Notes under the pieces: generated by a model | What the model saw: the letters and a program-made list of their open reading frames with translations, nothing else | Told to the model about the DNA's origin: nothing | Databases searched by the model: none | Translations under genes and position numbers: made by a program | DNA from: a phage | Length of the DNA stretch: 64,000 nt | NCBI GenBank assembly: GCA_018015315.1 | Contig: GCA_018015315.1_3629.1 | Direction: 5' to 3' (one strand) | Part shown: positions 1 to 64,000 of the stretch, piece after piece | How positions within the stretch are numbered: the stretch's first letter is position 1 | Layout of the letters: every line of letters starts with the position of its first letter

Positions 1-38
1 AAAAAAATTTTTAAGCGCCCTGGAGGCTGTTGTAACGC

Positions 39-70
39 CAAAATAATAAAGGCTATGCAATCGCATAGCC
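39..70 (-). terminator. intrinsic terminator (minus-strand)
   Basis: 8-bp stem GGCUAUGC/GCAUAGCC, 4-nt loop, then UUUAUUAUUUU in transcript sense. Confidence 0.6.
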
Positions 71-108
71 AATAGGTGATTATGTTGCTGTAGGCCCTGC
101 CAGGGGCC

Positions 109-459
109 TTATTTTGCATTCTTGCCTGTATTGCCGCCACGGTACCAGCGTTTACGGTGAAAATGGTAATAATCTCCATCAGCATTGAACATCAGATGAT
201 TTTCAATAACCAGTTTACGAAGGTGGGCCGGATCTTGTTCCATTCTTGCCAGATTCCGGCGGCTGTTACGTAAGCGGATAAACTCCATATTCAGGCCGTT
301 GATCGCAGTATGGATGTCAAAGTAACCACCTTTAAGACGTTCACGCATGGCGTTAAGTTCGGAACTGTATACAGATTTTTCACAAATCAGGGCATTAGCC
401 AGGGCGCGGACCTTGGCAAGGGGGTTAAGCTCATTAAGGTAATATAGTTTAACTTTCAT
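109..459 (-). CDS. hypothetical early protein (116 aa)
   Basis: ORF track; first gene of compact minus-strand chain; terminator hairpin downstream at 39-70. Confidence 0.5.
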   Translation of the reverse strand: MKVKLYYLNELNPLAKVRALANALICEKSVYSSELNAMRERLKGGYFDIHTAINGLNMEFIRLRNSRRNLARMEQDPAHLRKLVIENHLMFNADGDYYHFHRKRWYRGGNTGKNAK

Positions 460-476
460 AAAATCACCTGCTGAAA

Positions 477-782
477 TTAGTTTGAGAAAACATCGTTCAC
501 AATAGCTATAACAATGCCGTTCACCTTGTCACGGTCAACAATACACAAATCACCATAAATCATGTGGTAGTCTGGATGATCTTTGACAGAGTAGTCAATC
601 AATGTTTTCTTATCGTCCAGCTTTTTAACTTCCATGGTCATTGTGATGAATTGCTCGTTAAAAGCGCTATTGCGGAAGACCATCACTTGACCGCCTTGAC
701 ATCCAGTGATCTCCACTTCCACGCCGTCTACGATCTGACCATCAAAGAAATAAAGATTATTGGCAGGTATAAACATAATCAT
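477..782 (-). CDS. hypothetical protein (101 aa)
   Basis: ORF track; fits minus-strand chain; no recognisable motif. Confidence 0.5.
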   Translation of the reverse strand: MIMFIPANNLYFFDGQIVDGVEVEITGCQGGQVMVFRNSAFNEQFITMTMEVKKLDDKKTLIDYSVKDHPDYHMIYGDLCIVDRDKVNGIVIAIVNDVFSN

Positions 783-819
783 TGCTCCTTTCGGTACTGA
801 TTATTTAACAGGGTTTAAA

Positions 820-863
820 TTTACTTTATTGATGGCCCTGGTGTCAAGGCCATCTAAAAATAA
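820..863. repeat. 44-bp palindromic intercistronic element, copy 1
   Basis: tttactttattGATGGCCctggtgtcaaGGCCATCtaaaaataa; identical to copy 2 over about 44 bp; abuts stop codon of gene 866..1066. Confidence 0.8.
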
Positions 864-865
864 AT

Positions 866-1066
866 TTATAAGCCTACAATCTCTTTGATTCGTCTAACTG
901 CTGCCTCAGCGCCTTGAGGATAGAAATTATGGTAACCAATCACGCGAGTGATACTAATAGCCGCTTGATGATCTTCATAATCGCCTTTGAAGATTTCTTG
1001 ACCATCAACCAGAACAGCCAGTTTTTCATCTTTTTTGAAGTTGATAACGCGGATATTCTTGCTCAT
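866..1066 (-). CDS. hypothetical small protein (about 66 aa, start MSKNIRV)
   Basis: ORF 866..1135 trimmed to internal ATG at 1066 preceded by AAGGAG; 44-bp palindromic element abuts stop codon. Confidence 0.45.
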   Translation of the reverse strand: MSKNIRVINFKKDEKLAVLVDGQEIFKGDYEDHQAAISITRVIGYHNFYPQGAEAAVRRIKEIVGL

Positions 1067-1165
1067 TTTTCTTTCTCCTTTCCAGGTCTTTGTTTGTGTA
1101 GTGGGGATGTCTCCCCGTTGATTGTTATTATCCACATTGCGGACCGGATTGCAACATCCTGGAAG

Positions 1166-1204
1166 AAAAATTTTTGAAAAAGTTAAGCCCCCATGATCGG
1201 GGGC
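1166..1204 (-). terminator. intrinsic terminator (minus-strand)
   Basis: Stem GCCCCC/GGGGGC with 6-nt loop, followed by U-rich run. Confidence 0.55.
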
Positions 1205-1209
1205 CGTTA

Positions 1210-1320
1210 TCAGTTACTTACAGCTATAAAGTACATTCCCACGCCTAGCAATATTTCAAGGGCGATGATCTCCAGCCATACTATAACATGTTGCACCTTG
1301 CCGCCAGGCTTAGGCTTATC
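1210..1320 (-). CDS. small hydrophobic peptide (about 36 aa)
   Basis: Hand-translated minus ORF MTTKDKPKPGGKVQHVIVWLEIIALEILLGVGMYFIAVSN; SD AAGGGGGAG; terminator 1166-1204 follows. Confidence 0.3.
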   Translation of the reverse strand, partial: DKPKPGGKVQHVIVWLEIIALEILLGVGMYFIAVSN

Positions 1321-1441
1321 CTTGGTTGTCATCGTCTCCCCCTTTCATTTTGTTGGTGATGACGTGATTTGCAATGGCCCCCAGGAGGCCTATCACTACG
1401 CACATTGCGAGAAAAATTATTTCTACCGTTGTTCGATCCAT
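1316..1441 (-). CDS. small membrane protein (about 41 aa)
   Basis: Internal start MDRTTVEIIFLAMCVVIGLLGAIA of ORF 1316..1501, SD GAGGAA; single predicted TM segment. Confidence 0.35.
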   Translation of the reverse strand: MDRTTVEIIFLAMCVVIGLLGAIANHVITNKMKGGDDDNQG

Positions 1442-1563
1442 TGTTATAAAATTCCTCAAGGTCAGGTTTGAAAATAAACTCTTCGGTGTCGAATCCATCA
1501 CGCCAGGCGGCTGGCTTCAGATCTTTACTAAAGGGATTAATTAGCGCGGCATTGTTGAGACGG

Positions 1564-1923
1564 TTAGCCCACATATTTTCTATTTCTCTCAAATAAGCGA
1601 TCCGCTTCAGTTAAACATATTTCATGGGCCTGATCTCTGGTTTTAGCCTCATCAAAAACTTGTTGTGCCAGGCTGCAGCGCAAGGAGACTGGAAGATCGC
1701 TATAATAGGCATTAACAAAAGTTTGTGCGTCATACAAGTCTGAAAATACTTTACCCTTTCTATTATTGCCCTTGTCAACAATTGCAAGGATGACCAGTAT
1801 AATAGTTGCAACCACTCCCAGGAAAATAGATATAACAAACCATAAGAAAGCTGACCTATCTATCTTGCCAGCGATCCAGGCGTTAAACAAGGCAACTAAT
1901 ACAGCTAAAATAATAAATTCCAT
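1564..1923 (-). CDS. membrane protein, two predicted TM helices (about 119 aa)
   Basis: ORF 1564..1956 with likely start MEFIILAVLV (SD GAGAGG); hydrophobic stretches EFIILAVLVALFNAWIAG and FLWFVISIFLGVVATIILVILAIV. Confidence 0.5.
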   Translation of the reverse strand: MEFIILAVLVALFNAWIAGKIDRSAFLWFVISIFLGVVATIILVILAIVDKGNNRKGKVFSDLYDAQTFVNAYYSDLPVSLRCSLAQQVFDEAKTRDQAHEICLTEADRLFERNRKYVG

Positions 1924-1987
1924 TCTATGTACCTCTCTTACATTTCTACTTAACAATAAGGCGGCAAATATGCCGCCTGTTACCTGG

Positions 1988-2368
1988 TTAAAAGTTATCG
2001 CCGTAAATTTTACCGCTTTCTACCCATACCACAACACGCGGCATATTATCCCATACATCTTGTTTTAGATTGAGGGCGTGCAATTCTTCGGTGGTGCTCA
2101 TACCTGGCACGGGTTGATTGTATACTGCAAAACGACCGCCTGCATAATCATAAGCCAGAGTTAAATCACACTGGATCATCTTTTTGATCATGGCGTTAAG
2201 CATAGCGGTAGCCGCATGCTGGTCACGTTTTAAAGGTAACGCTTTAATCAGTTTGCGATAGTTTTCGATATGGTCGCACACTGTTTCACGTGGAAGATCT
2301 TTCATATCTTCACGGAAGGTAACCAGGTTAAACATAACAGTGTCAATAGCTTTCGTGGTGTTTTTCAT
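1988..2368 (-). CDS. hypothetical protein (126 aa)
   Basis: ORF track; no recognisable motif. Confidence 0.5.
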   Translation of the reverse strand: MKNTTKAIDTVMFNLVTFREDMKDLPRETVCDHIENYRKLIKALPLKRDQHAATAMLNAMIKKMIQCDLTLAYDYAGGRFAVYNQPVPGMSTTEELHALNLKQDVWDNMPRVVVWVESGKIYGDNF

Positions 2369-2458
2369 AATGTTATCCTCTTCGTTTTGTGTGGGGGCAA
2401 ACGTCTTGCCCCCTTGAGTTTTAATATAGCACGTTTTTAGATTATTGCAACACTTTAC

Positions 2459-3082
2459 TTATGAAAAACTCATCTCGCCAGATTCATCGACATCAAACCG
2501 CCAGTCGTTGGCCTGGATGAGGCCGATCAAGTTCTCTGCCGTGAACTGTTCAAGATATGCCTCTTCAAGGCTTGCGTAAACCTTGCAAGATAGCTCCCGC
2601 ACCGTCTCGGTGATCAACTCTTCCAGCTCTTCCACTTTGTCTTCTTGTTTGGCGGTCAGATCCAGCCAGGTAGCATCAATATACCCGTTGATAGTATTTT
2701 CGTGACTATAGCGGCTGTATGCGTCACGTTCAACACTGGCTGATAGCTCGCCATCATGCATTGTTCCGAACAAGTGACGGATTGAGCGGAACTTAGTCAG
2801 CGCCTTGACTTTACGCAGGAATTTTTCCAGATCTACATTTTCAGCGCTAATTGATGCACCGTCGCCCTGACACCAAAAGCCGGACCAATGTACTTCAGTA
2901 TCTTCAAGGCCATACTCTGGAAAAACATATTCTTTATAGTATTCAATTACACTTTCTGCGAAAAAGTTATCACCGCTATTTTCTTCCCTTTCGCGGACCA
3001 TTTCAACGGCTTTTTCTTTTTGTTCGTCGGTCAGCACGTCGAAAGATAAATTGTAACCTGCAGTAATGTTAACGGTAGTCAT
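2459..3082 (-). CDS. hypothetical acidic protein (207 aa)
   Basis: ORF track; downstream of promoter 3142-3169 and a 5' stem-loop; motif FWCQGDGA not assigned to a family. Confidence 0.6.
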   Translation of the reverse strand: MTTVNITAGYNLSFDVLTDEQKEKAVEMVREREENSGDNFFAESVIEYYKEYVFPEYGLEDTEVHWSGFWCQGDGASISAENVDLEKFLRKVKALTKFRSIRHLFGTMHDGELSASVERDAYSRYSHENTINGYIDATWLDLTAKQEDKVEELEELITETVRELSCKVYASLEEAYLEQFTAENLIGLIQANDWRFDVDESGEMSFS

Positions 3083-3141
3083 GATATTTTCTCCTGTTTT
3101 CTTTTAAGTGGTGGCGGGAATTGTTCCCGCCTATGTGGTTA

Positions 3142-3169
3142 AGTATACTTGTTTAATCTTACTTGTCAA
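3142..3169 (-). promoter_or_regulatory. sigma70-type early promoter
   Basis: -35 TTGACA, 16-nt spacer, -10 TATACT; A/T-rich upstream; 5' stem-loop GGCGGGAA-ttg-TTCCCGCC at 3113-3131. Confidence 0.6.
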
Positions 3170-3419
3170 CACTATTTTTTAAATTATTGTGGCGTAAAAA
3201 GTTCAAGATCTCTTCAACATTGTCAACACGGCGGCAATTTTTGAACGCTACCAATTGCCCCAGGATTTTAATCACCGGGCGGCCCTGGCAGTAGCCTTGA
3301 AGAAAGCGCGCCTTAACTTTATCGGTGGAACTATCACGCCACCAAACCGCTTTATTGTTGCAGTAGTAAAAATTATTCAGGACTACATCAACTTTATCAA
3401 AATTTTTTAATTTACGCAT
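3159..3419 (-). CDS. hypothetical protein (86 aa)
   Basis: ORF track; promoter 3453-3480 upstream. Confidence 0.5.
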   Translation of the reverse strand: MRKLKNFDKVDVVLNNFYYCNNKAVWWRDSSTDKVKARFLQGYCQGRPVIKILGQLVAFKNCRRVDNVEEILNFLRHNNLKNSVDK

Positions 3420-3452
3420 GGTGTTTACTCCTTCTCTCGTTTAGATGCGGTT

Positions 3453-3480
3453 AGTATACCCTAGCTATTCCAGATGTCAA
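3453..3480 (-). promoter_or_regulatory. sigma70-type early promoter
   Basis: -35 TTGACA, 16-nt spacer, -10 TATACT. Confidence 0.55.
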
Positions 3481-3483
3481 GCC

Positions 3484-3654
3484 TTAAATTAAATCACTGT
3501 CAAAATAAACTGCTTCATTTTCATCAATGATCTCAATCTTTTTCTTTCCTAGCTCTAGGACCATGTACCAGGCTTGATCCTGAGCGGCGTCGAGATTATC
3601 ATACCATGCAATATTAACGCCTTTTTCTGTTACGTAAAACATTTTATTTTCCAT
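3484..3654 (-). CDS. hypothetical small protein (56 aa)
   Basis: Hand-translated MENKMFYVTEKGVNIAWYDNLDAAQDQAWYMVLELGKKKIEIIDENEAVYFDSDLI; SD AAGGGGAA; below ORF-track size cutoff. Confidence 0.35.
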   Translation of the reverse strand: MENKMFYVTEKGVNIAWYDNLDAAQDQAWYMVLELGKKKIEIIDENEAVYFDSDLI

Positions 3655-3665
3655 GATGTTTCCCC

Positions 3666-3764
3666 TTATTTGGAATTGCTAATGATAAAGCCTGCAAGCA
3701 AACAACCTATAACAAAACATAGGCCGCACATTATTAGTGGATTTTTAATCAGCTCGGTTAGCAT
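3666..3764 (-). CDS. small hydrophobic peptide (32 aa)
   Basis: Hand-translated MLTELIKNPLIMCGLCFVIGCLLAGFIISNSK with SD GGAGG; stop overlaps SD of next gene. Confidence 0.25.
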   Translation of the reverse strand: MLTELIKNPLIMCGLCFVIGCLLAGFIISNSK

Positions 3765-3769
3765 TTTAT

Positions 3770-3982
3770 TTACGCCTCCAATGTCATGATCTCGAACCTG
3801 GCTATAATAATCCCTACATCCACAAAGCATACAGGATCAACCATCTGGTTACATATAACCAGATGATCATCTTCCTCGTCGATGTACCAGTCATTATTGG
3901 CCTGTATTTCGTCCAGGTCATAGTAATGGCCTGCTTTGTATTTGCATTGTGCCTTGTAGTTAGAAAAATCGCAATAGACCAT
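3770..3982 (-). CDS. hypothetical protein (about 70 aa)
   Basis: ORF 3770..4000 with likely start MVYCDFSNYK after SD AGGAGA. Confidence 0.45.
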   Translation of the reverse strand: MVYCDFSNYKAQCKYKAGHYYDLDEIQANNDWYIDEEDDHLVICNQMVDPVCFVDVGIIIARFEIMTLEA

Positions 3983-4167
3983 GTTTTTTGTCTCCTGCAC
4001 CTTTCCCTTTCTTTAAATGCATCATGCTATAAAGTGTTATCCTTGTCAATGATATTTTTAACGCCATAAAACGGCCCTAGACGATGTTTTCAGGTTAAGG
4101 AAGGTGATTGCATAGGTGGGGGCGTTTATGGCTGTTGTAGGGCCAACCAGGGGCGCTATTTGAGGAT

Positions 4168-4198
4168 AGAAATAAAAAGCCCCGCCATTGTGCGGGGC
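4168..4198 (-). terminator. intrinsic terminator (minus-strand)
   Basis: Stem AGCCCCGC/GCGGGGCU then UUUUAUUUC. Confidence 0.6.
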
Positions 4199-4206
4199 TA
4201 TGGTTG

Positions 4207-4404
4207 TTATTCTTCTTTGTGTCGGTATCTTTCTGCCTGGCGTTCACGTTCAAGAAGCAAACCAGGTAACTTACGGTCGTAATGGTTGCGCCATAGCTTG
4301 CCAAATCTTTTTGGTTTGTTTAGCTTGTTGTTACGCTGGCGGCGTTCCGGCAACTCTTCGGAATCATGGGAACGCTTTACAATTTTTTCGAAATTAATTT
4401 TCAT
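4207..4404 (-). CDS. small highly basic protein (about 65 aa), possible nucleic-acid binder
   Basis: ORF 4207..4446 trimmed to MKINFEK start with SD AAGGGGGAA; Lys/Arg-rich; terminator 4168-4198 follows. Confidence 0.5.
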   Translation of the reverse strand: MKINFEKIVKRSHDSEELPERRQRNNKLNKPKRFGKLWRNHYDRKLPGLLLERERQAERYRHKEE

Positions 4405-4744
4405 AAATTCCCCCTTTGCTAACCTCAATATTTGCCTGAATTGCACGAATACGGCGCTTTATAGCTTCCTGGTTTGTGTGATCGTATCCCCAAAAGTCTA
4501 CAATTTTAGCGCCTCCAGCCTCCAGGCGATATAGTGTTTCTTGCATTTTGTAAGCGGGGATCGGTCGCGGTGTTACCTGGTCGCCTTTTTCATTCTTATA
4601 CTTGATAATATAATCTTCGTTGTCGTTGAATACCCAAAAAGGGTACGCCTCAGGAGTACTGTCTGTTTTATTTTTAGATTGGATCTTGTTTACAATTAAA
4701 GCCGTAGCAATAGCGCCGATGATAAAACTTGCCCCGCTGATCAT
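4394..4744 (-). CDS. membrane-anchored protein (116 aa)
   Basis: ORF track; N-terminal hydrophobic segment ASFIIGAIATALIV. Confidence 0.5.
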   Translation of the reverse strand: MISGASFIIGAIATALIVNKIQSKNKTDSTPEAYPFWVFNDNEDYIIKYKNEKGDQVTPRPIPAYKMQETLYRLEAGGAKIVDFWGYDHTNQEAIKRRIRAIQANIEVSKGGIYEN

Positions 4745-4818
4745 ATACTTTCTCCTTTCATGGTGTTGATAAACTATCTTTATAGATGGCCCTGTTCCAG
4801 GACCACCGAAAAAACAAT

Positions 4819-5064
4819 TTATTTCACAATCCCCACAAAACAGATCCCACCTTCACCAACATAAGCAATATCGGTAACTTTGTAATTGGTTAAGATTTGT
4901 TTATTCAGCTCATTAATAAAATCATTCATAGCTGCGGTGTAGTTGTCTTCCATATCCAAGGCATAATCCCAGGTATAAACCTTTTTACGTCCGAACCCTT
5001 TTACCATGATGCGGGCGCTTTTGGTGTTGGTCGGTGCATAGTATTTGGTGATTAATGCTGCCAT
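4819..5064 (-). CDS. hypothetical protein (81 aa)
   Basis: ORF track. Confidence 0.5.
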   Translation of the reverse strand: MAALITKYYAPTNTKSARIMVKGFGRKKVYTWDYALDMEDNYTAAMNDFINELNKQILTNYKVTDIAYVGEGGICFVGIVK

Positions 5065-5101
5065 GATTTTAACTCCTCTGTAAGTGTTAACAGTTTTTTA
5101 G

Positions 5102-5145
5102 TTTACTTTATTGATGGCCCTGGTGTCAAGGCCATCTAAAAATAA
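5102..5145. repeat. 44-bp palindromic intercistronic element, copy 2
   Basis: Same sequence as copy 1; abuts stop codon of gene 5148..5498. Confidence 0.8.
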
Positions 5146-5147
5146 GC

Positions 5148-5498
5148 TTACTCGTTTTCTTCCAGCTCTGTAAGCTCTTCTTTCACTTCTTCAAGCTCTG
5201 CCTGCAATTCTTGATAGTCTTCATCGTCTTCAATATCCAAGCTATCAATATAATCGCTAAAGCCGCAGCGATAAGCGATAGGATCCAGCTCTCTGAGGAT
5301 ACGTGAAGGAAGGAAAGAGATACAGCCGATCATAATTTCACCGTGGATCTCATCCAACCATTCATCATATTTTTCGTCGTATTTGTCCTCGTCGATCTCG
5401 AAATTATCGATCTTGTCTTCAAGTTCTGCGATCTGTTTTTTCAGAGCAGCGATCTGCATAGCTTTTTCTGCGTCAGTCATAGTGATCGTGGTATTCAT
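5148..5498 (-). CDS. acidic coiled-coil protein (116 aa)
   Basis: ORF track; Glu/Asp-rich heptad-like sequence; promoter 5551-5578 upstream; 44-bp palindrome abuts stop. Confidence 0.55.
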   Translation of the reverse strand: MNTTITMTDAEKAMQIAALKKQIAELEDKIDNFEIDEDKYDEKYDEWLDEIHGEIMIGCISFLPSRILRELDPIAYRCGFSDYIDSLDIEDDEDYQELQAELEEVKEELTELEENE

Positions 5499-5550
5499 AA
5501 TGTTTTCTCCTTTTATGTGCTCTGGGATGTACTCCCGTTTACGTGTTTAA

Positions 5551-5578
5551 GTATACTGATTTAAGTTAGCTTGTCAAT
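5551..5578 (-). promoter_or_regulatory. sigma70-type early promoter
   Basis: -35 TTGACA, 16-nt spacer, -10 TATACT; short 5' hairpin 5525-5537. Confidence 0.6.
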
Positions 5579-5694
5579 TAAAAGTTTAAGAAAAATTTTG
5601 CAAAACTGTTAGCACTACTCATCAACATTCCCGCCAGGATATAACTAACAATGCAAGCAATTACAGTTATTTTTGTATAACTATGTTTACTCAT
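5579..5694 (-). CDS. small membrane peptide (37 aa)
   Basis: Hand-translated MSKHSYTKITVIACIVSYILAGMLMSSANSFAKFFLNF with SD AAGGGGAG. Confidence 0.3.
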
Positions 5695-5734
5695 CTTATA
5701 TACTCCCCTTTTTGTAGTATTCTCTATATCTAAT

Positions 5735-5779
5735 TTATTTTATTTGATGGCCCTGGTTATCAAGGCCATCTAAAAATAA
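5735..5779. repeat. 44-bp palindromic intercistronic element, copy 3 (variant loop)
   Basis: GATGGCCctggttatcaaGGCCATCtaaaaataa; abuts stop codon of gene 5782..6168. Confidence 0.75.
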
Positions 5780-5781
5780 AC

Positions 5782-6168
5782 TCAGTAATTTTTCAACACT
5801 TTCCCGTCCAGTCTGTCAAGCTGGATCTCAATAGCTGCGGAGAATCTATTGTACACCACGTCGCCCATGGAGTCCAACCAATCTATAATATTATATACTT
5901 GCTCCTTGTTCTTGCAAGTACGTATCCGTTTCATAACGTATGCCGGATCAATATTGTTACTTCCGTGTTTATGGTCTTGCGCCAGGCTTGCAATAGCTTT
6001 CACCACCACTTGAAAGGGCTTCAAGGTGCCTTTTGCGTTCATCTCACGCGCTTTTGCGGCGCGGTTGTTATAGGTTACGATACGGCGGCAAATATTGACT
6101 AAATGCATGTCAATAATTTTTTCATCGTTTGCCAGCTCATTCATGATGCGACGGATATTTTTGTTCAT
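5782..6168 (-). CDS. hypothetical protein (128 aa)
   Basis: ORF track; promoter 6220-6247 plus 5' stem-loop upstream; 44-bp palindrome abuts stop. Confidence 0.55.
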   Translation of the reverse strand: MNKNIRRIMNELANDEKIIDMHLVNICRRIVTYNNRAAKAREMNAKGTLKPFQVVVKAIASLAQDHKHGSNNIDPAYVMKRIRTCKNKEQVYNIIDWLDSMGDVVYNRFSAAIEIQLDRLDGKVLKNY

Positions 6169-6219
6169 AGTGTTTTCTCCTAGTTGTGTTGGCGGGAATG
6201 TTTCCCGCCTTTGATATCT

Positions 6220-6247
6220 AGTCTACTTAAATTTTGCGGCGTGTCAA
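6220..6247 (-). promoter_or_regulatory. sigma70-type early promoter
   Basis: -35 TTGACA, 16-nt spacer, -10 TAGACT; 5' stem-loop GGCGGGAA-tgt-TTCCCGCC at 6191-6209. Confidence 0.55.
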
Positions 6248-6255
6248 ACTATTTT

Positions 6256-6654
6256 TTATTCGTGGGCGCATGTCACAATGTGCTTTTTATACCCCAGGTG
6301 GGCAGCAAGTGCTGACAAAAATTCTTCCTCATAGATCCAGCCGTTGGCAGTGATCCCCATAGCATTTAATGCGCTTTCAAGTGCTGCGTTGGCCTTATCA
6401 TAACCGTGTCCGCTGGCCTTGCCGCCAGTATAACCGTACTTATTGTTCTTGCTGTCGTGCATCCAAAAGACGCAATAATGAGTGTTACCGCTAGAGGCGG
6501 CATAATACCGGATCTCGGCTACTTCGTGTAAATTATTATCATCGTCCAGGCCAACCAGATTATAAGCCTTGTAAAATCCACGATCACGGCGGCAGTTCTT
6601 GACATCAGAAAAAGAGAAGTCGGCATTGTCAAAATTAAAGGTTGTGGTTTTCAT
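6256..6654 (-). CDS. hypothetical protein (132 aa)
   Basis: ORF track; promoter 6688-6715 upstream. Confidence 0.55.
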   Translation of the reverse strand: MKTTTFNFDNADFSFSDVKNCRRDRGFYKAYNLVGLDDDNNLHEVAEIRYYAASSGNTHYCVFWMHDSKNNKYGYTGGKASGHGYDKANAALESALNAMGITANGWIYEEEFLSALAAHLGYKKHIVTCAHE

Positions 6655-6687
6655 GATTTTATCCTCTTAGTGTCTTTTGTGATTTCA

Positions 6688-6715
6688 GTATATTTTGTGT
6701 CGGGGAGTATGTCAA
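6688..6715 (-). promoter_or_regulatory. sigma70-type early promoter
   Basis: -35 TTGACA, 16-nt spacer, -10 TATACT. Confidence 0.55.
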
Positions 6716-6718
6716 TAC

Positions 6719-6916
6719 TTATTTTTTATTAAACCAGTGATTGATCTGACCTTTTGTCAGGGCGCAACGATTAAGCTGTTGCAGGGTATAGCTATGACCG
6801 CGACGAAATTTATAAAGGCCTTGCCCGTTGTTGATGGTTACGTCTACCTGGCAAACCATTTGATCGGTGACCACCTGGCGAGCGTTGCGACGTGCTTTGA
6901 TTCCGTATACGTTCAT
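6719..6916 (-). CDS. hypothetical basic protein (about 65 aa)
   Basis: ORF 6719..6994 trimmed to MNVYGIKARR start after SD AGAGGAAA. Confidence 0.45.
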   Translation of the reverse strand: MNVYGIKARRNARQVVTDQMVCQVDVTINNGQGLYKFRRGHSYTLQQLNRCALTKGQINHWFNKK

Positions 6917-6997
6917 AATGTTTTCCTCTTTGCTAGTTAGTGCGGCGTTGTTCACCTTGTAGGGAAAGAATACCAGGATTAACCAGGTTGTCAATAA

Positions 6998-7168
6998 CTA
7001 TTTCAAATTATTTTTAGGGTAGAATTCACCAGCGGCGGCCCCTGCAGCCTCAACCATCATTTTTTCATAGTCCAACCAGTTGACCAGGGCATCACGCGCC
7101 GCTTTCTCACGTCTTGCATCGATATCTTTACTGTTCACTACGATATCTTTTTTATCTTTACCTTTCAT
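6998..7168 (-). CDS. hypothetical small protein (56 aa)
   Basis: Hand-translated MKGKDKKDIVVNSKDIDARREKAARDALVNWLDYEKMMVEAAGAAAGEFYPKNNLK, SD GGAGG; last minus gene before non-coding island. Confidence 0.4.
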   Translation of the reverse strand: MKGKDKKDIVVNSKDIDARREKAARDALVNWLDYEKMMVEAAGAAAGEFYPKNNLK

Positions 7169-7350
7169 TTTATTTTCCTCCCCTTGTTGGGTATCTCGGT
7201 ATCTCTTCTTCCTGATTCTTTTATACTACTCCCCAGGGCCTGGCGCAACCATTTTATAACTTTCCTCCCTGGTCCGGTCGGACATACCGGGCTGGCCCCG
7301 CCAGGCTGCAGCGGTTGGCGCACCGGGTTAGAAAATTTTTTGAAAAAGTG

Positions 7351-7379
7351 TTGACAGCGGCCCCGCCAGGTGGCATAAT
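7351..7379 (+). promoter_or_regulatory. strong sigma70-type promoter on plus strand inside minus-strand early region
   Basis: A/T-rich UP-like tract, -35 TTGACA, 17-nt spacer with TG at -15/-14, -10 CATAAT; reads into non-coding island. Confidence 0.55.
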
Positions 7380-7404
7380 GCACTCATCGAAAGGACGGCA
7401 GGCA

Positions 7405-7470
7405 CCGGTGACGGGGGAGACAACCACCGGGGATGGGCGCTATATAAAATGAGAACGGTTATCATTATCG
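7405..7470 (+). repeat. GC-hairpin module A (core GAGACAACCACCGGG plus GAGAACGGTTATCATTATC)
   Basis: GC-rich palindrome CACCGGTG...CACCGG around conserved 15-nt core at 7427-7441; about 25 nt downstream of plus promoter. Confidence 0.5.
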
Positions 7471-7529
7471 TCTAAAAATTTATGCGAAAAATCCTTGCTT
7501 TCTTTGTCCTGCGTGATACTATAATAACA

Positions 7530-7603
7530 AGCCGGGGCAACAGGGGCCGGGAGACAACCACCGGGCCTGCCCGTTATTTAGCAAACGAGAATGATTATCA
7601 TCC
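7530..7603 (+). repeat. GC-hairpin module B (core GAGACAACCACCGGG plus GAGAATGATTATCATCC)
   Basis: Same 15-nt core at 7551-7565 flanked by GGCCGGG/CCGGGCC; preceded by TATAAT-like hexamer 7520-7525. Confidence 0.5.
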
Positions 7604-7714
7604 AAAATTCTAAATGAGAACTCCTCGCATTTACTAAATTTAATTAGCATGCTAATTACCTACCGTGACAATTCTACATAAAATAATACTCCATAAAATA
7701 TTTCCATATAGAAA

Positions 7715-8166
7715 TTTTGAAAATCCATTTCCGAAAACGAAAAATCGATTTCGTTCCCAAAAATTTCAGATCGATCGCCAGACCAATTTCCAGAAAATCC
7801 GATTCAGAAAACGAAAAACAGATCGAGTACTGAGAAATTTATCGAGAAAAATTTTCAGAAAATCCAAGCCCTGAAATGAAAAGTAGATCGAGTACCTGGA
7901 AAGCTGCACCGCAACTTCAAGATAGTGGTTAGATTGTTACCATAGAAGGTCAAGGGTAAGTGGAGGAAGTTCTAGTAGAGAGAGGTTAGCATGTGTGGGA
8001 AATCTATAATGGTGGCCTGGAATATGGTGCAAACGATAGGATGAGTTATTCAGCTTGTCGCGCCTACTCTGAAAAATCCATTTTAGTTTTCGATCCATTT
8101 TCTGATTTTCTAAGAATTTTAAAATATCCGGCCCGGTGAAATATCAAAAGGAGGAAATCCATTTTA
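7715..8166 (+). repeat. array of degenerate direct repeats with core GAAAATCC(A)
   Basis: Core at about 7719, 7793, 7858, 8072, 8153; three units share ...GAAAAnnGATCGAGTAC; two distal units share GAAATCCATTTTAG; no convincing ORF. Confidence 0.6.
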
Positions 8167-8207
8167 GAAATCCCCCTTATACTTGATATGCCAGGAATTT
8201 TCAAGTA

Positions 8208-8537
8208 TCAGCTGTCTTTGTTTTTAGGTTTGTACATGCGCAGAGGTATGGTCTTTGTAACATTCCATTTCCTCAACCCTTCCCAGCTCCAGTTGTGGGC
8301 GTGATACCCGGTTATGCATGCACTGCTGGCGTGATCATAAGCATAAGAGAACGCTATGTGCACCAGGTGGGGCCAGTCCTTCCACGGCTGTGGACCGTAA
8401 GCCTTTCTCCAACACCGACACAAACTAATTGTCTCAAGAATAGGGAGAATAACAATTCCATATACCACCACCAGAATGGTCAGTGCAATGATTGTCAGGA
8501 ACACATACCCTGCAGTTGAAATGATGATCTCTGTCAT
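8208..8537 (-). CDS. integral membrane protein (109 aa)
   Basis: ORF track; hydrophobic stretch YVFLTIIALTILVVVYGIVILPIL. Confidence 0.5.
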   Translation of the reverse strand: MTEIIISTAGYVFLTIIALTILVVVYGIVILPILETISLCRCWRKAYGPQPWKDWPHLVHIAFSYAYDHASSACITGYHAHNWSWEGLRKWNVTKTIPLRMYKPKNKDS

Positions 8538-8737
8538 TTGTCGTCCCCTTTCTTACGAATATAGATGTGAGAGCCTGCCTGTATATAAATTTCTCGACCA
8601 TCCTCTGCAAAGATATGAAATACACGATCACCTTCGTACTCGATACTAGATATCTTCATAATGGTCTTTCCACCTGGGATACGGATCTCGTCCCCCACAG
8701 CGATGTTCCATGCAGATTTAAGCTTAAACATCTGCAC
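8534..8737 (-). CDS. hypothetical protein (67 aa)
   Basis: ORF track; 4-nt overlap with next gene. Confidence 0.45.
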   Translation of the reverse strand: MQMFKLKSAWNIAVGDEIRIPGGKTIMKISSIEYEGDRVFHIFAEDGREIYIQAGSHIYIRKKGDDK

Positions 8738-8969
8738 CCTCCTTTGGGAACTTGAATTCTGGCATAGCCGTATACGCTACAACAGGGTTGTGATCAAAGT
8801 AGAACTGACCGTTAATTATCCCGGTTTTGTCCACATAGTTACCAGATCCTGCAAGAACAACCTCGCAAGCTCCGAAATCCACATTGCCATTCTCATCTGC
8901 CATGGCTACAATATACTTTCCTAGAGGCATGTTTTTAACGCCGTCTACAAATGTCCACCCTTTGTTCAT
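8724..8969 (-). CDS. hypothetical protein (81 aa)
   Basis: ORF track. Confidence 0.5.
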   Translation of the reverse strand: MNKGWTFVDGVKNMPLGKYIVAMADENGNVDFGACEVVLAGSGNYVDKTGIINGQFYFDHNPVVAYTAMPEFKFPKEGADV

Positions 8970-8990
8970 AACTTTATCTCCTGGACTTTC

Positions 8991-9323
8991 TTAAGGTAAC
9001 CAGTAAACAATTTCGCCTTTCAGTTCCATGTCGTTACCGACATAGATTTTCCAGCCATCCATTTTAGCCACTGCAGGAGTGAAGTCCGAAGAACCACTAA
9101 CCTCTTTCCAAGTCCCGTAGTCAGGTTGCCAGATATAGAATCCACCTTCCTTGTCCCATGCTCCATATACCACATCGAGCAGGTTGCCCATTGCAACAAT
9201 AGTAGGCCGTGGGAACAATGCATCTACAGATGCGCCACAATATCTAGTATCTTTTAAATTGCACTCCCAAAAGATGTCTGCCAGTGTGGCGGCGATAGCT
9301 TTACGTCTTTCTAATGTTACCAT
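8991..9323 (-). CDS. hypothetical protein (110 aa)
   Basis: ORF track. Confidence 0.5.
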   Translation of the reverse strand: MVTLERRKAIAATLADIFWECNLKDTRYCGASVDALFPRPTIVAMGNLLDVVYGAWDKEGGFYIWQPDYGTWKEVSGSSDFTPAVAKMDGWKIYVGNDMELKGEIVYWLP

Positions 9324-9330
9324 ATCATAC

Positions 9331-9522
9331 TCACTTGTTGTTAATAAGTTCTAAAACTTTCTGTCTTACTTTGTCAAGGTCTGTGGATTCAAAAACTGTA
9401 CGATATCCCCAACTTTGCCCATAGGAGTGACTGCAATCCCCGTAGCACCATTGCTCAATTTGATAGTATTCAAGGAACGGGTGCTGTCTAACTATGATAC
9501 CATCCCGGTTAAAAATTACCAT
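9331..9522 (-). CDS. hypothetical protein (63 aa)
   Basis: ORF track; promoter 9554-9581 upstream. Confidence 0.45.
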   Translation of the reverse strand: MVIFNRDGIIVRQHPFLEYYQIEQWCYGDCSHSYGQSWGYRTVFESTDLDKVRQKVLELINNK

Positions 9523-9553
9523 AATACATCACTCTCTGTTAGTTTATGCATAT

Positions 9554-9581
9554 ATTATACACTGCAGTTTTCAGATGTCAA
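9554..9581 (-). promoter_or_regulatory. sigma70-type promoter
   Basis: -35 TTGACA, 16-nt spacer, -10 TATAAT. Confidence 0.55.
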
Positions 9582-9585
9582 TCTT

Positions 9586-9779
9586 TTACAGGTTACTCCA
9601 GTATAATCGGCATTTACATTTTGGGCAATAAGGTTCTTTTATGTAATAACCATCAGTCTTTGGAACACTTTTTGGTGCAGTTTTAAGATTGTACCTAGTA
9701 AAACATCGGAAGCAGGTTACCTCTCCCACCTGTTGATCGTTGATCCACTCACCAGAGTAAAGCTCTTTCTTGTTTCTCA
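9586..9779 (-). CDS. zinc-ribbon-like small protein (about 64 aa)
   Basis: ORF 9586..9837 trimmed to MRNKKELYSG (SD GGGAGAG); Cys pairs CFRC and CPKCKC. Confidence 0.45.
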
Positions 9780-9806
9780 TAATTCTCTCCCAAATCCTCT
9801 GCAATC

Positions 9807-9977
9807 TTATACCAAAATCTCCAGCCAGAAAGCACACGGGAACACTTTGAGGATTGAATCTTTACTTGGCTCGGAAGTTCTTTTTCCGTATGGTAGGTAG
9901 AAATACCCTCCTGCAGATTCTAACACAGCCCCTTCGGTTGTATCTATCACAGCCAGAATTAAGATTTTAGTCTCCAT
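9807..9977 (-). CDS. hypothetical small protein (56 aa)
   Basis: Hand-translated METKILILAVIDTTEGAVLESAGGYFYLPYGKRTSEPSKDSILKVFPCAFWLEILV; SD GAGGGAG; promoter 10006-10034 upstream. Confidence 0.3.
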   Translation of the reverse strand: METKILILAVIDTTEGAVLESAGGYFYLPYGKRTSEPSKDSILKVFPCAFWLEILV

Positions 9978-10005
9978 AGTGCTCCCTCTCTCAATAGTTG
10001 TGGTG

Positions 10006-10034
10006 ACTATACCATCTCAAAAACCAGCTGTCAA
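10006..10034 (-). promoter_or_regulatory. sigma70-type promoter
   Basis: -35 TTGACA, 17-nt spacer, -10 TATAGT. Confidence 0.5.
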
Positions 10035-10588
10035 CACTTTTTGTACTCCACCACGATAATATCTATATCAAAAGTGGCAAGGTTAATAACGTCCTCTACG
10101 TGCTCCCACTTCAAACCGCCTATGCCGCACCCGATCTTAGGGATGTAGAATGGTAAAGTCGATCCACTGAATACCTCATTGACTAGCTCAAAGCCTTTCA
10201 GGATTGAGAAATATTCAGCATTAGGTCCTGGGTAGAACTGAGTATACAGATTGATTCCGTAGACAATACCTCTCGGAGATAAGTGCTCCCATCGGGAGAA
10301 CGCACCCAGTTTACTTAGGCAACCATGTCTGGTCTCTTTGTCAGCTGCCAATGCTTGAGGGAACTCACGGGCAATCTGTTTTGCTATCCCCTTGCCCATT
10401 GTGTGGAAGCAGTTACAACCGTGGATCAGGTGACCAGCACCACTCTTAAAAAGGGAGATTAAATCTCCCTCTACAGTATCAATAATCACGGTATGCCAGC
10501 TCCTCTTCCACAATTTCAAAAAACTCATCCCAACCTTGTGGCATATTTGAGTTTCCGAAGTGGCTTTCATAGTAAAGGTTCTCACCAC
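10031..10588 (-). CDS. macro-domain protein, Poa1p-like (ADP-ribose processing family)
   Basis: Motif HLIHGCNCFHTMGKGIAKQIAREFP matches recalled Poa1p-type macro signature H-x-CNC...G-x-GIA...P; C-terminal PKIGCGIGGLKWEHVEDV; true start probably internal because 5' end overlaps upstream ORF. Confidence 0.7.
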   Translation of the reverse strand: MVRTFTMKATSETQICHKVGMSFLKLWKRSWHTVIIDTVEGDLISLFKSGAGHLIHGCNCFHTMGKGIAKQIAREFPQALAADKETRHGCLSKLGAFSRWEHLSPRGIVYGINLYTQFYPGPNAEYFSILKGFELVNEVFSGSTLPFYIPKIGCGIGGLKWEHVEDVINLATFDIDIIVVEYKKC

Positions 10589-10904
10589 TTGGGAGATAGA
10601 AATCTGTTACCTCGTAGAGTCCACAATCGTCGCACTCACCTTCTTCGAACTTGGCCTCAACCTTAATACCTAGGAAGGTGAAAAGTTTATGGATATCTTC
10701 AGTTTCGAACTCCCAGCAGATATTGTTTTCCGCATCGGTGTAGAACTGGATCAGCAGACCATTATCCAGTTTACCAAAATATTCTGTGAAGTAACTACCT
10801 TCCCAGAAATCTTTATGACAAATAATATCCATGCGCTTGCCCATGATAAAGGTGTGGGCGTTTTGGGCATCGTCACGAATCAGTTTTGGCATTTCATAGA
10901 TCAT
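10479..10904 (-). CDS. hypothetical protein (141 aa)
   Basis: ORF track. Confidence 0.5.
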   Translation of the reverse strand: MIYEMPKLIRDDAQNAHTFIMGKRMDIICHKDFWEGSYFTEYFGKLDNGLLIQFYTDAENNICWEFETEDIHKLFTFLGIKVEAKFEEGECDDCGLYEVTDFYLPSGENLYYESHFGNSNMPQGWDEFFEIVEEELAYRDY

Positions 10905-10972
10905 CTTAGTTCTCCGGGTTCAACAGGTGGTGGTGCTACAGGAAGATCATAAAACATAGCTATCACAGTCTC

Positions 10973-11170
10973 TTACACAGGAATTGCTTCAAACAGGCCG
11001 TTATCTATACCGTCCTTCAGATAGAGATTATATTCTATGTCGGTATCTGTATAAAGGGCAGCATCCAGCATTCTATCTGTGAGTCCATCCATTGGGTGGA
11101 GAAACCACCACCCACGCCAGTCAAAGTAACAGCCTGGTGCATCTTCTCTTACACGGATTCGATAAATCAT
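10973..11170 (-). CDS. hypothetical protein (65 aa)
   Basis: ORF track. Confidence 0.45.
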   Translation of the reverse strand: MIYRIRVREDAPGCYFDWRGWWFLHPMDGLTDRMLDAALYTDTDIEYNLYLKDGIDNGLFEAIPV

Positions 11171-11266
11171 GGGCAGTGGCCTCCTGTTAGTTATACATCC
11201 CAGTTTTCTTCGTTCATCACGTCCTCCCGTTCTATGAAGTTATAATTGCACACCTTTCCACCTGTG

Positions 11267-11683
11267 TCAACAGAAAACTTCAACAAACTCTTCCACAGTT
11301 TTAATGTCGTGGGAAAAAGGTTTACGGCTATAACGGGCAATAGCACTATCAACCACCGCCCGGTACTCCAAATCTTCAGAATATTTCATGAAGCATTGCA
11401 GCGTCTCTGGGCAGATAGCTAAATAGCTCCACCACCCTTCTTCAGATTGGTAGTCGAATCCCATACTTTCCAACCATGAAGCATATACTCCTGCACCCTC
11501 AAGCCAGTGAGTATTTTCATCCAGAAACTTGTTAATAGACATGTGAGCTTCTAAGCATTTATCCAGCTCTTTTCCGTTAACCAGCCACGCACTGACCGTG
11601 GCGCATCCAAGGTCTACAGATTGAGTTGACAGGTTGTATTGGTCATAGTTCTCAGGTTTAACAATGATATCTTCTAATGTCAT
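11267..11683 (-). CDS. hypothetical protein (138 aa)
   Basis: ORF track; follows terminator 11702-11731. Confidence 0.55.
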   Translation of the reverse strand: MTLEDIIVKPENYDQYNLSTQSVDLGCATVSAWLVNGKELDKCLEAHMSINKFLDENTHWLEGAGVYASWLESMGFDYQSEEGWWSYLAICPETLQCFMKYSEDLEYRAVVDSAIARYSRKPFSHDIKTVEEFVEVFC

Positions 11684-11701
11684 TTTTTAGATCTCCTTAT
11701 A

Positions 11702-11731
11702 CAAAAATGCCCCACCCTTTCAGGCAGGGCT
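11702..11731 (-). terminator. intrinsic terminator after SSB-like gene
   Basis: GCCCUGCC-UGAAA-GGGUGGGGC (G-U wobbles) then AUUUUUG; near-identical to terminator at 21848-21877. Confidence 0.6.
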
Positions 11732-11745
11732 ATGTTAACTAAATG

Positions 11746-12972
11746 TTAAAATGGGATGTCATCATCAAAGACGTACTGTGCTGGATTCTGATCCATCGGG
11801 TCATCTTCCTCATCATTTACAGGAGGGGCGTCTACAGTGTTTTGCTGTGGAGCGGCTTCCTGTTTGGCAGCTTGAGGTTCTTGATGGTCAGTGGACTCAG
11901 CACCGTTCTTGATCCAATCGTACAACGGCTCAGCCAGATTAGTCAAGACATCTTTTGCTTCTGCAGTAATTGCCACTGCAAAATCATCAACTTTCGTTTT
12001 CTTGTCAATACGGCGACAAGCGTTCAACACCGCATTACCGACACTGGCACCTACTTCATCTTCAGTTCGGTTGGTGGCTTGAGCATACTCTTTCTTAAGC
12101 TCAATAGTGACTACGTGTAGTGTTTTAGCCACTCCTAGCGGGTCGTCTACCTTAAACCCGCGATCCAGGATGATTTGCAACGCATTGATGCTATGCCCCG
12201 TTTCCACACCGATAGGGTCGTAAGAGGATTTACGCTTGCCACCAGAGCCTTGAGTGCCGTTCTCTGCCTTAGGAGGATAGGCCTTGAAACCACTGATAAT
12301 GTTTCCGGTGTCTTTGTCAACAATGGCTGCAACACGACCACCTACCACCAGGTCTTTAAGCTGCTCATCAGTTACAACCATAGCACCTTCGCCAATCTTG
12401 TGGTCATTAACAGTAACCACGTTGCCAACAATCTGGGTCACATCACCATAGATGCGTAAAACGTCCTGATTGGCATTCTGCTGAGGTTTCTGCTTCTGGC
12501 CTTGTGATTGTGCACCTTGTTGCTGTTTTTGCTGCTGAGTCGCTGCTGGAGCCTCTCCTGCACCCAGCTTAACCATCTTAGCCAGTGAGCCCTTGTAATA
12601 GGTCTTACCGTTATGCTCGTTTGCCTTCAAAGGGATATTTACGATCCATCCTGGCGTTACGGTTTCCCACTTGTCATCAATCTTAACAGAGACAGAGTCT
12701 TGATGACCTGGTTTAAGCAGCTTATCACCCATGCTGATCCAGACTTCTTCACCAGCTTGAAGCAGGTTATCAGAGGAATCCAGTTCAGAAATCAGTAAAG
12801 AGATGGTGTGGCTGGATTCAATTTTCTTACCTTGCCACACAGTGGTTTTAATACCTGTTGTAGGATCAGCACCTTTGATAGGCTTGATGCTGACACGTTT
12901 AATCATGCCGTGAGCTAGTAAAACAGTTTCACGCGGATTCATCGGGTTAGCGAATTGTTGAATAACGCTCAT
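11746..12972 (-). CDS. putative ssDNA-binding protein with SSB-type acidic tip DDDIPF
   Basis: C-terminus ...YVFDDDIPF identical to E. coli SSB tip; Gln/Gly-rich linker QQQKQQQGAQSQGQKQKPQQ; SD AAGGAG; N-terminal fold not recognised. Confidence 0.6.
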   Translation of the reverse strand: MSVIQQFANPMNPRETVLLAHGMIKRVSIKPIKGADPTTGIKTTVWQGKKIESSHTISLLISELDSSDNLLQAGEEVWISMGDKLLKPGHQDSVSVKIDDKWETVTPGWIVNIPLKANEHNGKTYYKGSLAKMVKLGAGEAPAATQQQKQQQGAQSQGQKQKPQQNANQDVLRIYGDVTQIVGNVVTVNDHKIGEGAMVVTDEQLKDLVVGGRVAAIVDKDTGNIISGFKAYPPKAENGTQGSGGKRKSSYDPIGVETGHSINALQIILDRGFKVDDPLGVAKTLHVVTIELKKEYAQATNRTEDEVGASVGNAVLNACRRIDKKTKVDDFAVAITAEAKDVLTNLAEPLYDWIKNGAESTDHQEPQAAKQEAAPQQNTVDAPPVNDEEDDPMDQNPAQYVFDDDIPF

Positions 12973-13337
12973 TATTTATCTCCTTGTTCTTCGTTAGTGT
13001 TTGCCGTGTGTGCAAACCCTGCTTGAATTAATTTGTCCTGAACTTGAGCCAACAGGCCCATTGCAAAACTTGTAGTCCCAGAGAGGGCCATCAGCATATC
13101 TCGTTGTTGAGCTACCCAACCTAAGGCATAGTCCAAACGACGATATTTTTCTTCTTCACGCAGAGCCTGGAATAATTGTTCAGCCTCTGGCTGTTGTGTA
13201 AGCTCCTGAAGTCTTCCCATGAAAGAAGAAAGCACTAGCAGAAGAGACACTTGATCTTTACTTAACCCTAAGAAAAATTCTTGAGGTTGTTCTTGCTCGT
13301 TCATCGCAACCGACGTTTGATCGTTCATTTGTTCCAT
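12972..13337 (-). CDS. hypothetical protein (121 aa)
   Basis: ORF track; stop overlaps SSB start (TAATG). Confidence 0.5.
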   Translation of the reverse strand: MEQMNDQTSVAMNEQEQPQEFFLGLSKDQVSLLLVLSSFMGRLQELTQQPEAEQLFQALREEEKYRRLDYALGWVAQQRDMLMALSGTTSFAMGLLAQVQDKLIQAGFAHTANTNEEQGDK

Positions 13338-13420
13338 TATGGAATCTCCGATTTTATTTGAACAACATAGAAGGAGACACTATTTTAGCATCCCCTTCTG
13401 TAAATTACAACAGGTATTTG

Positions 13421-13666
13421 TTAGCCAATCACTTCGAAAGTTCCCCAATTCCCGTCCAGCAGGCAGGTGATCGGATCCCCATCGTCGTCAAAGATTTCAA
13501 AGTTTTCAGCATCCAGGATGTGGCCCTCGAACACAATACTTTCGTCGCCACCACCAGAAATAACAGCGTATTCCTTACCTTGAGTCAAGTTTTGACACCC
13601 TTTGCCACCAAAACCTACTTCAACACAACGTACTTTCTGTCCTGCGCGAGCAACTGCTTCAGCCAT
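13421..13666 (-). CDS. hypothetical protein (81 aa)
   Basis: ORF track. Confidence 0.45.
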   Translation of the reverse strand: MAEAVARAGQKVRCVEVGFGGKGCQNLTQGKEYAVISGGGDESIVFEGHILDAENFEIFDDDGDPITCLLDGNWGTFEVIG

Positions 13667-13683
13667 CTTAAGGTCTCCTGATA

Positions 13684-14004
13684 TTAATCGTTAAGTTCAA
13701 AATAGATTTTAACAGCTTCATCGAAGATTGGAATCCCGATGTTGTTGATAAGCTGCCAAACTACCATATCTTTACCTGGATCTGGGAGAATGTCAACCTT
13801 TCTCCATGCGCTGTATACCCAGTTCGGACCGCCTTCTGCACTAACTGGCAGATTTTCACCAGCTTCCTGTAGATACTTATACAGCAAAAGATATTCTGGA
13901 TACTCTAGAACACTGTCCTCTGTAGTATATAGCAGTTCACGGTATACTTTTAAGAACCCTGCTGGGGTAATGTTTTCAGTCTTCATTTGCCGCTTCTCCT
14001 GCAT
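13684..14004 (-). CDS. hypothetical protein (106 aa)
   Basis: ORF track. Confidence 0.5.
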   Translation of the reverse strand: MQEKRQMKTENITPAGFLKVYRELLYTTEDSVLEYPEYLLLYKYLQEAGENLPVSAEGGPNWVYSAWRKVDILPDPGKDMVVWQLINNIGIPIFDEAVKIYFELND

Positions 14005-14368
14005 TCATCAGATCTGCCATAGCGTCACCAACGAAGAGGACAACCACATCGTTGACAGCGTCAGCATCATCTTTGTTGACGTTGCTGAATTTAGGACACA
14101 CAGCAATGATCATGTAAACACCATTACCAACCTGAACTGTCCGTGTGGTGCACATCATGGCGGTATTTGTACCTTCTTTGAAAGCGAAGCCTTGAAGACG
14201 CTCCTCCAAAGTGTTACCGGTAGATTTCAGAAGCGCCAGCTCGTCCAAGGCATAGATAATATCTCCGGAAGTTAGTGTTGCCTTGCCATCAGACACCATA
14301 ATCACTCCATCAGCGCCATCAAGCTTAGAGGCTTCAAAGATATCAATATCCCAAATATTTTTCATCAC
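13976..14368 (-). CDS. hypothetical protein (130 aa)
   Basis: ORF track; overlaps neighbours by a few codons. Confidence 0.5.
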   Translation of the reverse strand: MMKNIWDIDIFEASKLDGADGVIMVSDGKATLTSGDIIYALDELALLKSTGNTLEERLQGFAFKEGTNTAMMCTTRTVQVGNGVYMIIAVCPKFSNVNKDDADAVNDVVVLFVGDAMADLMNAGEAANED

Positions 14369-14637
14369 GCTTCCTCATCATCTAAGTAATCATCAAGAGA
14401 GGTGAAGATTTCACCGAAGTATTCTAAGATTTCTAGCTCACGTGTGGTGCAGCAAACATAATCGCCTTGGTCGTCCTTAATAGTGGCCTCTTTACCCAGA
14501 ATATCTACTTCAAGTTCATCGTTCAACAGGACGGCCCCTGTGTAAACTTTGTCAGCTGTACAGTCACGAAAAGCAGAGTCCTTCTCCAGATAGTCTGGCT
14601 TAACCTTGGCTTTAATTCGTTGGTATTGTTTGGTCAT
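14365..14637 (-). CDS. small paralog A of tandem pair (about 90 aa)
   Basis: ORF 14365..14697 trimmed to MTKQYQRIKAK (SD AAAGGGGA); shares AFRDCT...KDDQGDYVCCT pattern with 14701..14955. Confidence 0.5.
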   Translation of the reverse strand: MTKQYQRIKAKVKPDYLEKDSAFRDCTADKVYTGAVLLNDELEVDILGKEATIKDDQGDYVCCTTRELEILEYFGEIFTSLDDYLDDEEA

Positions 14638-14668
14638 TGCTGTGGTCCCCTTTCGTTTTGATAGGACC

Positions 14669-14697
14669 ATTGTATTAGGTCCTATCACTGTTGTCAA
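14669..14697 (-). promoter_or_regulatory. sigma70-type promoter
   Basis: -35 TTGACA, 17-nt spacer, -10 TACAAT. Confidence 0.5.
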
Positions 14698-14700
14698 GTA

Positions 14701-14955
14701 TTAATGTTCAGTTTTTACAAAAACTACTTCGTTAACAGTGCACCAGACAGAGTCTCCTTCATCATCTTTAAAGGTAAGGCACTGTGCTGAGTTTTCCAGC
14801 TCATCAAGCTCTTCTTGTGATAGAGGGGCCCCTTCTTCCAAAAGGGCTTTTACCAAAGGGTTATCACAAAACTCTGCTTCATAAATAGCGCCAAGTGTGC
14901 AATCTTTAAAAGCTCGGTCGTTTGCAACGCATTCTGGTTTCAACATGATTTTCAT
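14701..14955 (-). CDS. small paralog B of tandem pair (84 aa)
   Basis: ORF track; AFKDCT...KDDEGDSVWCT pattern; promoter 15007-15035 upstream. Confidence 0.5.
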   Translation of the reverse strand: MKIMLKPECVANDRAFKDCTLGAIYEAEFCDNPLVKALLEEGAPLSQEELDELENSAQCLTFKDDEGDSVWCTVNEVVFVKTEH

Positions 14956-15006
14956 CTTGGAGGTCTCCTTAATTATTTAACAATCAATGCTCTGTTTGTG
15001 GGAAGT

Positions 15007-15035
15007 ATCTTACATCTAACCTTACTTCTTGTCAA
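15007..15035 (-). promoter_or_regulatory. sigma70-type promoter
   Basis: -35 TTGACA, 17-nt spacer, -10 TAAGAT. Confidence 0.45.
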
Positions 15036-15430
15036 CGACTATTTTCAATCATCCACCAAGGATCAAGGTAGGTTTGTTGACTTTTTGCCCACTGGCAAAC
15101 ATCTTCGTACATCTGAACTTCGTTTTCAGTCAGTTCGCGAATAGGCTCATCTATACCCTCATTTTTGTGGTAATCCCAGCTGGCATCGATTTCCCATAGC
15201 CACGGTTTGTTATTTCCACGTTTACGCACACAGAAGTCACCAGGACGGCCTGCCAATGCATTTAAGAACTCGTTCTCCGCTCGCTCCTGAAGAATACTAA
15301 GGAGCAAAACGTTGGAGCATGACCGTAAAATATGCTTCAGCTCGCAGTCATCAATCTCAACTTCAATACGTTGTTTGACTGTGTGGGTACCTTTTACTAA
15401 CATCCTACCTCCTCTAAACGAACTCTGCAA
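15032..15430 (-). CDS. hypothetical protein (132 aa)
   Basis: ORF track. Confidence 0.5.
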   Translation of the reverse strand: MQSSFRGGRMLVKGTHTVKQRIEVEIDDCELKHILRSCSNVLLLSILQERAENEFLNALAGRPGDFCVRKRGNNKPWLWEIDASWDYHKNEGIDEPIRELTENEVQMYEDVCQWAKSQQTYLDPWWMIENSR

Positions 15431-15608
15431 GAGTTGTGTTGTTCACTGCACCGCAGTAAATGGAGTATCCCAGCCCATTAGAGTGCAGAAACCACGGCGT
15501 GCCGAAATTATCTTTCACGTAGACATCGCCGTTGTTTGTAAAGGGCCAATATTCTTCACCAAGGGTAAAATACCTATTCATACCTTCAGCAAGATACTTT
15601 ACTTTCAT
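15414..15608 (-). CDS. hypothetical protein (64 aa)
   Basis: ORF track. Confidence 0.4.
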   Translation of the reverse strand: MKVKYLAEGMNRYFTLGEEYWPFTNNGDVYVKDNFGTPWFLHSNGLGYSIYCGAVNNTTLAEFV

Positions 15609-15832
15609 AGGTCCTCTTCGACAGCTACAAACTTGGCAAGCAAAGTGGTTCCGTAGATATGATACTCACCGTTTGCCAGGTGAGAGATATACCAGGCAAC
15701 CCCTTCCTCGTCTTTAATCATTTTGTTTGCACGAGCTTTATCGTAATAAACCTCGTAGGTCTTTCCTTCTTTAAAGAATGACAGGTCTGTCATCTTTTCT
15801 TCTACAAAGGTAGCTTTAACCAAAGTCGTCAT
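15605..15832 (-). CDS. hypothetical protein (75 aa)
   Basis: ORF track. Confidence 0.45.
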   Translation of the reverse strand: MTTLVKATFVEEKMTDLSFFKEGKTYEVYYDKARANKMIKDEEGVAWYISHLANGEYHIYGTTLLAKFVAVEEDL

Positions 15833-16113
15833 TGATCGGTCTCCTTCTTGTTAAGTCTGAATACTGCAATAATAGCATTCCCAAGGTGCAGTGTCAAGTC
15901 ATTTCCAAGATACCACAGCATCCCACGGTCATCTTTAATGAAAGGGTAACAATCTGGTGCCTTCCAGACATTGTACACTTTCCCAACCTGAAAGAAATCA
16001 GGCCCTGTTGGGATTTTGGTGCCAGGCCACACTTGAGATACCTGAACACACTCCACCTGCATAATAACAGGAATAGTCATGGATGTAAATGTTTTTGTTG
16101 GTTCTACTACCAT
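15829..16113 (-). CDS. hypothetical protein (about 94 aa)
   Basis: ORF 15829..16203 trimmed to MVVEPTKTF after SD AGAGGAGA, avoiding overlap with polymerase 3' end. Confidence 0.5.
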   Translation of the reverse strand: MVVEPTKTFTSMTIPVIMQVECVQVSQVWPGTKIPTGPDFFQVGKVYNVWKAPDCYPFIKDDRGMLWYLGNDLTLHLGNAIIAVFRLNKKETDQ

Positions 16114-16162
16114 AAAAGTCTCCTCTTTGCTTAACAGCACCTCCCTGTGCTGATAGTTTACA

Positions 16163-18940
16163 TTAGTGACAATCACCCCAGTTACGACCACACAAGTATT
16201 CACCTGTGATCTGGAACGGGACTCCCATCATTTTAGAAGCTTGCCAGAAGCAATGCACCACCATTTCACCCACAGGGCTCCAGATAAGTTCAAGCTTTCC
16301 GTCATCGTTCAGGATAGGATCGTACACCGTGTTTCCGTCTCTGTCAACCACTTCGTTTCCGTTTTCATCCTTGCGTGCCTTTTTGTACTTATGACCGTCA
16401 AACACATGAAGTTTGGACTCCTGCTCTGCCTTAAATGCTTCCAATTCTTCAATTGTGTCGAAGGTGTACACAGTCTTATACTTAGGCGTGTCAGGGACCT
16501 GAAGTTGGTACTCATCATGGTAATAAATAATACGACGAACACCTTCATCGTACCACCCACGCTTCACCATTTGGTGGTGCATGAGTATCCCAACTAAGTC
16601 ACACAACGATGCACCACCATTTTGTTGGTATGCATTAAGTAAAGAGTGTTTAGATCGGGTCCAGATAGCATGACCATCAAAAGAGTAGATAAACTTCTTA
16701 CCCGTTGCTTCCCAGAATTTCTCCAGATCCTCTTTACGCCCTTTAAGACCAGGGTTGGCATCCCAAAGCGCATCGATTACCCTTTGCCCCAACTCTGGGG
16801 AGATATCCAGCATGTCTGCAACTTTATCTTTTTGTGCCCCATACATAACCCCGTACGTGATAGGTTTACCGTCGTTACGAGACACCTCTCTACCTGCTAC
16901 TTTCGTATATGCCTCAGCATTGTTTTGGTGGGCATCCCCGTTACTTACAACATCGTAATACAGGCCGTTGTCGAACTCAAAGGCACCCCAAGCCCCGATA
17001 AGCTGCTCTAAGTTGGACCCGTCAATACCGATCTCAAAGTATCCTGGAGGAACACCCCACAGACTGCGCATCTCTTTACCCATAACCACTTTAGGAGATG
17101 GTTTAGGCATGTTTGCACAAATACTGTGTTTCTGTCGGGAAGTGTTTGTTAATCCAGAACTTTTAGCAGGGAGCTTATGGTCAATCTTCAAACGTGGGTG
17201 ATTAAGAAGACCAGTATCAACCTTATCCTCCTTGATTGGATCAAGGACCGATCTGCGATTTCGCAATGATAACCACAAGACGATATCTTTAGCCATCTCT
17301 CCGTTCAATTTTTCAAGATTTGGGCATAGGTGTCCAAACGTATCTTTCAGCTGCGGAGAAGTAATAAGTGCTCTGGCTTTTCTACGTATTTTCCCGAATA
17401 CTTCCTTTTTAATCCTTTCGGAGTTAGGAAAGCTTCGGAACTTGTGCACTGTTGTCTGAAACTTAGCATCAGTTTTGTTCCAGAAGTTGATAATTAGATC
17501 ACAATACTCTGACTCTAAAAGCTCGTCCATGTATGCATATACTCGTGCATCAACATCTGCATCAGGTAGAGCTTTCTTCTTGCTGTCTTTAGTTACATCC
17601 TTAGTTCTCCACATTGTCGGAAGCCAACCAGCACTGATCAGGTATCGCTTAATGTCGTCCTGATTGCTGATTTTCATAGGTATCTTGCAGTCCGGCATTC
17701 GCTTCTGCTGTAGATCACTTATTGCCTGATCCATCAGCTCTTTAGGTAAAGGTTGTGGTGTGGAAGTGCCCTTAATATAGCCTCTCAAGAAATCAGCCAT
17801 CTTATCAAGGTCTTTGCAGCCCATCTCTTCACACCATTTTATCCCCATCTTGCTGACATCTCCTGTGGAGGTAAATGCTCGCTTAGGCGGGGCTTTGAAC
17901 TCTAAAGCACTCATGTCCACAGGATAGCCAAGCTTATCTTTTAACCATTTCCAACCATTGTTGGAGATTGTCCCATCTTGGTTAAACGGCTTTTCAGGGA
18001 ACTTGGGCCGCTGAGACATTGACAGCTCTTTTAAAGGAAGTTGAGGTTCAACACGATCAGCGATTTCTTTCATCCACGCATCGCAACGGTCACGTAAAGC
18101 AATAGCTCCATCTATGTCGAAGTATACACCCTGACGGGCCTGCAGCTCCATCAGGAAGTGCTGCAGCATGCCTCGACGTAGTGCGTTCTTCCAGGTGATC
18201 TTCTTGAACCCTTTCGGCTTCTCTTTGGCTGGATCGTACATAAAGTTCTGCATGTCAGATTTGCCGTAGAATACACCTTTTGATTCCGCTACCAGCTCTT
18301 TCCAGAGCAGCTCCTGGATGATAACGTCCTCGAATACACGATCCACATACTTCCACAACGGAAGATCGCGCCAGTCATCAATTTGAACTTTCTGGTTACC
18401 AAGGGCGTAGCCCCATGCCATAAGGCCGTGAGGACCAACAGGCTGCATTTTCTTAGTAACCGGGTTGAATACAGAGTCCGGACAACCTTTTGGTAAAGGG
18501 CGATCAGGCCACAAGATTCGGCTCATCGCCAACGTATCAAACAGGTTAACCTGGTGGTCGTTGATAGTCCCCATACATTTAGGATCACGGAACATATCAA
18601 AATGAATACCGGATAATCTCTCCATCAGCATAAAGTCATAACTGTAGCAGTTATGGCAGTTCAAAGCTGTTGGTGACCAGTCGGAATTGCCTGTAAGCCA
18701 ACCCTCCAACTCTGAAAAATCTGCTATGCGAACTTCAAAATCCTTATAAAGAGTTTTCTTTGCCAGAATAAAGTTCTTAGCCTTCTCTATATCCTCCTCG
18801 GAGTAGTGTGTGCGGTCATTCAGAGGAAGGAACAGCATAAAACGGTTCTTATTCAACGCTTTAAACAGGCCGCAGTGATAATAAAGGTCTGGATCTTCCA
18901 AAAGCCCAGAGGCCTCAAAATCGAAGCTATACATACTCAT
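16163..18940 (-). CDS. DNA polymerase, family A, with 3'-5' exonuclease domain
   Basis: Exo I FDFEASGL; Pol A motif B RNDGKPITYGVMYG; motif C YYHDEYQLQV; 925 aa; SD AAGGAG 8 nt before ATG. Confidence 0.9.
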   Translation of the reverse strand: MSMYSFDFEASGLLEDPDLYYHCGLFKALNKNRFMLFLPLNDRTHYSEEDIEKAKNFILAKKTLYKDFEVRIADFSELEGWLTGNSDWSPTALNCHNCYSYDFMLMERLSGIHFDMFRDPKCMGTINDHQVNLFDTLAMSRILWPDRPLPKGCPDSVFNPVTKKMQPVGPHGLMAWGYALGNQKVQIDDWRDLPLWKYVDRVFEDVIIQELLWKELVAESKGVFYGKSDMQNFMYDPAKEKPKGFKKITWKNALRRGMLQHFLMELQARQGVYFDIDGAIALRDRCDAWMKEIADRVEPQLPLKELSMSQRPKFPEKPFNQDGTISNNGWKWLKDKLGYPVDMSALEFKAPPKRAFTSTGDVSKMGIKWCEEMGCKDLDKMADFLRGYIKGTSTPQPLPKELMDQAISDLQQKRMPDCKIPMKISNQDDIKRYLISAGWLPTMWRTKDVTKDSKKKALPDADVDARVYAYMDELLESEYCDLIINFWNKTDAKFQTTVHKFRSFPNSERIKKEVFGKIRRKARALITSPQLKDTFGHLCPNLEKLNGEMAKDIVLWLSLRNRRSVLDPIKEDKVDTGLLNHPRLKIDHKLPAKSSGLTNTSRQKHSICANMPKPSPKVVMGKEMRSLWGVPPGYFEIGIDGSNLEQLIGAWGAFEFDNGLYYDVVSNGDAHQNNAEAYTKVAGREVSRNDGKPITYGVMYGAQKDKVADMLDISPELGQRVIDALWDANPGLKGRKEDLEKFWEATGKKFIYSFDGHAIWTRSKHSLLNAYQQNGGASLCDLVGILMHHQMVKRGWYDEGVRRIIYYHDEYQLQVPDTPKYKTVYTFDTIEELEAFKAEQESKLHVFDGHKYKKARKDENGNEVVDRDGNTVYDPILNDDGKLELIWSPVGEMVVHCFWQASKMMGVPFQITGEYLCGRNWGDCH

Positions 18941-18950
18941 AGAGTGTTCT

Positions 18951-18986
18951 CCTTAAAGGGGAGGCGGTTGTACTACCCCTCCCACT
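18951..18986 (-). terminator. possible attenuator hairpin between primase-helicase and polymerase genes
   Basis: GGGAGG/CCUCCC stem followed by CUUUAAGGAG (contains polymerase SD); weak U-tract. Confidence 0.3.
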
Positions 18987-18998
18987 CTTGGTTAAACA

Positions 18999-21077
18999 TT
19001 AAAAAGGTGTTTCATCGTCTTCAAAACCAGGGACCGGATCAGAGGATGGATCATCGTATTGGAGGTCTTCCTGCGTGTCAATAGGCTTGACAGTGGGTGT
19101 TACAACCTTATCAGCCACAACCTTGCCCATAGGTGTTTCTACAACTGCATGCTCTTGATCCTCAAACATAGCCTGAGGTCTCCAAACAACCTCCCCACCT
19201 TCTCCGTCTGTAAACATTTGCATTTCTTTGTCCCAGTACCAATTACTGGCATCATGGAACTTACCTGTGTGCGGGTCCATAACTAAAGTGTCAGCAATAC
19301 CTAAAGTTTTTGCTGGACGGTTCTTAAGACCTACCAGACGGACACGTCCACGAGAACGATCCACCATTTCTTCGGCCTCAACACCTATGACTACCCAACT
19401 CAACTGTTCAAGCCCAGCCGATCCTCGCAAATTCTCTTTTCGCACAGGATACCAGAAAGGTAACGGGTTACCATTTTTGTCCTTAGGAGGCACAATCTCT
19501 GTACGTTTGAGGTGAGCGATCACCAAGATAAACACGTTAAACTGCTTACAAAACGCAGCCAGTTGGGTCATAGCCATGTCCAGTTCTTTTCGCTCATCCT
19601 TAACATTAAGCCCTGAAATTACCATGGACAGGTGATCCAGCACAATATAACGACAATGGTACAGGCAAACCATTTGCTTAAGCTTGGTAATCAACTCGTC
19701 CACCGGAATAGACCCGAAATGTTTGAACACTTTGATTTTTCCAGCTTTTGCCCATGATTGGTGAATCTCTGCGTGTTCTTGATCAGTTAAAAACTGGCTA
19801 GGATCTTCAACAAACTCTTTAACATCAAACCCTAACTGGTTTGCATACAAGGAGTTAATTGCTTCCTCTGGATCCTCCTCAAGATGGATCATGCATAGAC
19901 GATCATCCTCTTCATAGTCATCGGCCTTCGGGCATGTCGGGTCCATTAGGTATCTTGCAATACAGTGTTCCAGTTTTTTAGCCACGGTTGTTTTACCGCC
20001 GCCTGATGGACCTGTAAGCATTATGAGTGTCCCTTTGTGCAAGCCTTTTAGCATTTTTTGCAGTTTTGGGAACTCTGCACTGATATCTACCCCGTTGGAA
20101 GTCTTTTTCCGCAAAGACTCGATAGAGAAGTCTTCTAAATCCGACACAGCATCAGGCACATATTTAACAGGGTGCCGGAACATGTTGACAATATCTTCCA
20201 GCTTTTTAGCCTTCAGCATGTCTCGGATATCTTTTACACCGTCAGGGTCATTTACTTCACCAGGGTATTCTACGTGGTAAACGTTATCAGCCATCAAAAA
20301 TGCTGCGATATTGTGCGTGGCCTCAACACCTTTAATGACGTGTTTTTGCTTCTCTACCTCGTTAGCTGCATCGTTATCCATTGCCAGCACAACTGTTCCA
20401 TAGCTACGGATAAACTTCTCATTGTTTGCAAAAGTATCTACTGCGTTTGCACATCCACAGTTAATTCCAACAAAAGGCAGGCAGGGTTTTCCTGCCAGAT
20501 CACCACCGTTGATAACTGCGTCGATCCCGTCCTGGACCTCTTTAGCCCACTGCTTCACCTTTGCCGGGGCTTTAGCGTTGGTGAGAATCCCTTTTACTTG
20601 TATCTGATATGCAGCCTGCCATGCTGCAATAACATCACCTTCTCCCTCACAAACGTTAATCTGCTTACGGTTGTTGGAAGATGCACACAGCTTTTGACCA
20701 AACATCTGAGAGTTGGCCTTTACGATGCCAACAACGGAGAAATGGCCCCTTTGCTCTTTAGGAATAGTCCAGTCACGCTTTTTGAAACCGGACAGATTCC
20801 CGTAGCGGTCGTAATATGGGAAATATGTTGCAGTAACTGTCACACCGTCTTCTTGGGACAATGCTGATCGCACACCAAAATATTGTGCAGCCATCAGACC
20901 GATATTTTGTTGTGGGACAGGGACGATTTTAGTATTTTCTAAAACAGTCTCTACAGTTTCAACCTCTTTTTCATCACGATAGTCTCGTTTCACACTTCCC
21001 CCACTTTTATACTTAGTTGCTTTCGGGTTTGGCTCACCGAAACGGTTGTATGCAGATGCCATAAATTTACTTCCCAT
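18999..21077 (-). CDS. bifunctional primase-helicase (Toprim + DnaB/gp4-like helicase)
   Basis: Toprim CEGEGD and LAMDNDAAN; Walker A GPSGGGKTT; Walker B IVLDH; ends in acidic tail EDDETPF; SD AAGGAG. Confidence 0.85.
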   Translation of the reverse strand: MGSKFMASAYNRFGEPNPKATKYKSGGSVKRDYRDEKEVETVETVLENTKIVPVPQQNIGLMAAQYFGVRSALSQEDGVTVTATYFPYYDRYGNLSGFKKRDWTIPKEQRGHFSVVGIVKANSQMFGQKLCASSNNRKQINVCEGEGDVIAAWQAAYQIQVKGILTNAKAPAKVKQWAKEVQDGIDAVINGGDLAGKPCLPFVGINCGCANAVDTFANNEKFIRSYGTVVLAMDNDAANEVEKQKHVIKGVEATHNIAAFLMADNVYHVEYPGEVNDPDGVKDIRDMLKAKKLEDIVNMFRHPVKYVPDAVSDLEDFSIESLRKKTSNGVDISAEFPKLQKMLKGLHKGTLIMLTGPSGGGKTTVAKKLEHCIARYLMDPTCPKADDYEEDDRLCMIHLEEDPEEAINSLYANQLGFDVKEFVEDPSQFLTDQEHAEIHQSWAKAGKIKVFKHFGSIPVDELITKLKQMVCLYHCRYIVLDHLSMVISGLNVKDERKELDMAMTQLAAFCKQFNVFILVIAHLKRTEIVPPKDKNGNPLPFWYPVRKENLRGSAGLEQLSWVVIGVEAEEMVDRSRGRVRLVGLKNRPAKTLGIADTLVMDPHTGKFHDASNWYWDKEMQMFTDGEGGEVVWRPQAMFEDQEHAVVETPMGKVVADKVVTPTVKPIDTQEDLQYDDPSSDPVPGFEDDETPF

Positions 21078-21831
21078 TAATTCTGCTCCTTACTACAGGC
21101 TCGTTTGCTAAGAATACAGCTTTTGCCCAGCCACGTGGTGTGAGGCTTCGGATCATCTTCGTTCTTGCACTCTTTCCACCCAGCTTAGCGTGTTGCATGG
21201 AGTACCCACTAACCGCGTCAACTATTTGCGGGACAGGTTTTGTGTCCGGGATTATAAATCCATTACCTATCCAGCCGCAAGTTATTTTTGGATAGGCATC
21301 ACGTGGAGCTATAAATTCAGGAAACCAGGGGTTTACATCATCCTCCGGTAAATACCCGCCATAGTCAGAAGGGTGAAAACGGTAATCAGGTTTGCGCCAC
21401 AGTGTGGACATAACACCCACAGGATTCTCTACATGCCACGGGCAATCGTAAATCTCTCCCAACTCTTCTGCAACCCGAGCATCCTTTACAGCATTGATCT
21501 GGATCAGCGGGTCCTTAGCCAGCTTCTTCTTAAAGTGTGCAGCACCTGACACCGCTAAGTGGGTGCACGGAGGAAATGCAAGAACAAAGTCCGGAGCTGG
21601 GTACATGCAGAAAGTTTCCTGAGGGAACCATGGATCAATCCAATAATCTACATAGTGAATATTTGGATGATCGGTGATCACCTCTGCATAACTGCCGTGG
21701 TCAGCACCTTCTGCGTTAAAGCACAGGCACAGATATCCAGCTTTTGCCCAGTCAATGACTGCACCGCCAGATCCGTCAAATAGACTCCACACAACACCTT
21801 TGTGGTAGTGTTCTTTATAGATAAATTTCAA
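21067..21831 (-). CDS. C5-cytosine methyltransferase-fold protein with atypical motifs
   Basis: Motif I SLFDGSGG, motif IV FPPCT (PCQ expected), motif VI HVENP (ENV expected); only about 254 aa; probable TTG start at 21831 after SD AGGAGA (track GTG start lies inside terminator hairpin). Confidence 0.6.
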   Translation of the reverse strand: MKFIYKEHYHKGVVWSLFDGSGGAVIDWAKAGYLCLCFNAEGADHGSYAEVITDHPNIHYVDYWIDPWFPQETFCMYPAPDFVLAFPPCTHLAVSGAAHFKKKLAKDPLIQINAVKDARVAEELGEIYDCPWHVENPVGVMSTLWRKPDYRFHPSDYGGYLPEDDVNPWFPEFIAPRDAYPKITCGWIGNGFIIPDTKPVPQIVDAVSGYSMQHAKLGGKSARTKMIRSLTPRGWAKAVFLANEPVVRSRINGK

Positions 21832-21847
21832 TTTGCTGTCTCCTAAT

Positions 21848-21877
21848 GCAAAAAGCCCCACCCTTTCGGGCAGGGCC
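21848..21877 (-). terminator. intrinsic terminator upstream of MTase-like gene
   Basis: GGCCCUGCC-CGAAA-GGGUGGGGC then UUUUUG. Confidence 0.6.
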
Positions 21878-21882
21878 TAGTG

Positions 21883-22365
21883 TTAAACCCGGATACCTAT
21901 TGTATACTCGGTGGATACCAATGTCAAATCTAAATTTAAAATTTCTTGCATCTCATAGTATGCATCCAGGGTGAGATACATTTCCCCATCCTTTTCTACA
22001 TACTTGTCCAAGTGCTTGAGGCATTTCGGATAACTATTAAGGGCAGCCTTTAGGCACTCAAACTCTGTGCTGTTGATGAATCCTTCCATCTTGGCTACCC
22101 GTTCTGGGGTAACGATAGCACTGTAGTGAGATTTAGCTTCCTGAATGCAATGGGTCCAAGCATCAACTTTCTCTTCGAAAAGTCCGAAGAACTTCTTTTT
22201 GGTGAGCTTCAGATTCTTTAAGTGCTTAAGCACTCGGTTGCCGATCACAGATACATCACGAAACTTAAAGATCACTTTGTCAATATCCTCGCGGCCTATT
22301 TTTACAAAGCAAGCCTCGCACATTTCAGGAGAGGCATAACCTACTTTCCACATAAAATCTGACAT
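21883..22365 (-). CDS. hypothetical protein (160 aa)
   Basis: ORF track. Confidence 0.55.
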   Translation of the reverse strand: MSDFMWKVGYASPEMCEACFVKIGREDIDKVIFKFRDVSVIGNRVLKHLKNLKLTKKKFFGLFEEKVDAWTHCIQEAKSHYSAIVTPERVAKMEGFINSTEFECLKAALNSYPKCLKHLDKYVEKDGEMYLTLDAYYEMQEILNLDLTLVSTEYTIGIRV

Positions 22366-22377
22366 AACACTCTCTCC

Positions 22378-22773
22378 TTATTCCTGAAAAGCAACGATAT
22401 CATATGCACTTACCAATGATTCCGGTGAAGAATGACTCCAGTCCAGGTTATCAGAGTATCCAGCGTGCTGTGCACCGCTACGTAGTTTGTATTTTACCCA
22501 CTTACCTGGTGCAGGGTTTTCACCACCTTCCCATGCTTCCCAGTCTTCTGACAGGCCGTCCTGAGAGCAGTCATCCACTTCACTGATAATCTTAGGGTTT
22601 GGCACCAAGATCCCTGCAGGCTCCTCCTTCCGGATAAGTGTCCACACAGCGTAGGTGTCTGAGCAGGCGCATGATAGCAAAGTATATCCACTATTTAGAA
22701 CTTCTGCAAGCTCTTTTTCAGCATCTTCCAATTTGGTTAAGTGGTATTGGATAATCTTCACACCTGTAATCAT
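22378..22773 (-). CDS. hypothetical protein (131 aa)
   Basis: ORF track. Confidence 0.5.
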   Translation of the reverse strand: MITGVKIIQYHLTKLEDAEKELAEVLNSGYTLLSCACSDTYAVWTLIRKEEPAGILVPNPKIISEVDDCSQDGLSEDWEAWEGGENPAPGKWVKYKLRSGAQHAGYSDNLDWSHSSPESLVSAYDIVAFQE

Positions 22774-23075
22774 CAGAAACCTCCCACTTCTTCAGCAAAT
22801 GCAGCTGCTGTCGTCGCTGCATCCAGATAGGACTCTAGTTCACGGGCTGCACGTTTGTAAATTGAGTGGCGCACATCGTTTGGCAATTGGTGGAAGTCCA
22901 CCTCTTCACCGTTGTGGTAAACATGCACATCGGTAATTTGTCTAAATCCGTAATAGTCAACATCAGAATCACGACACTCTGGGTCTGGCAACTGGACAAC
23001 TGCCTGAGCTTCCACAGTGAACATATCGTCAAGTTCGAAATCGATTTCAAAAGTGTATGGTTTATAACGTTTCAT
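22773..23075 (-). CDS. hypothetical protein (100 aa)
   Basis: ORF track. Confidence 0.5.
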   Translation of the reverse strand: MKRYKPYTFEIDFELDDMFTVEAQAVVQLPDPECRDSDVDYYGFRQITDVHVYHNGEEVDFHQLPNDVRHSIYKRAARELESYLDAATTAAAFAEEVGGF

Positions 23076-23135
23076 CGTTTAGTGCTTCCTTAGTTTTTGT
23101 GGGGAGGAGTGCCTCCCCTTTAGACTAACATCTTA

Positions 23136-23477
23136 CTACTGAAGGTCTTCAGAGTCAAGCTCAAAAAGAATCAAACTGTGCATGCTTGCAGAGAGATCAA
23201 CGCACCCTGCAATAATAAGGGTCTGATAGTAAGGTTCAGCACCCTCAATGTCTTCGTTAAAATCTACAACAAGATAGTCACCTTTGTTAAAGATGTATTT
23301 GTCCGATGTAAACGCAAAACCTGCCCAGTCCCCTACTGCAGGATCTTTATCAGTCACCTTTGTTAGCAGTAGGTCTTTTTCACGAGATCTTTTAGTAAAA
23401 TCGTGAATCACAACATCCTTCTCTTCAGGAGTTGGACTACCACACACGTAGTTAACTATATTTCTCCACAAACTCAT
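23136..23477 (-). CDS. hypothetical protein (113 aa)
   Basis: ORF track; 4-nt overlap with helicase gene. Confidence 0.5.
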   Translation of the reverse strand: MSLWRNIVNYVCGSPTPEEKDVVIHDFTKRSREKDLLLTKVTDKDPAVGDWAGFAFTSDKYIFNKGDYLVVDFNEDIEGAEPYYQTLIIAGCVDLSASMHSLILFELDSEDLQ

Positions 23478-24844
23478 ACGTCCCCCTCTTCTGCTCTGGT
23501 TTCAAAATCTTTCCTGACAATTTTGTCTAAGTCAGGGAATGTTGTATTGTAAAACTCTACGACTCGCGGGTCAACAATAATATCAACTTCTCTTAGTGGA
23601 CGCAACAAGTTTATCCCTTGTATTGTCTTAACTCGACTCAAAGCAACATACGTCATCCCAGGAGAGAAAGCTCCGTTCTTTCCAAGGTCTAGGTTGTAAC
23701 AATCTAGCGTAAGTCCTTGACTTTTATGAGATGTTACGGCGTACCCAGATTTTAGAGGAAGTTGCTTGTATGACCCAATCACCACCCTCTCTATAAACTT
23801 CTCCATCTTCCTTTCTGCAATGTTGTATCTTTGAGATGGCTTATACTCGTTATTCTCCCACAACCTTTGCTCTATGTCAACCTGTGTTCCATCTTCAAGC
23901 TCCACCACCACCGCCTTGTTCTTAAATTTAACAATTGTGGCACGTGTTCCGTTAACATAATAAGGTACTTTGTGCGTCGGGTCAACATCGTTGGCGGTTA
24001 TCATAACCTTCATGCCAATTTTCAACTTCATCTCCTGCTCAACTGGCAGGGTGGAGGGAAACTTACCTTTCATTTCACCAGTGTATACCTTTTCTGGGGC
24101 GTTGATGGCATCATAGAACCTTCTGTTCACTTCCTCCGCTTGTTTGTTGGTGGCGCAAATTGTGAGAGCGTCTGTTGGTACACCGCCTTTGTAACAACGA
24201 GCATTAAGTTCTGCTACAACCTCTTTTATGCGACGACCCTCACGAACACAGTTGAGCATTGTGGCAAATCGAATAGACTCCTGTCGGAACTGATCTACTA
24301 GGGCTATGTTGTGGAGGTCAAGCTCTTTCCAAGATTCGGTATAGCAACACAGGTCCGTATGGTAGAAGTTGAAGTAGGCTTCCTTCTCCATAGAAGATAC
24401 AACAGGAGGTGCTTGGTAAAAATCGCCAAACAATATGACCTGTATGCCTCCGAAAGGTTTGTCATTTTTTCGAAGGAAGCGGAGTTTCCTATCCATCTCT
24501 ATAAACTTATCAGCACGGATCATAGAGATTTCATCGATAATTAGGATGGTAAATGCCTTGCTTTTCAAAGGCTTTGCTGTTTTTGCCCTTATTGCAGTCC
24601 AGTCCGACTCCATGCTCACACCTGCTGCAAGATCGAATGTTCGGTGTGCTGTTGCTCCATTAACGTTTAATGCGGCTACCCCTGTCGGGGCAACCGTTAT
24701 GCAAGAGTCTCCATACATGGACTGGATCATGTTGATGAGGTATGTCTTCCCACAACCTGCGGGTCCTGAAACGAAGACATTCTCACCGCTCATGATTGCA
24801 ATGAGGGCAGCATCTGTGCCTACGTCATACTGCCCTTTTTCCAT
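23474..24844 (-). CDS. PIF1/Dda-like superfamily 1 DNA helicase
   Basis: Walker A GPAGCGKT; ITVAPTGVAA; ILIIDEISM; GDFYQAPPV; C-terminal ALSRVKT. Confidence 0.85.
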   Translation of the reverse strand: MEKGQYDVGTDAALIAIMSGENVFVSGPAGCGKTYLINMIQSMYGDSCITVAPTGVAALNVNGATAHRTFDLAAGVSMESDWTAIRAKTAKPLKSKAFTILIIDEISMIRADKFIEMDRKLRFLRKNDKPFGGIQVILFGDFYQAPPVVSSMEKEAYFNFYHTDLCCYTESWKELDLHNIALVDQFRQESIRFATMLNCVREGRRIKEVVAELNARCYKGGVPTDALTICATNKQAEEVNRRFYDAINAPEKVYTGEMKGKFPSTLPVEQEMKLKIGMKVMITANDVDPTHKVPYYVNGTRATIVKFKNKAVVVELEDGTQVDIEQRLWENNEYKPSQRYNIAERKMEKFIERVVIGSYKQLPLKSGYAVTSHKSQGLTLDCYNLDLGKNGAFSPGMTYVALSRVKTIQGINLLRPLREVDIIVDPRVVEFYNTTFPDLDKIVRKDFETRAEEGDV

Positions 24845-26049
24845 TACGCCTCCTCGTAGATAATGTCGATGATGTTACCATCACGGTCAACTACGTATTC
24901 AATCGGATCGCCATCTTTGCGTGATTCCGGTGCTGCTACGATTTCGTAGCGGCATGCACGGCACTTAGCACTGTTGTGTTGGTATGGCACACTAACCACA
25001 TCCGCAGGGTCAACCATAACCATCATTACGGTGCCATAGCCAGCTGCATACTCTTTGCTGGCGCAGTGCAGGCCATAAGAACACGCAGCTTCCGGATCAT
25101 CTTCTACAAAGTTACGAGGCATGGATACAAAAGCACCCTGGTATTGTGGAACTTTACCGCTGTGCCAATCCACCCACTTGCCTCCGTTAAACTGAACCCC
25201 TTTATAGCAAATGATTCGACCATCTTCTGCAACCTGGATGTCATTAGCCTGCATGAAATCGTAGAGCATGTTCACAGATTTTGCAGACGGGTTGCGTAGC
25301 AGACGGACAAGGAATTTAACATATCGGTCGTCCAGTGTTCCATCTACATAATCTTCCTCAATTTTCTTTGCAATGGTAGATTGCATCTCTACACCGTAGT
25401 AATAGAGCTTACCATCTTTCATAATCAGGTTGTCTGCAAGTGTAGTGAACTCATTCTTGCGTTCCAACCAGACAAGGATTTCACCAATTGCCTCGTCATA
25501 TTTCTGAACAGAGATATGGTCGAAGACTTTCTGGTAAACTTCTTCACTTTCACTGCGGCGAATTTCAAAAATACCTTCGTTACAGGTGATCTGGAGGAGT
25601 TCCCCGCAAATAACTACCAAAGGCTCGATGCTTCGAGTCTGTTGCTGAGACACACTGCTCACCACCTCCAGCACCGGATCTTTGACTTCTACTAAAGGTT
25701 CTTCTGACTTGATTGCCACCCCAGTGAACCCCACACCGTGAACAACGCACAGTGGGTATACCACACTCCAACGTTTAACGGAACCTTCTCCTGAATCTAA
25801 GATCATGGCGTACTTACCGTTGTCTTCCAGTCCGTAGCGGAATAAACGGGCCTCTTCGCGGGTTTCAAAATCCTCACGGGTATAGCAGACACTATCTCGG
25901 TCAGGATCAAACAGCTCTGGGGCACCCACTGCCAGTGTCCATGTTGTAGTACCTTTCTCAATAGCACATGTGAAACCCTTCTTCTCAAGTTCTGCACGGC
26001 GGTCGCGTGCTTCTTTACGAGTTTTGAAATGTTCGTAGATGAAAATCAT
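24844..26049 (-). CDS. rIIB: rIIB-like protein
   Basis: C-terminal GLHCASKEY, VDPADVVSVP, AKCRACRYEIV match recalled T4 rIIB; start set to MIFIYEHF with SD AAGGAGA just after rIIA stop. Confidence 0.75.
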   Translation of the reverse strand: MIFIYEHFKTRKEARDRRAELEKKGFTCAIEKGTTTWTLAVGAPELFDPDRDSVCYTREDFETREEARLFRYGLEDNGKYAMILDSGEGSVKRWSVVYPLCVVHGVGFTGVAIKSEEPLVEVKDPVLEVVSSVSQQQTRSIEPLVVICGELLQITCNEGIFEIRRSESEEVYQKVFDHISVQKYDEAIGEILVWLERKNEFTTLADNLIMKDGKLYYYGVEMQSTIAKKIEEDYVDGTLDDRYVKFLVRLLRNPSAKSVNMLYDFMQANDIQVAEDGRIICYKGVQFNGGKWVDWHSGKVPQYQGAFVSMPRNFVEDDPEAACSYGLHCASKEYAAGYGTVMMVMVDPADVVSVPYQHNSAKCRACRYEIVAAPESRKDGDPIEYVVDRDGNIIDIIYEEA

Positions 26050-26059
26050 AGCTGTCTCC

Positions 26060-28042
26060 TTATTTGGTGTTATTCTTTGCATCGATCAGTTCACGGTATT
26101 CAATCATAGCAGGAGTGTCCCAGTATTTCAAGCCTACATGCTTCAAAAGTGGGTATTTCTTTTCCAATCTTGCAATATAGGCCTTCCCGCACTTGACTCG
26201 GTTGGCGATTAAGATTTTGGCACGATGATTTAGCTCACTGTGCTTCCACGTGGTGTTACCTTCCCACTTGTGGAAATGTGGCCGATAATTTCCAAAATCT
26301 TGCATGGGAATAATTTTCCCTAATTGTCTATACAGGCTGTCATAAGAAGTCTCATTTGCTGCACGGGTCAGTAAGAATTTCCAAGCATCCTCTTTCAACA
26401 GGTGCTCCACATTCTTCTCTGTAACATACTGGCAATCAGGATCAGTCCAAAGCAGACGAGATTCAGATACCAGGTACAGATCTTCACCTTCAGGAATCTG
26501 AAGTGCCGCACGCACACGGTCATAATCTTGCTGGTAGATGTTACTCATCTGCCCCAGCCAACAACTTCCACGTTGGATATCACCCTCATAAGGGATGCAG
26601 TGTTTAATCTTCCGGAACTCTGCCTTAGTAATACGCTCACGGCGGAAGTAACCATCCTTCTCAAGTTTTTTAACCCAATAGCCTGGCTCATAACGAGTTT
26701 TTGTTTCACATTTCTTGACAGGTCGGCGAGGGAGCTCTGATAACAATTTGACCGTATCTGCAAAGAACGGGTGGTGTGCCGCTTCTTTAAACTCTTCCAC
26801 CAGATCCGTGTTCCGGCAATAGAAAACGTTGCGTCCGGTGATCTCGCTTAAGTAGTTACACTTATTTCGGTTATATTTGCCGTCTCCGTCGTTAAATACA
26901 AGGTATACACCTCGTAAGAACTCCGACTTTCCGTAACGAGCATAGCCTATGCGGCCTTTATTTAAGCCGCCAGCGAAAATTTCACAATCACCTAAGTCGC
27001 CAAGCCCTGTTTCTTCCCAACGGTTCCACATAAAGTTTTTGCCGAAGATGTGTCCGAACACCCCACTATTCTTCATCATTTCACGTGCTTCTGCGGAGGT
27101 TTTTGCCGTCTCCAGTTCTGCAACAACTTCTGCCCCGCGAAGACGTATACCTTCTTTGACAAAGGCCTCCAGGCGATCCTGGAATCCACCGTCGTCATGG
27201 CCCTCTATGGTCCATTCACGCCCAGGGTTAATATTACAATCCCCAATAGGAATTTCCACGCAGATTGCAGGGTAATCGGTCAATGTCTCCAGGAACTTAG
27301 AGCGGTAAGGTTGGTGACCCATCACAACACGGCTCTCATCAGAACTGGTATAACCTTTCAGGATGGTCATTTTCCAGCCATCCTTCTCGTAATGATACTG
27401 TGCCTCAACCTTATCACCTTCTAACATCTTACTGGTCATGGGATCGGTGACGGTGAACGGAAACTTCGCATAGCGTAAGCACGATGCAATAGCAGTGCGA
27501 TATTTCAGGACATGCTCTTTCTTAACATGGAACTGAACTTTTACCCCGTTGTGCTCTTCAGTCTTCCGCTCGCGGATCTTGGTAACGTTTGGGATACCCT
27601 GATCCAAGAACAATAGATATGTGCTTTCAACACCATTATGCACACTGATCACATCGAAAGTGTCCACCATGCTGAACGGAGCCTTTGAACCAACACCTTT
27701 ATTACCTACCAGAGCGTTGCTGTTGCGCTTGGTTGACTCCCCGAGGTTCATGAAAGTGTTGCGGACCATCTCTTCTGACATGCCTAATCCGACGTCCTGC
27801 ACAAAGAAGTATGGTTCAAGGTCTGTAGGAGAGTGAATAATGATCGGTACATCACCCCGTCCAGACTCAACATGGGAGTCCACGGCGTTGAAGATTGGTT
27901 CACGGCAGCTTGCCAGCACCTTATCTTCGTAAATCCCTTTAATGATTAGCCCAAAAGTCTCTTTGTTCAGAGAAATTGAGCCCCTGGTGACCTCCATATT
28001 CCCGGTTAGTACCGCTTTAGTTTCATTACTGTTTACGATCAT
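26060..28042 (-). CDS. rIIA: rIIA-like protein (N-terminal GHKL-type ATPase fold)
   Basis: N-box REPIFNAVDSH, D/G-box VQDVGLGMS, G2 GNKGVGSKAPFS, aligning with recalled T4 rIIA N-terminus; ATGA overlap with upstream hydrolase gene. Confidence 0.8.
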   Translation of the reverse strand: MIVNSNETKAVLTGNMEVTRGSISLNKETFGLIIKGIYEDKVLASCREPIFNAVDSHVESGRGDVPIIIHSPTDLEPYFFVQDVGLGMSEEMVRNTFMNLGESTKRNSNALVGNKGVGSKAPFSMVDTFDVISVHNGVESTYLLFLDQGIPNVTKIRERKTEEHNGVKVQFHVKKEHVLKYRTAIASCLRYAKFPFTVTDPMTSKMLEGDKVEAQYHYEKDGWKMTILKGYTSSDESRVVMGHQPYRSKFLETLTDYPAICVEIPIGDCNINPGREWTIEGHDDGGFQDRLEAFVKEGIRLRGAEVVAELETAKTSAEAREMMKNSGVFGHIFGKNFMWNRWEETGLGDLGDCEIFAGGLNKGRIGYARYGKSEFLRGVYLVFNDGDGKYNRNKCNYLSEITGRNVFYCRNTDLVEEFKEAAHHPFFADTVKLLSELPRRPVKKCETKTRYEPGYWVKKLEKDGYFRRERITKAEFRKIKHCIPYEGDIQRGSCWLGQMSNIYQQDYDRVRAALQIPEGEDLYLVSESRLLWTDPDCQYVTEKNVEHLLKEDAWKFLLTRAANETSYDSLYRQLGKIIPMQDFGNYRPHFHKWEGNTTWKHSELNHRAKILIANRVKCGKAYIARLEKKYPLLKHVGLKYWDTPAMIEYRELIDAKNNTK

Positions 28043-28539
28043 TTATTGCGCTCCTTGTAGTAGATATGGCTCCCGAATTGAGCTGTCCTCTGCATCTTTT
28101 TTGCCCATTTCGGTCGTACTTTGGTTGTATGGTAGTGTGTTGCTCCACCTGTTATATCCATAGCCATGTATGCAACATGGTTGTTATTATAGACTTTTAG
28201 AAGCATCTTTGCAAGACTTTTAGCGTGATCCCATGAATCTTTTTCTGTCACCTTAAAAGTTTTGCCGTGGTTTGTCCACGAAAACTGGTTAGGTTGGTAG
28301 ACAATCTTTCTTATAGTGTCTGGGTATTTGGGGTGAGATTTCCTGTTTAGGGTGGCAAACCCAGATGCCAGCATACCCATCGTGCCATCCCCTCTAGCTT
28401 CCCTGTAGATATTGCATGCTAGAATGTTTTCCTTAGTATCTGATGGCTTGCAAGTATGGTATACTTTTTGTTTTGGTGCTGCAACAACAGGCAGCGATAA
28501 AAATGCGCTCAAAATAATAGCAAAGATCTTAATTTTCAC
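28039..28539 (-). CDS. secreted cell-wall hydrolase, SleB-like domain with signal peptide
   Basis: N-terminal MKIKIFAIILSAFLSLPVVAAP; motif NIYREARGDG typical of SleB/Hydrolase_2; GTG start with GGAG SD; co-directional with rIIA/rIIB. Confidence 0.7.
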   Translation of the reverse strand: MKIKIFAIILSAFLSLPVVAAPKQKVYHTCKPSDTKENILACNIYREARGDGTMGMLASGFATLNRKSHPKYPDTIRKIVYQPNQFSWTNHGKTFKVTEKDSWDHAKSLAKMLLKVYNNNHVAYMAMDITGGATHYHTTKVRPKWAKKMQRTAQFGSHIYYKERNK

Positions 28540-28540
28540 A

Positions 28541-28566
28541 ATAACTCCAAATAGAAAATCCCCGCC
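28541..28566 (-). terminator. intrinsic terminator, UUCG-loop family
   Basis: CCCCGC-UUCG-GCGGGG then AUUUUCUAUUU. Confidence 0.55.
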
Positions 28567-28587
28567 GAAGCGGGGTGGTCTTAGAAA

Positions 28588-28968
28588 TTAATCGTAGTGT
28601 GCCAAAATCTCTCCATCGTTGCAAGTTCCCTCTACAAAGTTATGAAGATTCATGCACTCATCTTGATAGAAGAATTTACCGCTTTTCAGCCGTAAGCCAA
28701 ACAACTCCGCATCTCCACGATGGCAAGCCTCTACAAGTTCATAGATTTCATACGGCAACTCTCCGTCGTCATGGAAGAACCCAGCCTTATCGTTGACATA
28801 GATGAAGAAATAATCACTGCTATCGCAAGCGTCCAATATTTTAAACCAGATTTCATCTACATCTTTTTCTCGGATATCGATCACGCAAGTGGAGCTGCAT
28901 TCGTACTCCTTCTCCGGCTCCTCGGTCAATACCACCAGGTAGTTTCCCCGCTTACCTACTTTAGCCAT
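28588..28968 (-). CDS. hypothetical protein (126 aa)
   Basis: ORF track; terminator 28541-28566 follows. Confidence 0.5.
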   Translation of the reverse strand: MAKVGKRGNYLVVLTEEPEKEYECSSTCVIDIREKDVDEIWFKILDACDSSDYFFIYVNDKAGFFHDDGELPYEIYELVEACHRGDAELFGLRLKSGKFFYQDECMNLHNFVEGTCNDGEILAHYD

Positions 28969-28977
28969 ACAACCTCC

Positions 28978-30162
28978 TTAAGCTTTAGCCAAAATGGCGC
29001 TAAACTCTTCACCAAACTCTTTTACAATCTTCATCAGGTTTGGGTATGCTTTGATCAGCTGAGCAACAATCTTGTCACGACCTTTACCGATAAGCAAGGC
29101 ATTTCCTAAGGCATTAGGTTTCATCATCGCCATAAAGACTGAGAATACAAAATCTCGGTTCTCGTCCTTGAAGTTTTCCCAAAGGAAATCGAGGAAGTTT
29201 GCCACGCAGCTGACAAGATCTTCGTCTGAGATACTTGCATTTTCCATCATATTACGAATAGCGATACAACCTTCAGATCCAAGAATCCACAAGATGTCTG
29301 GCTGTTTAGGACCTACGTATTCTTTGCAACCTCCTGCCATAATCCGACCGATTTCCGGTAAGTTGCGTTTCTTGGTGTGGTAAGTCCAGATCTCTACCGC
29401 TGCAGTGTGACCAATAGCGCCTTGCAGAAGAACACGGGCCATAGCGTCAGAAATAATACCACTGTCAAAATCGTGCAAAATATCAGATGCAGCAACCCAA
29501 GATCGCGGTGTGGCAAAAGATGGACAATTAATCTCAGCCATGGCCTCATAATTATCGATAGCTGATGGAACTCTTTTCAGATATCCAATTACAGAGGAGT
29601 GCACCCCATTAAGGAATGCGTAGTCCTCAATAAACACCTCTGCATTGCTTGTAACTTCTACAATGATAAAACGGTTAGCCAGAGGGGCTTCGAGCGCCGA
29701 AAGAACCGCACCATCTGTAGAACGGTTACCAGCAGCCACAAAAACAGAGCCTTTAGGGAATGCATAGGTGCCGCACTTGTGGTCGAGCATAATTTGCATT
29801 GCAACCTTTTGCAGGTAGTTATCTGCATGAGTGAGCTCATCAAGAAAGATAATTCCGCTCCAGTCAGGATCCGCAGGCCAAAATTCTGGAATTGCAAACA
29901 CTGTACGTGTAGTTCCATCCGCTTCTACAGGGATAGGTAGCCCAGATAAGTCGGCAGGATCTTTATCTGACAGCCGCACGTCAACCAGGTTGTCATCTCG
30001 CTCACCGAACATATTGTCGGCGATCTGCTTCATCACCTGGCTCTTTCCCACGCCCATTGGTCCTAAAATCAGGACAGATCGGTTATGACGCTGGGCAAAC
30101 TGAATGATAGCTGGCAACTCACGGACAGTGATTTGACCACTTTCAAATACGTTTCTTGACAT
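28978..30162 (-). CDS. MoxR/CbbQ-like AAA+ ATPase
   Basis: Walker A GPMGVGKS; Walker B IIFLDELTHAD; 394 aa. Confidence 0.75.
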   Translation of the reverse strand: MSRNVFESGQITVRELPAIIQFAQRHNRSVLILGPMGVGKSQVMKQIADNMFGERDDNLVDVRLSDKDPADLSGLPIPVEADGTTRTVFAIPEFWPADPDWSGIIFLDELTHADNYLQKVAMQIMLDHKCGTYAFPKGSVFVAAGNRSTDGAVLSALEAPLANRFIIVEVTSNAEVFIEDYAFLNGVHSSVIGYLKRVPSAIDNYEAMAEINCPSFATPRSWVAASDILHDFDSGIISDAMARVLLQGAIGHTAAVEIWTYHTKKRNLPEIGRIMAGGCKEYVGPKQPDILWILGSEGCIAIRNMMENASISDEDLVSCVANFLDFLWENFKDENRDFVFSVFMAMMKPNALGNALLIGKGRDKIVAQLIKAYPNLMKIVKEFGEEFSAILAKA

Positions 30163-30431
30163 TAGTAAAAGTCCTCTACTTGTGTGTAAGTGTTTTCAAA
30201 GTTTTCCAAAACAGATATCACATCGGATATGTCAATATCATACGTGACTCTCCAGTTGTACGCAACCCTTTCTGCTGTTGCCTCTTCTGGCGCTAGTCGT
30301 CTGCTGGCATAAAAGAGTGTTGGAGTACACTTTCTTGCTTGCCCTCTAACTTTCCCATAATAATATCTGTGGATATCTTTGTCAAAATTTAACTCTTTTT
30401 CTGCACGAAGTTCATATTGCTGGTATAACAT
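30162..30431 (-). CDS. hypothetical protein (89 aa)
   Basis: ORF track. Confidence 0.45.
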   Translation of the reverse strand: MLYQQYELRAEKELNFDKDIHRYYYGKVRGQARKCTPTLFYASRRLAPEEATAERVAYNWRVTYDIDISDVISVLENFENTYTQVEDFY

Positions 30432-30475
30432 CTCTACTACTCCTTAAGCAGCATCCTTGCCGCCATTCCTGCCCA

Positions 30476-30856
30476 CTAAAATGCAGTCCGAATCCAGACA
30501 AGGTTCTTATCTGCCCAATCATAGAGGCAAGTCATTGCACTATTGAATTGCTCACACGGAGGATAATCTTCTTCCATCTGGCGCATAGCAGAGCCTTGTG
30601 GGTAAAGCTCCCGTGCTGCAAACCACGCATCGTAGTCATCCACGGTATCGAAGTAGTATACAACATCCTCCAACTCAGGATCGAACTTTGAATTATCAGG
30701 ATCCAGTTGTTCAGGGAACTTGGAGCGTAACTTGCCAGCCACAATGCTTGCCAACTCGCTAACATGCTTATTGTCCCACTCCGCTAGTTTCCCGTCTTCA
30801 GTGATGCGTCCTAACCACTGATCATGCAGGTCAATTGTTGTCTTCCACCGGGCCAT
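30476..30856 (-). CDS. hypothetical protein (126 aa)
   Basis: ORF track. Confidence 0.5.
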   Translation of the reverse strand: MARWKTTIDLHDQWLGRITEDGKLAEWDNKHVSELASIVAGKLRSKFPEQLDPDNSKFDPELEDVVYYFDTVDDYDAWFAARELYPQGSAMRQMEEDYPPCEQFNSAMTCLYDWADKNLVWIRTAF

Positions 30857-30858
30857 TA

Positions 30859-31116
30859 TCAGTCCACCTCTTCTTCTCGTTGTAGTTCAAGATACCCGTA
30901 GGTCTGGACATCTTGAAGGGTGTGGAACTCTCCATCTGCCGCTAAGGCACGAACAACTTGGCACAAAACCTTATGAGGAACTTCATCCAGACCCAGATTC
31001 AGTGCAGGAAACACCTTATCTAAGTCAACAAAATAAACAAACTGTAGCTCACCAGCTTCAAAAGGTGTATCTTCAATAAACATCTTCTCGGCATTAGTCA
31101 AGATCTGCACTTTCAT
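30859..31116 (-). CDS. hypothetical protein (85 aa)
   Basis: ORF track. Confidence 0.45.
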   Translation of the reverse strand: MKVQILTNAEKMFIEDTPFEAGELQFVYFVDLDKVFPALNLGLDEVPHKVLCQVVRALAADGEFHTLQDVQTYGYLELQREEEVD

Positions 31117-31472
31117 TATTCTACCTCCTCTTCTTTTTCTTCGGCATTAGTTTCAGTGCTACCCCACTCTGGAGTTTCCACCTCGATAGTAAACTCACGT
31201 ACTACACGGTAATTGCCCATGAAGCGCTCCACTTCGTCAAGGCTTACGGAGAAGCCATTGGCAACCAGGTCTGCAGCACCCTCTTCTACCAGGTAGTCCA
31301 GATTGGCTTCCAAAGCTTCAGGCTCAAACCCTGTTAATGCAATCAGATAACCTTCCCCTTCATCAGGGAGGACAATACATCCCAACTGATTTTCTTTGAA
31401 AAGGCAGTGACCATCATTATTGATTGGGTGTTCATTGCAGTAAATAGCTGCACGATAAGTAACTTTAGACAT
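31116..31472 (-). CDS. hypothetical protein starting MSKVTYRA (about 118 aa)
   Basis: ORF 31116..31493 trimmed to ATG at 31472 with SD AAGGAG 8 nt upstream; start region lies in the 29-bp inverted repeat. Confidence 0.5.
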   Translation of the reverse strand: MSKVTYRAAIYCNEHPINNDGHCLFKENQLGCIVLPDEGEGYLIALTGFEPEALEANLDYLVEEGAADLVANGFSVSLDEVERFMGNYRVVREFTIEVETPEWGSTETNAEEKEEEVE

Positions 31473-31477
31473 CGGTA
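31449..31477. repeat. 29-bp perfect inverted repeat, left copy
   Basis: Reverse complement equals TACCGATGTCTAAAGTTACTTATCGTGCA; spans start codon and first 8 codons of gene 31116..31472. Confidence 0.85.
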
Positions 31478-31485
31478 AGGTCTCC

Positions 31486-31764
31486 TTAGGCAATTGTCAT
31501 TTTACATTCTTGAAATTTTAACACAAGACGGTGATTGTGTCTAGTGTCTAAAAAGATTTTTTCAACCATCAGGCACACGGTATAACCGTCCATCTTGTTG
31601 ACAACAAAATCTCCAGGATGAGGGAGGATGTCTCCCGGATTGGGGAAACATAGTCCACTCAGAAAGGCATCGTCAGTGGTGGACTTAATAGATTTCCACA
31701 CACTGTCTGCCTGAACATGTTCACCGACGTAATATACATTACCACATGCCTTCATCATAGTCAA
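31486..31764 (-). CDS. hypothetical protein (92 aa)
   Basis: ORF track. Confidence 0.45.
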   Translation of the reverse strand: MTMMKACGNVYYVGEHVQADSVWKSIKSTTDDAFLSGLCFPNPGDILPHPGDFVVNKMDGYTVCLMVEKIFLDTRHNHRLVLKFQECKMTIA

Positions 31765-32660
31765 ACCCTCGCATAAATTAAACTTGTATCAGTATACTTC
31801 TTTAATGGGTAAATATCCTGTCCATAGATGCAATCATTAAACACCTCATCTACCCAAAGGCTACACTTATATCCCATCATTTCTAAAACACCCATCTCTT
31901 CTTCGGTAAACTTATCACCGCTCTTGCAAGATGTCAATACCTCATTCTGAACTCTTGCTACCTCGAAGCGGTTATTGGAAATATCGCTATTGGCGATCAA
32001 ATACTCACCTAGAGGGTGTGCGGCATTAAAGATGCACAGTGGACGGCTGACGTAATAGTCTCCGGGTGTATAAAAATTGTTGAGGTCTTTCACTAGAACA
32101 TTCTTATCAGTCACTTCATTTATAACATCATGCATATCGCACATCTTTATATGTTTGAGGATTCCATCCCCCGTCACAAAATAAAAACTTGCTGAGACAC
32201 TTTCGGCATAGATCTTACTAGATCCGTTGTAGTTGTATTTTACTCGGATGCTAACGGGGGTTTTTCCTGTCGCGTTAGCCATCATCCAAAGAAATGGCAG
32301 CTCATACTTCTCCTCTGAGGAAACAAAAGGTGAGGTAGCCAGAGATCGAAAACCTCCAGAGAAGTTGAAAGTTACAGAACCGCTCCGGCGGTATGATACC
32401 GCGTATTCTACTTTTATATCGACGTACCCATTGGAATAGGTGTGTCCTTCATTATCTAAATATGTCCACTTATCAGACCCAGATACCAATCTACGCTCAA
32501 TAACCTTCATCACTACAGGAATTAGTGGGTTGGTACAAACCGCTTTTGAAGTAGCTTTATCATCTAAAGCCTCGTAAATTGCAGAAAGGATGTCCCCAGC
32601 TGAAAGATTGGTTGTTATGTCCTGTTTCCACCGCGTACTAAAACTGTTAAGATTTGCCAT
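31761..32660 (-). CDS. hypothetical protein (299 aa)
   Basis: ORF track; driven by minus promoter 32701-32729; SD AGGAG. Confidence 0.6.
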   Translation of the reverse strand: MANLNSFSTRWKQDITTNLSAGDILSAIYEALDDKATSKAVCTNPLIPVVMKVIERRLVSGSDKWTYLDNEGHTYSNGYVDIKVEYAVSYRRSGSVTFNFSGGFRSLATSPFVSSEEKYELPFLWMMANATGKTPVSIRVKYNYNGSSKIYAESVSASFYFVTGDGILKHIKMCDMHDVINEVTDKNVLVKDLNNFYTPGDYYVSRPLCIFNAAHPLGEYLIANSDISNNRFEVARVQNEVLTSCKSGDKFTEEEMGVLEMMGYKCSLWVDEVFNDCIYGQDIYPLKKYTDTSLIYARV

Positions 32661-32700
32661 GAGGGAGTGCTCCTATGTTAGTTTTATTTCTAATGGGTGC

Positions 32701-32729
32701 ACTATATCGGAGATTTAGAGTAAAGTCAA
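32701..32729 (-). promoter_or_regulatory. sigma70-type promoter, leftward arm of divergent pair
   Basis: -35 TTGACT, 17-nt spacer, -10 TATAGT; reads into gene 31761..32660. Confidence 0.5.
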
Positions 32730-32742
32730 CACGTTTTTGATG

Positions 32743-32771
32743 TTGACATCTATTGAAACAATTGATACGAT
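32743..32771 (+). promoter_or_regulatory. sigma70-type promoter, rightward arm of divergent pair
   Basis: -35 TTGACA, 17-nt spacer, -10 TACGAT; reads into HNH-like gene. Confidence 0.5.
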
Positions 32772-32802
32772 TTCTTCACTTACAGAGCACGAGAGACAAC
32801 TC

Positions 32803-33780
32803 ATGAATCTTGAAAAATATTATACACCAGAAGAGTTAGAGCGCCTGCTCAAAAAATATAGACGCAAACAGAATAATGCACGGAAACGAGATATAGAGTT
32901 CGACCTGTCATGGGAAGAATACCTCCTATTTGGTAAAAAACTTTTAGGAGATGGAGTATGCGACTATACCCTTATACCTTTTGACATGCACACAGATGAA
33001 AACGGGCTGGGAAATCCTTTCTACCCATCTCTGGAGCGGATAGATGATGAAGGTCCTTATGCGGTTGATAACTGTTGTGTAGTGGGATTGAGATGCAACT
33101 CTCTAAAGGACTGTCTGGTAGATAAAAAGACTGCAGTCTTGATTAAAGACGAAACTGATCGAAAAATTGTCCAGCAGATGATGCTCCACCTGAGCGAAGA
33201 GCGTATGGAGAAATTGAAAGGTGATTATACTTTTGAAGATTTCATCTTGCAATATGGAACGGAAGAGGATAAACTAGCACTCTTTGACGAAGAAGAGGAG
33301 GAAGATATGCTACCGATGTCTAAAGTTACTTATCGTGCACCCAAGAAGCACATTTCCGACATTGTAAACGAGCCTATCACAGAAGAGATTGAAGAAATGA
33401 CGCAACAGGTGCATGAAGAGGAAAAAGAGACTCAGGAGGTCGAAGAGGAGCTTACAGAAGAGGTTCCTGCACTACCTGATGATGTTGAGATTGCCAAAGC
33501 TTACACTTTCTATTGTCAAACGTTCTACGATGTAGGTATGAAAGTTGATCTGTCGTTCAGCCAATTTAAGAGTTCGTATATTCGCAAATGCTGTGCTTTA
33601 ACTGGTGAACGTCTTGGAGCTGGACTTAAACCCCTGTTGGTGACCGACTGGAATAAAGGTTTCACTAAAGGAAACTTTATGGTAGTATCTCCAATTATGG
33701 AGAAAGCTATGACAGATCTTATGAAGACCACCCGCATGACAATGACCGAGTTGGCAGGTATTTTCAAACACGTTAAATAA
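32803..33780 (+). CDS. HNH-endonuclease-like protein with two tandem degenerate HNH-type domains
   Basis: SLERIDDEGPYAVDNCCVVGLRCNSLK and weaker repeat VTDWNKGFTKGNFMVVSPIMEK; acidic linker carries internal SD+ATG (MSKVTYRA) inside the 29-bp inverted repeat; start set to MNLEKYY because track start overlaps promoter. Confidence 0.55.
   Translation: MNLEKYYTPEELERLLKKYRRKQNNARKRDIEFDLSWEEYLLFGKKLLGDGVCDYTLIPFDMHTDENGLGNPFYPSLERIDDEGPYAVDNCCVVGLRCNSLKDCLVDKKTAVLIKDETDRKIVQQMMLHLSEERMEKLKGDYTFEDFILQYGTEEDKLALFDEEEEEDMLPMSKVTYRAPKKHISDIVNEPITEEIEEMTQQVHEEEKETQEVEEELTEEVPALPDDVEIAKAYTFYCQTFYDVGMKVDLSFSQFKSSYIRKCCALTGERLGAGLKPLLVTDWNKGFTKGNFMVVSPIMEKAMTDLMKTTRMTMTELAGIFKHVK
33311..33339. repeat. 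29-bp perfect inverted repeat, right copy
   Basis: TACCGATGTCTAAAGTTACTTATCGTGCA inside HNH-like ORF, encoding LPMSKVTYRA after SD-like GAGGAGGAAGA. Confidence 0.85.
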
Positions 33781-33813
33781 TGACAGGGGCCAATGGCCCC
33801 TTCTGGAGTTTTA

Positions 33814-35274
33814 ATGGATATCAGAAGTTCAGAAATCATTGCCTCACAAAAAGATGATGCCCTGAGAATGTTGCAGGCTGCACGTATGTATCTCCTTGAA
33901 AAGCTGCCGTTTTATGGCACACTGCTGTCAGGATTGCAGTTCGTAGAAAACCATACATGGTGCTCCACCATGGCAACCGACCATAAACGCATCTATTACA
34001 GTCCTGAGTTCATTATGGGGTTGGCTGATGAACGTAAGGCTATTCTTAAGGCTTCTCTAACTGACGAGCAGTTTGAGATGGCTGAGGTTTTCTATTCCCC
34101 CAAATCTGTGAAAGAGGTGGCCTTTCTTCTGTCGCATGAGGTGGGGCATATTATCTGTGATCACCTGGTCCGTGGTAAAAGCTTTGAGCCGGAACTGTTC
34201 AATATTGCTTGTGATCACGTTATCAACACAGGACTTGTGGTTGACTTTAGCAAGCCTCCTTGTGTTTTCTTCCCGAAGGGGAAAAGCACTACGTTCGTGA
34301 AAGGTAAGCCTTTTGGCTTCTTAGCCAGCTGCTACTGCGATATGAAGTTTCATGGATGGATTGCTGAGAACGTTTATGCAGTTCTTGATAAGCAAAGAGA
34401 TCAGAATAACGGTAAAAGTAAGAACGGTAAAGGTGAGAACTCTCAAGGTGATAAGCGACAAACAGATGATCACATGAGTGGGAACGGTGGCACCAGTGAT
34501 GATCTTGGAAAAGCTATAGGGTATGATCAGCCACAACCTGTAATCAGCCAATCTGATAAAGATCAGGCCATGCAGGACTCTGGTGATATGCTGGAGGCAG
34601 CAATGCAAGCGTCCGGAGGCCGTTGCCCCGAGGCGGTGCGTGAGTTTGTCAAGAACAGAGGTAAGCCTGTAATCAACTATATAGACATCATTAAGCAACG
34701 CATGTTGTCTAAACGAAAGGCTGAACTGACCTACAGAAAACCTGGTCGCCGATCTGGGTCTTTGACCAGCACAATGCGAAAAGTTGGGGCTATAAACAAG
34801 AACCAGCACGTTATTGTTCCTGGTCGTAATCCGGAAAACACTATAGATATTGTGGTGGCTTTAGACGTTTCTGGCTCGATCTCTCAAAGAACTTTAAAGA
34901 AAATGTTCAATGAAATCACCGGATTGTGCAATCTGTATAAAGAGTTTAAGGTTACAATGTTCTGTTGGTCAACTGAGGTTGGAGAGGTTAAAGTATACAC
35001 TCGCGGCAACATAGACGAGATGATTAACTATGAGGTCCACTCAACATGGGGCACAACAGCTGCTTGCGTGTTCGAGTATCTGGATGCCAACATACCGAAT
35101 GCAAAAGATGTCATCGTCCTGACCGACCTATACTTTGAGCATAACTTTGAACAAAAGGTTGTTGACAACAAGTGGAAAAAGTACGATACTTTATGGGTTC
35201 TAACCGAAGGGTATAATAAAAATTATATCCCGAGCTTTGGGAAAACTGTGGAATTAATCGAGTACGCTAAGTAA
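33814..35274 (+). CDS. metallopeptidase-like + von Willebrand factor A domain protein
   Basis: HExxH motif LSHEVGHIICDH; MIDAS motif VVALDVSGSIS; start MDIRSSEII with GGAG SD. Confidence 0.75.
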   Translation: MDIRSSEIIASQKDDALRMLQAARMYLLEKLPFYGTLLSGLQFVENHTWCSTMATDHKRIYYSPEFIMGLADERKAILKASLTDEQFEMAEVFYSPKSVKEVAFLLSHEVGHIICDHLVRGKSFEPELFNIACDHVINTGLVVDFSKPPCVFFPKGKSTTFVKGKPFGFLASCYCDMKFHGWIAENVYAVLDKQRDQNNGKSKNGKGENSQGDKRQTDDHMSGNGGTSDDLGKAIGYDQPQPVISQSDKDQAMQDSGDMLEAAMQASGGRCPEAVREFVKNRGKPVINYIDIIKQRMLSKRKAELTYRKPGRRSGSLTSTMRKVGAINKNQHVIVPGRNPENTIDIVVALDVSGSISQRTLKKMFNEITGLCNLYKEFKVTMFCWSTEVGEVKVYTRGNIDEMINYEVHSTWGTTAACVFEYLDANIPNAKDVIVLTDLYFEHNFEQKVVDNKWKKYDTLWVLTEGYNKNYIPSFGKTVELIEYAK

Positions 35275-35289
35275 GAGAGGAGGTTATTT

Positions 35290-35553
35290 ATGGCAACAGA
35301 GTTAAAATTTGCATCAAACCGTAAAACTAAGAAGTATCTGTCCTCAGTAGCTCCAGGCACTGTGGTGATGTTTGTTGATGAACTTGGGGATGTGAATACA
35401 GCACTTGTTGTAAAATCACATCCTGCAAACATATATGTTGGGGTATTTGACCTGTTCAGAAAGGTGTTTGTAGAACTACCTCACAGTTTGGTTGTTACAG
35501 AAATGGATGCCTGCATAGAAATTCTTGGCGAAGTTATGGTGGAGGAACAATAA
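35290..35553 (+). CDS. paralog 1 of tandem small-gene array (87 aa)
   Basis: Shares GTVV...FDL...LP...VTE.D..I.ILGE pattern with next three genes; SD GAGGAGG. Confidence 0.55.
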   Translation: MATELKFASNRKTKKYLSSVAPGTVVMFVDELGDVNTALVVKSHPANIYVGVFDLFRKVFVELPHSLVVTEMDACIEILGEVMVEEQ

Positions 35554-35819
35554 TGGCTACTAGCATTGTATTCAATTCTAAGGTGAAGAACAAAAAGCGT
35601 GCAGACAGTTTTCCGTGTGGGACCGTGGTAAGTTGCGACGGAGACGGCATTCAAAACATAGTTATGATTGTCAAAACAGGAGAACATTGTGTGTGGGGGT
35701 TCGATTTAGAAAATAATGAGTTGTACGATCTGCCGCCAAACATGAAAGTTACAGAGCTTGACACCAAAATTACCATCCTTGGAGAGGCAAGCTATTCAAA
35801 AGAAGGAGGAGAACAATGA
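35553..35819 (+). CDS. paralog 2 of tandem small-gene array (88 aa)
   Basis: Pattern as paralog 1; start overlaps previous stop. Confidence 0.55.
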   Translation: MATSIVFNSKVKNKKRADSFPCGTVVSCDGDGIQNIVMIVKTGEHCVWGFDLENNELYDLPPNMKVTELDTKITILGEASYSKEGGEQ

Positions 35820-36079
35820 CCACAAAAATCACTATCGCAGAACCGAAAGCTAACACTCAACCTATCGAAAAGTTTAAGTGCGGTGAGGTGGTAACATTCA
35901 CACCAGATAATGAAGATGCTAAGATTTTCGCAATGGTCACAGCTGAGTGGATGTGTGACAACACCACACAGGTTCTGCGTTTTGACACCTATCTTACCGA
36001 CGAAATCAGGAACGACAAGATCGTGACTGGTGTGGATACTGAGATTGTTTTCTACAAGAGCTTTTTAGAGGGTTTCTGA
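35816..36079 (+). CDS. paralog 3 of tandem small-gene array (87 aa)
   Basis: Pattern as paralog 1; 4-nt overlap. Confidence 0.55.
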   Translation: MTTKITIAEPKANTQPIEKFKCGEVVTFTPDNEDAKIFAMVTAEWMCDNTTQVLRFDTYLTDEIRNDKIVTGVDTEIVFYKSFLEGF

Positions 36080-36080
36080 T

Positions 36081-36314
36081 ATGGCAAAAATTCGTAAATT
36101 ATCCAGCAATCAGGTTGTGAAAGACTTTGAATCTGGAGAGATTCTGTATGTTCGTGATGCAGATGACGAATGTGAAGATCTTGTTATGTTGGTGGGGCAC
36201 GCTGAGGACGGATGCATCCAAGCTGTTTTTCTTGAAACAGCTATGGTGCACTGGATAGAGCTGGACCTGAAAGCACGAAAACCTAAAGCAGAAATCCTGA
36301 TTTACGAAGATTAA
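36081..36314 (+). CDS. paralog 4 of tandem small-gene array (77 aa, more divergent)
   Basis: Weaker match to the paralog pattern. Confidence 0.5.
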   Translation: MAKIRKLSSNQVVKDFESGEILYVRDADDECEDLVMLVGHAEDGCIQAVFLETAMVHWIELDLKARKPKAEILIYED

Positions 36315-36330
36315 CAAAAAGGAGAGAGCC

Positions 36331-36780
36331 GTGTTGAGCAAACGTGAATGCGACAGCATTAGCCTGAATTCTTATAAGAAACAATGGTTTGGAGTGGAAG
36401 TTTGCCGACTGCGGCTAGGCTCCTACCTGAACTTCGTTTATTATGAAAGCGATAGTCGTATCGTTTCTTATGAAGTGTTCTACACTAAGAACACCTTCGA
36501 ACTGCGCCGTAAAGTGGATGGTGGGAGAACTACCCCCCAGAATAATTGGGAAACTATCCTACCTACAGATGTTATAGGAAGTCCACTGAATGTATCTGAA
36601 GATGAAAATCTTATGGTTCATGCTATGATGGGACTTGACAGCTTAGAGCTGGCGATCTATGATATGTCCATCGAAGCAGTTAAGCTGGACTACATCGAAA
36701 ACACTTTAGAGGAAGGTATCAAGAAGTTTCTCAGTGAGAAATTAAAAGACCACTTTCATAAGGAGCTATACCTGTTATGA
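36331..36780 (+). CDS. hypothetical protein (149 aa)
   Basis: ORF track; non-ATG start likely. Confidence 0.5.
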   Translation: MLSKRECDSISLNSYKKQWFGVEVCRLRLGSYLNFVYYESDSRIVSYEVFYTKNTFELRRKVDGGRTTPQNNWETILPTDVIGSPLNVSEDENLMVHAMMGLDSLELAIYDMSIEAVKLDYIENTLEEGIKKFLSEKLKDHFHKELYLL

Positions 36781-37022
36781 AGACCCGTAAAGAACGTAAC
36801 AAAATTTTACCTGGAGCTCTAGAACACCTGATGAAGTGCAGATCTATTTGGCACTCTGCCAAGGAAGGGCAGAAGGTGGTTGTGGTTAGTGACAATACCA
36901 ACCCGTTTGGAGATTATACCACTATGATGGCCCCGTATGTCCGTGATGGTGTTGTGGAAGTGGTCCCTTACAACGGTCTGCATGAACGGCACTTTGAAAG
37001 CACTTTGCTAGTGGAGCTATAG
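36777..37022 (+). CDS. hypothetical protein (81 aa)
   Basis: ORF track; 4-nt overlap. Confidence 0.45.
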   Translation: MKTRKERNKILPGALEHLMKCRSIWHSAKEGQKVVVVSDNTNPFGDYTTMMAPYVRDGVVEVVPYNGLHERHFESTLLVEL

Positions 37023-37024
37023 TC

Positions 37025-37591
37025 ATGGCGGTCAATGTGGCTTACAACACAGGAAAGCTTGACAGAGACATTGGGTGTCTTGTCCTTTCAGATACAGAAG
37101 AGTATTGGGGTTATGGGTTGCTGTCAGACCCACACCCGAGCAACCTTGTATCAACAGTGCTATACCGCTACGACCCTGTGCCAACGGTACACGACAAAGA
37201 CATTCACGACCTCCGGATCAAGTGTCTGGAAGATCTGCTGAACAATGGTTGCAACGATCTGCGGGTAGCCAAAGAGAAGCTTACAAACATTCACAAAGAG
37301 GAAGTGATGAGCACCCTCAGTAAGAGATCAGTGCACAAAAAGATGATGCTGAACTTTGCAATGGGTATCTACATGGACGGGTATAAGGGAGGTGATCCGA
37401 TTCTCAAGCTTCGCTGCCCAACACTGTGGGAAAGAGTGGTTGACAGTAAGGACGGTACTGCCCTGCTTGAGCTACACACTGCAGGTTGGATTTGGAGGTA
37501 TGTGGACGGATACCCTCTGTGGGCATGTGGACCTGGGGAATTTGTTGACAGACCTAGCGCGGTGGTGGACTTACTATTGCAGTTTGAATAA
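37025..37591 (+). CDS. hypothetical protein (188 aa)
   Basis: ORF track. Confidence 0.55.
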   Translation: MAVNVAYNTGKLDRDIGCLVLSDTEEYWGYGLLSDPHPSNLVSTVLYRYDPVPTVHDKDIHDLRIKCLEDLLNNGCNDLRVAKEKLTNIHKEEVMSTLSKRSVHKKMMLNFAMGIYMDGYKGGDPILKLRCPTLWERVVDSKDGTALLELHTAGWIWRYVDGYPLWACGPGEFVDRPSAVVDLLLQFE

Positions 37592-37648
37592 AAAGGTGAG
37601 TTATAAGGTATTCATACACCTACCAACAATACAACAGGAGAGACTGAG

Positions 37649-37924
37649 ATGACGAAAGAAGAGGCCGACGTATTAGATTTTGCACTAGAGGCTACGCAGG
37701 AGGCTTTGGTGTTAGCTTGGAAAATGAACCAGCGTGCTGCAGAATGCAACCGCCGCATCAATGAGATTCTGGGCATGTCCATGTATGATTTCACTATGCA
37801 TGCTGGAGAGATTCCTGAATTAACTGCAGAGATGAATGATCTTGACAATAAGATTAATATCATTCTGAAGACAGCAGAAACAACTCACCAAACCGCCCGT
37901 AAATTTATCAACGAGAAGGTGTGA
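37649..37924 (+). CDS. hypothetical protein (91 aa)
   Basis: ORF track. Confidence 0.45.
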   Translation: MTKEEADVLDFALEATQEALVLAWKMNQRAAECNRRINEILGMSMYDFTMHAGEIPELTAEMNDLDNKINIILKTAETTHQTARKFINEKV

Positions 37925-38400
37925 ATATGGACTACAGCTACTGCGGGGAAGAAGTTCCTTTTAACTACAGCAATCTTACCACGAGCAATCCATATGAGAC
38001 TCGCCACGGCACACACATCATTGCCATTGACTTTGATGGAACGTTTAATGCGAGCCCTTTCATCTTCTCCCGCCTGATCAGGGATCTGAAGAAGGAGAGG
38101 TGGACAGTCTACCTTGTGACTTCTCGGTTCATCACTCAAGACAACGTGGACATTGAATATTGGCGCAAGGAGCTTGATGTTGGGGTGTTTTATACTGGCG
38201 GTGTTCAGAAGGCAGCCTACCTGGCGCAGTTTGATATCTACCCAGATATCTGGATTGATGATTCTCCGGCATGTATTCCGGCTAAAAATCAGTTAGAGTT
38301 TGCAATGAAGGAGATTGAGTACAAGTCTGATGCTAAGCGGAACGGATGGCCCTTTATTATTGAAGATTACCCAGACCCTGAGCCGGAGAAAGAGCCATGA
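37921..38400 (+). CDS. HAD-superfamily phosphatase, possible nucleotidase
   Basis: HAD motif I IAIDFDGTF, motif II YLVTSR, motif IV WIDDSP. Confidence 0.6.
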   Translation: MNMDYSYCGEEVPFNYSNLTTSNPYETRHGTHIIAIDFDGTFNASPFIFSRLIRDLKKERWTVYLVTSRFITQDNVDIEYWRKELDVGVFYTGGVQKAAYLAQFDIYPDIWIDDSPACIPAKNQLEFAMKEIEYKSDAKRNGWPFIIEDYPDPEPEKEP

Positions 38401-38570
38401 AACGAAGATATCATTACCTGATGTGGAAGTTATATCATGGTGCTGCTAAAGCTTACCGCACCGTGTTTAGCAATGACAATCACTGCATTATGTTACACCT
38501 TACCGCCATTAAACATCACAATGAGTGGATTCGTGCAATCGTGATAGGTGACAAAGACTTTAAGTAAGGT
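38397..38570 (+). CDS. hypothetical small protein (57 aa)
   Basis: Hand-translated MKRRYHYLMWKLYHGAAKAYRTVFSNDNHCIMLHLTAIKHHNEWIRAIVIGDKDFK; ATGA overlap with HAD gene stop. Confidence 0.35.
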
Positions 38571-38618
38571 ATGCCTCAAAAACGTAATAGTGTGGCTTTC
38601 TAGATGGAGACTGACTAA

Positions 38619-38999
38619 ATGTGCAAGTGTAAATCATATAATTGGAAAGTGAAAGGTGCCAAGCATCCAAATGTTATCGTTGATGTGCCTAAAAAGCTCC
38701 GTGACGGCAAAAAACGTGTGTGCCTTGATAAGTGCATGGCTAAACCTATCATGAGTCTATGGGCGGCAGGATTGAAAACTCTAAACTGCTGCTGTGGTCA
38801 TAACAAAGATGTTCCAAGCATCATTATCCCAGAAGATGCAGATCCTAAAGCTTATGCCAAAATACTGACCCGCTATCCCAGCACCTTCCTGATCGGAAAA
38901 TGGTGTCACGATGAACTTCAATGGTGGATAGCCTATGGTAGTATAGGCACTACTTTTGGCTTCCCAGCTTTGTCAGAGCGCTATGTCAAAGTGTCATAA
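38619..38999 (+). CDS. Cys-rich protein (126 aa)
   Basis: ORF track; Cys clusters CKCKS, CLDKC, NCCCGH. Confidence 0.5.
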   Translation: MCKCKSYNWKVKGAKHPNVIVDVPKKLRDGKKRVCLDKCMAKPIMSLWAAGLKTLNCCCGHNKDVPSIIIPEDADPKAYAKILTRYPSTFLIGKWCHDELQWWIAYGSIGTTFGFPALSERYVKVS

Positions 39000-39103
39000 T
39001 AGAATTTAAGGCCTCAAACGAGGCCTGTGCCTTCATAAATTGCCCCACCCTATGTGATTGCCTTCCTGAAACAAACACCCTCTTAAATCGCTTAAAATTA
39101 AGC

Positions 39104-39132
39104 TTGACATCAACGCAGAATTTTTATATGAT
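39104..39132 (+). promoter_or_regulatory. sigma70-type promoter
   Basis: -35 TTGACA, 17-nt spacer, -10 TATGAT; SD GAGGAG and ATG 39163 downstream. Confidence 0.5.
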
Positions 39133-39162
39133 TATCCCACCAACCAAGCAGAGGAGACTGTC

Positions 39163-39570
39163 ATGGATAATCTTACAAATATAAAAGTCGAAATTGTTAA
39201 GCTAAAATTCTTAGGCTTTCGAGACCCCAGCTCTATAACAGCTATAATCATGGATACCCATTTTACAGCAGGCAAGGAATACACTGCCGTCCGTTATACT
39301 TGCGGGGATCATAAATCTGCCTACAGTGTTAATACAAACCTCGGTGAGGGATATTTTATCCGTGATATTACGGATCATTTGTGGGGAATGTGGGAGTTGG
39401 TGAAGGAAGAGGGTAACTCACTCCCCAAAGAGATTTGGGTGCATACCTTCCACACAGGTAAGTTTGGAGGCACGGAACATAAATCTATTCACTACGATGA
39501 AGAAAGCGCCCTCAAGCAACAAGCTGTTCTTGGCGGGTCTGTAGAAAAATTTATTAAATGCGAGGACTGA
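39163..39570 (+). CDS. hypothetical protein (135 aa)
   Basis: ORF track; promoter 39104-39132 and SD GAGGAG upstream. Confidence 0.55.
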   Translation: MDNLTNIKVEIVKLKFLGFRDPSSITAIIMDTHFTAGKEYTAVRYTCGDHKSAYSVNTNLGEGYFIRDITDHLWGMWELVKEEGNSLPKEIWVHTFHTGKFGGTEHKSIHYDEESALKQQAVLGGSVEKFIKCED

Positions 39571-39573
39571 TAA

Positions 39574-39774
39574 ATGGCTGATTTTTGTAAAGACTGTTCT
39601 GAAGAGTTGTTTGGTCACGATTGCGGAGATCTGGAAGGACTAATCACAGAAGATCAGTGGAAGGAAGGTTATGCAGCACCTGTTATCTGCGAAGGTTGCG
39701 GCTATATCTACGTTGACCACAAAGGTAAACGCGTCCAGCCGTCTGAAGATGGGTCGTGTTGGGAATATTATTAA
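39574..39774 (+). CDS. zinc-ribbon-like small protein (66 aa)
   Basis: CKDC...CEGC Cys pairs; followed by bidirectional terminator. Confidence 0.45.
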   Translation: MADFCKDCSEELFGHDCGDLEGLITEDQWKEGYAAPVICEGCGYIYVDHKGKRVQPSEDGSCWEYY

Positions 39775-39775
39775 T

Positions 39776-39812
39776 TATAAAAAGAAAGGGGCCGTTTGGC
39801 CCCTTTTTATTT
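39776..39812. terminator. bidirectional terminator between convergent blocks
   Basis: Stem GGGGCC/GGCCCC with GTTT loop, A-run before and TTTTTATTT after; between plus gene end 39774 and minus gene end 39821. Confidence 0.65.
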
Positions 39813-39820
39813 ACCCTCCG

Positions 39821-42800
39821 TTAACGAGAGAAAGTTGCATAAGCTTCAAGATCATACTGCTGATCACCAGGAAGCATGGCACCTATGGAGCCAAACCCCA
39901 TGACCCTGCCTTCTACTGCCAACTGCAGTCTGAACCCTACCCATCCGGAACTTCTTGCAGCCTCGATGTTATCGCTATACCCGAAAGTAGCAAGCTCGTC
40001 AACTCCAGATCCGAACAGCAACTGGATCTGATTTCTCGGAAGCCCTATAATTTCAGGAATATATGCTCCGAAGTACACCATTTGCCCTACTTTAGGACCG
40101 CTGCCATACTCCATCGGTCTGCTTGCAGAGAAAGTCTTCATTCCTGAAGTCCCTGCCGGATTTGGGTATGCCCCGTTTGTTGCTCTGCCTATCCACATTC
40201 TCCACTGTGGTGTCATCTGTTTGACAGTGAAAGATGTTGAAGACGTCTTGCGGCCTGCATCATCCGTAACTACAAACGTTATGTTGACATTACCGGGCGC
40301 TTTAAATGTTACCAGTCCTGTGTTAGCATCAACAGTTGCTATGCCAGTATTACTACTTTCCCAAGTCTTTCTGATCCCTGTTACGTTGGAAGGGGTGATA
40401 GAGGGTTCCTGCATCTGCAGTTTACCGCCAACAATACCTATGCCATTGCCAGGGTTATACAACACCCCAACCTCATCTACAATATTCCCAGCCTTGAGGC
40501 TGTATTTTCTTGAGAAGTTGTAGGTTCCGTTATAAGTATGTGTCCCTGAGAATGTGACATCGGCCTTGCCGTGGGAGATGCAAACCAAAGCATACTTCCT
40601 GTCAGGCAATGTAGCCCCGGTCTCTGGGTGAGTTTTACCCACTTGGAACACGCCAGGATCGGTAGAGTCGTGGCTATCCCTGATAGAGCTTGGACCACCC
40701 ATTAACTGAGACAAGCAATCCCTTACCCACGTCCAGTTATTATCACTGGAGAAGTCAACAGTCAAATCAAACACAACCCACTCGTTAGGCTTCCAAACAG
40801 GTGTTGTAATAGACTTGCCTACGCCACCACCCTGAAGGGTAGATGACTGCTCAGTGATCAATGCTGCATAAGCCAAAGTCCCTAAACGCAAGGTCTGGCT
40901 TGCGGTTCTCACCACCTTAGAATCGGCATCTGTGAAGTTGTTGATAACCTGGAAGGTGCCATAAGTGTTTTTACAGGTGATTCTTGCATTCAGTGTGTCA
41001 ATCTTTCTCACATCTGCCATGGCAGTGTTAGACACAGAGAAGTCAGAAGCTTTGGCTGAGTTTGCTGCAACAACCGGAACAACGTTAAGAGTTGCGTTGA
41101 ACTGGCAAGCAGGAGTAACCAGCAGCCTGTTATCACCTATTTGCTTCCATGAAACACTTTGAACAGGTAGATTCCATTTGATACCTGAGAAAACTTTAGC
41201 AACCCTTGGTCCCAGAGCTCCAGTCCTGTTGTCTTTACAACACATAGACATGGTGATCGTTGACGGAGTGGCCTGACCAAACAATTGCTGTGCTTTTGCA
41301 GAAGACATGGTGTAGAAATTGTCCTTAACAAACTCATCAGCTGCTAACGATCCGTCAGATTTCCACCACTGCACCTGATACCCTGTCTTATCCCAGCCCC
41401 CAACCTGCTTCAAGTCTTCCCAAGAGATTTCCAGATCTCCCGTGGTAGGATTGATTGCAGCAGTCCCTGGTGTGCCGGATGACCACAATGGAATATCGAA
41501 CCACGCTGGTTTAACAGATTGCACTGCGTTAGGACCTATTGCAGCAGCAAGTTGTTGGCCCATCAATACGCGAGCATCTTTTACCAGACCCCACTCAATC
41601 ATGGATCCAGAGTAACCTTCTTTCTTGTAGGCCGAGGATCCGTTTAAGTGGATAAGTCTGCTTGTGCCGAAGTTATACGCTCCACCACCGTTGTCGTCTG
41701 CAAAGTTGTACACAATTCTATCCCTGGTGTCTTTCCACGCTCTACCACCTATTTCATAGTTGTGGTCATAGCAACGTTGCAGTGTTGTCCAGCAAATGAT
41801 AGCCATCCTTCTGCCATTGCTGAAGCCGAAGGCATTATCGTTAAGCTCTCTCCACAAATAGCAGTTGGTAGTCCACATGGCTCTGTGGATGTTAAACCAG
41901 TTGACAGATCTTGCAGCATTGTTGTAGTCGGTTCCCTCTAGAGTAGGCCACACTGCATTAACCAGCATGTCTTCTGTCCCCGCATCCATCAGGAATCCTC
42001 TTACCTTTTTACCCATTCCTACTCTGTCTTTAGCAATCCAGCTGCCAAACAGTCTCAGTTTGGGGCCAATAACAGTTTCCTCCGGATGCTCAAGAGAAAC
42101 ATATTTCAAGTGTACTGTAGGATCACCATAGGTGCCATCGCAGACACTTTTGTGCATGTTTTCACCAAGGTCCAGACGAATACCTGTAAGAGTTTTTGTG
42201 TTGTCTGTGAGTTTGTCTGTCAAGTCAAACTCATACCACCACCATCCAGCACCTAACAATACCTTCTTACAACGCTGTGCATCTGTATCAGATATTCTCT
42301 TATCCCCTGCAAAAGGCGAATCTGCAAATTGGTAGTGCAGAGCAATTTCAAACGGGTGTGTTGATGTTCCGTTTTCAGCAGGAACTTGCTTACCTATCAG
42401 GTCGCACTTAATGATCATCACGACACGTCTGTATCCATTGGCTACCGGAACGTCGAACGGATACTTCTCTCCGTTCATATTTGCATGGACAGACGAGAAG
42501 ACTATATACGGGTCAACAGCATTACCCAGGGTTTCAGGACCAGGGATCATTTTGTATTTCTTGACTTGCCCCATAATATAGTCGCTGCCATAGGTTGCAG
42601 CCTCGAAGCAAGATCCCCCGTTAGGTAGTTCCCCCGGACCCCAGAAAAATGCGCCATAACAGTTATAAAACCACTTGTTAGGGTCGTATTTGTTCTTGAA
42701 GGTCTGAACCTCGTTGGCCTGTTTTGTCAAGAAAACCTGCGTATCTGTGAAGATTGCAGGGTTTACTCTCGCCTGACGCGGAGGGTAACCTGTAGTCTGG

Positions 42801-45457
42801 TTAAACCACTGATTACAAGAGATATCTCTCATATAGTCATAATCGGAATATTTGTTTGCATCTTCGTTCCAACACAGGTTCAGGTTGGTGCCGCCCATGC
42901 ACACAATATATTCTGTGACATATTTATCACTTCTGGTTGGGATTCCTATGAACCATCTGTTAACAGGCTCGTCCCAAGCTGTCCGCTCATCTTTAACGCA
43001 GATAGCGATCCAGTCATGTGTTCCTGTTTTCTTGCACACATCGCGCTTCATACCATAATAAAACTCTTTAGTATTTGGCTCAGGTGCATTTATCAGGTAA
43101 CTCCACGCCTGATTTGCATAGGTTCCATTGGTGCGAGGATCATGGTCAAAGGCATACATGATGATCCTTTCTCCACCAAGATGTTCACCGAGGGTAACTT
43201 TGATGTTTACATCACCGTAACCGTTACGAACTATATCCATATTGTCAATAGAGATGCCTCTAGGGGTGTAGGCAATTTTCAGAGAACTATCTTCACTGGT
43301 ACCACCCAGAGTAATACCTATATTGTTTGTTGTTCCATCAACATATTTTACTGTAGCTTCCCAACGTATCCCGAAATACCCTGCGTTGTGGCTAACAACT
43401 TTCAGTGTGCGAGCACCTGGGTGAGGCTTACCAGGATCAGGCCATGGATCAGCATGCTCGTGCACTGTTAACGATGTTCCGTTCTGCTCGTTAACCTGCA
43501 GCATCTTCCCGCCTTTGCCGTTAGGGTTGAACTCCCACAAGGCTTGTGTTTTCACAAGATTGTCATAGATACTGCGTCTCTGGTCGTAGATCTCCTGGGT
43601 CACATCATACGTGGTAGATCCGGCATCTTGCCTGTGAAGCCTAACCATATATGCTGTATCGCTTTCTGGAGCAGGCTGAGAGCCGTTAAGCCCAAAGTAT
43701 ACAGTATCGTTTACATGGAACTGTTTCTTCCTGCCAACAGTGTGCCATTTGCCGTCTGACGGATATGCAGGAACTATAATGTTCCAGTTTAAGTTTCGTG
43801 TGGTGTGGGTTCTTCCAGCGCCATGTTTATCATGATAGGTGATCTTGACAGAATACAGACCGCGTCTGTTGATGTTACGGTTATGCTGGGTAACCACAAT
43901 CTCGTTAGCACCGCCATGGTTCCAGTTAGTAGAGAACTGATAGTTTGCATCTGTAACAACAGTACCTGCAGCGTTCACGAGCTCAATCTTGTCAATAATG
44001 AACGTAGCACCCTCCGGTTGAGGTTTCAACTTCATTTTGACAGTGTCGCCAATGTATATATTGCTAACACTGCTTACACCATTGACATCAAAGATGTCTT
44101 CGATACTCCAGCTATCTACCGGAACATTTTTATACCAATTCTCAGGAATCTCTGTGAACCCTTGGCTGTTAAGTCTGCCGCCGAACAGGTTATTAGATCC
44201 TGAAAAACTACCACGTGGTATTCCTGACCACCAAAGCTTTCCATTTACCACACAGAATGTGCCTAAGAAACCTTCCCTGTGGATCCCTTGAAAATAAACG
44301 CTTTCTGTCCAGCTTACTGGCTCTGTCTGTTCAACAAACTTAGCTGTTGCCAGCGCTCTGTAATGAATAAAATTGGCCCTAGGATTATTATTAGCAGATT
44401 GAGCACCAATATCGTTACACAGGTTTCTGGAGAAACCACGGTACTGTTTTGTACCATTATTGAAGAAAATTCCACTAGTCCCGTACCCGCGAGCCATAAT
44501 TACTTCATGGGTATAGGTGATGTTAAGGCTTCTCCACGTGTCGTCACCCCAAACATCCTGACCATAAAACACATTAACAAGTTGTTGGTCATCAGGTTTG
44601 TGCATCCTTTCTGTGGCTATAATTGCCCCGTTAGGACCACACATAAACCCTTTCCACTCCTCATCTGCAGGAATGCCTCTCAAATCGTTACGAGTAATCT
44701 GCACAGGAGGCCAAACAAGGTCGTTTCTATTGTTATTTCTCAGAAAGTCGTATCCAGCAATCCAGAAACCTCTAGGACCACCGAAAATAACAGAGTTGTC
44801 ATGCACCTCGCAGTTGATGCTTGGGTTTTTCCAAGGTCCTGTTTCAGGATTTTCCGATGTCTCACCAATCTTTACAGGGGTTGCATGCTGATTTTTATCT
44901 ACATGCAAAGATCCGTAGGTGTTGTTACCAGATCCATATAGGTTAAGTATGCCAGTGCCTTCTGCCTCTGCAATAACCCAGACAGTGTTGTTAATACCAC
45001 CCATCACCTCAATAAGGCGCTCTGGGTGGGTGTCAAGGTGCAACCCTTTAACAATCTGTTCCGGAAGAGGTGTCCACTCGTTTACGCAAACATCATTACC
45101 GCCTGCCGCAGTGGATCCGATAAGACCTGCAGTGCAGCCGATGTAGAAAAACTGGTTATCAAAAGTCCGGATCACAAACGCACGGTCTGCTCTCCACACA
45201 TGATCAACATTCCAGGCTGTTTCGCTTGGGTAGTTTATAGGGTTACGATCCCCAGTGCGACACTCCCCGAACTTGTTATAGCCCGTAATATTAAGCTGAC
45301 CATCATCAAAAAGTATAGCTAAGCTATTTACATAGGATACTGTGTTGCTTGTACCATCACTGTTGTCTATTGGGTATGACAGAACAGCAAGTTCCTTAAT
45401 TCCACCCCTCTTATCGAGGAAATGACGACCAAGTTTTAGCAAAGGGATTGGAAGCAT
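39821..45457 (-). CDS. giant tail fibre / adhesin-like structural protein (1878 aa) with Ig-like Big_2-type domain
   Basis: Uninterrupted 5.6-kb ORF; Gly/Asn/Thr/Ser-rich fibre composition; segment ESSNTGIATVDANTGLVTFKAPGNVNITFVVTDDAGRK resembles Big_2. Confidence 0.8.
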   Translation of the reverse strand: MLPIPLLKLGRHFLDKRGGIKELAVLSYPIDNSDGTSNTVSYVNSLAILFDDGQLNITGYNKFGECRTGDRNPINYPSETAWNVDHVWRADRAFVIRTFDNQFFYIGCTAGLIGSTAAGGNDVCVNEWTPLPEQIVKGLHLDTHPERLIEVMGGINNTVWVIAEAEGTGILNLYGSGNNTYGSLHVDKNQHATPVKIGETSENPETGPWKNPSINCEVHDNSVIFGGPRGFWIAGYDFLRNNNRNDLVWPPVQITRNDLRGIPADEEWKGFMCGPNGAIIATERMHKPDDQQLVNVFYGQDVWGDDTWRSLNITYTHEVIMARGYGTSGIFFNNGTKQYRGFSRNLCNDIGAQSANNNPRANFIHYRALATAKFVEQTEPVSWTESVYFQGIHREGFLGTFCVVNGKLWWSGIPRGSFSGSNNLFGGRLNSQGFTEIPENWYKNVPVDSWSIEDIFDVNGVSSVSNIYIGDTVKMKLKPQPEGATFIIDKIELVNAAGTVVTDANYQFSTNWNHGGANEIVVTQHNRNINRRGLYSVKITYHDKHGAGRTHTTRNLNWNIIVPAYPSDGKWHTVGRKKQFHVNDTVYFGLNGSQPAPESDTAYMVRLHRQDAGSTTYDVTQEIYDQRRSIYDNLVKTQALWEFNPNGKGGKMLQVNEQNGTSLTVHEHADPWPDPGKPHPGARTLKVVSHNAGYFGIRWEATVKYVDGTTNNIGITLGGTSEDSSLKIAYTPRGISIDNMDIVRNGYGDVNIKVTLGEHLGGERIIMYAFDHDPRTNGTYANQAWSYLINAPEPNTKEFYYGMKRDVCKKTGTHDWIAICVKDERTAWDEPVNRWFIGIPTRSDKYVTEYIVCMGGTNLNLCWNEDANKYSDYDYMRDISCNQWFNQTTGYPPRQARVNPAIFTDTQVFLTKQANEVQTFKNKYDPNKWFYNCYGAFFWGPGELPNGGSCFEAATYGSDYIMGQVKKYKMIPGPETLGNAVDPYIVFSSVHANMNGEKYPFDVPVANGYRRVVMIIKCDLIGKQVPAENGTSTHPFEIALHYQFADSPFAGDKRISDTDAQRCKKVLLGAGWWWYEFDLTDKLTDNTKTLTGIRLDLGENMHKSVCDGTYGDPTVHLKYVSLEHPEETVIGPKLRLFGSWIAKDRVGMGKKVRGFLMDAGTEDMLVNAVWPTLEGTDYNNAARSVNWFNIHRAMWTTNCYLWRELNDNAFGFSNGRRMAIICWTTLQRCYDHNYEIGGRAWKDTRDRIVYNFADDNGGGAYNFGTSRLIHLNGSSAYKKEGYSGSMIEWGLVKDARVLMGQQLAAAIGPNAVQSVKPAWFDIPLWSSGTPGTAAINPTTGDLEISWEDLKQVGGWDKTGYQVQWWKSDGSLAADEFVKDNFYTMSSAKAQQLFGQATPSTITMSMCCKDNRTGALGPRVAKVFSGIKWNLPVQSVSWKQIGDNRLLVTPACQFNATLNVVPVVAANSAKASDFSVSNTAMADVRKIDTLNARITCKNTYGTFQVINNFTDADSKVVRTASQTLRLGTLAYAALITEQSSTLQGGGVGKSITTPVWKPNEWVVFDLTVDFSSDNNWTWVRDCLSQLMGGPSSIRDSHDSTDPGVFQVGKTHPETGATLPDRKYALVCISHGKADVTFSGTHTYNGTYNFSRKYSLKAGNIVDEVGVLYNPGNGIGIVGGKLQMQEPSITPSNVTGIRKTWESSNTGIATVDANTGLVTFKAPGNVNITFVVTDDAGRKTSSTSFTVKQMTPQWRMWIGRATNGAYPNPAGTSGMKTFSASRPMEYGSGPKVGQMVYFGAYIPEIIGLPRNQIQLLFGSGVDELATFGYSDNIEAARSSGWVGFRLQLAVEGRVMGFGSIGAMLPGDQQYDLEAYATFSR

Positions 45458-45465
45458 TGTGTTCT

Positions 45466-45498
45466 CCAGATAAGAAAACCGCCCCGTCAGGAGCGGTT
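45466..45498 (-). terminator. possible terminator/attenuator between fibre genes
   Basis: Stem AACCGC/GCGGUU with 10-nt loop then UUCUUAUC. Confidence 0.4.
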
Positions 45499-45505
45499 AG
45501 ATATA

Positions 45506-47251
45506 TTAACGTTGTGCAATTACTACGTCTACAATATCACCAACACCACAATACGTTAATTGCAGCAAGGTAACACTGTTAGCCTTGTTGTTAATAACAG
45601 GTGTTGCCGACAGGATAGCATACTTATCGTGCAAAGTCACGTTGTGACCTACAGCATCCTGAATGACATAGATAACTGCAGTGAATGGATAAGGTTTATC
45701 TTCCGCTGATGTCCCAGGCCACTGACCTATTGTAAAATCCCCTTTAGCGTGGACAACATACATACTGGCCTGCCCGTTAGGTGTCCATGTCCCACTGGAC
45801 GCGTCAACCTCCTCTAAATCAAAATCTACCTTTCCTGCGTGGAAAGTAGGGGCAGTAATGGTTTTACCCGCCTCAATTTCTTGAGAGGTGGTTATCTTAC
45901 CGCTGGAGTTAATGCCATTACAAACAAAGTTGACATTAGAGAAGTCTGGCAGCCACCCAGTCACTGTGCCGGATATTTCAAGGTTGTGAAGGTAGGTGGT
46001 TCCCGTACCTGCTGCGTTTAAACTAACATCTCCATTTACCTGCAAGTTTCGGGTAACGTTGCAGTTTTCAGAGTTTGCAGTTGTTGCAGTTAAAGTGGTG
46101 GTTGTCAGCTCGGTAATTGTACCTTTATTAGCTGTAAGCCCTTCTCCTTCAAAAGTTGCACGCTCATTAACTCTTAAGGTATTCAGAGCTATGTTTTGGA
46201 TAGAGGCCGTACCTCGAATAACTACAGACCCGCCAACCTCCAAATCGCCATTTATCAATGCATCACCAGTGCTTTCAATATAGCTAGGGTAGATCATGGT
46301 GCCATCGACAGAGTATGTTATCCCTGTAACGGTACCTGTCACCTCAAGGTTCTTAACCCTGGTGGTCCCATCGACCTGCAATGTCGGTTCGGTTGCTGCC
46401 TTCATGGCATTACCACGAATGTACACGTAGTCAAAAAAGTTATTACCCAGACCATCAAAATGCACATCGTTATTATTAGCCACTGGTTTCCCAGAAGTTA
46501 TAGTGTCAGCTATAACCCTGTGGGTGGACACTTCATGAGGTTGCAGCTCTGTACTTCTCCAGTCTGCATGCTTAGGATCGCTCCACGCAAAAGTAAGTGT
46601 AGAAGTATTTGCCGTGAGGATTAGATTCCTAAAGCGTGCAGTAGAATCTGCCCCATTAACAGGTCCATGTAAGGTAAGGGTGCCACCAACTATGGTGTTA
46701 GCAAGTTCTGTAAGACCTTTTACCACCAAAGACCCTACAGTAACCTTCATCCCCTCCATAGCTTCAAATATGCTATCTACATAGTCAACAACAAACTCTG
46801 TGTTTGCTATAGACTCAGACTTATCGTCCATTGGAGGCGTAGGTACTCGCGGGTCACCTTCGAACCTTGGGCTGTTAAGTTTTGCGTAGTATTTTGCCAT
46901 TACTGCAGAGTCGGTATATAATCTCCAGTTTGGAGATTGTGAAGGATCTGCTGGCATTCTAACCGGGTTAGATTTTGATGCTGCGGGAGCGTACCACCAC
47001 TGAGGGCCTGTGTCCCCTTTAAACTCATATAGCTGGTTAAAAACTGTTGTGGATGCACCATACGCCCAAGGGATCGGCGGCGTTTTAAAATAAAGGGTGT
47101 CAAGCATGGCTTTTCGTACCGTAGGGATGGTGGTCCCATCCTCTACGACAACTTCATCCACAGCGTTACCGTTGACAATCAGGTGCAAACGTTCAGAATC
47201 AACAATTACTTGATCTACCGCCTGCTCAAAGCTTGTCATGTCTTGCGCCAT
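45506..47251 (-). CDS. tail fibre / tailspike-like protein (581 aa)
   Basis: Repetitive Gly/Thr/Asn-rich beta-type sequence; sits in fibre cluster. Confidence 0.65.
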   Translation of the reverse strand: MAQDMTSFEQAVDQVIVDSERLHLIVNGNAVDEVVVEDGTTIPTVRKAMLDTLYFKTPPIPWAYGASTTVFNQLYEFKGDTGPQWWYAPAASKSNPVRMPADPSQSPNWRLYTDSAVMAKYYAKLNSPRFEGDPRVPTPPMDDKSESIANTEFVVDYVDSIFEAMEGMKVTVGSLVVKGLTELANTIVGGTLTLHGPVNGADSTARFRNLILTANTSTLTFAWSDPKHADWRSTELQPHEVSTHRVIADTITSGKPVANNNDVHFDGLGNNFFDYVYIRGNAMKAATEPTLQVDGTTRVKNLEVTGTVTGITYSVDGTMIYPSYIESTGDALINGDLEVGGSVVIRGTASIQNIALNTLRVNERATFEGEGLTANKGTITELTTTTLTATTANSENCNVTRNLQVNGDVSLNAAGTGTTYLHNLEISGTVTGWLPDFSNVNFVCNGINSSGKITTSQEIEAGKTITAPTFHAGKVDFDLEEVDASSGTWTPNGQASMYVVHAKGDFTIGQWPGTSAEDKPYPFTAVIYVIQDAVGHNVTLHDKYAILSATPVINNKANSVTLLQLTYCGVGDIVDVVIAQR

Positions 47252-47260
47252 GATTTCTCC

Positions 47261-47527
47261 TTAAGCTTTTTGCTCTTCGTTTTTAACGTGGTCAGGGTGC
47301 TGGCAACCCCACCGGAGCGAGATGAATTTGCTAATAAGCTGGGGGCAGGCTACTGAAGGTGCATATATCCACGCATACCATTCAGGAAGCGTATCATTAT
47401 ACCCCATATGAATAAACACCCCAGTCATCACCGCCATGCCTATGTTCGACCATAGCTTAGATTGGGATACTTTCGTAGGGTCATCAGATGCCGCAACCAG
47501 TCCCCATAAAAACTGAGTTAGTTTCAT
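47261..47527 (-). CDS. hypothetical protein with one hydrophobic segment (88 aa)
   Basis: ORF track; hydrophobic NIGMAVMTGVFIHMG. Confidence 0.4.
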   Translation of the reverse strand: MKLTQFLWGLVAASDDPTKVSQSKLWSNIGMAVMTGVFIHMGYNDTLPEWYAWIYAPSVACPQLISKFISLRWGCQHPDHVKNEEQKA

Positions 47528-47538
47528 TTACCCTCTTT

Positions 47539-48585
47539 TTAAGCATAAGATATAGTGATCCATTGACCATTTACAAGTTTTTGGATAGCACCTGTCCAGT
47601 AGTCACCTTGATAAGGGTGTTTATAAGCGTAGTTACCAGAGCACATCACATGTCCAGGGTAGACTCTTGACTCTCTGTAGGTGGTTTTGAAACGGTTTGC
47701 TATCCTTACATCATCAACCCCTCTGCTAGGCATAGGAATAGTAAGGTTACCACTACTGTCTGCGCCGTTACCATTTACCCTGCGGACCACGTTTCTTCCA
47801 CCAACTGTTGCATATTGGCCCCTGACGGTTTCATCGTTACAATCAACTCTTCCACCTATTTGAGCGCTTCCGCAGGATTGTTGTCCATTAACAGTGGCTC
47901 TTGGTATAGTAACTGCATTGGCATTTGCAGAGGAACTTTTTGCATCGTTGCATTCAAGATTTCCTTGGATAGCCAGTCTTGCACGGTTGGCAGTTATAGC
48001 ATTGAGCTTCATAGCCGAAAACACAGGATGCCCACCAGAAGGTTGAAATCTCCAACGGAACCCGTCTATTTGGTGAGAAGGATCATCAAGGTCTGTGCCG
48101 TCAGCACCGCCGATGTTGTCCATAATCCAGAAGTCCATAGTCGTCTTGTCTGGAGTTATGGTGGTATATATTGCCGCATTGTCTGTTGACGCAGATGCAA
48201 ACTCGATTCTTTGAAGACCTAAAGTTTGAGTCTGAGTCATTATGTCTCCAGACTTGTCAACATACAGATCGTCCATTTCTTCAGGCGAGTATACATTGAG
48301 AACTTGACGTGCAGCAGCTTTGTCTGGAACGTCTGCTAGATTATTAGTGACCCTTAAGAATCTATTGTCCCATCCTGGGACAACATCCTCTGTTAAATGC
48401 TTTAACCACGCAGAAAGCATGTGAAGTTCAAAGTTAACAACTTCACATGCCACTCTTTGTGTCATATCCCAACCTTTCAATCTCTCTTCTTTTTTTGGTT
48501 GAGATTTATTCAACTCTCCCGTATTTTCAAGCACAACATCCTGATTGGCCCAAATATCAAGAGGGATAACTGGTTTAGTCATCAC
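47539..48585 (-). CDS. tail fibre protein, paralog A (348 aa)
   Basis: Conserved N-terminus and C-terminal tip IQKLVNGQWITISYA shared with 49597..50637; tip resembles recalled P2 gpH C-terminus. Confidence 0.65.
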   Translation of the reverse strand: MMTKPVIPLDIWANQDVVLENTGELNKSQPKKEERLKGWDMTQRVACEVVNFELHMLSAWLKHLTEDVVPGWDNRFLRVTNNLADVPDKAAARQVLNVYSPEEMDDLYVDKSGDIMTQTQTLGLQRIEFASASTDNAAIYTTITPDKTTMDFWIMDNIGGADGTDLDDPSHQIDGFRWRFQPSGGHPVFSAMKLNAITANRARLAIQGNLECNDAKSSSANANAVTIPRATVNGQQSCGSAQIGGRVDCNDETVRGQYATVGGRNVVRRVNGNGADSSGNLTIPMPSRGVDDVRIANRFKTTYRESRVYPGHVMCSGNYAYKHPYQGDYWTGAIQKLVNGQWITISYA

Positions 48586-48671
48586 GTTCTCCTGAGAAAA
48601 TTCCTTAGGACTATTTTAACACTTTAGGGAACAAAATGCAAGAACGGAGTCCTTTCCGTCCTGACCTTTGT

Positions 48672-48986
48672 TTACCTTTTACTATGCTCTACAAGCATGT
48701 GCAAAATCTTTTGTACATCAGCTCTGATGCCGGAGACATCTGTCCTAACATCCTGCTTAAGGTCGTTAATATCGGCCTCTAGCTTGCTTAACCGAGTCTC
48801 GATAATAGAATCAAGTTTATCTTTTGTAACCATACTGTTTTTCACTAAGATGAGGTCTTTCTCCAGTTCATCCAACCTCTTGGAAATGCCTTTCCATTTG
48901 GTGTGCCACTGGTTGAAAGCCCATACACAGATCGGGACAACGGTACCCATGCAGATACCGTACAATGCCGCCAAATCCAACTCCAC
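48672..48986 (-). CDS. membrane-anchored coiled-coil protein (104 aa)
   Basis: N-terminal hydrophobic segment then charged heptad region. Confidence 0.45.
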   Translation of the reverse strand: MELDLAALYGICMGTVVPICVWAFNQWHTKWKGISKRLDELEKDLILVKNSMVTKDKLDSIIETRLSKLEADINDLKQDVRTDVSGIRADVQKILHMLVEHSKR

Positions 48987-48997
48987 AACACCTCCTC

Positions 48998-49582
48998 TTA
49001 GAGGGTAGGTCGCTCCGGGAAGAAAATGTCAGGGGCTTTAGATGTATCTATTTCAAGAAGTTTTACCCTGTACATTTTCAAATCTCTGATGTTACGTTTC
49101 TGGTCATCAGTAAGATCATATTCAAGGTCAATCATGTCTTGATAGGCACCAATTCTAGCAGTAGCCCAAGCAAGTTCTGTCTCTATGACACCCTCTGCCT
49201 GTTGAACAAAGAATTCATTGTCTGTGACAAATTCATCACCAACTAAACGCAAAGCGTCGTGGTGAAGCATAATGTTTTCTGGTACCTCTTCTTTTTTGGC
49301 GATAACCACACGAAGACCTGGAGCAGGCCATAGGGCATCAGGTTCTTCTGTAGATGTCTTAAGAATTCCCTTCTCGTCAACAAGTAGGAAGATACAACCA
49401 GGATTTTCTTGTCGTAATGTTCGTGACTGCACATACCAATCGCCATCATCATTACGTAAAAAATACCCAGTGTATGCGGTGTAATCCTCAACCTCTTGAG
49501 GGGTCAGCTCCTTGGTTCCCTTGTTGGGGAGGTATTCGCCAGATCCCGGTTGGTAAAGTTTAAACTCTTGAAGTATTTTCAT
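48998..49582 (-). CDS. tail fibre assembly chaperone (Tfa-like)
   Basis: C-terminal RNIRDLKMYRVKLLEIDTSKAPDIFFPERP matches recalled Tfa signature; directly follows a fibre gene. Confidence 0.7.
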   Translation of the reverse strand: MKILQEFKLYQPGSGEYLPNKGTKELTPQEVEDYTAYTGYFLRNDDGDWYVQSRTLRQENPGCIFLLVDEKGILKTSTEEPDALWPAPGLRVVIAKKEEVPENIMLHHDALRLVGDEFVTDNEFFVQQAEGVIETELAWATARIGAYQDMIDLEYDLTDDQKRNIRDLKMYRVKLLEIDTSKAPDIFFPERPTL

Positions 49583-49596
49583 GCTAGTCCTCCGAT

Positions 49597-50637
49597 CTAT
49601 GCATAATTAACAGTGATCCATTGACCATTTACAAGTTTTTGTAAAGGTCCTGCCCAGTAGGTTGAACCACGCATCTCTTTTTTGTCACCGAAATGCCAAC
49701 CTGTGACAACGTAGCCGTTGCGAATTGGAGATTCGGAAACGCCGTCAACAAGTCTTGCACCGATTCTGATGTCTTGCACACCTGTCTGCGGGATAGTGAT
49801 CGTTACATCACCGTTGCCGTTAGCTGTCACTCCATTCACGGAGCGCACCACATTTCTGTTACCGACAACACAGTGCTGGCTTCTTACAACCATACTGTCA
49901 CAACTTGCACCACCATTAATATATACTGACCCAGCCGTCAACTGACTAGCCACATTACAGTTGGTGAATGTTGCTGTATTGCTGATAGTAAGGTTATTGC
50001 ACCTCATGTTATCGACAACTTCAACATTGCCTACCACTTTCAACAGCGCACGGTTAGCCGTGATCGCGTTAAGGTACATCAAAGTGAACTCTGGATTAAT
50101 ATCCGGCTGAGTTGGCTGGAATCTCCAACGAAACGCATCTACTGTAGATGTACCACCATCATCAAACGACCCAATATTATCACTTAACCCGAAGTCGAGA
50201 GTTGTCTTATCTGGGCCAATAGTTGTCTCTATCCAAGCCTTATCTGTCTCGGCAGCTTTAAAGTTGATACGTTGCAAACCCAATGGGCCTGTCATTGTAT
50301 CACCTGTAACTTTTACATACCTGGCGTCTGCCTCTTCCTTAGTAATAATCCCAAGGTTTCTACGGGCAACAGGAATGTTCAAAAGATCACTCAAGTTATT
50401 ATCACGTACCAGATAACGGCCTTCTTGAGCGGGGATCTGCTCGTCAGCAATGTATTTTGCCCAAGTTCCGAGCATATTGAAAATATAGTTAAGTTCTTCA
50501 CATGAGGGCTTTTGACCAAGATCCCAACCTTTTCTCCACAAATCATCAATCGGGCGTAGCCTGTTCTGTCTGTGGGTGTTAGGCAGAACCTGATCCTCCT
50601 CTGCCCAAATCTCTAATGGAAAACTAGGTTTTGACAT
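49597..50637 (-). CDS. tail fibre protein, paralog B (346 aa)
   Basis: N-terminus MSKPSFPLEIWAEEDQVLPNT and tip LQKLVNGQWITVNYA shared with paralog A; central region divergent. Confidence 0.7.
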   Translation of the reverse strand: MSKPSFPLEIWAEEDQVLPNTHRQNRLRPIDDLWRKGWDLGQKPSCEELNYIFNMLGTWAKYIADEQIPAQEGRYLVRDNNLSDLLNIPVARRNLGIITKEEADARYVKVTGDTMTGPLGLQRINFKAAETDKAWIETTIGPDKTTLDFGLSDNIGSFDDGGTSTVDAFRWRFQPTQPDINPEFTLMYLNAITANRALLKVVGNVEVVDNMRCNNLTISNTATFTNCNVASQLTAGSVYINGGASCDSMVVRSQHCVVGNRNVVRSVNGVTANGNGDVTITIPQTGVQDIRIGARLVDGVSESPIRNGYVVTGWHFGDKKEMRGSTYWAGPLQKLVNGQWITVNYA

Positions 50638-50649
50638 TTTATCTCCTGA

Positions 50650-52722
50650 TTATGAGAAGTCTGGCGGGACAACATCCTCTACATACCCTTTCAGAGCAAC
50701 CTGCCCCATATGAAGCACGGTAGAATCTCTAGCGGTAACAGTGATGCTGTCAGACATTACTTGCGGATATGCCCACACATACTGTTTTACCTCAGGGTAT
50801 CTATACTCTATAGTTGCCATGTTTCCGCAAATACATCTCCATAAAAATTCTTGGTAATTCCTGGTTGGGTCGTAGCCATATACCGGAGCAAGCTCTTTAC
50901 TAGGAACGAACCCTGCAAGGTATTGTATTTCAGACGGTTGCCAACCTAACTTAACGATAGGTATGTTTACAGACTCTTTTGCCTTTTCAATACCTCCCTG
51001 CATCACCCAATCGTAGCACTCAGTGCAGAAGAAATCAAGAGCACCTGCTTCCTTTTTATATTGGTCAGCAAGGTTCAGCTTTTGCGTAAGCTCGGTTTCC
51101 ATAATGGTTGGGAAAAACAGCAAAGCTGTCATCTGAGCTGATGCAGCGTGTGCTTTTATTGCCTTTGAAATAGCAGCAATACGAGCGCCAAGCTTACCAC
51201 GACAAAATGCTACATACTTGTCGTAAACACCGCCAGTTTTAGGATCGTCAATAGTCCCAATATCTAAGGCATACTCTCCTGTCTCATCATAAAACGCCTG
51301 TTTTGTAGGGTAATCATAAATACAAGGTCTACGAGTATCGGTATTGTACCACCACCACGGTTCACCAACCTGCATAATCACTGGCAGGTTGTTTCTCATA
51401 GCGACTGATGCAAAATTCTTAAATACTGCAGTAAGGAAATTCATACCCTCTTCAATGGTTGGAGACAGGAGGTAGCTACAAGGTGTATATCCTGTTTTAG
51501 CGTAGTTATCATTCCAGTCTCTTTGGGTCCATTCCAACGGGCAGGCATCGCTGTAAAGCTCAAAACTTACAGACTGCATAACGTCGAAGTTATGTCGTTT
51601 GGCATTGTACATAAAATCATCATGCCATTTATAAGCTGCAGCGTTTAGCGCCCCTGTTCTGTTTATAGACCATTGGGTTCCTGACCATGTGTAGTCATAA
51701 TAATGACTCATACCAACATAATGGTTTATGGTTCCGGTATAGCCCAGACGCTTGATATTGTTCAACACCCTTAAAGGAGATACGTTCCACATATCGTCAT
51801 ATGCGGTGCAGATCCCAACGTCGTGCTCTTTAACCTGAATATTGTTAAGTTGCATCATTTTCCAGCCCGTGTCTGGCTGAAGCAGATCTAGGCGCAACTC
51901 ACACTCTACATTTTCCGTTCTCGGGTCTGTGCTATTACTTACCCAGTCTTTAGGCATGAGCGGTATTAAAATTCTTCTCACCTGTCGAGGATCAACACCC
52001 ATCATGTTGTTGTTCTGATCCATCCCGACGCAGTCCTCGAAATCAATATGAATCTCTGCAACATTCTTATCCTCTGAGATGCTGACAGCATATTGAGCTA
52101 AAGGAACATAGATGATTGTACCATCAACAAGGTCTACAGTCATAATCATCTTTTCAGGAGTGGAGAAGTTGCTGGCATTGGTTATTGACATTCTGAACCA
52201 AAGCTTGGTGTTTCTCATCTCATAGTGATCATCAAACCCAATACCGAAATGGTCATACTTGTCAACTGTTTCCCAAATGCACCCAGCCATACCTCCATAT
52301 GTTCTTGACACTAAACGGTTAATACAACAGTTGTCATCTGCAACAATACAGGTACTTTCAGTCTGCTGAGTGGTTGTAACCCAATATCTTGGGTGAAACA
52401 TTCTCTCCTCGACAGTATCCCAAGATATTCTGTCAAGATTCTCATCTGAAACTATTGTACATTTCGCCCTTTGTGTCCCAATCATCACCCCTTGAGATTT
52501 TGATGAAAACTCCATAAAGAAGCTTCTTGGTAACCTGTTGGGTAATTTGTCAACAATTTCCACTGGGATTTCAATACTGGTTGCCCCAACTGGGATAGTT
52601 ATATCGCCCTCAACATGATCATAATCCCTACCAGGAACGGCAGTATCCTGAACTGTGCGGTAATGAAACCGTGCAGCCATTGTAGAGTAATCACGGTAAG
52701 GTTTAAAAACAGCTGTTGCCAT
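50650..52722 (-). CDS. large structural (tail/baseplate-associated) protein, function unresolved (690 aa)
   Basis: ORF track; sits between baseplate-like genes and fibre genes. Confidence 0.6.
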   Translation of the reverse strand: MATAVFKPYRDYSTMAARFHYRTVQDTAVPGRDYDHVEGDITIPVGATSIEIPVEIVDKLPNRLPRSFFMEFSSKSQGVMIGTQRAKCTIVSDENLDRISWDTVEERMFHPRYWVTTTQQTESTCIVADDNCCINRLVSRTYGGMAGCIWETVDKYDHFGIGFDDHYEMRNTKLWFRMSITNASNFSTPEKMIMTVDLVDGTIIYVPLAQYAVSISEDKNVAEIHIDFEDCVGMDQNNNMMGVDPRQVRRILIPLMPKDWVSNSTDPRTENVECELRLDLLQPDTGWKMMQLNNIQVKEHDVGICTAYDDMWNVSPLRVLNNIKRLGYTGTINHYVGMSHYYDYTWSGTQWSINRTGALNAAAYKWHDDFMYNAKRHNFDVMQSVSFELYSDACPLEWTQRDWNDNYAKTGYTPCSYLLSPTIEEGMNFLTAVFKNFASVAMRNNLPVIMQVGEPWWWYNTDTRRPCIYDYPTKQAFYDETGEYALDIGTIDDPKTGGVYDKYVAFCRGKLGARIAAISKAIKAHAASAQMTALLFFPTIMETELTQKLNLADQYKKEAGALDFFCTECYDWVMQGGIEKAKESVNIPIVKLGWQPSEIQYLAGFVPSKELAPVYGYDPTRNYQEFLWRCICGNMATIEYRYPEVKQYVWAYPQVMSDSITVTARDSTVLHMGQVALKGYVEDVVPPDFS

Positions 52723-53408
52723 TAACCCTCCTGTCTAGTTGCGTTTACTGTAATACTTTCACAATAAATGGTTGTGGTGTCCCAATCAGGTCTTACGTCA
52801 GGAACATACAGCAAAGTAGCCAGCCCACCAACTCCGAATTGGTTTTCTTCCCACACTGATCCGAAGCCAAGAGCTGCAGAGTCACCTTCAAAACCAAAAG
52901 CTTGCCCTTGCGATTCTGTAAGACGCAAATGACAAGGCAGTGGTAGCATGTCTAAGATCTGATCAATAGACTGCAATATGTCAAAGCAAGTTTTTCTAAT
53001 ATTTATGTCAAACCTGAAGTTGTCTCCTTTCCACGTATCGAAATTGTTTCTTCCGAACAATTGTCGCAAGGTGGAGATGACATCTTCGCGAGTCCCGCCC
53101 CTTGATGCTGCGGCCTGCTGAATAATTAGTGTGGCACGAAAATCAGCATCTGAAAGTCCATTCCTAAGAATACCGAGTTGATTACCAACTTCGTCAAGGT
53201 ATCTTCCGCTGGCATTATTAAGCAATCTTCCTTCAGCCAAACCTACCAGCATCTTATCAACATCCTCCAACCTTTTAAGGTACACGGTTAAGAATGTGAC
53301 TAAATTAACCTTCTCAGCCAGAAAATCTCCAGGCAGGTAGTCAAGACCTCCCTGAACAAAATCTGGCAGAGTGTGGATGTGGTTAACATCCGACTTAATC
53401 TCTGCCAT
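52722..53408 (-). CDS. baseplate-associated protein, possibly P2 gpI-like (228 aa)
   Basis: Position immediately after baseplate-J-like gene as in P2/Mu; weak sequence recall only. Confidence 0.45.
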   Translation of the reverse strand: MAEIKSDVNHIHTLPDFVQGGLDYLPGDFLAEKVNLVTFLTVYLKRLEDVDKMLVGLAEGRLLNNASGRYLDEVGNQLGILRNGLSDADFRATLIIQQAAASRGGTREDVISTLRQLFGRNNFDTWKGDNFRFDINIRKTCFDILQSIDQILDMLPLPCHLRLTESQGQAFGFEGDSAALGFGSVWEENQFGVGGLATLLYVPDVRPDWDTTTIYCESITVNATRQEG

Positions 53409-53419
53409 ATCTCGCCGCC

Positions 53420-54910
53420 TTAAATAGTTTGTTGGAAAGTTATATTACTTTCATCGAGGTCAAACACCTCGGTCATGTTTGCAACAATATCGTTTGCAGT
53501 GTAAGCTTCATCAGAAGCCCCCACAGGTTTAACTTGAATTACCAGTCTATTAAATCTACCTATCGACACAGCAGCAGATGCAGCACCAACCAATTGGATA
53601 TTGTACAACGTATCTGCAACATCCAGTCCGTTAACAACCTGCAAAAGAGCCTCTACAATGGCATCTTTTTCGGTTGTGGAAAGCGCAGCACCGGAGTAGG
53701 TAATTCTTACATCCAGGCGGTAGGTATTTGCCTTGGAATAATAAATTCTTTCAGTTTGACCGTCAGATGTAGTTACATCGTAGAAAATATTACCATAAGT
53801 TCTGTTCGTACAGGCTATAGTTTGGTAAAGTGCTTGGCAAATGTCCTCCGTTGCACCACCAAACACAACCACTTGGAACTTGTAAGGAGGTATACCTTTA
53901 GCATCAGTTTTATCGGTGTTGTTGGAGAACACTCTCACTTTCTCAACACCTTTCACCTCGCTTACCGCGCTAAGGATTGCAGGACGGGTAGCCTTCGATG
54001 TTAACTGTTTAGTGCTGGAAGCTCTTAAGCGATACTCGGAATCTTTCTCAACATCCCTGCCCTCGTTGAATCTTTCGCGGTTGGTAAGCTTGATAAATCC
54101 ACTGGGAGTAGGTGACATTGTTGTCACGGTTTCTGCCTCTCTTGACAGCTCACCAGCCTCGTTAGCGATAACATCCAAGGTGATGGTTCTTTCCCCTACA
54201 ATCGGGGATACTCTGAAATCTACCCTACTATTAAGTCCAACTTGATCAAGATTCGAATTGTACCCTATCCACAACGTTCCTGTCAACATATCGATCTGAA
54301 TCAAATCGTCGTTCAACAGGGTTGTATTATCGACAATGAATTGCTTAATCTCTCCGTAAAAGCTTGGCAGATCAGAAGAGTCCAGAGCCTTATCTGTTAA
54401 AACCAAACTTTTTGTTTTGATACTTCCATCTGTCTGGTTGGTAATTTGAAAGTTGTATTTACCAATCCTTAGGTCTGGAGCATTTATTCTGTGGGCAATA
54501 AGATTCCCTGCCACTTGCACATCATTACTAAGAACAAAGTTGCCACTATCCAGCGTATAAGTTTTGGAATCATAAATCATATTGTACGGCACAGTTGTGT
54601 TGATCGTCAACTGGCAGGTACCTGATGATTTAGAACGGCCTCTTCGGTAAATACCTTGTCTTCCAAGAAGTTCGTCTAGGTAAATACCTTCTGCCCCATA
54701 CAGCGTCTGTGATGCGTATACAGATGCTGCCATAAGAATAAGTTGATACTCTCGCTCGTTGAAGATAGTGGTCAGCTTATCTGCAACGGAGTTACTCTGT
54801 ACGTTGAAGTTTTCGCCAAAAGCACGGATCAGGCTTTGCTTAGTTTCAACGATTAGGTCATTTAGGGTTGGTATAACGAAACCAGCCTCTGTCAATCCAT
54901 ACTTAGCCAC
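53420..54910 (-). CDS. baseplate J-like protein
   Basis: N-terminal IPTLNDLIVETKQSLIRAFG resembles Baseplate_J (Mu gp47/P2 J) N-terminus; GTG start with SD GGAGGAG. Confidence 0.55.
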   Translation of the reverse strand: MAKYGLTEAGFVIPTLNDLIVETKQSLIRAFGENFNVQSNSVADKLTTIFNEREYQLILMAASVYASQTLYGAEGIYLDELLGRQGIYRRGRSKSSGTCQLTINTTVPYNMIYDSKTYTLDSGNFVLSNDVQVAGNLIAHRINAPDLRIGKYNFQITNQTDGSIKTKSLVLTDKALDSSDLPSFYGEIKQFIVDNTTLLNDDLIQIDMLTGTLWIGYNSNLDQVGLNSRVDFRVSPIVGERTITLDVIANEAGELSREAETVTTMSPTPSGFIKLTNRERFNEGRDVEKDSEYRLRASSTKQLTSKATRPAILSAVSEVKGVEKVRVFSNNTDKTDAKGIPPYKFQVVVFGGATEDICQALYQTIACTNRTYGNIFYDVTTSDGQTERIYYSKANTYRLDVRITYSGAALSTTEKDAIVEALLQVVNGLDVADTLYNIQLVGAASAAVSIGRFNRLVIQVKPVGASDEAYTANDIVANMTEVFDLDESNITFQQTI

Positions 54911-54978
54911 GTCACTCCTCCGGTATGAAAATCTCTACAAGGTATTTTACCAAATTTTGTAACAATAGTCAATCTGAG

Positions 54979-55006
54979 CATAAAAATAAACCCCGCCGAA
55001 GCGGGG
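54979..55006 (-). terminator. intrinsic terminator, UUCG-loop family
   Basis: AGCCCCGC-UUCG-GCGGGG then UUUAUUUUUAUG. Confidence 0.7.
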
Positions 55007-55015
55007 CTTTAAAGG

Positions 55016-58000
55016 TTAGTCGTGAGACTCGTTCCAAGGTCCCTGGAAGCTGGAGTTAGAACGACTAACAACCACAGTAGGACAGGATATTGTAATACCT
55101 GTCACGTTTGACGTTGACCACGGGGTGTAGATTTCAATAATAATGTCTATAGTCTGTTCACCTAGACCTGTTATCCCAACTGCACACATGCCATCGTTGT
55201 CGTTTCCGTACTTCTTGCCAGCAAGGAGTTGATGACCAGCTATCCACGCATTTAGTTGGGAGTTGGCACGAGTACCGTTCAGTTTAAAGAAGAATGTTAC
55301 GTTCTTACCTTGACCTGAAACGTTATCTACGTATCTCCACCTCCAACGGCAAACCCTCTGCTGGGAGTTATATACTGGAGCACAATCTCCGTAAGTCCTG
55401 TGTGCAACAATTGCACCTTCAAACTGGTTAGCACGAATAACAGAAGCTTCTACACGACCACGGAATGTACCTCCGGTTGCATCTATGGTGCCTCTAAAGC
55501 TACCATTATTGGCATAAACATCTCCACGGAAGGTACCACTAGTGGCGTTAACTGCCCCTGTGAAGTTACCAGAACTGGCGTTAATGTTGCCTTTCACCCA
55601 CACATCCATAAATTGGGCATGCCCGTTCTTGTTAATATACCAACCGTATTTATGGTACCCGTTGCCATCGTAGTTGTTTGACGAAATTTCTTGTGCAATC
55701 TTGGCAGAGGAGATCGTGCCATTCTCTATAAAAGCGTCTTTCAAGAACGCTTGGTTGTTCTTGATTGCGAAAGCAAGGGTTGCTGTTCCGTTTCCGGGGT
55801 TGTATACCGCAAAGTTGTTTGCACTAACCATGAAGTATGATTGAACTTGTCCCCCAGACCCCTCCATGCCCAGCTGGATACCTGCAACATACTTATTCCC
55901 TGCGGAGTCTACCTGTATCTTTGTTCCCCATTGAGCATTTACTTTGCCCTCTAAGTCGGTTACAGCCTTAGATGTTGTAGCTACTGCAGCTCTAAGCTCA
56001 GATACATCACCAACATCATCAATTATTTCCTGTTTAGCAACCGCAAGTTCTTGGCGAATAGCTGACGCGGTACCGTTAATAAGATCCACAGTGGCTTTAT
56101 TAGTATCAGAAATTGTAGCATCAAGTGCTGTTTTTGTGGAGGTAAGTTTCCCATCCAAGTCCTTAATTGCCTGCTTGTTGGTAGAGATCTCTCCACGGGC
56201 AGAAGTTATCTGCTCTGACAGTGCAGATGTTTTCTGATTCAATAAATCTGTGGTGGCCTTATTGGTATTAGCGATCAAAGTATTGAGATCAGTTTTTGCA
56301 GTGGTTATCTTACCATCTAACGTGGTATAGTTCTTAGATACCGTCACATTTGTCTGACTGATCTTTTGATCCAGGGTTTCAGAGGTCTTGTTCAAAAGAT
56401 CCACTGTTGCCTTGTTGGTGCTTAGGATACTTGCATCAAGCTCTGTTCTCTGAGTATTGATCTTGCCATCTAGAGTTTTATCTCCAGCAAGGTATCCGCT
56501 CTCAACACCCCCTATTTGCTCTACCAGCTCACCCTTGGCGGCAACCAATTTTTCATCTAAAGCCTCTGTCTTTTTGTTCAAAAGATCAGTAGTTGCTTTA
56601 TTGGTTGTCTCGATCAGGGATGCCAGTCTACCACTTTCAGTGTTCAGGTCGTTAGTAAACTTATTTTGTGCAGCAACAAGTTTCTTATCCAGTGCTGTAA
56701 TGTTACCATTGACATCCTCAAACTTCTGAGTTGTCTCTGTAACTACCGCGCCTATCCTATCCCCGAGTTGCTGGAATGCTTCATCTACCCTACCATCCAT
56801 GTATTTATTGAGCTCTGTGACCCGATTTTCAACCTCTTCGATAGAGGAATCTAAAGTGCTCATCAACTCTTTATAAGTTTCTGTCTTTTTAAATTCAGCA
56901 TCTATCTGAGGCATCAGATCTTCAATGGATGTATAGCAGCGTGCAGCGCATTCTACAAACTGAGAACTACCAAAAGCGTTTGTGGTTCTAATGTACCAAT
57001 AATAAATCTTATCGTTCTGCAGACCTTCAGATGTCCAAGTTGAACCAACACCCATACGCGTGGCTTTTGAAGTAACGGTTGCATCACTGGTATCTGGCAA
57101 TCTTGTCATCCCAGATGTCCAAAAGTCGTACTGGGTGCTTACACTAGCCAAGTCTCTGCTGTGCGGGATCAGGGTAATAGCAAAGTATCCCTGTTTAACC
57201 TCCACAGAAACAGGAGCTTCAGGTGCCTGAATGTTGAACTCACAATATGCTTCCGGAGATACACCACCTTTATAAGATGTTGCAACAACAGTGGCTGTGT
57301 AGAATCCTTTAGTCAGACCCTCAACACGGACAAACTGCTCAACTGTCTGTGCTGTCCAAACAATCTCTCCGTTCTTTCTTACCTGCACAATATTTTGAGC
57401 GTATGTCCCAACGTTGTCCCAAGCCAAAACACCGTGAGTTACTTCTCCAGCTTGGAGAACGGAATATCTGAAGTTTTGCGGTTGAGCTACACCAGATGGA
57501 GATATTGGAATATCTACATCGCCAGAATCCGGAAGTTGCCCTGTGGCATCATTCCACTCTTTAGCATCTTGACGAAGTTTTACCTTGACACCGCCCTTTT
57601 TAGTAAACTCCCATTCAAGAACTCTCATTTCTTGGCCCACTATACCAATACTTGGGAGGTCCATTGTAACGTAACGACCAGGTTTAAATTTGAAACCTCG
57701 CATATTGCAGGTGACTTCAATAATCCTGCCAGCTCTGGCACGTCTTAGGAAGATTGCAGAAACACGCTGAGCTTGATAAGGACTGGTAACAAAGCGATAG
57801 TCTATATCGATTATCTTTCTTTCTCCATCCTTCTCTATCCACTCTGGGACAAACACTGATGGAAAATCTGTTTCAGAATACCCTTTGGTCGGACTAGTGA
57901 ATCTGCCAGTTATTGTGTTGGATCTTTTGTCAAATGAGGCTTCCGGATAGATCTTAACCTCACCACAGACACAGTCCTCACTCAATGTCATTGTTGCCGG

Positions 58001-58855
58001 ACCATAGTATGCACCAACCAGCAAACCATACTTACCAGCAACATAACTAAGGTCTGCACCGCAAGCTTTCAGCATTTCTGCCATAATACTTGCTGGGGCC
58101 TCATCCATGTCAAACTCACCGTTAATGGTGTAACGTCGCTCACTGGTTCCGTCAGCGTTTTTTACTGCCTCGTCGCATATGTTGGCAGCCTCCTTAAAGG
58201 ACTCCCAGTTGATGGTTTCGTCAGGACATTTAAGGTACGTTCTTAAATAGTCTAGGATCACCAAGGCAGCGTTATTGGTATACACCTCTTTACTGATACG
58301 AGGATCATAGCATTTTTTACCAACCTTGACAAGTGTAACGTTTGGCAACCCAAAAGGAAACTTGTTAGGGTCAAACCTGAAGCTGGCACGTAGCCAACTG
58401 ATCCCTCTACCTATCATGTCTGGTGACCATGATGGGCAGTGTGTACCCATGAAAGGATCAGATGTTTTTCTGTCGTTATGTAGCTCCCACGATACCAGAT
58501 CTCCATACGAGGAAATAGGATTACCGTCGATAAGTATATCTTCTATACCTTCCAGAGGGTGATTGGCAAGAACAATAGCACAATGGAGGGTTCTGTCGCT
58601 ATCCTGCTCCAAAAACGCAAGCAATCCGGATGTGCGTGTCTTCCCATACACTACAGAGCAGGGTGCAGCAGAAGATCTGAGAAGCTTTTGTCTATCTTGC
58701 TGACTTCTGTAAGATTTGTTGCCCTCAAAAATCTTATCCAGAGTTCTGGTGGTAACAGTGTTCAGGCTGTCAGCCAGAGCTGCCTTGGATGCGTTCCAGT
58801 CATAACTTGAAGATCTTGCAGAAGCAACGATGTTATCAATCATTGCAATTGGCAT
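55016..58855 (-). CDS. large tail/baseplate protein with internal coiled-coil tandem repeats (1279 aa)
   Basis: Repeats such as TNKATTDLLNKKTEALDEKL and TNKATVDLLNKTSETLDQKI; SD GGAGG; strong terminator after stop; lambda-J-like assignment is uncertain. Confidence 0.7.
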   Translation of the reverse strand: MPIAMIDNIVASARSSSYDWNASKAALADSLNTVTTRTLDKIFEGNKSYRSQQDRQKLLRSSAAPCSVVYGKTRTSGLLAFLEQDSDRTLHCAIVLANHPLEGIEDILIDGNPISSYGDLVSWELHNDRKTSDPFMGTHCPSWSPDMIGRGISWLRASFRFDPNKFPFGLPNVTLVKVGKKCYDPRISKEVYTNNAALVILDYLRTYLKCPDETINWESFKEAANICDEAVKNADGTSERRYTINGEFDMDEAPASIMAEMLKACGADLSYVAGKYGLLVGAYYGPATMTLSEDCVCGEVKIYPEASFDKRSNTITGRFTSPTKGYSETDFPSVFVPEWIEKDGERKIIDIDYRFVTSPYQAQRVSAIFLRRARAGRIIEVTCNMRGFKFKPGRYVTMDLPSIGIVGQEMRVLEWEFTKKGGVKVKLRQDAKEWNDATGQLPDSGDVDIPISPSGVAQPQNFRYSVLQAGEVTHGVLAWDNVGTYAQNIVQVRKNGEIVWTAQTVEQFVRVEGLTKGFYTATVVATSYKGGVSPEAYCEFNIQAPEAPVSVEVKQGYFAITLIPHSRDLASVSTQYDFWTSGMTRLPDTSDATVTSKATRMGVGSTWTSEGLQNDKIYYWYIRTTNAFGSSQFVECAARCYTSIEDLMPQIDAEFKKTETYKELMSTLDSSIEEVENRVTELNKYMDGRVDEAFQQLGDRIGAVVTETTQKFEDVNGNITALDKKLVAAQNKFTNDLNTESGRLASLIETTNKATTDLLNKKTEALDEKLVAAKGELVEQIGGVESGYLAGDKTLDGKINTQRTELDASILSTNKATVDLLNKTSETLDQKISQTNVTVSKNYTTLDGKITTAKTDLNTLIANTNKATTDLLNQKTSALSEQITSARGEISTNKQAIKDLDGKLTSTKTALDATISDTNKATVDLINGTASAIRQELAVAKQEIIDDVGDVSELRAAVATTSKAVTDLEGKVNAQWGTKIQVDSAGNKYVAGIQLGMEGSGGQVQSYFMVSANNFAVYNPGNGTATLAFAIKNNQAFLKDAFIENGTISSAKIAQEISSNNYDGNGYHKYGWYINKNGHAQFMDVWVKGNINASSGNFTGAVNATSGTFRGDVYANNGSFRGTIDATGGTFRGRVEASVIRANQFEGAIVAHRTYGDCAPVYNSQQRVCRWRWRYVDNVSGQGKNVTFFFKLNGTRANSQLNAWIAGHQLLAGKKYGNDNDGMCAVGITGLGEQTIDIIIEIYTPWSTSNVTGITISCPTVVVSRSNSSFQGPWNESHD

Positions 58856-59292
58856 TAATACCTCCAGACATCAACAACGATAGAATCTTTCATGTCGAAC
58901 ATAAAGACCCCTTTATCACCTTTCGCCCAAATCTGGTTGTTCCAGAACACACCAGCGGTGAGCCCGTTCAGACCTTCGAAAATGACAATATCTCCACGCT
59001 GAACCTGTTTAGGAGTATCCAGCCGAGTCATAAAGAGATCAAAAATAGTAGGCAGGTGTGTGGTTTTGAAACGGAGCATGCACCATCTTTTGCTTTCCAA
59101 CTCTGTTTTATACGTTCCTTCGAAGTTAGAAAGAAAATCTGTTCCGTACTGGGCATCAACACACTTAGCTGCAAAGGTGCAACAATCGTGGAATCCCCAT
59201 TCAAAAGGTATGGTGGCCTCTTCGTCAAACACTTTCCACAATCTTTCTTGCCAATCCACTAAACGAGGGTGTGTGCTCATTAAACCTCCCAA
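58855..59292 (-). CDS. hypothetical tail-module protein, possible NlpC/P60-like peptidase (145 aa)
   Basis: FEWGFHDCCTFAAKCV and GDIVIF motifs; weak. Confidence 0.45.
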   Translation of the reverse strand: MGGLMSTHPRLVDWQERLWKVFDEEATIPFEWGFHDCCTFAAKCVDAQYGTDFLSNFEGTYKTELESKRWCMLRFKTTHLPTIFDLFMTRLDTPKQVQRGDIVIFEGLNGLTAGVFWNNQIWAKGDKGVFMFDMKDSIVVDVWRY

Positions 59293-59846
59293 ATGATCGG
59301 GCGGCTCGCCACCTGATCCACATATTTAAAAAATCTGTCATTATCGTTTCTTGAGCTGTGGCTTTCCTCCGTGTACCTATAAGGAAAACCTCTTAACCAA
59401 CTGTTGAAGATGGAAGAGATGGATATGGACAAAGCACTATTCTCACCTGTCTGAATAGCCATATCTGTTATAAGGCCGTCAAACAAGCCATTAGTTGTAA
59501 CAGGCAGACCATTCTCCATAGCGGTAATGTACAACGTGGCACGACAACCAGAATACTCCGTCTTCAGCAGATCACCAACATACTTAGGATCAAACCCGTT
59601 CAATGTTGCTACCACAGATCCGAAGTTGGTGGCATCTTTCTCAGACACAGCAGTTAATGTTGCTGATCCACCTATCCCTATAAAATGTTGCCCCTCAATT
59701 ACTACAACACCAGTGCCTGAGCACACCCTGACAGTTCCTGTCGGTAGCTCCAGCTTTGCAGCAATTAAGATCTCAACACCATCAAGCTCCAGCTTTTCAA
59801 GAAATAAATTATCTAATGGCGCTCTGATCATCTTAGAAATCCTCAA
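59280..59846 (-). CDS. hypothetical tail-module protein (188 aa)
   Basis: ORF track. Confidence 0.5.
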   Translation of the reverse strand: MRISKMIRAPLDNLFLEKLELDGVEILIAAKLELPTGTVRVCSGTGVVVIEGQHFIGIGGSATLTAVSEKDATNFGSVVATLNGFDPKYVGDLLKTEYSGCRATLYITAMENGLPVTTNGLFDGLITDMAIQTGENSALSISISSIFNSWLRGFPYRYTEESHSSRNDNDRFFKYVDQVASRPIIWEV

Positions 59847-60423
59847 AGAAGTTGATAACTATATTATCACCTTTTTGCATAGCATCGACTTTTTGCTTAA
59901 TTTTATAAATATCTCTGATATGAAACCTACCCTTTGGGGATTGAGTTATTATCTTCATAGTATCCCCTGCGGCAATAGGTTTCCTAAGTCTTGGAGATAT
60001 GCTTATAACAGCAGCCCCAACACCATCGCTGCGTACTGGAGCTGTTACTACTTTCAACTCATCGTTCACAGATATTTTATCACCAGCTCTGGCTATGTCT
60101 CTGTTTGGCTCCCACCCGACCGTCTTCAAAAAATCGTCGTTACCAGTAGGCCCAAGAGCGATTGGCTCATTAGCTGTTACCGAGTGACCGTAAGTTTTAA
60201 TGAGAAATATGTTCCCATCTTTATATACCTGATCAACAAAGCTCTTAAGCTCTAACAACTGTGACTCGCTGATATTGGAAACCGTCAAAGTGCCTTTCCA
60301 GTTAGGTGTGGCATAGGTTACTTTTTGCGTTTTACCTGTAAACGGACTTTTAAACGTAACAATATCTGCTAGCAGCTCCAATCTAATATCTGGAAGGTAT
60401 CTAGGCCTTTCCCATAAAAACAT
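59833..60423 (-). CDS. hypothetical tail-module protein (196 aa)
   Basis: ORF track. Confidence 0.5.
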   Translation of the reverse strand: MFLWERPRYLPDIRLELLADIVTFKSPFTGKTQKVTYATPNWKGTLTVSNISESQLLELKSFVDQVYKDGNIFLIKTYGHSVTANEPIALGPTGNDDFLKTVGWEPNRDIARAGDKISVNDELKVVTAPVRSDGVGAAVISISPRLRKPIAAGDTMKIITQSPKGRFHIRDIYKIKQKVDAMQKGDNIVINFFEDF

Positions 60424-60482
60424 TGTGCCTCCAGGTTAAACAATCATGATAGTTATTTTACCAGATTTTAAGTTAATACGCA

Positions 60483-60515
60483 ATATAAACAAAAAGCCCC
60501 CGCCGAAGCGAGGGC
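60483..60515 (-). terminator. intrinsic terminator, UUCG-loop family
   Basis: GCCCUCGC-UUCG-GCGGGGGC then UUUUUGUUUAU. Confidence 0.6.
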
Positions 60516-60520
60516 AATAC

Positions 60521-60853
60521 TTAAAATACTTCCAAGGTAGACGCTGGAGGGTCGAACATGTTCAATTTCATCGACTCTACAACTTTTCCGCTTTTTGAGA
60601 TAATGTTTTCTGCACCTTCGTCCAGAGTTAAAACATTAACATAAAACAATTCGCTTTTCTCACAAACAGGATAGACAACCATGTTGCCAAACTCATCTTC
60701 TGCCTCATAGGTATCTCCCGTCTCTGTGTAAACAAAGCCAGCAACCTCTACAAGAAGTGTGTTTTGCAACACCTCATTTTCGTAAAAGCCGATTTCATCC
60801 ATGAAACCGTTAAAGTCCTCCCTGTCAGTGAACCCGAGGGTAAAGGTATTCAT
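60521..60853 (-). CDS. hypothetical tail-module protein (110 aa)
   Basis: ORF track; terminator 60483-60515 follows. Confidence 0.5.
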   Translation of the reverse strand: MNTFTLGFTDREDFNGFMDEIGFYENEVLQNTLLVEVAGFVYTETGDTYEAEDEFGNMVVYPVCEKSELFYVNVLTLDEGAENIISKSGKVVESMKLNMFDPPASTLEVF

Positions 60854-63800
60854 TATTCAACACTCTCCATCATAAGTTGGGTATCTGTCAGCGCAGAGTT
60901 CCAAACTCTTATGTCCTTAATATGACCAAACAAATGTCTTTCTCCTGTTGCCGTTTGACCACCGATACGGATGAAAGCTCCTCCTGCCAGGAACTCCCAA
61001 GAAGACTGTGTTTCAGTGCTCACCAGTCCGTTAGCAAAAGAGCAAGTTTTACCGTCTTCTTTTATCCTGAACCCCATCTTCAGTTTACGCGCTTTAGCCA
61101 TCTCGTAGACACGTCTGTTTGACCCTCCAATATCGCAGTATGGATACCCATCCTCTGCAATATTTGTTGCAGAACCAAACCCGAGAATAAAAGCTGCGCT
61201 CGTCTGGTGTCCTTCTGTGTCTATAACCCTAGGGGCTGCGTTAGGAGCTTTGCCCCAACCTCTCCAGTTAGCATCCACAGTAGCGGCGATAGTGAACGGT
61301 CTAGGTGCTAAGTTATCCGTCATCGGGAATTTGCAAAGGTCTGCCGCTCTAGTTACAGGTGAAGATCCTGTGGGAATAAACGAGGACTCGCAAGAACCTA
61401 ACTCAAATTGAGGTATTGCAACATCAACCCAATCCCCTACAACATGCTGAGCACCTTCAGGTGGAGAAATCTGGAACTGGCACCCGATATTCTTGTCAGA
61501 GGCCACTGCCTCAAACGTAGCGGCAATCCTTACCCAAGCAGGTCCGGCTGTTTGCCATCTCTCAGCTTTTACTTTAATTCTCCCAGCTGCACCACCTGTT
61601 GTTTTAACTTCAAGTGTTGACAGGTTAACATAAGCGTCACCTTGGAATACTGTGGTGGATCCGTCATACATGTCGAATCTTACACGTAATCTCTGGTTCG
61701 CTTTACCTCCCCTTGCAATAATAGACCCAGTACAGAATTTCTCAGCACCTGTCACATCGGCACCTCTGGTGGCTGGAACTGTAGCAAGGTTTAACGCTGT
61801 TGTTTCCACACCGGATGCAGTGTTTACTGTAAATCTTGCACCTTTTGTGCCGTTGGTGTTTGTTACAGTACCACCAACAGTAATCTGTTGACTGGCTCCC
61901 CACTTGCTAGGATCTTCACTGTTGAGCATCAGGTTTGTCCTTTGCCCTTCAATGAGCAAACCATCTCTTTCGAAACGAGGTTGGTTAGCCTGTGCAACAA
62001 CCATAACACCACGTTTAGTGAAATAGGTCGCTGTAGACGGTCTGGAGAACACCATCTCACCTTCACCTAATACAGGTTTCAGGTTAGAAGTCAAAGGCAA
62101 CCACAAGTCAGGCATCACCGGAGCAGTTGTGCTTTCTGGGAAGCTTGTTCTCTTCCACTGGCTCCAAGCCATTCCGTTTCCAATGTTATTGTAATACCTT
62201 TCCCATGTTCCGCCAAGATACATCTTGTAGATCTGGATACAACCAGTGCCTTCGTTAGCAGAGTTTCTCAGCACGATCAGTGTGCCAGCCATCTGCTGTC
62301 CCGGCGGGTAGTTTCTTTCCGCTGTGGCGTTGGCATTTGCCTCTTGATGGTAAATACCTTCACGATCTGCCTTGTAATCGTTAAGGTTGTTAGTTCCCAA
62401 TCCTTGACCACGGTGCTGAATAACCTTGTTCCACGCTCTGTGGTTTCCCTGCTCTATGGAACGGGTATACAACTGGTCTAAACGACCTGCGATCTGGAAG
62501 GCATAGTTTCCAGAGAATGCCACAGACAACCCACCAACAACCATCGAACCTTCAGGTCCGTTGACATTGCCAGCCATTATTTTGGACGGGTTATTGTTGC
62601 CGAACTGGTTGTTCCAGTCAGCCCCTGTGTGGCATACAAAACCACCAGGTGCAGAGAAAGTGCCGTCTTTGTTGAAGTTATAGAATCTATGAGCAGAACC
62701 TACAACATCACGAACAATAACTTGACCCGCTTCTGGAGTAGATCTAAACTCCGCTTGACCTTTGAGATCAGCACCATTACCACATTTAGAGGTAAACGTA
62801 CCGTTAGTTAGATCCTCTGTTCCATCCGATGCACACTGGAATCCTGCATTAGAGAATAACGCCTTTCTAGGACTTCCGTAGCACAGATAGTCAATACCGT
62901 CTGCCCAGAGCTCAACTTTAGGCATGTTCATTTTGCTCATCACCGCATAGCGTTCAGCTGAGCCTATATAGTGCCACTGTGTGCCACCACCAGTGTAGAA
63001 TCCAGAGGTACCTTTGAAGTCAACAATAGGTCTGGTGTTGGTATTGTTATCTCCAAGAACAGCAAGATTCAAATCTGCCGACTGGAGAGGTGCAACAAAC
63101 TTAACCCCGTCCTGATTGTTTGTTACAGAACCAACCTGGTAGTCTTGTTCTTTGGTAAACACCTCTAAAACATTTCTACTTGCGTATATGCTGACAGGGA
63201 AAGCACGCGCCTCTGCATAGAAAGCAACATATTCTTGTTTACCCCTTGTTGGAGCAACCATCCCAAGAATTGCTTTTTCATTCTGGTAGAAATTTACTAC
63301 TCCGTAGAAAGAGTCCCCTCTATCTGTCCACCCACCAGTTCTATAATGACACTGTAAGGTAGCACAGTTCATGGGGTCACCACCAGATGACGACCTAGTA
63401 ACTATGGTAATATCGGTGCCAGTAGCTGGAGCATAATACGGATCTGTTCTAACTATAATTGGGTAGTATTTCCCATCTTCCATCCCTGCGGTTCTTGGCA
63501 GCGTTAAGAAATCTTTTACGCCTGCAGCTATAGGAACTCTAAACAGATTCTGAGCCTCTGCCAAAGTTGTAGCCCCAGTACCACCTGCGGCTTGCGGTAA
63601 AGGTTCCCACTTGGCCTTCCGGTTGTTATAAACACCCCATTCCAGAGTGCCGTTACCGGATTCATCCATCCCGCCATCCCAGATGACCATCTTGGCGGCT
63701 TTCTTGGATCCCCAGAAGCCTCTTTCTGCTCCTGAACTACGGATCCACTCTCCGAGTCCCCAGTTTGTCAGCTGACCAGTAAGATCCCCAACCTGCATGT

Positions 63801-64000
63801 ATTTAGGGCAGTCTAGCACGCCGTCTTCGCGGAAACCTAAATATCTATGGGTTTCAGATCCTTTTGCACCTTTGTGCAGGTGGATTGTCAACCAAGCCTT
63901 ATTGTCGTTTCTTACCTCAGAATAGATCCTATAACCATGCTCAAGAACACCATCAGTATTATATTTATCTCCATGGAGAATACCTGAGGCAGATTTAACA
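60853..64000 (-). CDS. large fibre/receptor-binding-like protein, N-terminus truncated by window edge (over 1049 aa)
   Basis: Reading frame stays open upstream of the track start (TTG at 63891) to position 64000; C-terminal GERHLFGHIKDIRVWNSALTDTQL suggests concanavalin/LamG-like lectin domain. Confidence 0.7.
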   Translation of the reverse strand, partial: VKSASGILHGDKYNTDGVLEHGYRIYSEVRNDNKAWLTIHLHKGAKGSETHRYLGFREDGVLDCPKYMQVGDLTGQLTNWGLGEWIRSSGAERGFWGSKKAAKMVIWDGGMDESGNGTLEWGVYNNRKAKWEPLPQAAGGTGATTLAEAQNLFRVPIAAGVKDFLTLPRTAGMEDGKYYPIIVRTDPYYAPATGTDITIVTRSSSGGDPMNCATLQCHYRTGGWTDRGDSFYGVVNFYQNEKAILGMVAPTRGKQEYVAFYAEARAFPVSIYASRNVLEVFTKEQDYQVGSVTNNQDGVKFVAPLQSADLNLAVLGDNNTNTRPIVDFKGTSGFYTGGGTQWHYIGSAERYAVMSKMNMPKVELWADGIDYLCYGSPRKALFSNAGFQCASDGTEDLTNGTFTSKCGNGADLKGQAEFRSTPEAGQVIVRDVVGSAHRFYNFNKDGTFSAPGGFVCHTGADWNNQFGNNNPSKIMAGNVNGPEGSMVVGGLSVAFSGNYAFQIAGRLDQLYTRSIEQGNHRAWNKVIQHRGQGLGTNNLNDYKADREGIYHQEANANATAERNYPPGQQMAGTLIVLRNSANEGTGCIQIYKMYLGGTWERYYNNIGNGMAWSQWKRTSFPESTTAPVMPDLWLPLTSNLKPVLGEGEMVFSRPSTATYFTKRGVMVVAQANQPRFERDGLLIEGQRTNLMLNSEDPSKWGASQQITVGGTVTNTNGTKGARFTVNTASGVETTALNLATVPATRGADVTGAEKFCTGSIIARGGKANQRLRVRFDMYDGSTTVFQGDAYVNLSTLEVKTTGGAAGRIKVKAERWQTAGPAWVRIAATFEAVASDKNIGCQFQISPPEGAQHVVGDWVDVAIPQFELGSCESSFIPTGSSPVTRAADLCKFPMTDNLAPRPFTIAATVDANWRGWGKAPNAAPRVIDTEGHQTSAAFILGFGSATNIAEDGYPYCDIGGSNRRVYEMAKARKLKMGFRIKEDGKTCSFANGLVSTETQSSWEFLAGGAFIRIGGQTATGERHLFGHIKDIRVWNSALTDTQLMMESVE

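Follow-up and report, generated by a model that had tools for sequence, protein, structure and literature searches.

A perfect 29-bp inverted repeat in a Vequintavirus genome is probably the footprint of a short templated patch

Introduction

When a template switch occurs between imperfect inverted repeats, the two arms become homogenised and multinucleotide changes arise in coding DNA; switching of this kind was first proposed for phage T4 (PMC8604942). In such quasipalindrome or inverted-repeat switches (Ripley model; Abraham & Hazkani-Covo 2021, PMC8604942), an imperfect inverted repeat becomes perfect in the derived lineage. One templated event yields a cluster of substitutions together with an indel, several adjacent amino acids are replaced, short matches lie at both switch points and the donor arm is unchanged; all of these features recur at the locus described below. 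Documented switches mostly involve spacers of tens of bases, and a yeast study, which searched only inverted repeats with spacers of up to 70 nt, found the shorter spacers among the repeats that switch (PMC8604942).

Ectopic short-tract gene conversion or synthesis-dependent strand annealing offers a further parallel: as here, copying from a nearby non-allelic donor is non-reciprocal, the donor is left intact and the orientation of the arms is irrelevant. Other described systems resemble the locus in its layout. In the Hin/Gin/Cin systems and in shufflons, inverted repeats surround a promoter-containing segment, lie within coding sequence and share a common frame. T7 gene 4A/4B and phiX174 A/A* are phage genes with nested in-frame internal starts, in which, as at our locus, an in-frame ATG follows a Shine-Dalgarno (SD)-like sequence within a longer ORF, where two domains meet. 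Here we analyse a perfect inverted repeat in a 64-kb stretch of phage DNA (the window), which belongs to the 'murica' type of Vequintavirus, the rV5-like E. coli phages.

Results

The repeat joins the start of gp008 to the linker of an Srd-like gene

The exact 29-mer TACCGATGTCTAAAGTTACTTATCGTGCA is present once on each strand of the window, at 31449-31477 (minus) and 33311-33339 (plus), with a spacer of 1,833 nt separating the arms; the preliminary description was correct in reporting perfect copies some 1.8 kb apart. The whole window contains no other inverted repeat of 22 nt or longer (14-nt seed), and no third copy was found in the 64 kb at up to three mismatches.

The minus-strand arm (31449..31477), which we regard as the donor, forms the start of the gp008-like gene (31116..31472, minus strand, 118 aa; ORF list; PHROG 12908, E 2e-79), as had been described. 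It comprises 4 nt of 5' leader plus a 'G', the ATG at 31472 and codons 2-8, encoding MSKVTYRA. Both the CDS and a ribosome-binding site are annotated for this gene in phage Murica. The gene is restricted to the genus Vequintavirus, to which all 117 records matched by tblastn belong; Pfam, NCBIfam and PDB sequence searches gave nothing usable for it. Its SD sequence, AAGGAG, lies at 31487-31482, 9 nt upstream of the start. The preliminary description had placed an SD sequence before each copy, and SD-like sequences do stand upstream of both, although neither lies inside the repeat.

The plus-strand arm (33311..33339), an exact match and the putative recipient, falls within the gp11-like gene (32803..33780, plus strand, 325 aa), which consists of a conserved N-domain, a hypervariable acidic linker and a conserved C-domain. 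The linker holds 27 D/E in 76 residues, varies in length and sequence across Vequintavirinae and is probably disordered. Here the repeat occupies residues 171-179, and MSKVTYRA is read in frame with the ORF as residues 172-179; the internal ATG is real but starts at 33316, not at 33317 as first reported. The protein matches the profiles of PHROG 3118, 4592 ('decoy of host sigma70', E 3e-13) and 1400 ('Srd anti-sigma factor', E 2e-10), and gp11 of rV5 has been described as a probable Srd homolog (PMC3606486). By sequence it is similar to the T4 Srd family. The label 'HNH-like', which it had been given earlier, proved to be a matter of naming (the PHROG families are labelled HNH, endonuclease VII or Srd, and RefSeq uses such names), as no Pfam family, HNH and Endonuclease VII included, matched either domain even at E up to 10. 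The PDB sequences contained no match to the ORF, and searches of Pfam, NCBIfam and PDB sequences with the ORF and its halves returned nothing usable. An internal duplication relating the N-domain to the C-domain is unproven (hhalign probability 1.6%).

Between the arms lie the gp009-like gene (31486-31758, minus strand; PHROG 12847) and the gp010-like gene (31761-32660, minus strand; PHROG 12338), both supported by the ORF list and the annotation of relatives, and a predicted divergent sigma70-like promoter pair (32701..32771) between the gp010-like and gp11-like genes. In the consensus scan the minus (32729..32701) and plus (32743..32771) promoters each score 10/12, and the annotation of phage Gotham includes them. 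The arms thus bracket the two genes and the promoters named in the preliminary description, which was incomplete in that the first 171 codons of the plus-strand gene are enclosed as well. A further promoter-like match lies directly upstream of the plus copy (33284-33311); the scan gave 8 matches in total with 6.6 expected, which is chance level.

The plus-strand copy is derived and confined to murica-type alleles

Among alleles of the Srd-like gene, the murica type alone has the plus copy. Of the loci compared, the window, L001, L002, L018, L019, L020 and L025 carry this allele; it occurs in 28 of about 115-120 GenBank records (115 being the count of matching records) and in a human-gut metagenome contig, whereas IMG/VR contained none. 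Twelve of the 16 Vequintavirus loci fetched first lack the plus copy, with more than 8 mismatches across the 29-mer. Conservation of the 29-mer in relatives does not hold for this copy, then, which is lacking in about three quarters of the genus. The minus-strand 29-mer stands at the same place with 0-3 mismatches in 16/16 Vequintavirus loci, including those without the plus copy, and varies among relatives at positions 2, 3, 4, 5, 11, 16, 17 and 29. Because the gp008 copy is found in all Vequintavirus loci and the plus copy only in those of the murica type, gp008 is the apparent donor, and the sequences indicate transfer from the gp008 start into the linker of the Srd-like gene.

The linker is a different one, …SPMQDFKNFMADRAAN…, in all other members of the genus and in an outgroup of 65% identity (L005-L008). 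Its sequence is …EEDMSPMQDFKNFMADRAANKHIS… in non-murica alleles and …MTPAQELREFMEKR-AEKHIK… in the outgroup; since both agree in this, the QDFKNFMADR form of the linker can be taken as ancestral. With polarity set by the outgroup, the murica-type allele (29/29) is derived relative to the other alleles (more than 8 mismatches). In 27 records the 89 nt surrounding the patch show 100% identity, and these alleles appear to trace to one event. The two copies have since drifted: in phages Alma and ECP32 they match at 27/29 positions, with changes only in the gp008 copy of Alma and in both copies of ECP32. Because they diverge independently in these phages, there appears to be no constraint coupling the two.

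We resolved the anatomy of the patch by aligning the nucleotides of the murica-type allele with rV5-, FV3- and slur16-type alleles and the outgroup. The ancestral sequence reads ATG TC ACCGATG, 25 nt, ATCGTGCA GCC; the murica type reads ATG CT ACCGATG TCTAAAGTTACTT ATCGTGCA CCC; and gp008 reads CCT T ACCGATG TCTAAAGTTACTT ATCGTGCA GCT. The ancestral linker thus held ACCGATG and ATCGTGCA, 25 nt apart, before the event. The left anchor (33312..33318, plus strand) pre-existed as ACCGATG or ACCAATG (Pro-Met), the former in L012 and the latter in most others, and the right anchor (33332..33339, plus strand) pre-existed in rV5-type linkers, its FV3-type counterpart being ATCGTGGA. Between them, 13 newly templated nt (TCTAAAGTTACTT, 33319..33331, plus strand) replace 25 ancestral nt (CAGGATTTTAAAAATTTCATGGCTG), a net loss of 12 nt that keeps the frame. 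Differences cluster at the patch, affecting 21 of 45 columns, whereas most other windows of the gene show 0-8. Higher counts elsewhere come from the linker immediately downstream and reach 18 in rV5-type comparisons, which have a 9-nt indel there.

A templated patch as the likely origin

We consider the 29-mer on the plus strand likely to be a derived mutational footprint without function, left by a templated patch. The comparison places the event in the common ancestor of the murica-type allele. DNA synthesis over the acidic linker would have been templated briefly by the gp008 start, 1.8 kb away and in opposite orientation, at a linker that already contained two short chance matches to that start, ACCGATG and, 25 nt on, ATCGTGCA. 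The nascent strand would pair at one match, copy the intervening 13 nt of gp008 and return at the other match, so that 25 nt become 13 nt in frame (a loss of four codons) and a chance quasi-repeat of 7 + 8 nt is converted into a perfect 29-bp inverted repeat. The route could have been either a template switch or a short-tract gene conversion, primed by microhomology in both cases. With 1,833 nt between the arms, an intramolecular switch of the hairpin type is unlikely, and a cross-fork, intermolecular or recombination-associated switch (or repair synthesis) must be assumed. The switch might have happened at the replication fork, where the growing leading strand could anneal to the lagging-strand template, still single-stranded at a distance of about one Okazaki length behind it, or during repair synthesis following a break. 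The change presumably persisted because the linker is hypervariable and probably disordered, and the shared ATG and eight shared codons would be a by-product rather than a selected initiation cassette. That the plus copy lacks a function is suggested by its distribution and by the drift of the arms.

Two features of the alignment, like the wide spacing of the arms, count against this reading. The pre-existing homology used in the switch may have been very short, because anchors of the FV3/A141 type, the closest ancestral alleles, match exactly at only 6/7 and 6 nt (rV5-type linkers offer 7 nt + 8 nt). Moreover, gp008 cannot have templated three substitutions adjacent to the patch (TTA/TCA to CTA on its left; GCC to CCC and also AAC to AAG on its right), for which separate mutations are needed.

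Compared with known systems, the locus departs from template-switch mutations in its spacer (1,833 nt versus tens of nt), which makes a simple nascent-strand hairpin impossible, and in its donor, a different gene's start. A few untemplated flanking substitutions would fit the error-prone repair synthesis of gene conversion or synthesis-dependent strand annealing; unlike in those processes, the pre-existing homology here is just 6-8 nt per side, and the site shows no sign of a homing element or of a nuclease that makes breaks. The earlier suggestion of a footprint of endonuclease-driven gene conversion holds in essence, in the modified form of a derived patch templated by the gp008 start; nothing implicates an endonuclease. 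The finding is an ordinary one: mutational footprints of this kind are known, and only the 1.8-kb spacing of the arms is unusual. It nevertheless provides a clean natural case, with ancestral, donor and derived sequences all at hand, of how chance microhomology can produce, in one step, an inverted repeat that is both long and perfect, together with what looks like a 'shared translation start'. The case also suggests that, in a large lytic phage, a patch can be templated from a donor kilobases away, and it is a warning not to infer function from such repeats in phage genomes; no further biological consequence of the repeat is evident.

Alternative explanations

Several other readings of the repeat deserve weighing against a templated patch. 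Chance similarity or an assembly artefact is vanishingly improbable and was refuted outright: about 9.5e-9 (roughly 1e-8) perfect 29-nt inverted pairs are expected in 64 kb analytically, 0 of 100 shuffled sequences had any match to the 29-mer, and the same allele appears in 27 independently deposited records and in the metagenome contig. The 29-mer might instead serve as a DNA or RNA (translational) operator at which one factor couples expression of gp008 and the Srd-like gene, as the identical sense 29-mer would be on both mRNAs and the two sites flank the divergent promoter region. This is very unlikely, given that the plus site is missing from most of the genus, that the gp008 site varies among relatives, and that in whole genomes among the GenBank records we found no third 29-mer, each record having it in at most two places. 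Internal initiation is a more specific proposal, in which the copied gp008 start provides an in-frame start at 33316 for a separate 154-aa C-terminal product for which the allele was selected. The ATG at 33316 is in frame with the Srd-like ORF, its next seven codons are those of a genuine gene start, the allele is found in 28 records, and the GAGGAGG upstream (33295-33301) forms a strong predicted anti-SD duplex (computed dG -12.0 kcal/mol at 5-nt spacing). But the ATG and GAGGAGG are ancestral and outside the newly copied 13 nt, and the true gp008 SD (AAGGAG) was not carried over. GAGGAGG is built from Glu codons of the acidic linker and lies 14 nt from the ATG at 33316 but only 5 nt from an older in-frame ATG at 33307 (M169); that pair (33295..33309, plus strand) predates the patch, lies outside the repeat and is conserved across the genus and the outgroup. 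Full-length two-domain proteins make up 205 of 211 phage homologs, among which no stand-alone C-domain gene was seen. The sole split record, Salmonella phage 18-India, is interrupted within a conserved helix rather than the linker, and is probably a frameshift error and not a natural split gene. In contrast to T7 4A/4B and phiX174 A/A*, there is no sign of a second product, the SD and ATG are older than the repeat, and the spacing to the repeat's own ATG is poor. With the two copies also drifting independently in Alma and ECP32, we regard selected internal initiation as unlikely, and the proposed reused initiation cassette finds no support: its ATG and SD-like sequence were already there, the latter outside the repeat and 14 nt away, and three quarters of the genus do without the 29-mer.

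Finally, homologous recombination between the arms could flip the segment 31478-33310 as a variation switch, swapping the divergent promoters and yielding an Srd-N::gp008 fusion (289 aa) and a stand-alone C-domain gene. The inverted arms are perfect and share a reading frame, such that both recombinant junctions (J1, …GAAGATATGC-29mer-GCTATTTACTGC…; J2, …AAGGAGACCT-29mer-CCCAAGAAGCAC…) are predicted to be in frame and still transcribed. However, every murica-type genome aligns collinearly with the window as a single piece of 3.2 kb, L018-L020 and L025 carry the parental junctions, the arms have decayed to 27/29 in two phages, J1 is covered over at least 80% in 0/119 GenBank records, and exact J1 was not found in metagenome contigs. 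Pfam and PHROG scans of the ten ORFs between 28978 and 35274 detected no recombinase or invertase domain. The locus thus differs from Hin/Gin/Cin systems and shufflons in having no site-specific recombinase gene, a single orientation in all genomes, arms that drift and a repeat that most of the genus lacks. A role as inversion substrate, raised in the preliminary description together with a search for both orientations, is physically possible but unsupported, the GenBank records and metagenome contigs holding one orientation only, and we judge such a switch quite unlikely. For homologous exchange to be efficient, 29 bp is close to the minimum length. We think it highly improbable that rare exchange between the arms gives a viable inverted genome, in which the promoters would be swapped, the Srd N-domain fused to gp008 and the C-domain turned into a gene of its own, with translation from the gp008 ribosome-binding site. 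Should inverted molecules form and be open to selection, the scar would have given murica-type phages a new switch that shuffles domains and swaps promoters.

A 29-nt inverted repeat shared by two opposed genes

The window is closest to the 'murica' species group of Vequintavirus (rV5-like myoviruses), and several Escherichia phages match it at 98.5% identity over 3.2 kb. The 29-mer TACCGATGTCTAAAGTTACTTATCGTGCA is present in it exactly twice: the minus-strand copy spans 31449-31477, the plus-strand copy 33311-33339, and 1,833 nt separate these arms. The window contains no other inverted repeat of 22 nt or longer, and no third copy of the 29-mer at up to three mismatches. The preliminary description was correct to place the sequence on both strands, and the match is far beyond chance: base composition predicts ~1e-8 perfect inverted 29-nt pairs per 64 kb, and 0 of 100 shuffles gave a match. 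A 118-aa gene (31116-31472; gp008 in annotated relatives) has its ATG (31472) and codons 2-8 within the minus copy, and the plus copy falls in frame at residues 172-179 of a 325-aa ORF (32803-33780; gp011 in annotated relatives). Between the arms lie two genes on the minus strand (31486-31758 and 31761-32660), a pair of divergent sigma70-like promoters (32729..32701, minus; 32743..32771, plus) and codons 1-171 of the plus gene.

Gp008 is genus-specific, with all 117 of its records belonging to Vequintavirus; the plus gene occurs throughout Vequintavirinae and is full-length in 205 of 211 records. Its protein matches PHROG 3118 over its full length, and the N-terminal ~115 residues match PHROGs labeled 'decoy of host sigma70', 'Srd anti-sigma factor' and 'endonuclease VII'. 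This agrees with the rV5 paper, in which gp11 is named as a probable Srd homolog (PMC3606486). Searching this Srd-like protein against Pfam, NCBIfam and PDB sequences gave no match, so the 'HNH' label of its gene lacks independent support. RefSeq and PHROG annotation name both this ORF and 33814-35274 'HNH endonuclease'; Pfam finds no domain in the former and assigns the latter both a DUF2201_N metallopeptidase and a VWA-like domain. Together with a MoxR-like AAA ATPase gene (28978-30162), the latter appears to form a MoxR/VWA pair on either side of the locus. By eye, the N domain (32803-33147; …FDLSWEEY…C.YT…PSLERID..G.Y…N..VV…) has a counterpart in the C domain (33460-33777; …VDLSFSQF…C.LT…PLLVTD..GF…N..VV…), a common pattern that suggests an ancient internal duplication; hhalign of the two domains on a shallow alignment gave a probability of 1.6%.

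The plus copy is derived

The comparison drew on a varied set of relatives taken from GenBank, IMG/VR and metagenome contigs. Every Vequintavirus locus fetched carries the gp008 copy with 0-3 mismatches. Among these loci the plus copy is restricted to the window, Murica, Gotham, inoa, Alma, ECP32 (one mismatch) and one human-gut metagenome contig; it is not in A141, phita32, FV3, O157 typing phage 5, rV5_ev147, slur16, ECML-10, bov22_2, 12A_SA_NWU or two IMG/VR contigs. Across GenBank, the 89 nt around it are found at 100% identity in 27 records and at 97.8% in one, and the remaining ~90 Vequintavirus records have a different linker. Sixteen unannotated, UNVERIFIED-flagged 'Campylobacter phage' records (MG0656xx, e.g. 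MG065672) share 96-98% identity with E. coli Vequintavirus genomes, and their stated host is probably wrong.

The protein linker reads …EEDMSPMQDFKNFMADRAANKHIS… in non-murica alleles and …EEDMLPMSK----VTYRAPKKHIS… in the window. In an outgroup of four IMG/VR contigs (L005-L008; ~65% protein identity, conserved synteny) it reads …MTPAQELREFMEKR-AEKHIK…, which marks the QDFKNFMADR type as the ancestral linker, from which the murica form derives. The origin of the donor sequence also falls inside the genus, since gp008 of the outgroup begins MKIVILRN…. These uncultivated contigs (118-141 kb) are a sister group to Vequintavirus, with the Srd-like protein ~65% identical, gp008 ~27% identical and gp6-gp11 synteny kept; they could be members of a Vequintavirinae clade described recently.

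Anatomy and origin of the linker change

At the nucleotide level, the rV5-type linker reads ATG TC ACCGATG CAGGATTTTAAAAATTTCATGGCTG ATCGTGCA GCC, the gp008 start CCT T ACCGATG TCTAAAGTTACTT ATCGTGCA GCT, and the murica linker ATG CT ACCGATG TCTAAAGTTACTT ATCGTGCA CCC. The ancestral linker and the gp008 start already had a 7-mer and an 8-mer in common, in inverted orientation, and these matches are at chance level. Between them, 25 nt of linker were swapped for the 13 nt from the same interval at gp008, which removed four codons in frame and left a 29-nt perfect repeat. Only 33319-33331 and the T at 33311 are new in the plus copy; ATG 33316, a second ATG at 33307 and a GAGGAGG are ancestral. 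The patch stands out as a dense cluster of mutations: it differs from any non-murica allele at 21 of 45 columns, and most other windows of the gene at 0-8, the exceptions lying in the linker just downstream (up to 18 plus a 9-nt indel in rV5-type comparisons). Three adjoining substitutions (T->C 33310, G->C 33340, C->G 33345) are not templated and need separate mutations.

This anatomy shows that a tract was copied once, and non-reciprocally, from the start of gp008 into the gp011 linker, with microhomology at its boundaries. An earlier reading as an endonuclease-driven gene-conversion footprint holds in that the plus copy was templated from the gp008 start, but no nuclease is implicated. A nascent DNA strand probably switched template to the gp008 start. 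Template switching of this kind, first proposed for phage T4, is documented to homogenise imperfect inverted repeats and to create multinucleotide changes in coding DNA, mostly across spacers of tens of nucleotides (PMC8604942); the Vequintavirus arms, by contrast, are so far apart that a nascent-strand hairpin is implausible. The geometry fits a switch across the fork, because the donor would then be single-stranded lagging-strand template trailing the fork by roughly the length of one Okazaki fragment. It fits equally well a broken end that was extended by repair synthesis and then re-annealed at the second microhomology; either route would leave the same sequence.

Inversion, internal initiation and present function

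The preliminary description also proposed that the enclosed segment inverts, or that the repeat is a reused initiation cassette. Since the arms have a common frame, exchange would yield an in-frame 289-aa fusion of the Srd-like N domain to gp008 and a stand-alone C-domain gene. However, all murica-type genomes are collinear in one orientation, the predicted junction occurs in 0 of 119 GenBank records and was not found in metagenome contigs, and Pfam and PHROG scans found no recombinase among neighboring genes; inversion is not supported. Nor is use of the copied gp008 start within the Srd-like gene. Shine-Dalgarno-like sequences do precede both copies, but neither belongs to the 29-mer: the true gp008 site (AAGGAG, 31487-31482, minus strand, 9 nt from its ATG) was not copied, and the plus-strand GAGGAGG (33295-33301), made of Glu codons, pre-existed 14 nt from the internal ATG, which is at 33316 rather than 33317. 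Srd-like homologs are, moreover, nearly always full-length and two-domain.

The plus copy is missing from about three-quarters of the genus, and several further observations argue against a function today. The copies are free to diverge: Alma has two changes in the gp008 copy and none in the plus copy, and in ECP32 both copies have changed and differ from each other at two positions. Among relatives, eight positions of the gp008 arm vary, and the acidic linker (27 D/E in 76 residues) varies freely in length and sequence across the subfamily. The pair is best read as the scar of a templated mutation that happened once, in a single Vequintavirus lineage, a new case of a known kind of mutation whose unusual feature is its kilobase arm spacing.

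Where the linker opens (33295-33309), the GAGGAGG also lies 5 nt upstream of the in-frame ATG 33307 (M169). Pairing of this motif with the anti-SD (dG -12.0) is far stronger than pairing at the annotated start, 32803 (dG -3.0). The motif is older than the patch and persists both in the genus and in the outgroup of 65% identity; an old internal start, a pause site or simply Glu codons could account for it. In Salmonella phage 18-India (KR091942, 1501-2357), a 33-kb partial record labeled a complete genome, the annotation divides the Srd-like gene into two overlapping CDS; the split falls inside a conserved MEKLKTKY helix and is most likely a frameshift error.

Other repeats in the window

A ~64-nt intergenic repeat family (805-868, 5087-5150, 5731-5792; also 4770-4796), within which the hairpin GATGGCCCTGGTGTCAAGGCCATC precedes an A/T-rich tract, could be a terminator or promoter module present in several copies. 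The GC-rich hairpin CCCCGCCGAAGCGGGG, present three times (28548-28575, 54979-55006, 60486-60513), looks like a shared intrinsic-terminator stem. A 63-nt direct repeat of 84% identity (47540-47602 and 49598-49660, 2 kb apart) may mark paralogous genes.

Follow-up and report, generated by a model that had tools for sequence, protein, structure and literature searches.

Most database records call the gene considered here an 'anti-sigma factor', and RefSeq and PHROGs call it an 'HNH endonuclease'. The question it raises is what kind of protein it encodes, and in particular whether either of its two similar-looking halves is likely to be a working nuclease. The gene lies in a 64-kb window (the whole stretch of phage DNA analysed, 64,000 nucleotides) from an rV5-like E. 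coli phage. An earlier note, made from the letters alone, had seen in it two tandem HNH-like domains, the second weaker and degenerate, joined by an acidic linker with an internal start; it offered two interpretations, a duplicated or decaying homing endonuclease, or a nuclease plus a DNA-binding decoy.

The product is 325 aa long and its best PHROG is phrog_3118, matched over the full length at E 6.5e-113; the annotations of phages LL12 and Murica carry the same CDS. We take ATG 32803 as the likely start because the promoter-like site upstream (Table 1) overlaps the extension that would begin at ATG 32740 or TTG 32737. The hairpin directly following the stop codon carries a terminator annotation in Murica, and is possibly an attenuating terminator preceding the DUF2201/VWA gene. 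The two-domain gene belongs to the conserved core of this phage type and is probably expressed early.

Table 1. Features of the two-domain gene and its flanks, in window coordinates
Feature	Position	Strand	Description
Sigma-70-like promoter candidate	32743..32771	+	TTGACA-17-TACGAT with TG (extended -10); consensus scan, 10/12 matches
Divergent partner of promoter candidate	32729-32701	minus	
CDS, Srd-like two-domain protein, PHROG 3118	32803..33780	+	ATG 32803, stop ends 33780, 325 aa
N-terminal PacI-type His-Me finger domain, aa 1-150	32803..33252	+	N-terminal helices, beta-beta-alpha core, helical extension
Beta-beta-alpha-metal core of N domain, aa 75-107	33025..33123	+	DSSP on model: strands 75-79 and 91-95, helix 96-107
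Predicted catalytic residues of N domain	E78 33034-36; R79 33037-39; Y86 33058-60; N90 33070-72; N99 33097-99; K102 33106-08	+	
Variable acidic disordered linker, about aa 160-222	33280..33468	+	23 D/E versus 5 K/R
In-frame internal ATG (M169, 33307-33309), candidate start	33295..33309	+	Follows GAGGAGG
C-terminal degenerate copy of N-domain fold, aa 223-325	33469..33777	+	hhalign, model, PacI structure match
Beta-beta-alpha unit of C domain, aa 278-310	33634-33732	+	DSSP: 278-280, 292-294, helix 297-310
Perfect G+C-rich palindromic hairpin, directly 3' of stop	33785..33801	.	Scan call on minus strand, stem palindromic

Two copies of one fold, and the site in the first

The two halves are homologous, as the earlier note had proposed, and the second is indeed the weaker repeat. 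BLASTP of the halves found no similarity, nor did hhalign with narrow profiles (6 sequences, Neff 1.5). When the N and C profiles were instead built from disjoint segments of 95 two-domain relatives, hhalign aligned N14-109 to C229-310 with Prob 97.5% and E 8.8e-12; the relationship is thus visible only with deep profiles. Further support comes from hits of the C-domain profile to lone N-type domains of unrelated proteins (P0098 at 3e-10, P0125 at 2e-10) and to the N domain of T4 Srd (2e-9 by HMMER, 6e-8 by hhalign). Some relatives (P0129, P0142, P0149 and P0168) carry two intact tandem copies. A second, word-indexed homologue search (115-sequence alignment) returned almost only close relatives, and little was gained from it.

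An HNH-superfamily fold is predicted for both halves: the models contain beta-beta-alpha units, and HNH nucleases dominate the lists of PDB matches. The AlphaFold model of the full-length protein has pLDDT 88.7, with a pTM of only 0.58. Its best Foldseek match in the PDB is the restriction enzyme PacI. The C domain modeled alone (pLDDT 95.5) likewise has PacI as its best match (prob 0.94, TM 0.56). In both lists other HNH nucleases come next (Cas9-HNH, Gme-HNH, McrA, colicins, endonuclease VII, Hpy99I, Cap5), and the best E-values, 0.057 and 0.081, fall short of 0.001. By sequence, a profile of 60 N domains has a single meaningful match in the PDB, again PacI (3ldy, E 0.0025; profile 11-98 to PacI 28-123, ~96 residues, with the N-terminal helices among them), and searches of the PDB sequences with the 325-aa protein by itself or with the C-domain profile gave noise only. 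The N domain is also matched by the PHROG families 'endonuclease VII' and 'endonuclease' (1e-10 to 2e-13). Structure matches in BFVD include Srd-like 'anti-sigma factors' and giant-virus HNH proteins, one of them from Pandoravirus; these fit the make-up of the PacI group, since PacI (PDB 3ldy/3m7k) belongs to His-Me finger group 20 of Jablonska et al. 2017, a predominantly viral group. That classification mentions neither Srd nor the rV5-like phage family.

Family models were silent. The HMM search of HNH families suggested by the earlier note found no matching Pfam HNH model among 60 family members, not even with the threshold at E 10; Pfam and NCBIfam together gave no real match to the protein, its halves, ten single- or double-domain relatives or the 60 N domains, and PADLOC gave no match.

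The reason to look beyond a canonical HNH enzyme lies in the segment that the earlier note took for a good HNH signature, SLERIDDEGPYAVDNCCVVGLRCNSLK (aa 76-102). The position of the general-base His is occupied by Arg in all 95 two-domain relatives, and in 153/156 N-type domains. PacI does without a catalytic His, using a Tyr of its omega loop in its place and holding the metal with one Asp and one Asn (PMC5714182, PMC4081073). The alignment places E78, R79, Y86, N90, N99 and K102 on PacI D92, R93, Y100, N104, N113 and K116, so that the likeness extends over the whole site: D/E-R ending strand 1, the omega-loop Tyr, the structural Asn, and the metal-binding Asn and the Lys of the helix. Y86 sits between the strands, aligns with the sole Tyr of the corresponding PacI loop, and is invariant in 156/156 domains. 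Among the 95 two-domain relatives, the N copy retains E/D78, R79, Y86 and N90 in all 95, N99 in 93 (with H in the other 2) and K102 in 92; both metal ligands are therefore present, and the PacI-type set as a whole is invariant or nearly so across 95-156 divergent relatives at ~25% identity. With canonical HNH nucleases such as T4 endonuclease VII, I-HmuI, colicin DNases and the Cas9 HNH domain, which stand lower in the structure lists, the N domain shares the beta-beta-alpha-metal fold and the acidic and Asn metal ligands, but not the general-base His. We infer that the N domain is of the histidine-less PacI type rather than a canonical HNH domain, and that it is probably catalytic.

The correspondence with PacI has limits. 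PacI, a type II restriction enzyme of 142 aa, is a homodimer and has two Cys4 zinc sites. Of its Cys residues in the aligned motifs (C63, C66, C109 and C112, which we took as one zinc site by assumption and not from the structure), the family as a whole retains only the equivalent C53, to which this clade adds C98; with the zinc ligands mostly gone, the scaffold differs from that of the enzyme of known mechanism. The phage protein furthermore places two copies in one chain, only one of them predicted to be competent, with a long helical and acidic linker inserted.

The C copy has lost what the N copy keeps. Its equivalents of the catalytic residues (L279, V280, F287, E300 and M303) are hydrophobic or variable in 95/95 relatives, and the catalytic set is gone from all of them except for the structural Asn. 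The general-base position holds Val, Ile or Leu, and the metal-ligand positions hold aromatic or aliphatic residues at 279 and Q, G or A at 300, so the ligands are absent. Residues of the fold remain: C264, T267, D282 and N291 (C, T/S, D, N). The earlier note was thus right that the second domain is degenerate. Its further suggestion of decay fails on selection: dN/dS, from unsaturated pairs, is 0.06-0.08 for the N domain and 0.00-0.05 for the C domain, against 0.14-0.42 for the linker, which indicates strong purifying selection on both domains, strongest on the C domain, with only the linker relaxed. Because the degenerate state is common to 95/95 two-domain relatives, it must be ancient and maintained. 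Judged by its residues the C domain is catalytically dead, and judged by selection it is not decaying. It also serves as a comparison for its neighbor: the loss of the catalytic residues in the C copy of the same 95 proteins implies that those of the N copy are conserved for more than folding.

In principle the C domain is like the MH1 domain of Smad and the nuclease-like domain of Enpp, inactive His-Me fingers put to use in binding: it has kept the fold under selection after losing the His or Tyr and the metal ligands. It has no sequence relationship to them and, unlike them, is the tandem paralog of an apparently live domain.

T4 Srd and the anti-sigma label

The one studied member of this family is T4 Srd, and it is described as an RNase E activator, not as a nuclease. 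According to PMC4980113 and PMC13232886, which relay Qi et al. 2015, Srd binds the N-terminal (catalytic) half of RNase E, stimulates it and speeds the decay of host mRNA. The N profile finds Srd at 3e-21 over residues 6-134, with the common motif LER(I/F)D...GY..GN.....N, although identity within the common domain is low; the PHROG families of the 325-aa protein and of Srd (phrog_1400) cross-match. Both genes belong to large lytic myoviruses and lie in the early or host-takeover region. The likeness is confined to the N domain: hhalign finds none between Srd residues 135-248 and the C domain (Prob 0.07%), and the best PHROG of the 325-aa protein is 3118, not 1400. Srd accordingly consists of one PacI-type domain and an unrelated tail, whereas the protein studied here has a live and a dead copy of that domain. 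Our limited literature search found no link of Srd with HNH, His-Me or PacI.

This relationship gives the main objection to a nuclease. It is possible, though in our judgment rather unlikely, that the protein is a regulator like Srd, without catalytic activity, its HNH-derived scaffolds only binding a host protein, and perhaps RNA. The partner would be the catalytic half of RNase E, or a sigma factor or RNA polymerase, and the conserved Arg, Tyr and Asn would be there for binding. The shared N domain and the reported activity of Srd speak for this, as do the missing canonical His, the existence of His-Me fingers that only bind (Smad MH1 and the Enpp domains) and the name 'anti-sigma factor' in most database records. 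Several points tell against it. First, known His-Me fingers that are inactive have neither the His nor the Tyr that substitutes for it (PMC5714182), and the N domain has the Tyr. Second, the name traces to an old 'postulated decoy' note for Srd in the T4 record, and the 325-aa protein has no match to an anti-sigma model in Pfam or NCBIfam. Third, the C-terminal half of Srd is not shared, so the analogy covers one domain. Fourth, all residues of the PacI-type set, both metal ligands among them, have stayed invariant at ~25% identity and have been lost precisely in the C copy. We therefore continue to favor a nuclease domain with an inactive partner.

The linker, its internal ATG and the locus

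The linker is acidic, as the earlier note had it, with 26 D/E versus 6 K/R over aa 151-222. Its length and sequence differ among relatives, and the model gives it a pLDDT of ~47-67 over aa 171-220.

The earlier note also pointed to an internal start within this segment. An ATG is present there, and its predicted anti-Shine-Dalgarno pairing (-12.0 kcal/mol, 5-nt spacing) is the strongest in the gene, compared with -3.0 at the annotated start. A second product initiated at ATG 33307 would be a 157-aa protein comprising the linker and the dead C domain and acting separately, perhaps as a competitor, inhibitor or immunity-like partner of the N domain; such a product would suit a nuclease as well as a regulator. 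M169 is kept in three close clades (58-91% identity) despite the variability of the linker, and in one of these, the L006 clade, the pairing is again -12.0. In the close relatives L009 and L004, however, it falls to -6.0, and the linkers of the Mydovirus (Mydo), Seunavirus and Henunavirus homologs, including those of SSE121 and an Erwinia phage, have no equivalent Met. An IMG/VR scan produced only 6 loci. Runs of Glu codons (GAA/GAG), furthermore, create strings resembling a Shine-Dalgarno sequence unaided. The ATG with its strong upstream pairing is therefore real in this phage, but does not stand as a design feature of the family, and we consider it quite improbable that two products are made.

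Stand-alone C-domain proteins were considered as support for the internal start and set aside: only 31 bases separate P0038 from the edge of its 3.5-kb contig, so that its gene call may be truncated, and the N terminus of P0041 is aberrant; both are probably artefacts.

The locus itself is conserved. In 117/119 matching phage records the gene is the first past the divergent promoter region and lies upstream of the DUF2201/VWA gene, and the same neighbors recur in relatives of 58-65% identity and in three further genera of Vequintavirinae (four genera in all). Pfam detected no NUMOD, AP2, HTH or other homing-type DNA-binding module in the protein; some single-domain relatives have weak N-terminal matches to integrase-arm-type DNA-binding domains. 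Avoided palindromes in the window, sought as the trace of a recognition site, were of a generic kind (GTAC and CTAG low; GGCGCC and TGGCCA absent), none of them attributable to the protein. A free-standing HNH homing endonuclease, duplicated and decaying, could draw on the HNH-superfamily fold, on those integrase-arm-type matches and on the family label in RefSeq and PHROGs, but we reject it as highly improbable, being contradicted by this synteny, by the purifying selection on both domains, by the ancient and maintained degeneracy of the C domain and by the missing homing modules.

A proposed role in host takeover for a live and a dead copy

Of the two interpretations in the earlier note, it is the nuclease with a decoy that survives in part: a predicted nuclease domain accompanied by an inactive partner domain is still the best reading. 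We think it somewhat probable that the gene's product is an early host-takeover protein of the rV5-like core, made of a tandem-duplicated PacI-type nuclease domain, with the live N copy and the dead C copy as its built-in partner. In such a protein, E78 and N99 would hold one divalent metal ion; the usual His would be replaced as base or nucleophile by Y86 of the inter-strand loop; and R79 and K102 would hold the scissile phosphate. The C copy, itself inactive, would take the place of the second subunit in a PacI-like dimer and help to bind the substrate or a host protein. The live and dead tandem, together with the relatives that have two live copies, suggests such an intramolecular pseudo-dimer. 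With one active site, the expected outcome would be a cut in one strand or in single-stranded nucleic acid, not a double-strand break.

The function is most likely that of a metal-dependent nuclease or a nucleic-acid-processing factor of host takeover. Since the N domain and the N-terminal half of Srd are one and the same module, early destruction of host nucleic acid is the most likely biology.

A broader proposal, which we regard as unlikely but worth stating, is that the whole 'Srd / anti-sigma factor / decoy of sigma-70' family, T4 Srd included, consists of active PacI-type, Tyr-dependent nucleases. If this were true, the Srd-driven collapse of host mRNA may need the catalytic site of Srd itself, beyond allosteric stimulation of RNase E, for which Srd could make entry cuts or 5'-monophosphate ends. 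The dead copy of the rV5-type proteins would be an obligatory partner in cis, converting a dimeric double-strand cutter into a single-site enzyme, and perhaps also a separate regulator by way of the internal start. The proposal is testable in T4, by asking whether the conserved metal and Tyr site of Srd is needed for the stimulation of RNase E. Should the protein turn out to be a binding factor only, the result would reduce to a modest correction of annotation.

In more than 100 phage genomes this gene goes by one of two inferred labels that conflict, and both 'anti-sigma factor' and 'HNH endonuclease' are inaccurate as they stand. The relationship to PacI ties a large phage family, with ~760 cluster representatives, to a rare type of nuclease that has so far been known mostly from a single restriction enzyme and from giant viruses. 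The live and dead tandem is also a natural control, separating residues kept for the fold from those kept for function, and it may serve as a model of the passage from a dimeric nuclease to an enzyme with a single chain and a single site.

Two copies of one domain in a conserved gene

The earlier note had correctly spotted a real feature: profiles, models and residue conservation all support a protein of two domains, the second of them degenerate. We re-interpret it as a conserved Srd-family protein in which a nuclease domain of the PacI type, predicted to be live, is followed by a dead copy of itself. The window belongs to an rV5-like myovirus of E. coli (Vequintavirus); its 32000-36000 segment shares 98.6% identity with phage LL12 and 98.4% with Murica, and at least 80% of it is covered in 117 of the 119 phage records that matched. 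Both phages have the gene annotated with identical ends, as an 'anti-sigma factor' in LL12 and as an 'HNH endonuclease' in RefSeq Murica. A longer ORF from ATG 32740 or TTG 32737 is unlikely, because a promoter candidate overlaps the extension, which is unconserved at 58-65% identity.

No similarity between the N and C halves was found by direct BLASTP or shallow profiles. With profiles built from strictly separate N and C segments of 95 two-domain relatives, hhalign aligned N14-109 to C229-310 (probability 97.5%, E 8.8e-12). The C-domain profile independently matched single N-type domains (P0098, 3e-10; P0125, 2e-10) and the N domain of T4 Srd (2e-9 by HMMER, 6e-8 by hhalign). The full-length AlphaFold2 model (115-sequence alignment; mean pLDDT 88.7, pTM 0.58) has a beta-beta-alpha unit in both domains and disorder at ~170-222; the C domain modelled alone reached pLDDT 95.5 and pTM 0.82. 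Foldseek against the PDB placed PacI first for the full model (E 0.057, prob 1.00) and for the C domain alone (E 0.081, prob 0.94, TM 0.56), with many other HNH nucleases below it in both lists. Neither query gave a structural match at E 0.001, and the fold is therefore assigned from how consistent these lists are, taken together with the sequence evidence. Profiles, cross-matches, models and Foldseek lists thus bear out two tandem HNH-like domains in one ORF.

The proposal of a duplicated or decaying homing endonuclease stands as to duplication, but decay and homing are ruled out by low dN/dS in both domains and by conserved synteny. From unsaturated pairs only, Nei-Gojobori dN/dS came to 0.06-0.08 in the N domain and 0.00-0.05 in the C domain, with 0.14-0.42 in the linker. 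The gene opens the plus-strand block that follows a divergent promoter region, and a DUF2201/VWA-like gene lies downstream of it; the order is the same in relatives sharing 58% and 65% identity, as well as in phages of the genera Mydovirus, Henunavirus and Seunavirus.

The HMM search against HNH families that the earlier note proposed gave no match to the 325-aa protein in Pfam or NCBIfam, and matched the whole protein to PHROGs phrog_3118 'HNH endonuclease' (6.5e-113). Further PHROGs on the N half were phrog_3322 'endonuclease', phrog_1035 'endonuclease VII', phrog_4592 'decoy of host sigma70' and phrog_1400 'Srd anti-sigma factor'. A third conflicting label, 'type II restriction endonuclease', is attached in one source to an 89% identical homologue (cluster P0013) and happens to fit the PacI similarity. 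When 1.84 billion representatives were searched exhaustively with a profile, 760 proteins were recovered at E <=0.001, the majority 230-350 aa long with both domains. Others have the N-type domain alone, frequently behind another N-terminal module, and a few have two tandem, apparently intact, PacI-like N-type domains. Relatives P0129, P0142, P0149 and P0168 are of this tandem kind, and P0131 and P0127 belong to the same set of varied architecture; in single-domain relatives of 165-215 aa the domain follows a 55-90-aa module that weakly matches integrase-arm or zinc-ribbon domains. Domain fusions of several kinds occur in the family.

A PacI-type site in the N domain

Searched against PDB sequences, a profile of 60 N domains had one meaningful match, PacI (E 0.0025, PacI residues 28-123), aligning C53 with C63, E78 with D92, R79 with R93, Y86 with Y100, N90 with N104, N99 with N113 and K102 with K116. 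His-Me finger group 20, of which PacI is the type member, lacks the catalytic histidine; a tyrosine of the inter-strand loop takes its role, and one Asp and one Asn hold the single metal (PMC5714182; PMC4081073). Y100 is the sole tyrosine in that loop of PacI. The N half thus has the HNH-superfamily fold, but the good HNH signature first read there gives way to a PacI-type set. Since group 20 uses Tyr instead, the Arg at the 'His' position is, as judged from sequence, the PacI pattern and no mark of decay. Structure matches in BFVD included Srd-like 'anti-sigma factors' and giant-virus HNH proteins, one from a Pandoravirus, in agreement with the reported viral make-up of group 20 (PMC5714182). 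PacI has Cys4 zinc ligands, whereas the rV5-type protein largely lacks them.

Across the 95 two-domain relatives (average identity ~25-30%), E/D78, R79, Y86 and N90 are present in all, N99 in 93 and K102 in 92. The equivalent C-domain positions are replaced: 279 is aromatic or aliphatic, 280 V/I/L, 287 V/I/F/L, 300 Q/G/A and 303 L/M, confirming the degeneracy of the second domain. The C domain keeps the fold residues C264, T/S267, D282 and N291, and serves as an internal control for what selection retains for fold alone. What the N copy holds invariant beyond these is precisely the PacI metal, Tyr and phosphate set; this contrast is our main argument for predicting that the N domain is catalytically competent.

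Linker, flanks and neighbours

Glu codons by themselves generate Shine-Dalgarno-like strings, and residues 151-222 hold 26 D/E against 6 K/R. The acidic linker noted earlier is thus present, as is its in-frame, SD-preceded ATG (33307, M169), with GAGGAGG 5 nt upstream. Predicted anti-SD pairing there is the strongest in the gene (-12.0 kcal/mol, against -3.0 at the annotated start), and M169 is conserved in three clades; but the pairing falls to -6.0 at two loci of close relatives (L009, L004), and homologues from three other genera have no equivalent Met. Proteins that seem to consist of the C domain alone resemble truncated gene calls. Internal initiation may occur, though we think it improbable.

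Features of the gene and its surroundings
Feature	Position	Strand	Remark
CDS	32803-33780	+	ATG to stop, 325 aa
Sigma-70-like promoter candidate	32743-32771	+	TTGACA-17-TG-TACGAT, on top of the upstream extension
Sigma-70-like promoter candidate	32729-32701	-	
Inverted repeat	32725-32747		8-bp stem
G+C-rich palindromic hairpin	33785-33801		directly after the stop
DUF2201_N + DUF2201 gene	33793/33814-35274	+	start ambiguous
Small ORF	35290-35553	+	87 aa
Small ORF	35553-35819	+	88 aa
Small ORF	35816-36079	+	87 aa
Small ORF	36081-36314	+	77 aa
T4 Srd gene	3040-3786 of L003 (T4)	-	248 aa

The 142-bp intergenic region holds the two promoter candidates back to back within 32701-32771; the inverted repeat reaches across both -35 boxes and might act as a shared operator. 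The gene that follows the CDS codes for a VWA-like, metallopeptidase-like protein, and its RefSeq Murica label, 'HNH endonuclease', looks like a mis-annotation. In LL12 the usual DUF2201 partner, a MoxR-type ATPase, is encoded on the other strand and upstream of these divergent promoters. The four consecutive small ORFs (35290-36314), all 'hypothetical protein' in LL12, look like a candidate tandem paralogue array; the first pair share 40% identity (BLASTP E 1e-12), and the last two were assessed only by eye. Over 32000-36000, sixteen GenBank records named 'Campylobacter phage', with C. jejuni given as host, share ~98% identity with rV5-like phages of E. coli, and their host assignment looks doubtful. 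In the whole window GTAC (122 observed, 196 expected) and CTAG (76, 129) are under-represented, and GGCGCC and TGGCCA (~8 expected each) are absent; this is probably ordinary restriction avoidance without link to the two-domain gene.

Relation to T4 Srd and proposed role

Residues 6-134 of T4 Srd match the N profile (3e-21) and contain the motif LERFD...GY..GN......YN; its own PHROG is 1400, with cross-matches to 3322, 3118, 4592 and 1035. The N domain is thus common to both proteins, whereas no similarity to either rV5-type domain could be detected in the C-terminal half of Srd (135-248). According to Qi et al. 2015 (as cited in PMC4980113, PMC13232886), Srd binds RNase E at its catalytic N-terminal half and raises host mRNA decay. 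Srd's 'anti-sigma' name comes from an older postulate, according to a note in the T4 record. The main rival to a nuclease is a purely binding, Srd-like regulator, which we regard as possible but rather unlikely.

For the nuclease reading, we propose that the protein would be an early host-takeover factor, its N domain acting as a PacI-type phosphodiesterase that uses one metal and is assisted by Tyr. The C domain would be an inactive paralogue standing in for the second dimer subunit and helping to bind substrate or a host partner, with the flexible acidic linker as the tether between them. Such a pseudo-dimer seems reasonable by analogy, because PacI is a homodimer and some relatives have two intact copies per chain. 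Srd goes unmentioned in the 2017 classification of His-Me fingers, and our literature search found no paper tying Srd to PacI or HNH. The main interest is that T4 Srd and many relatives gain a concrete, testable catalytic hypothesis.

Follow-up and report, generated by a model that had tools for sequence, protein, structure and literature searches.

Do four small, consecutive open reading frames in the early region of an E. coli phage form an array of paralogous genes, and if so, what might such an array contribute to infection? The DNA analyzed here, hereafter the window, is a stretch of 64,000 nucleotides (GenBank assembly GCA_018015315.1, contig GCA_018015315.1_3629.1), and the region that holds the four ORFs is that of a Vequintavirus (rV5/Murica-like; an E. 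coli myovirus) with 97-98% DNA identity to its closest relatives A51.2, LL12, and Murica. A preliminary description made from the sequence alone had proposed a head-to-tail array of four diverging paralogues that share a spaced motif, and had compared it with the host-interaction or anti-defense factors of phage early regions. We refer to the four ORFs as O1 to O4, to their downstream neighbors as O5 and O6, and to the loci used for comparison by L numbers.

Array genes and operon context

The features of the locus, in order along the window, are as follows.

32743-32771, + strand: putative early sigma-70 promoter (TTGACA-17-TACGAT, extended -10 TG)
32803-33780, + strand: Srd-like protein ("anti-sigma factor" in annotations), first gene of the operon
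33793-35274, + strand: DUF2201_N metallopeptidase plus VWA-like protein (PF13203, E=5e-28; PF09967, E=6e-11), directly 5' of the array
35290-35553, + strand: O1, "type A", 87 aa, pI 5.0; first gene of the slot-1 cassette; ATG start, Shine-Dalgarno (SD) site GAGGAGG at 35277-35283
35553-35819, + strand: O2, "type B", 88 aa, pI 4.8; second gene of the cassette; ATG start, SD site GGAGG at 35541-35545
35816-36079, + strand: O3, remote paralogue, 87 aa, pI 4.5; ATG start; most conserved member
36081-36314, + strand: O4, probable and most remote paralogue, 77 aa, pI 4.6; ATG start
36331-36780, + strand: O5, conserved downstream neighbor, 149 aa, phrog_6790
36777-37022: O6, 81 aa, phrog_4868; 49% identical orthologue in L022

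Coordinates, ATG starts, and junctions agree with the preliminary description of four consecutive plus-strand ORFs of 77-88 aa that abut or overlap one another, the junctions being TAATG between O1 and O2 (1-nt overlap), ATGA between O2 and O3 (4-nt overlap), and TGAtATG between O3 and O4 (1-nt gap). The SD sites (in order GAGGAGG, GGAGG, AGGAGG, and GAGGG) lie 6-9 nt 5' of the starts, and those of O2 to O4 sit within the final codons of the preceding gene, which implies translational coupling. Since the SD sequence is thus dual-coded in the gene ends, the products carry Glu/Gly-rich C-terminal tails (VEEQ, EGGEQ, LEGF). All four ORFs are annotated as coding sequences in more than 100 GenBank genomes; in LL12 they are CPT_LL12_013 to 016, hypothetical proteins with a ribosome-binding site annotated for each. 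Taken together, the SD sites, the stop/start overlaps, dN/dS values of 0.02-0.22, and conservation in 118 genomes show that the four ORFs are real genes.

The array is part of a plus-strand operon inside a mostly minus-strand region, with the order promoter-like site, Srd-like gene, DUF2201_N metallopeptidase/VWA gene, O1-O4, O5, O6 and so on. The promoter-like site maps by coordinates to promoter P11, annotated at rV5 6685-6713 upstream of gp011, and no plus-strand terminator-like site was found between it and position 38931; an Rfam scan of the region gave no family matches. The Srd-like protein matches phrog_3118, phrog_4592 ("decoy of host sigma70"), and phrog_1400 ("Srd anti-sigma factor"), is annotated accordingly in LL12, and corresponds to rV5 gp11, which was called an Srd homologue in the rV5 paper (PMC3606486). 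The placement of the array in an early region is thereby upheld, as it follows an Srd-like gene whose rV5 orthologue carries the annotated sigma-70 promoter P11, and these sequence features suggest that the array is expressed early from that promoter. Orthologues of O5 directly follow the metallopeptidase gene in Seunavirus (E=8e-11), Avunavirus (E=1e-7), and Mydovirus (E=9e-6; all by phmmer), so that the array has the appearance of an insertion between these two genes.

Two further observations concern the neighbors. In RefSeq/PHROG-derived annotations the Srd-like protein and the DUF2201/VWA metallopeptidase are both labeled "HNH endonuclease" and O5 is labeled "tail protein"; these look like propagated mis-annotations, as Pfam gives DUF2201_N and VWA-like domains for the second gene, and nothing supports a tail role for O5. 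The affected stretch is 32737-35274 of the window and gp011-gp013 of rV5 (NC_011041.1; L006 288-2718), where a frameshift or sequencing error divides the metallopeptidase gene into gp012 and gp013. Additionally, in Avunavirus, Seunavirus, and Mydovirus an ORF of 85-87 aa lies between the Srd-like and metallopeptidase genes (L002 3192-3455, L003 3178-3435, L004 3197-3457); the corresponding position of the window is empty. Their scores against the family profiles are at chance level (E of 1.5-4), and they are candidates for the same fold by size and position.

One protein family from old duplications

Direct comparison by BLASTP aligned O1 with O2 (40% identity, E=1e-12) and gave no alignment of any other pair at E<=100. 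Against PHROGs, O1 and O2 both match phrog_10698 over their full length (E=7.6e-43 and 2.2e-40, respectively), while O3 matches phrog_12861 and O4 matches phrog_12046, also at full length. The phrog_10698 model is further matched by the type C (5e-48) and type D (1.8e-9) proteins of related phages and by the sequence P0030 (7e-28); it reaches O3 at only E=0.078 and does not match O4. The spaced motif that the preliminary description attributed to all four genes is literally present in O1 and O2, but it is confined to them and absent from O3 and O4. A repeat scan found no DNA-level repeats in the array region, indicating that the duplications are old.

Profile comparisons reached further than pairwise ones. 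With hhalign, an O1/O2 alignment matched O3 at P=1.7e-4 over 74 collinear columns and O4 more weakly, at P=0.019. The key profile was an HMM whose input was restricted to O1/O2-type sequences (A, B, C, and D, including the divergent alleles A' and B', together with P0030), from which O3 and O4 were excluded. Among 702 six-frame ORFs this HMM gave 23.1 bits to O3 (E=2e-6) and 13.6 bits to O4 (E=0.002), with alignments of near full length (residues 8-73 in the case of O4), and none of 10,000 composition-preserving shuffles of either protein matched its score. The similarity is therefore more than compositional, the alternative that the preliminary description had itself named. When applied to 931 ORFs comprising the window and the rest of LL12, the HMM returned exactly O1-O4, with O3 and O4 ranking third and fourth (E=3e-6 and 0.003) and the next match at E=0.19. 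Furthermore, type D provides a reciprocal link, being the best match of the O4 HMM (E=0.009) and also matching the O3 HMM (E=0.007).

Structure prediction, proposed in the preliminary description as a check, gave a concordant result. The AlphaFold model of O1, made from an alignment of O1/O2 types only, is all-beta with a pLDDT of 80.8, and that of O4, made from O4 orthologues only, is all-beta with a pLDDT of 65.7 and less than 50 in its C-terminal 14 residues. The strand/non-strand state of these independent models agrees at 59 of 76 aligned positions, more than for any of the 76 circular shifts, so that they share strand order. In Foldseek searches against BFVD the list of matches to the O4 model was weak; at least eight of its entries were common to the O1 list, including the C-type orthologue of phage Pr121LW.

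Profile scores, shuffles, genome-wide specificity, and matching AlphaFold strand patterns thus bear out the head-to-tail array of paralogues and show that O1-O4 constitute one protein family that arose via old tandem duplications of a single gene. Three separate database families of hypothetical proteins are merged here into one family of remote homologues, in which the homology of O3 to O1/O2 is secure and that of O4 is probable. It is very improbable that only O1 and O2 are paralogous and that O3 and O4 are unrelated adjacent ORFans made alike by composition and a beta-rich pattern: such a reading could appeal to the single BLASTP alignment, the three PHROG families, the low hhalign probabilities for O4 (2.4% and 1.3%), and its profile score of just 13.6 bits, but it has to contend with the ranking of both proteins by a profile free of them and the clear gap that follows, with the shuffles, with the control neighbor O6, whose score against the O1/O2 profile is no better than chance (equaled or exceeded by 1463 of 3000 shuffles), with the reciprocal links through type D, and with the in-register strand patterns and common BFVD entries of the O1 and O4 models. 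For O3 this reading is largely refuted.

O6 was also considered as a fifth member of the array and rejected; its score against the O3 profile is likewise at chance, and that against the O4 profile is weak (reached by 43 of 3000 shuffles).

Exchangeable first slot, constrained pair, and copy-number history

A tblastn search of 50,697 phage genomes found the array genes only in 118 Vequintavirus records. O3 is present in all 118 at >=93% identity and O4 in all 118 at >=88%. O1 and O2 always occur together, in 44 of the 118 genomes, and in the other 74, rV5 itself included, they are replaced by a single type C gene whose product is 39-42% identical to A and to B.

35300-35815, + strand: O1+O2 exchangeable cassette; in rV5-type genomes one 85-aa "type C" gene (rV5 gp014)

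Window and rV5 DNA are ~97% identical up to ~35306 and again from 35817, and between these points ~45% identical or gapped, which places the cassette edges at the slot-1 start codon and the O3 start codon. Both haplotypes occur within one species, as LL12 and Pr121LW are both classified as "V. murica", and this indicates exchange by recombination. The alleles of the first slot (A+B, C, and D) are about 30-40% identical to one another.

The remaining two genes behave differently from this cassette. In a divergent Vequintavirus lineage (L012-L014) the first-slot proteins A' and B' are 56% and 66% identical to those of the window, and the neighboring Srd, metallopeptidase, and O5 proteins of the L014 lineage are 58%, 82%, and 60% identical, respectively. 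For the same lineage O3 retains 97.7% amino acid identity (dN/dS 0.024) and O4 93.5% (dN/dS 0.06); both are under strong purifying selection. The dN/dS of O1 is ~0.2 (0.22), which gives no signal of positive selection, and dS is saturated for O2; IMG/VR holds only 2 related loci, too few for a population dN/dS. The dN/dS comparison that the preliminary description had suggested thus gives no sign of diversifying selection. The description's picture of a diversifying array applies, in the population sense, to the O1+O2 block, swapped in 74 of 118 genomes, but not to O3 and O4; few genes at the locus are as well conserved as these two. Instead of an arms race, the 40% divergence that separates the alleles may record the recombinational exchange of long-standing lineages.

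Members of the family are found almost exclusively in Vequintavirus-like phages, and a lineage has 0, 1, 3, or 4 of them. rV5-type genomes have three copies (C-O3-O4) and Murica-type genomes four (A-B-O3-O4). A sister lineage, L022, whose metallopeptidase is 62% identical, has a single member, of type D, flanked by the metallopeptidase gene and O5; metagenomic contigs, of which the longest reach 120-145 kb, yield about 55 type D clusters. In L019 (metallopeptidase 46% and Srd 40% identical) the only member is a homologue of O3, 77% identical, which lies upstream of the Srd gene and three genes away from the metallopeptidase gene, and a related contig, L025, has a C-like copy at another place in the early region. 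In Avunavirus, Seunavirus, Mydovirus, and Certrevirus no family member was detected beside the metallopeptidase gene. A HMMER scan of 1.84 billion representative proteins yielded nine at E<=1e-3, all from the O1-O4 family; a word-indexed protein search with the single O1 sequence recovered only near-identical proteins, and queries with alignments reached B', D, and P0030. The simplest history is that one ancestral gene after the metallopeptidase gene gave rise to three or four copies in Vequintavirus, that the first slot then split into several alleles, and that O3 and O4 became fixed under strong constraint.

Some of these sequences merit comment in their own right. L019 (a Logan SRR25667319 contig of 137 kb) and L022 apparently represent undescribed genus-level Vequintavirinae-like lineages, and among the 50,697 phage genomes none has a metallopeptidase more than 47% identical to that of L019. 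Two adjacent 142-aa genes lie just 5' of the O3 homologue in L019. On L022, a lytic-type Vequintavirinae-like contig (ENA scaffold YOKO23-1...scaffold_84, 124 kb), a TnpB-like gene of 379 aa with OrfB_IS605 and Cas12f1-like_TNB Pfam matches (L022 119-1258) is situated directly upstream of the Srd-like gene. Sixteen GenBank records of the MG0656xx series, titled "UNVERIFIED: Campylobacter phage" with C. jejuni as host (for example L011, MG065662.1), share 97% identity with rV5-like phages of E. coli over the array region and are probably E. coli phage contaminants or records with mislabeled hosts.

Predicted fold and candidate roles

The O1 model has the predicted fold of an SH3/Tudor/KOW-like small beta-barrel with two extra N-terminal strands, and it fits the SH3-like class, whose mark is a strongly bent antiparallel barrel of five strands superposable on known members. 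The same fold class includes the Tudor domains of SMN and TDRD3, the KOW domains of Spt5/NusG, the C-terminal domain of ribosomal protein L2, domain I of EF-P/eIF5A, and the C-terminal RNAP-binding Tudor domain of UvrD/PcrA; O1 differs from these in its two additional strands, and at 7-20% sequence identity, with no sequence-level relationship found, the resemblance is one of fold class and derives from a predicted model. In BFVD the O1 model matched O1- and C-type orthologues first, followed by dozens of uncharacterized phage proteins of 70-90 aa with E of 1e-4 to 1e-2, including proteins from N4 (gp21), the G7C-like phage EP335 (three proteins), Salmonella phage 7-11 (two), Serratia phage Hera, Vibrio phage Thalassa, and others. 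This is the commonest small beta-barrel and is also found in RNA- and DNA-binding proteins.

All four proteins are acidic (pI 4.5-5.0, net charge -4 to -8 at pH 7), with a slightly basic N-terminal strand (3-5 Lys/Arg in the first 20 residues) and no signal peptide, and at this size, with no match to a catalytic family, they are probably too small to be enzymes. Neither a conserved set of aromatic residues of the Tudor-cage type nor a conserved basic patch is evident in the family alignment. Searches of Pfam, NCBIfam, PADLOC, and PDB sequences gave no meaningful functional match for the family proteins, the precomputed Pfam annotation is empty for all family members, and a literature search on rV5/Vequintavirus early-gene function or anti-defense returned nothing specific. 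Weak matches to aSelB_III, Kelch_HCF, and 2pcn were all below their cut-offs and are regarded as chance. The DUF1883 (PF08980) label that a type D protein (P0052) carries in nr was not reproduced by hmmscan of 19 members at E<=10, and no relevant function was found in the DUF1883 literature.

On the basis of their size, charge, fold, and predicted co-expression with an Srd-like protein early in infection, we propose that the O1-O4 products are early host-takeover accessory proteins. Each would bind stoichiometrically to another macromolecule, most likely a host protein, and would not be an enzyme; the negative charge of the proteins makes protein targets likelier than nucleic acids. The conserved O3/O4 pair would address conserved targets, and the first slot, which holds A+B, C, or D, would confer specificity as a module passed between otherwise nearly identical genomes by recombination at gene boundaries, whose exchange possibly tracks strain-variable host factors. 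The descriptive part of this account, namely one family of real genes in an early operon that encode acidic small barrels and form a copy-number series, is held with high confidence. That the products bind a host protein during takeover is a serious prospect that falls short of being probable, and the account as a whole, family description and binder reading combined, is the best overall explanation we can offer, put forward tentatively and at somewhat less than an even chance. A more detailed version is improbable: in it, slot 1 would be a cassette of Tudor-like decoys or inhibitors with alleles directed against strain-variable host factors such as immune systems, while O3 and O4, together with the Srd-like protein, would bind to a conserved hub, for instance the beta lobe of RNA polymerase, by mimicking the Tudor domains of UvrD/Mfd/CarD.

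Small acidic early proteins, sharp allelic cassettes, and variation in copy number and position are typical of known anti-defense loci, and each of these traits is seen here: the proteins are small, acidic, and early, a sharply bounded cassette is swapped between genomes otherwise 97% identical, copy number differs between lineages, and L019 and L025 carry members at other early-region positions. The array might on these grounds serve counter-defense, each paralogue inhibiting a different immune system and the swappable A+B/C/D slot answering strain-specific defenses. We consider this unlikely for the array as a whole, because none of the proteins resembles a characterized inhibitor in Pfam, NCBIfam, PDB sequences, or the PADLOC set of defense proteins, O1 lacks a positive-selection signal, and the near invariance of O3 and O4 under very strong purifying selection is unlike that of arms-race genes. 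Conservation of the latter pair points to a conserved target, which makes anti-defense a poor fit for O3/O4; for the variable slot such a role is possible. Additionally, work with the BASEL collection found Vequintavirinae to be exceptionally sensitive to restriction-modification and broadly sensitive to several Abi systems (PMC8594841), which indicates that the array does not give effective general protection against restriction.

The Lys/Arg residues of the N-terminal strand and the Srd-like gene at the head of the operon could instead suggest small barrels that bind nucleic acids and modulate mRNA stability, translation, or transcription elongation, in the manner of GoF/MotB.1/Frd.2 or of KOW/L2-type domains. 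T4 Srd stimulates RNase E. Also in favor is that T4 possesses a sequence-divergent family of small-barrel early proteins (PMC12152347). A net charge of -4 to -8 is unfavorable for general nucleic-acid binding, however, and with no conserved basic patch visible in the alignment we judge this role decidedly unlikely.

The array, and likewise the lone type D gene, directly follows the metallopeptidase/VWA gene, and a MoxR ATPase gene lies nearby on the opposite strand in LL12; this might point to accessory subunits, adaptors, or substrates of a MoxR ATPase plus VWA/DUF2201 metallopeptidase module. Avunavirus, Seunavirus, Mydovirus, and Certrevirus keep the metallopeptidase with no detectable family member, however, and the members in L019 and L025 lie away from it, which makes an obligate partnership unlikely and this explanation as such distinctly improbable.

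Relative to known systems, the host-takeover reading places the array in a familiar class. The SPO1 host-takeover module and the T5 pre-early genes are likewise clusters of small early genes on host-type promoters, and many products of this type bind and inhibit host proteins; those clusters differ in that they are not paralogue arrays and contain no member related to O1-O4. Of published systems, the LSm-like GoF/MotB.1/Frd.2 family of T4 (Kim et al., 2025; PMC12152347) comes closest in kind; its members are sequence-dissimilar, small-barrel, early, non-essential proteins recognized as a family only by structure prediction. The array genes themselves are those of phrog_10698, phrog_12861, and phrog_12046 (rV5 gp014, gp015, and gp016, "unknown function"), which PHROGs lists as three unrelated families, whereas here they form one family with a multi-allelic cassette in its first slot.

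rV5-like phages rank among the most frequently isolated E. coli phages (PMC8594841) and have been used in O157 typing and biocontrol (PMC3606486), and almost all of their early region is annotated as "hypothetical". Beyond merging three database families, the analysis tells the constrained O3/O4 pair apart from the swappable A+B versus C cassette and provides a short list for studies of takeover and host range, for which natural allelic variants exist in the BASEL collection, such as MaxTheCat with A+B and AlexBoehm with C. No new principle is involved, as tandem ORFan paralogues are common in phage early regions; the array is a better-defined example of the small ORFan families of early phage regions, and the locus is a reasonable but ordinary candidate for host-takeover factors.

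Lastly, the LL12 record (MH491969.1) annotates its terminase large subunit and DNA polymerase A genes as intron-interrupted (58981-60847 and 125854-128907; L027 and L028) and two adjacent Sir2-like genes at 68065-69553.
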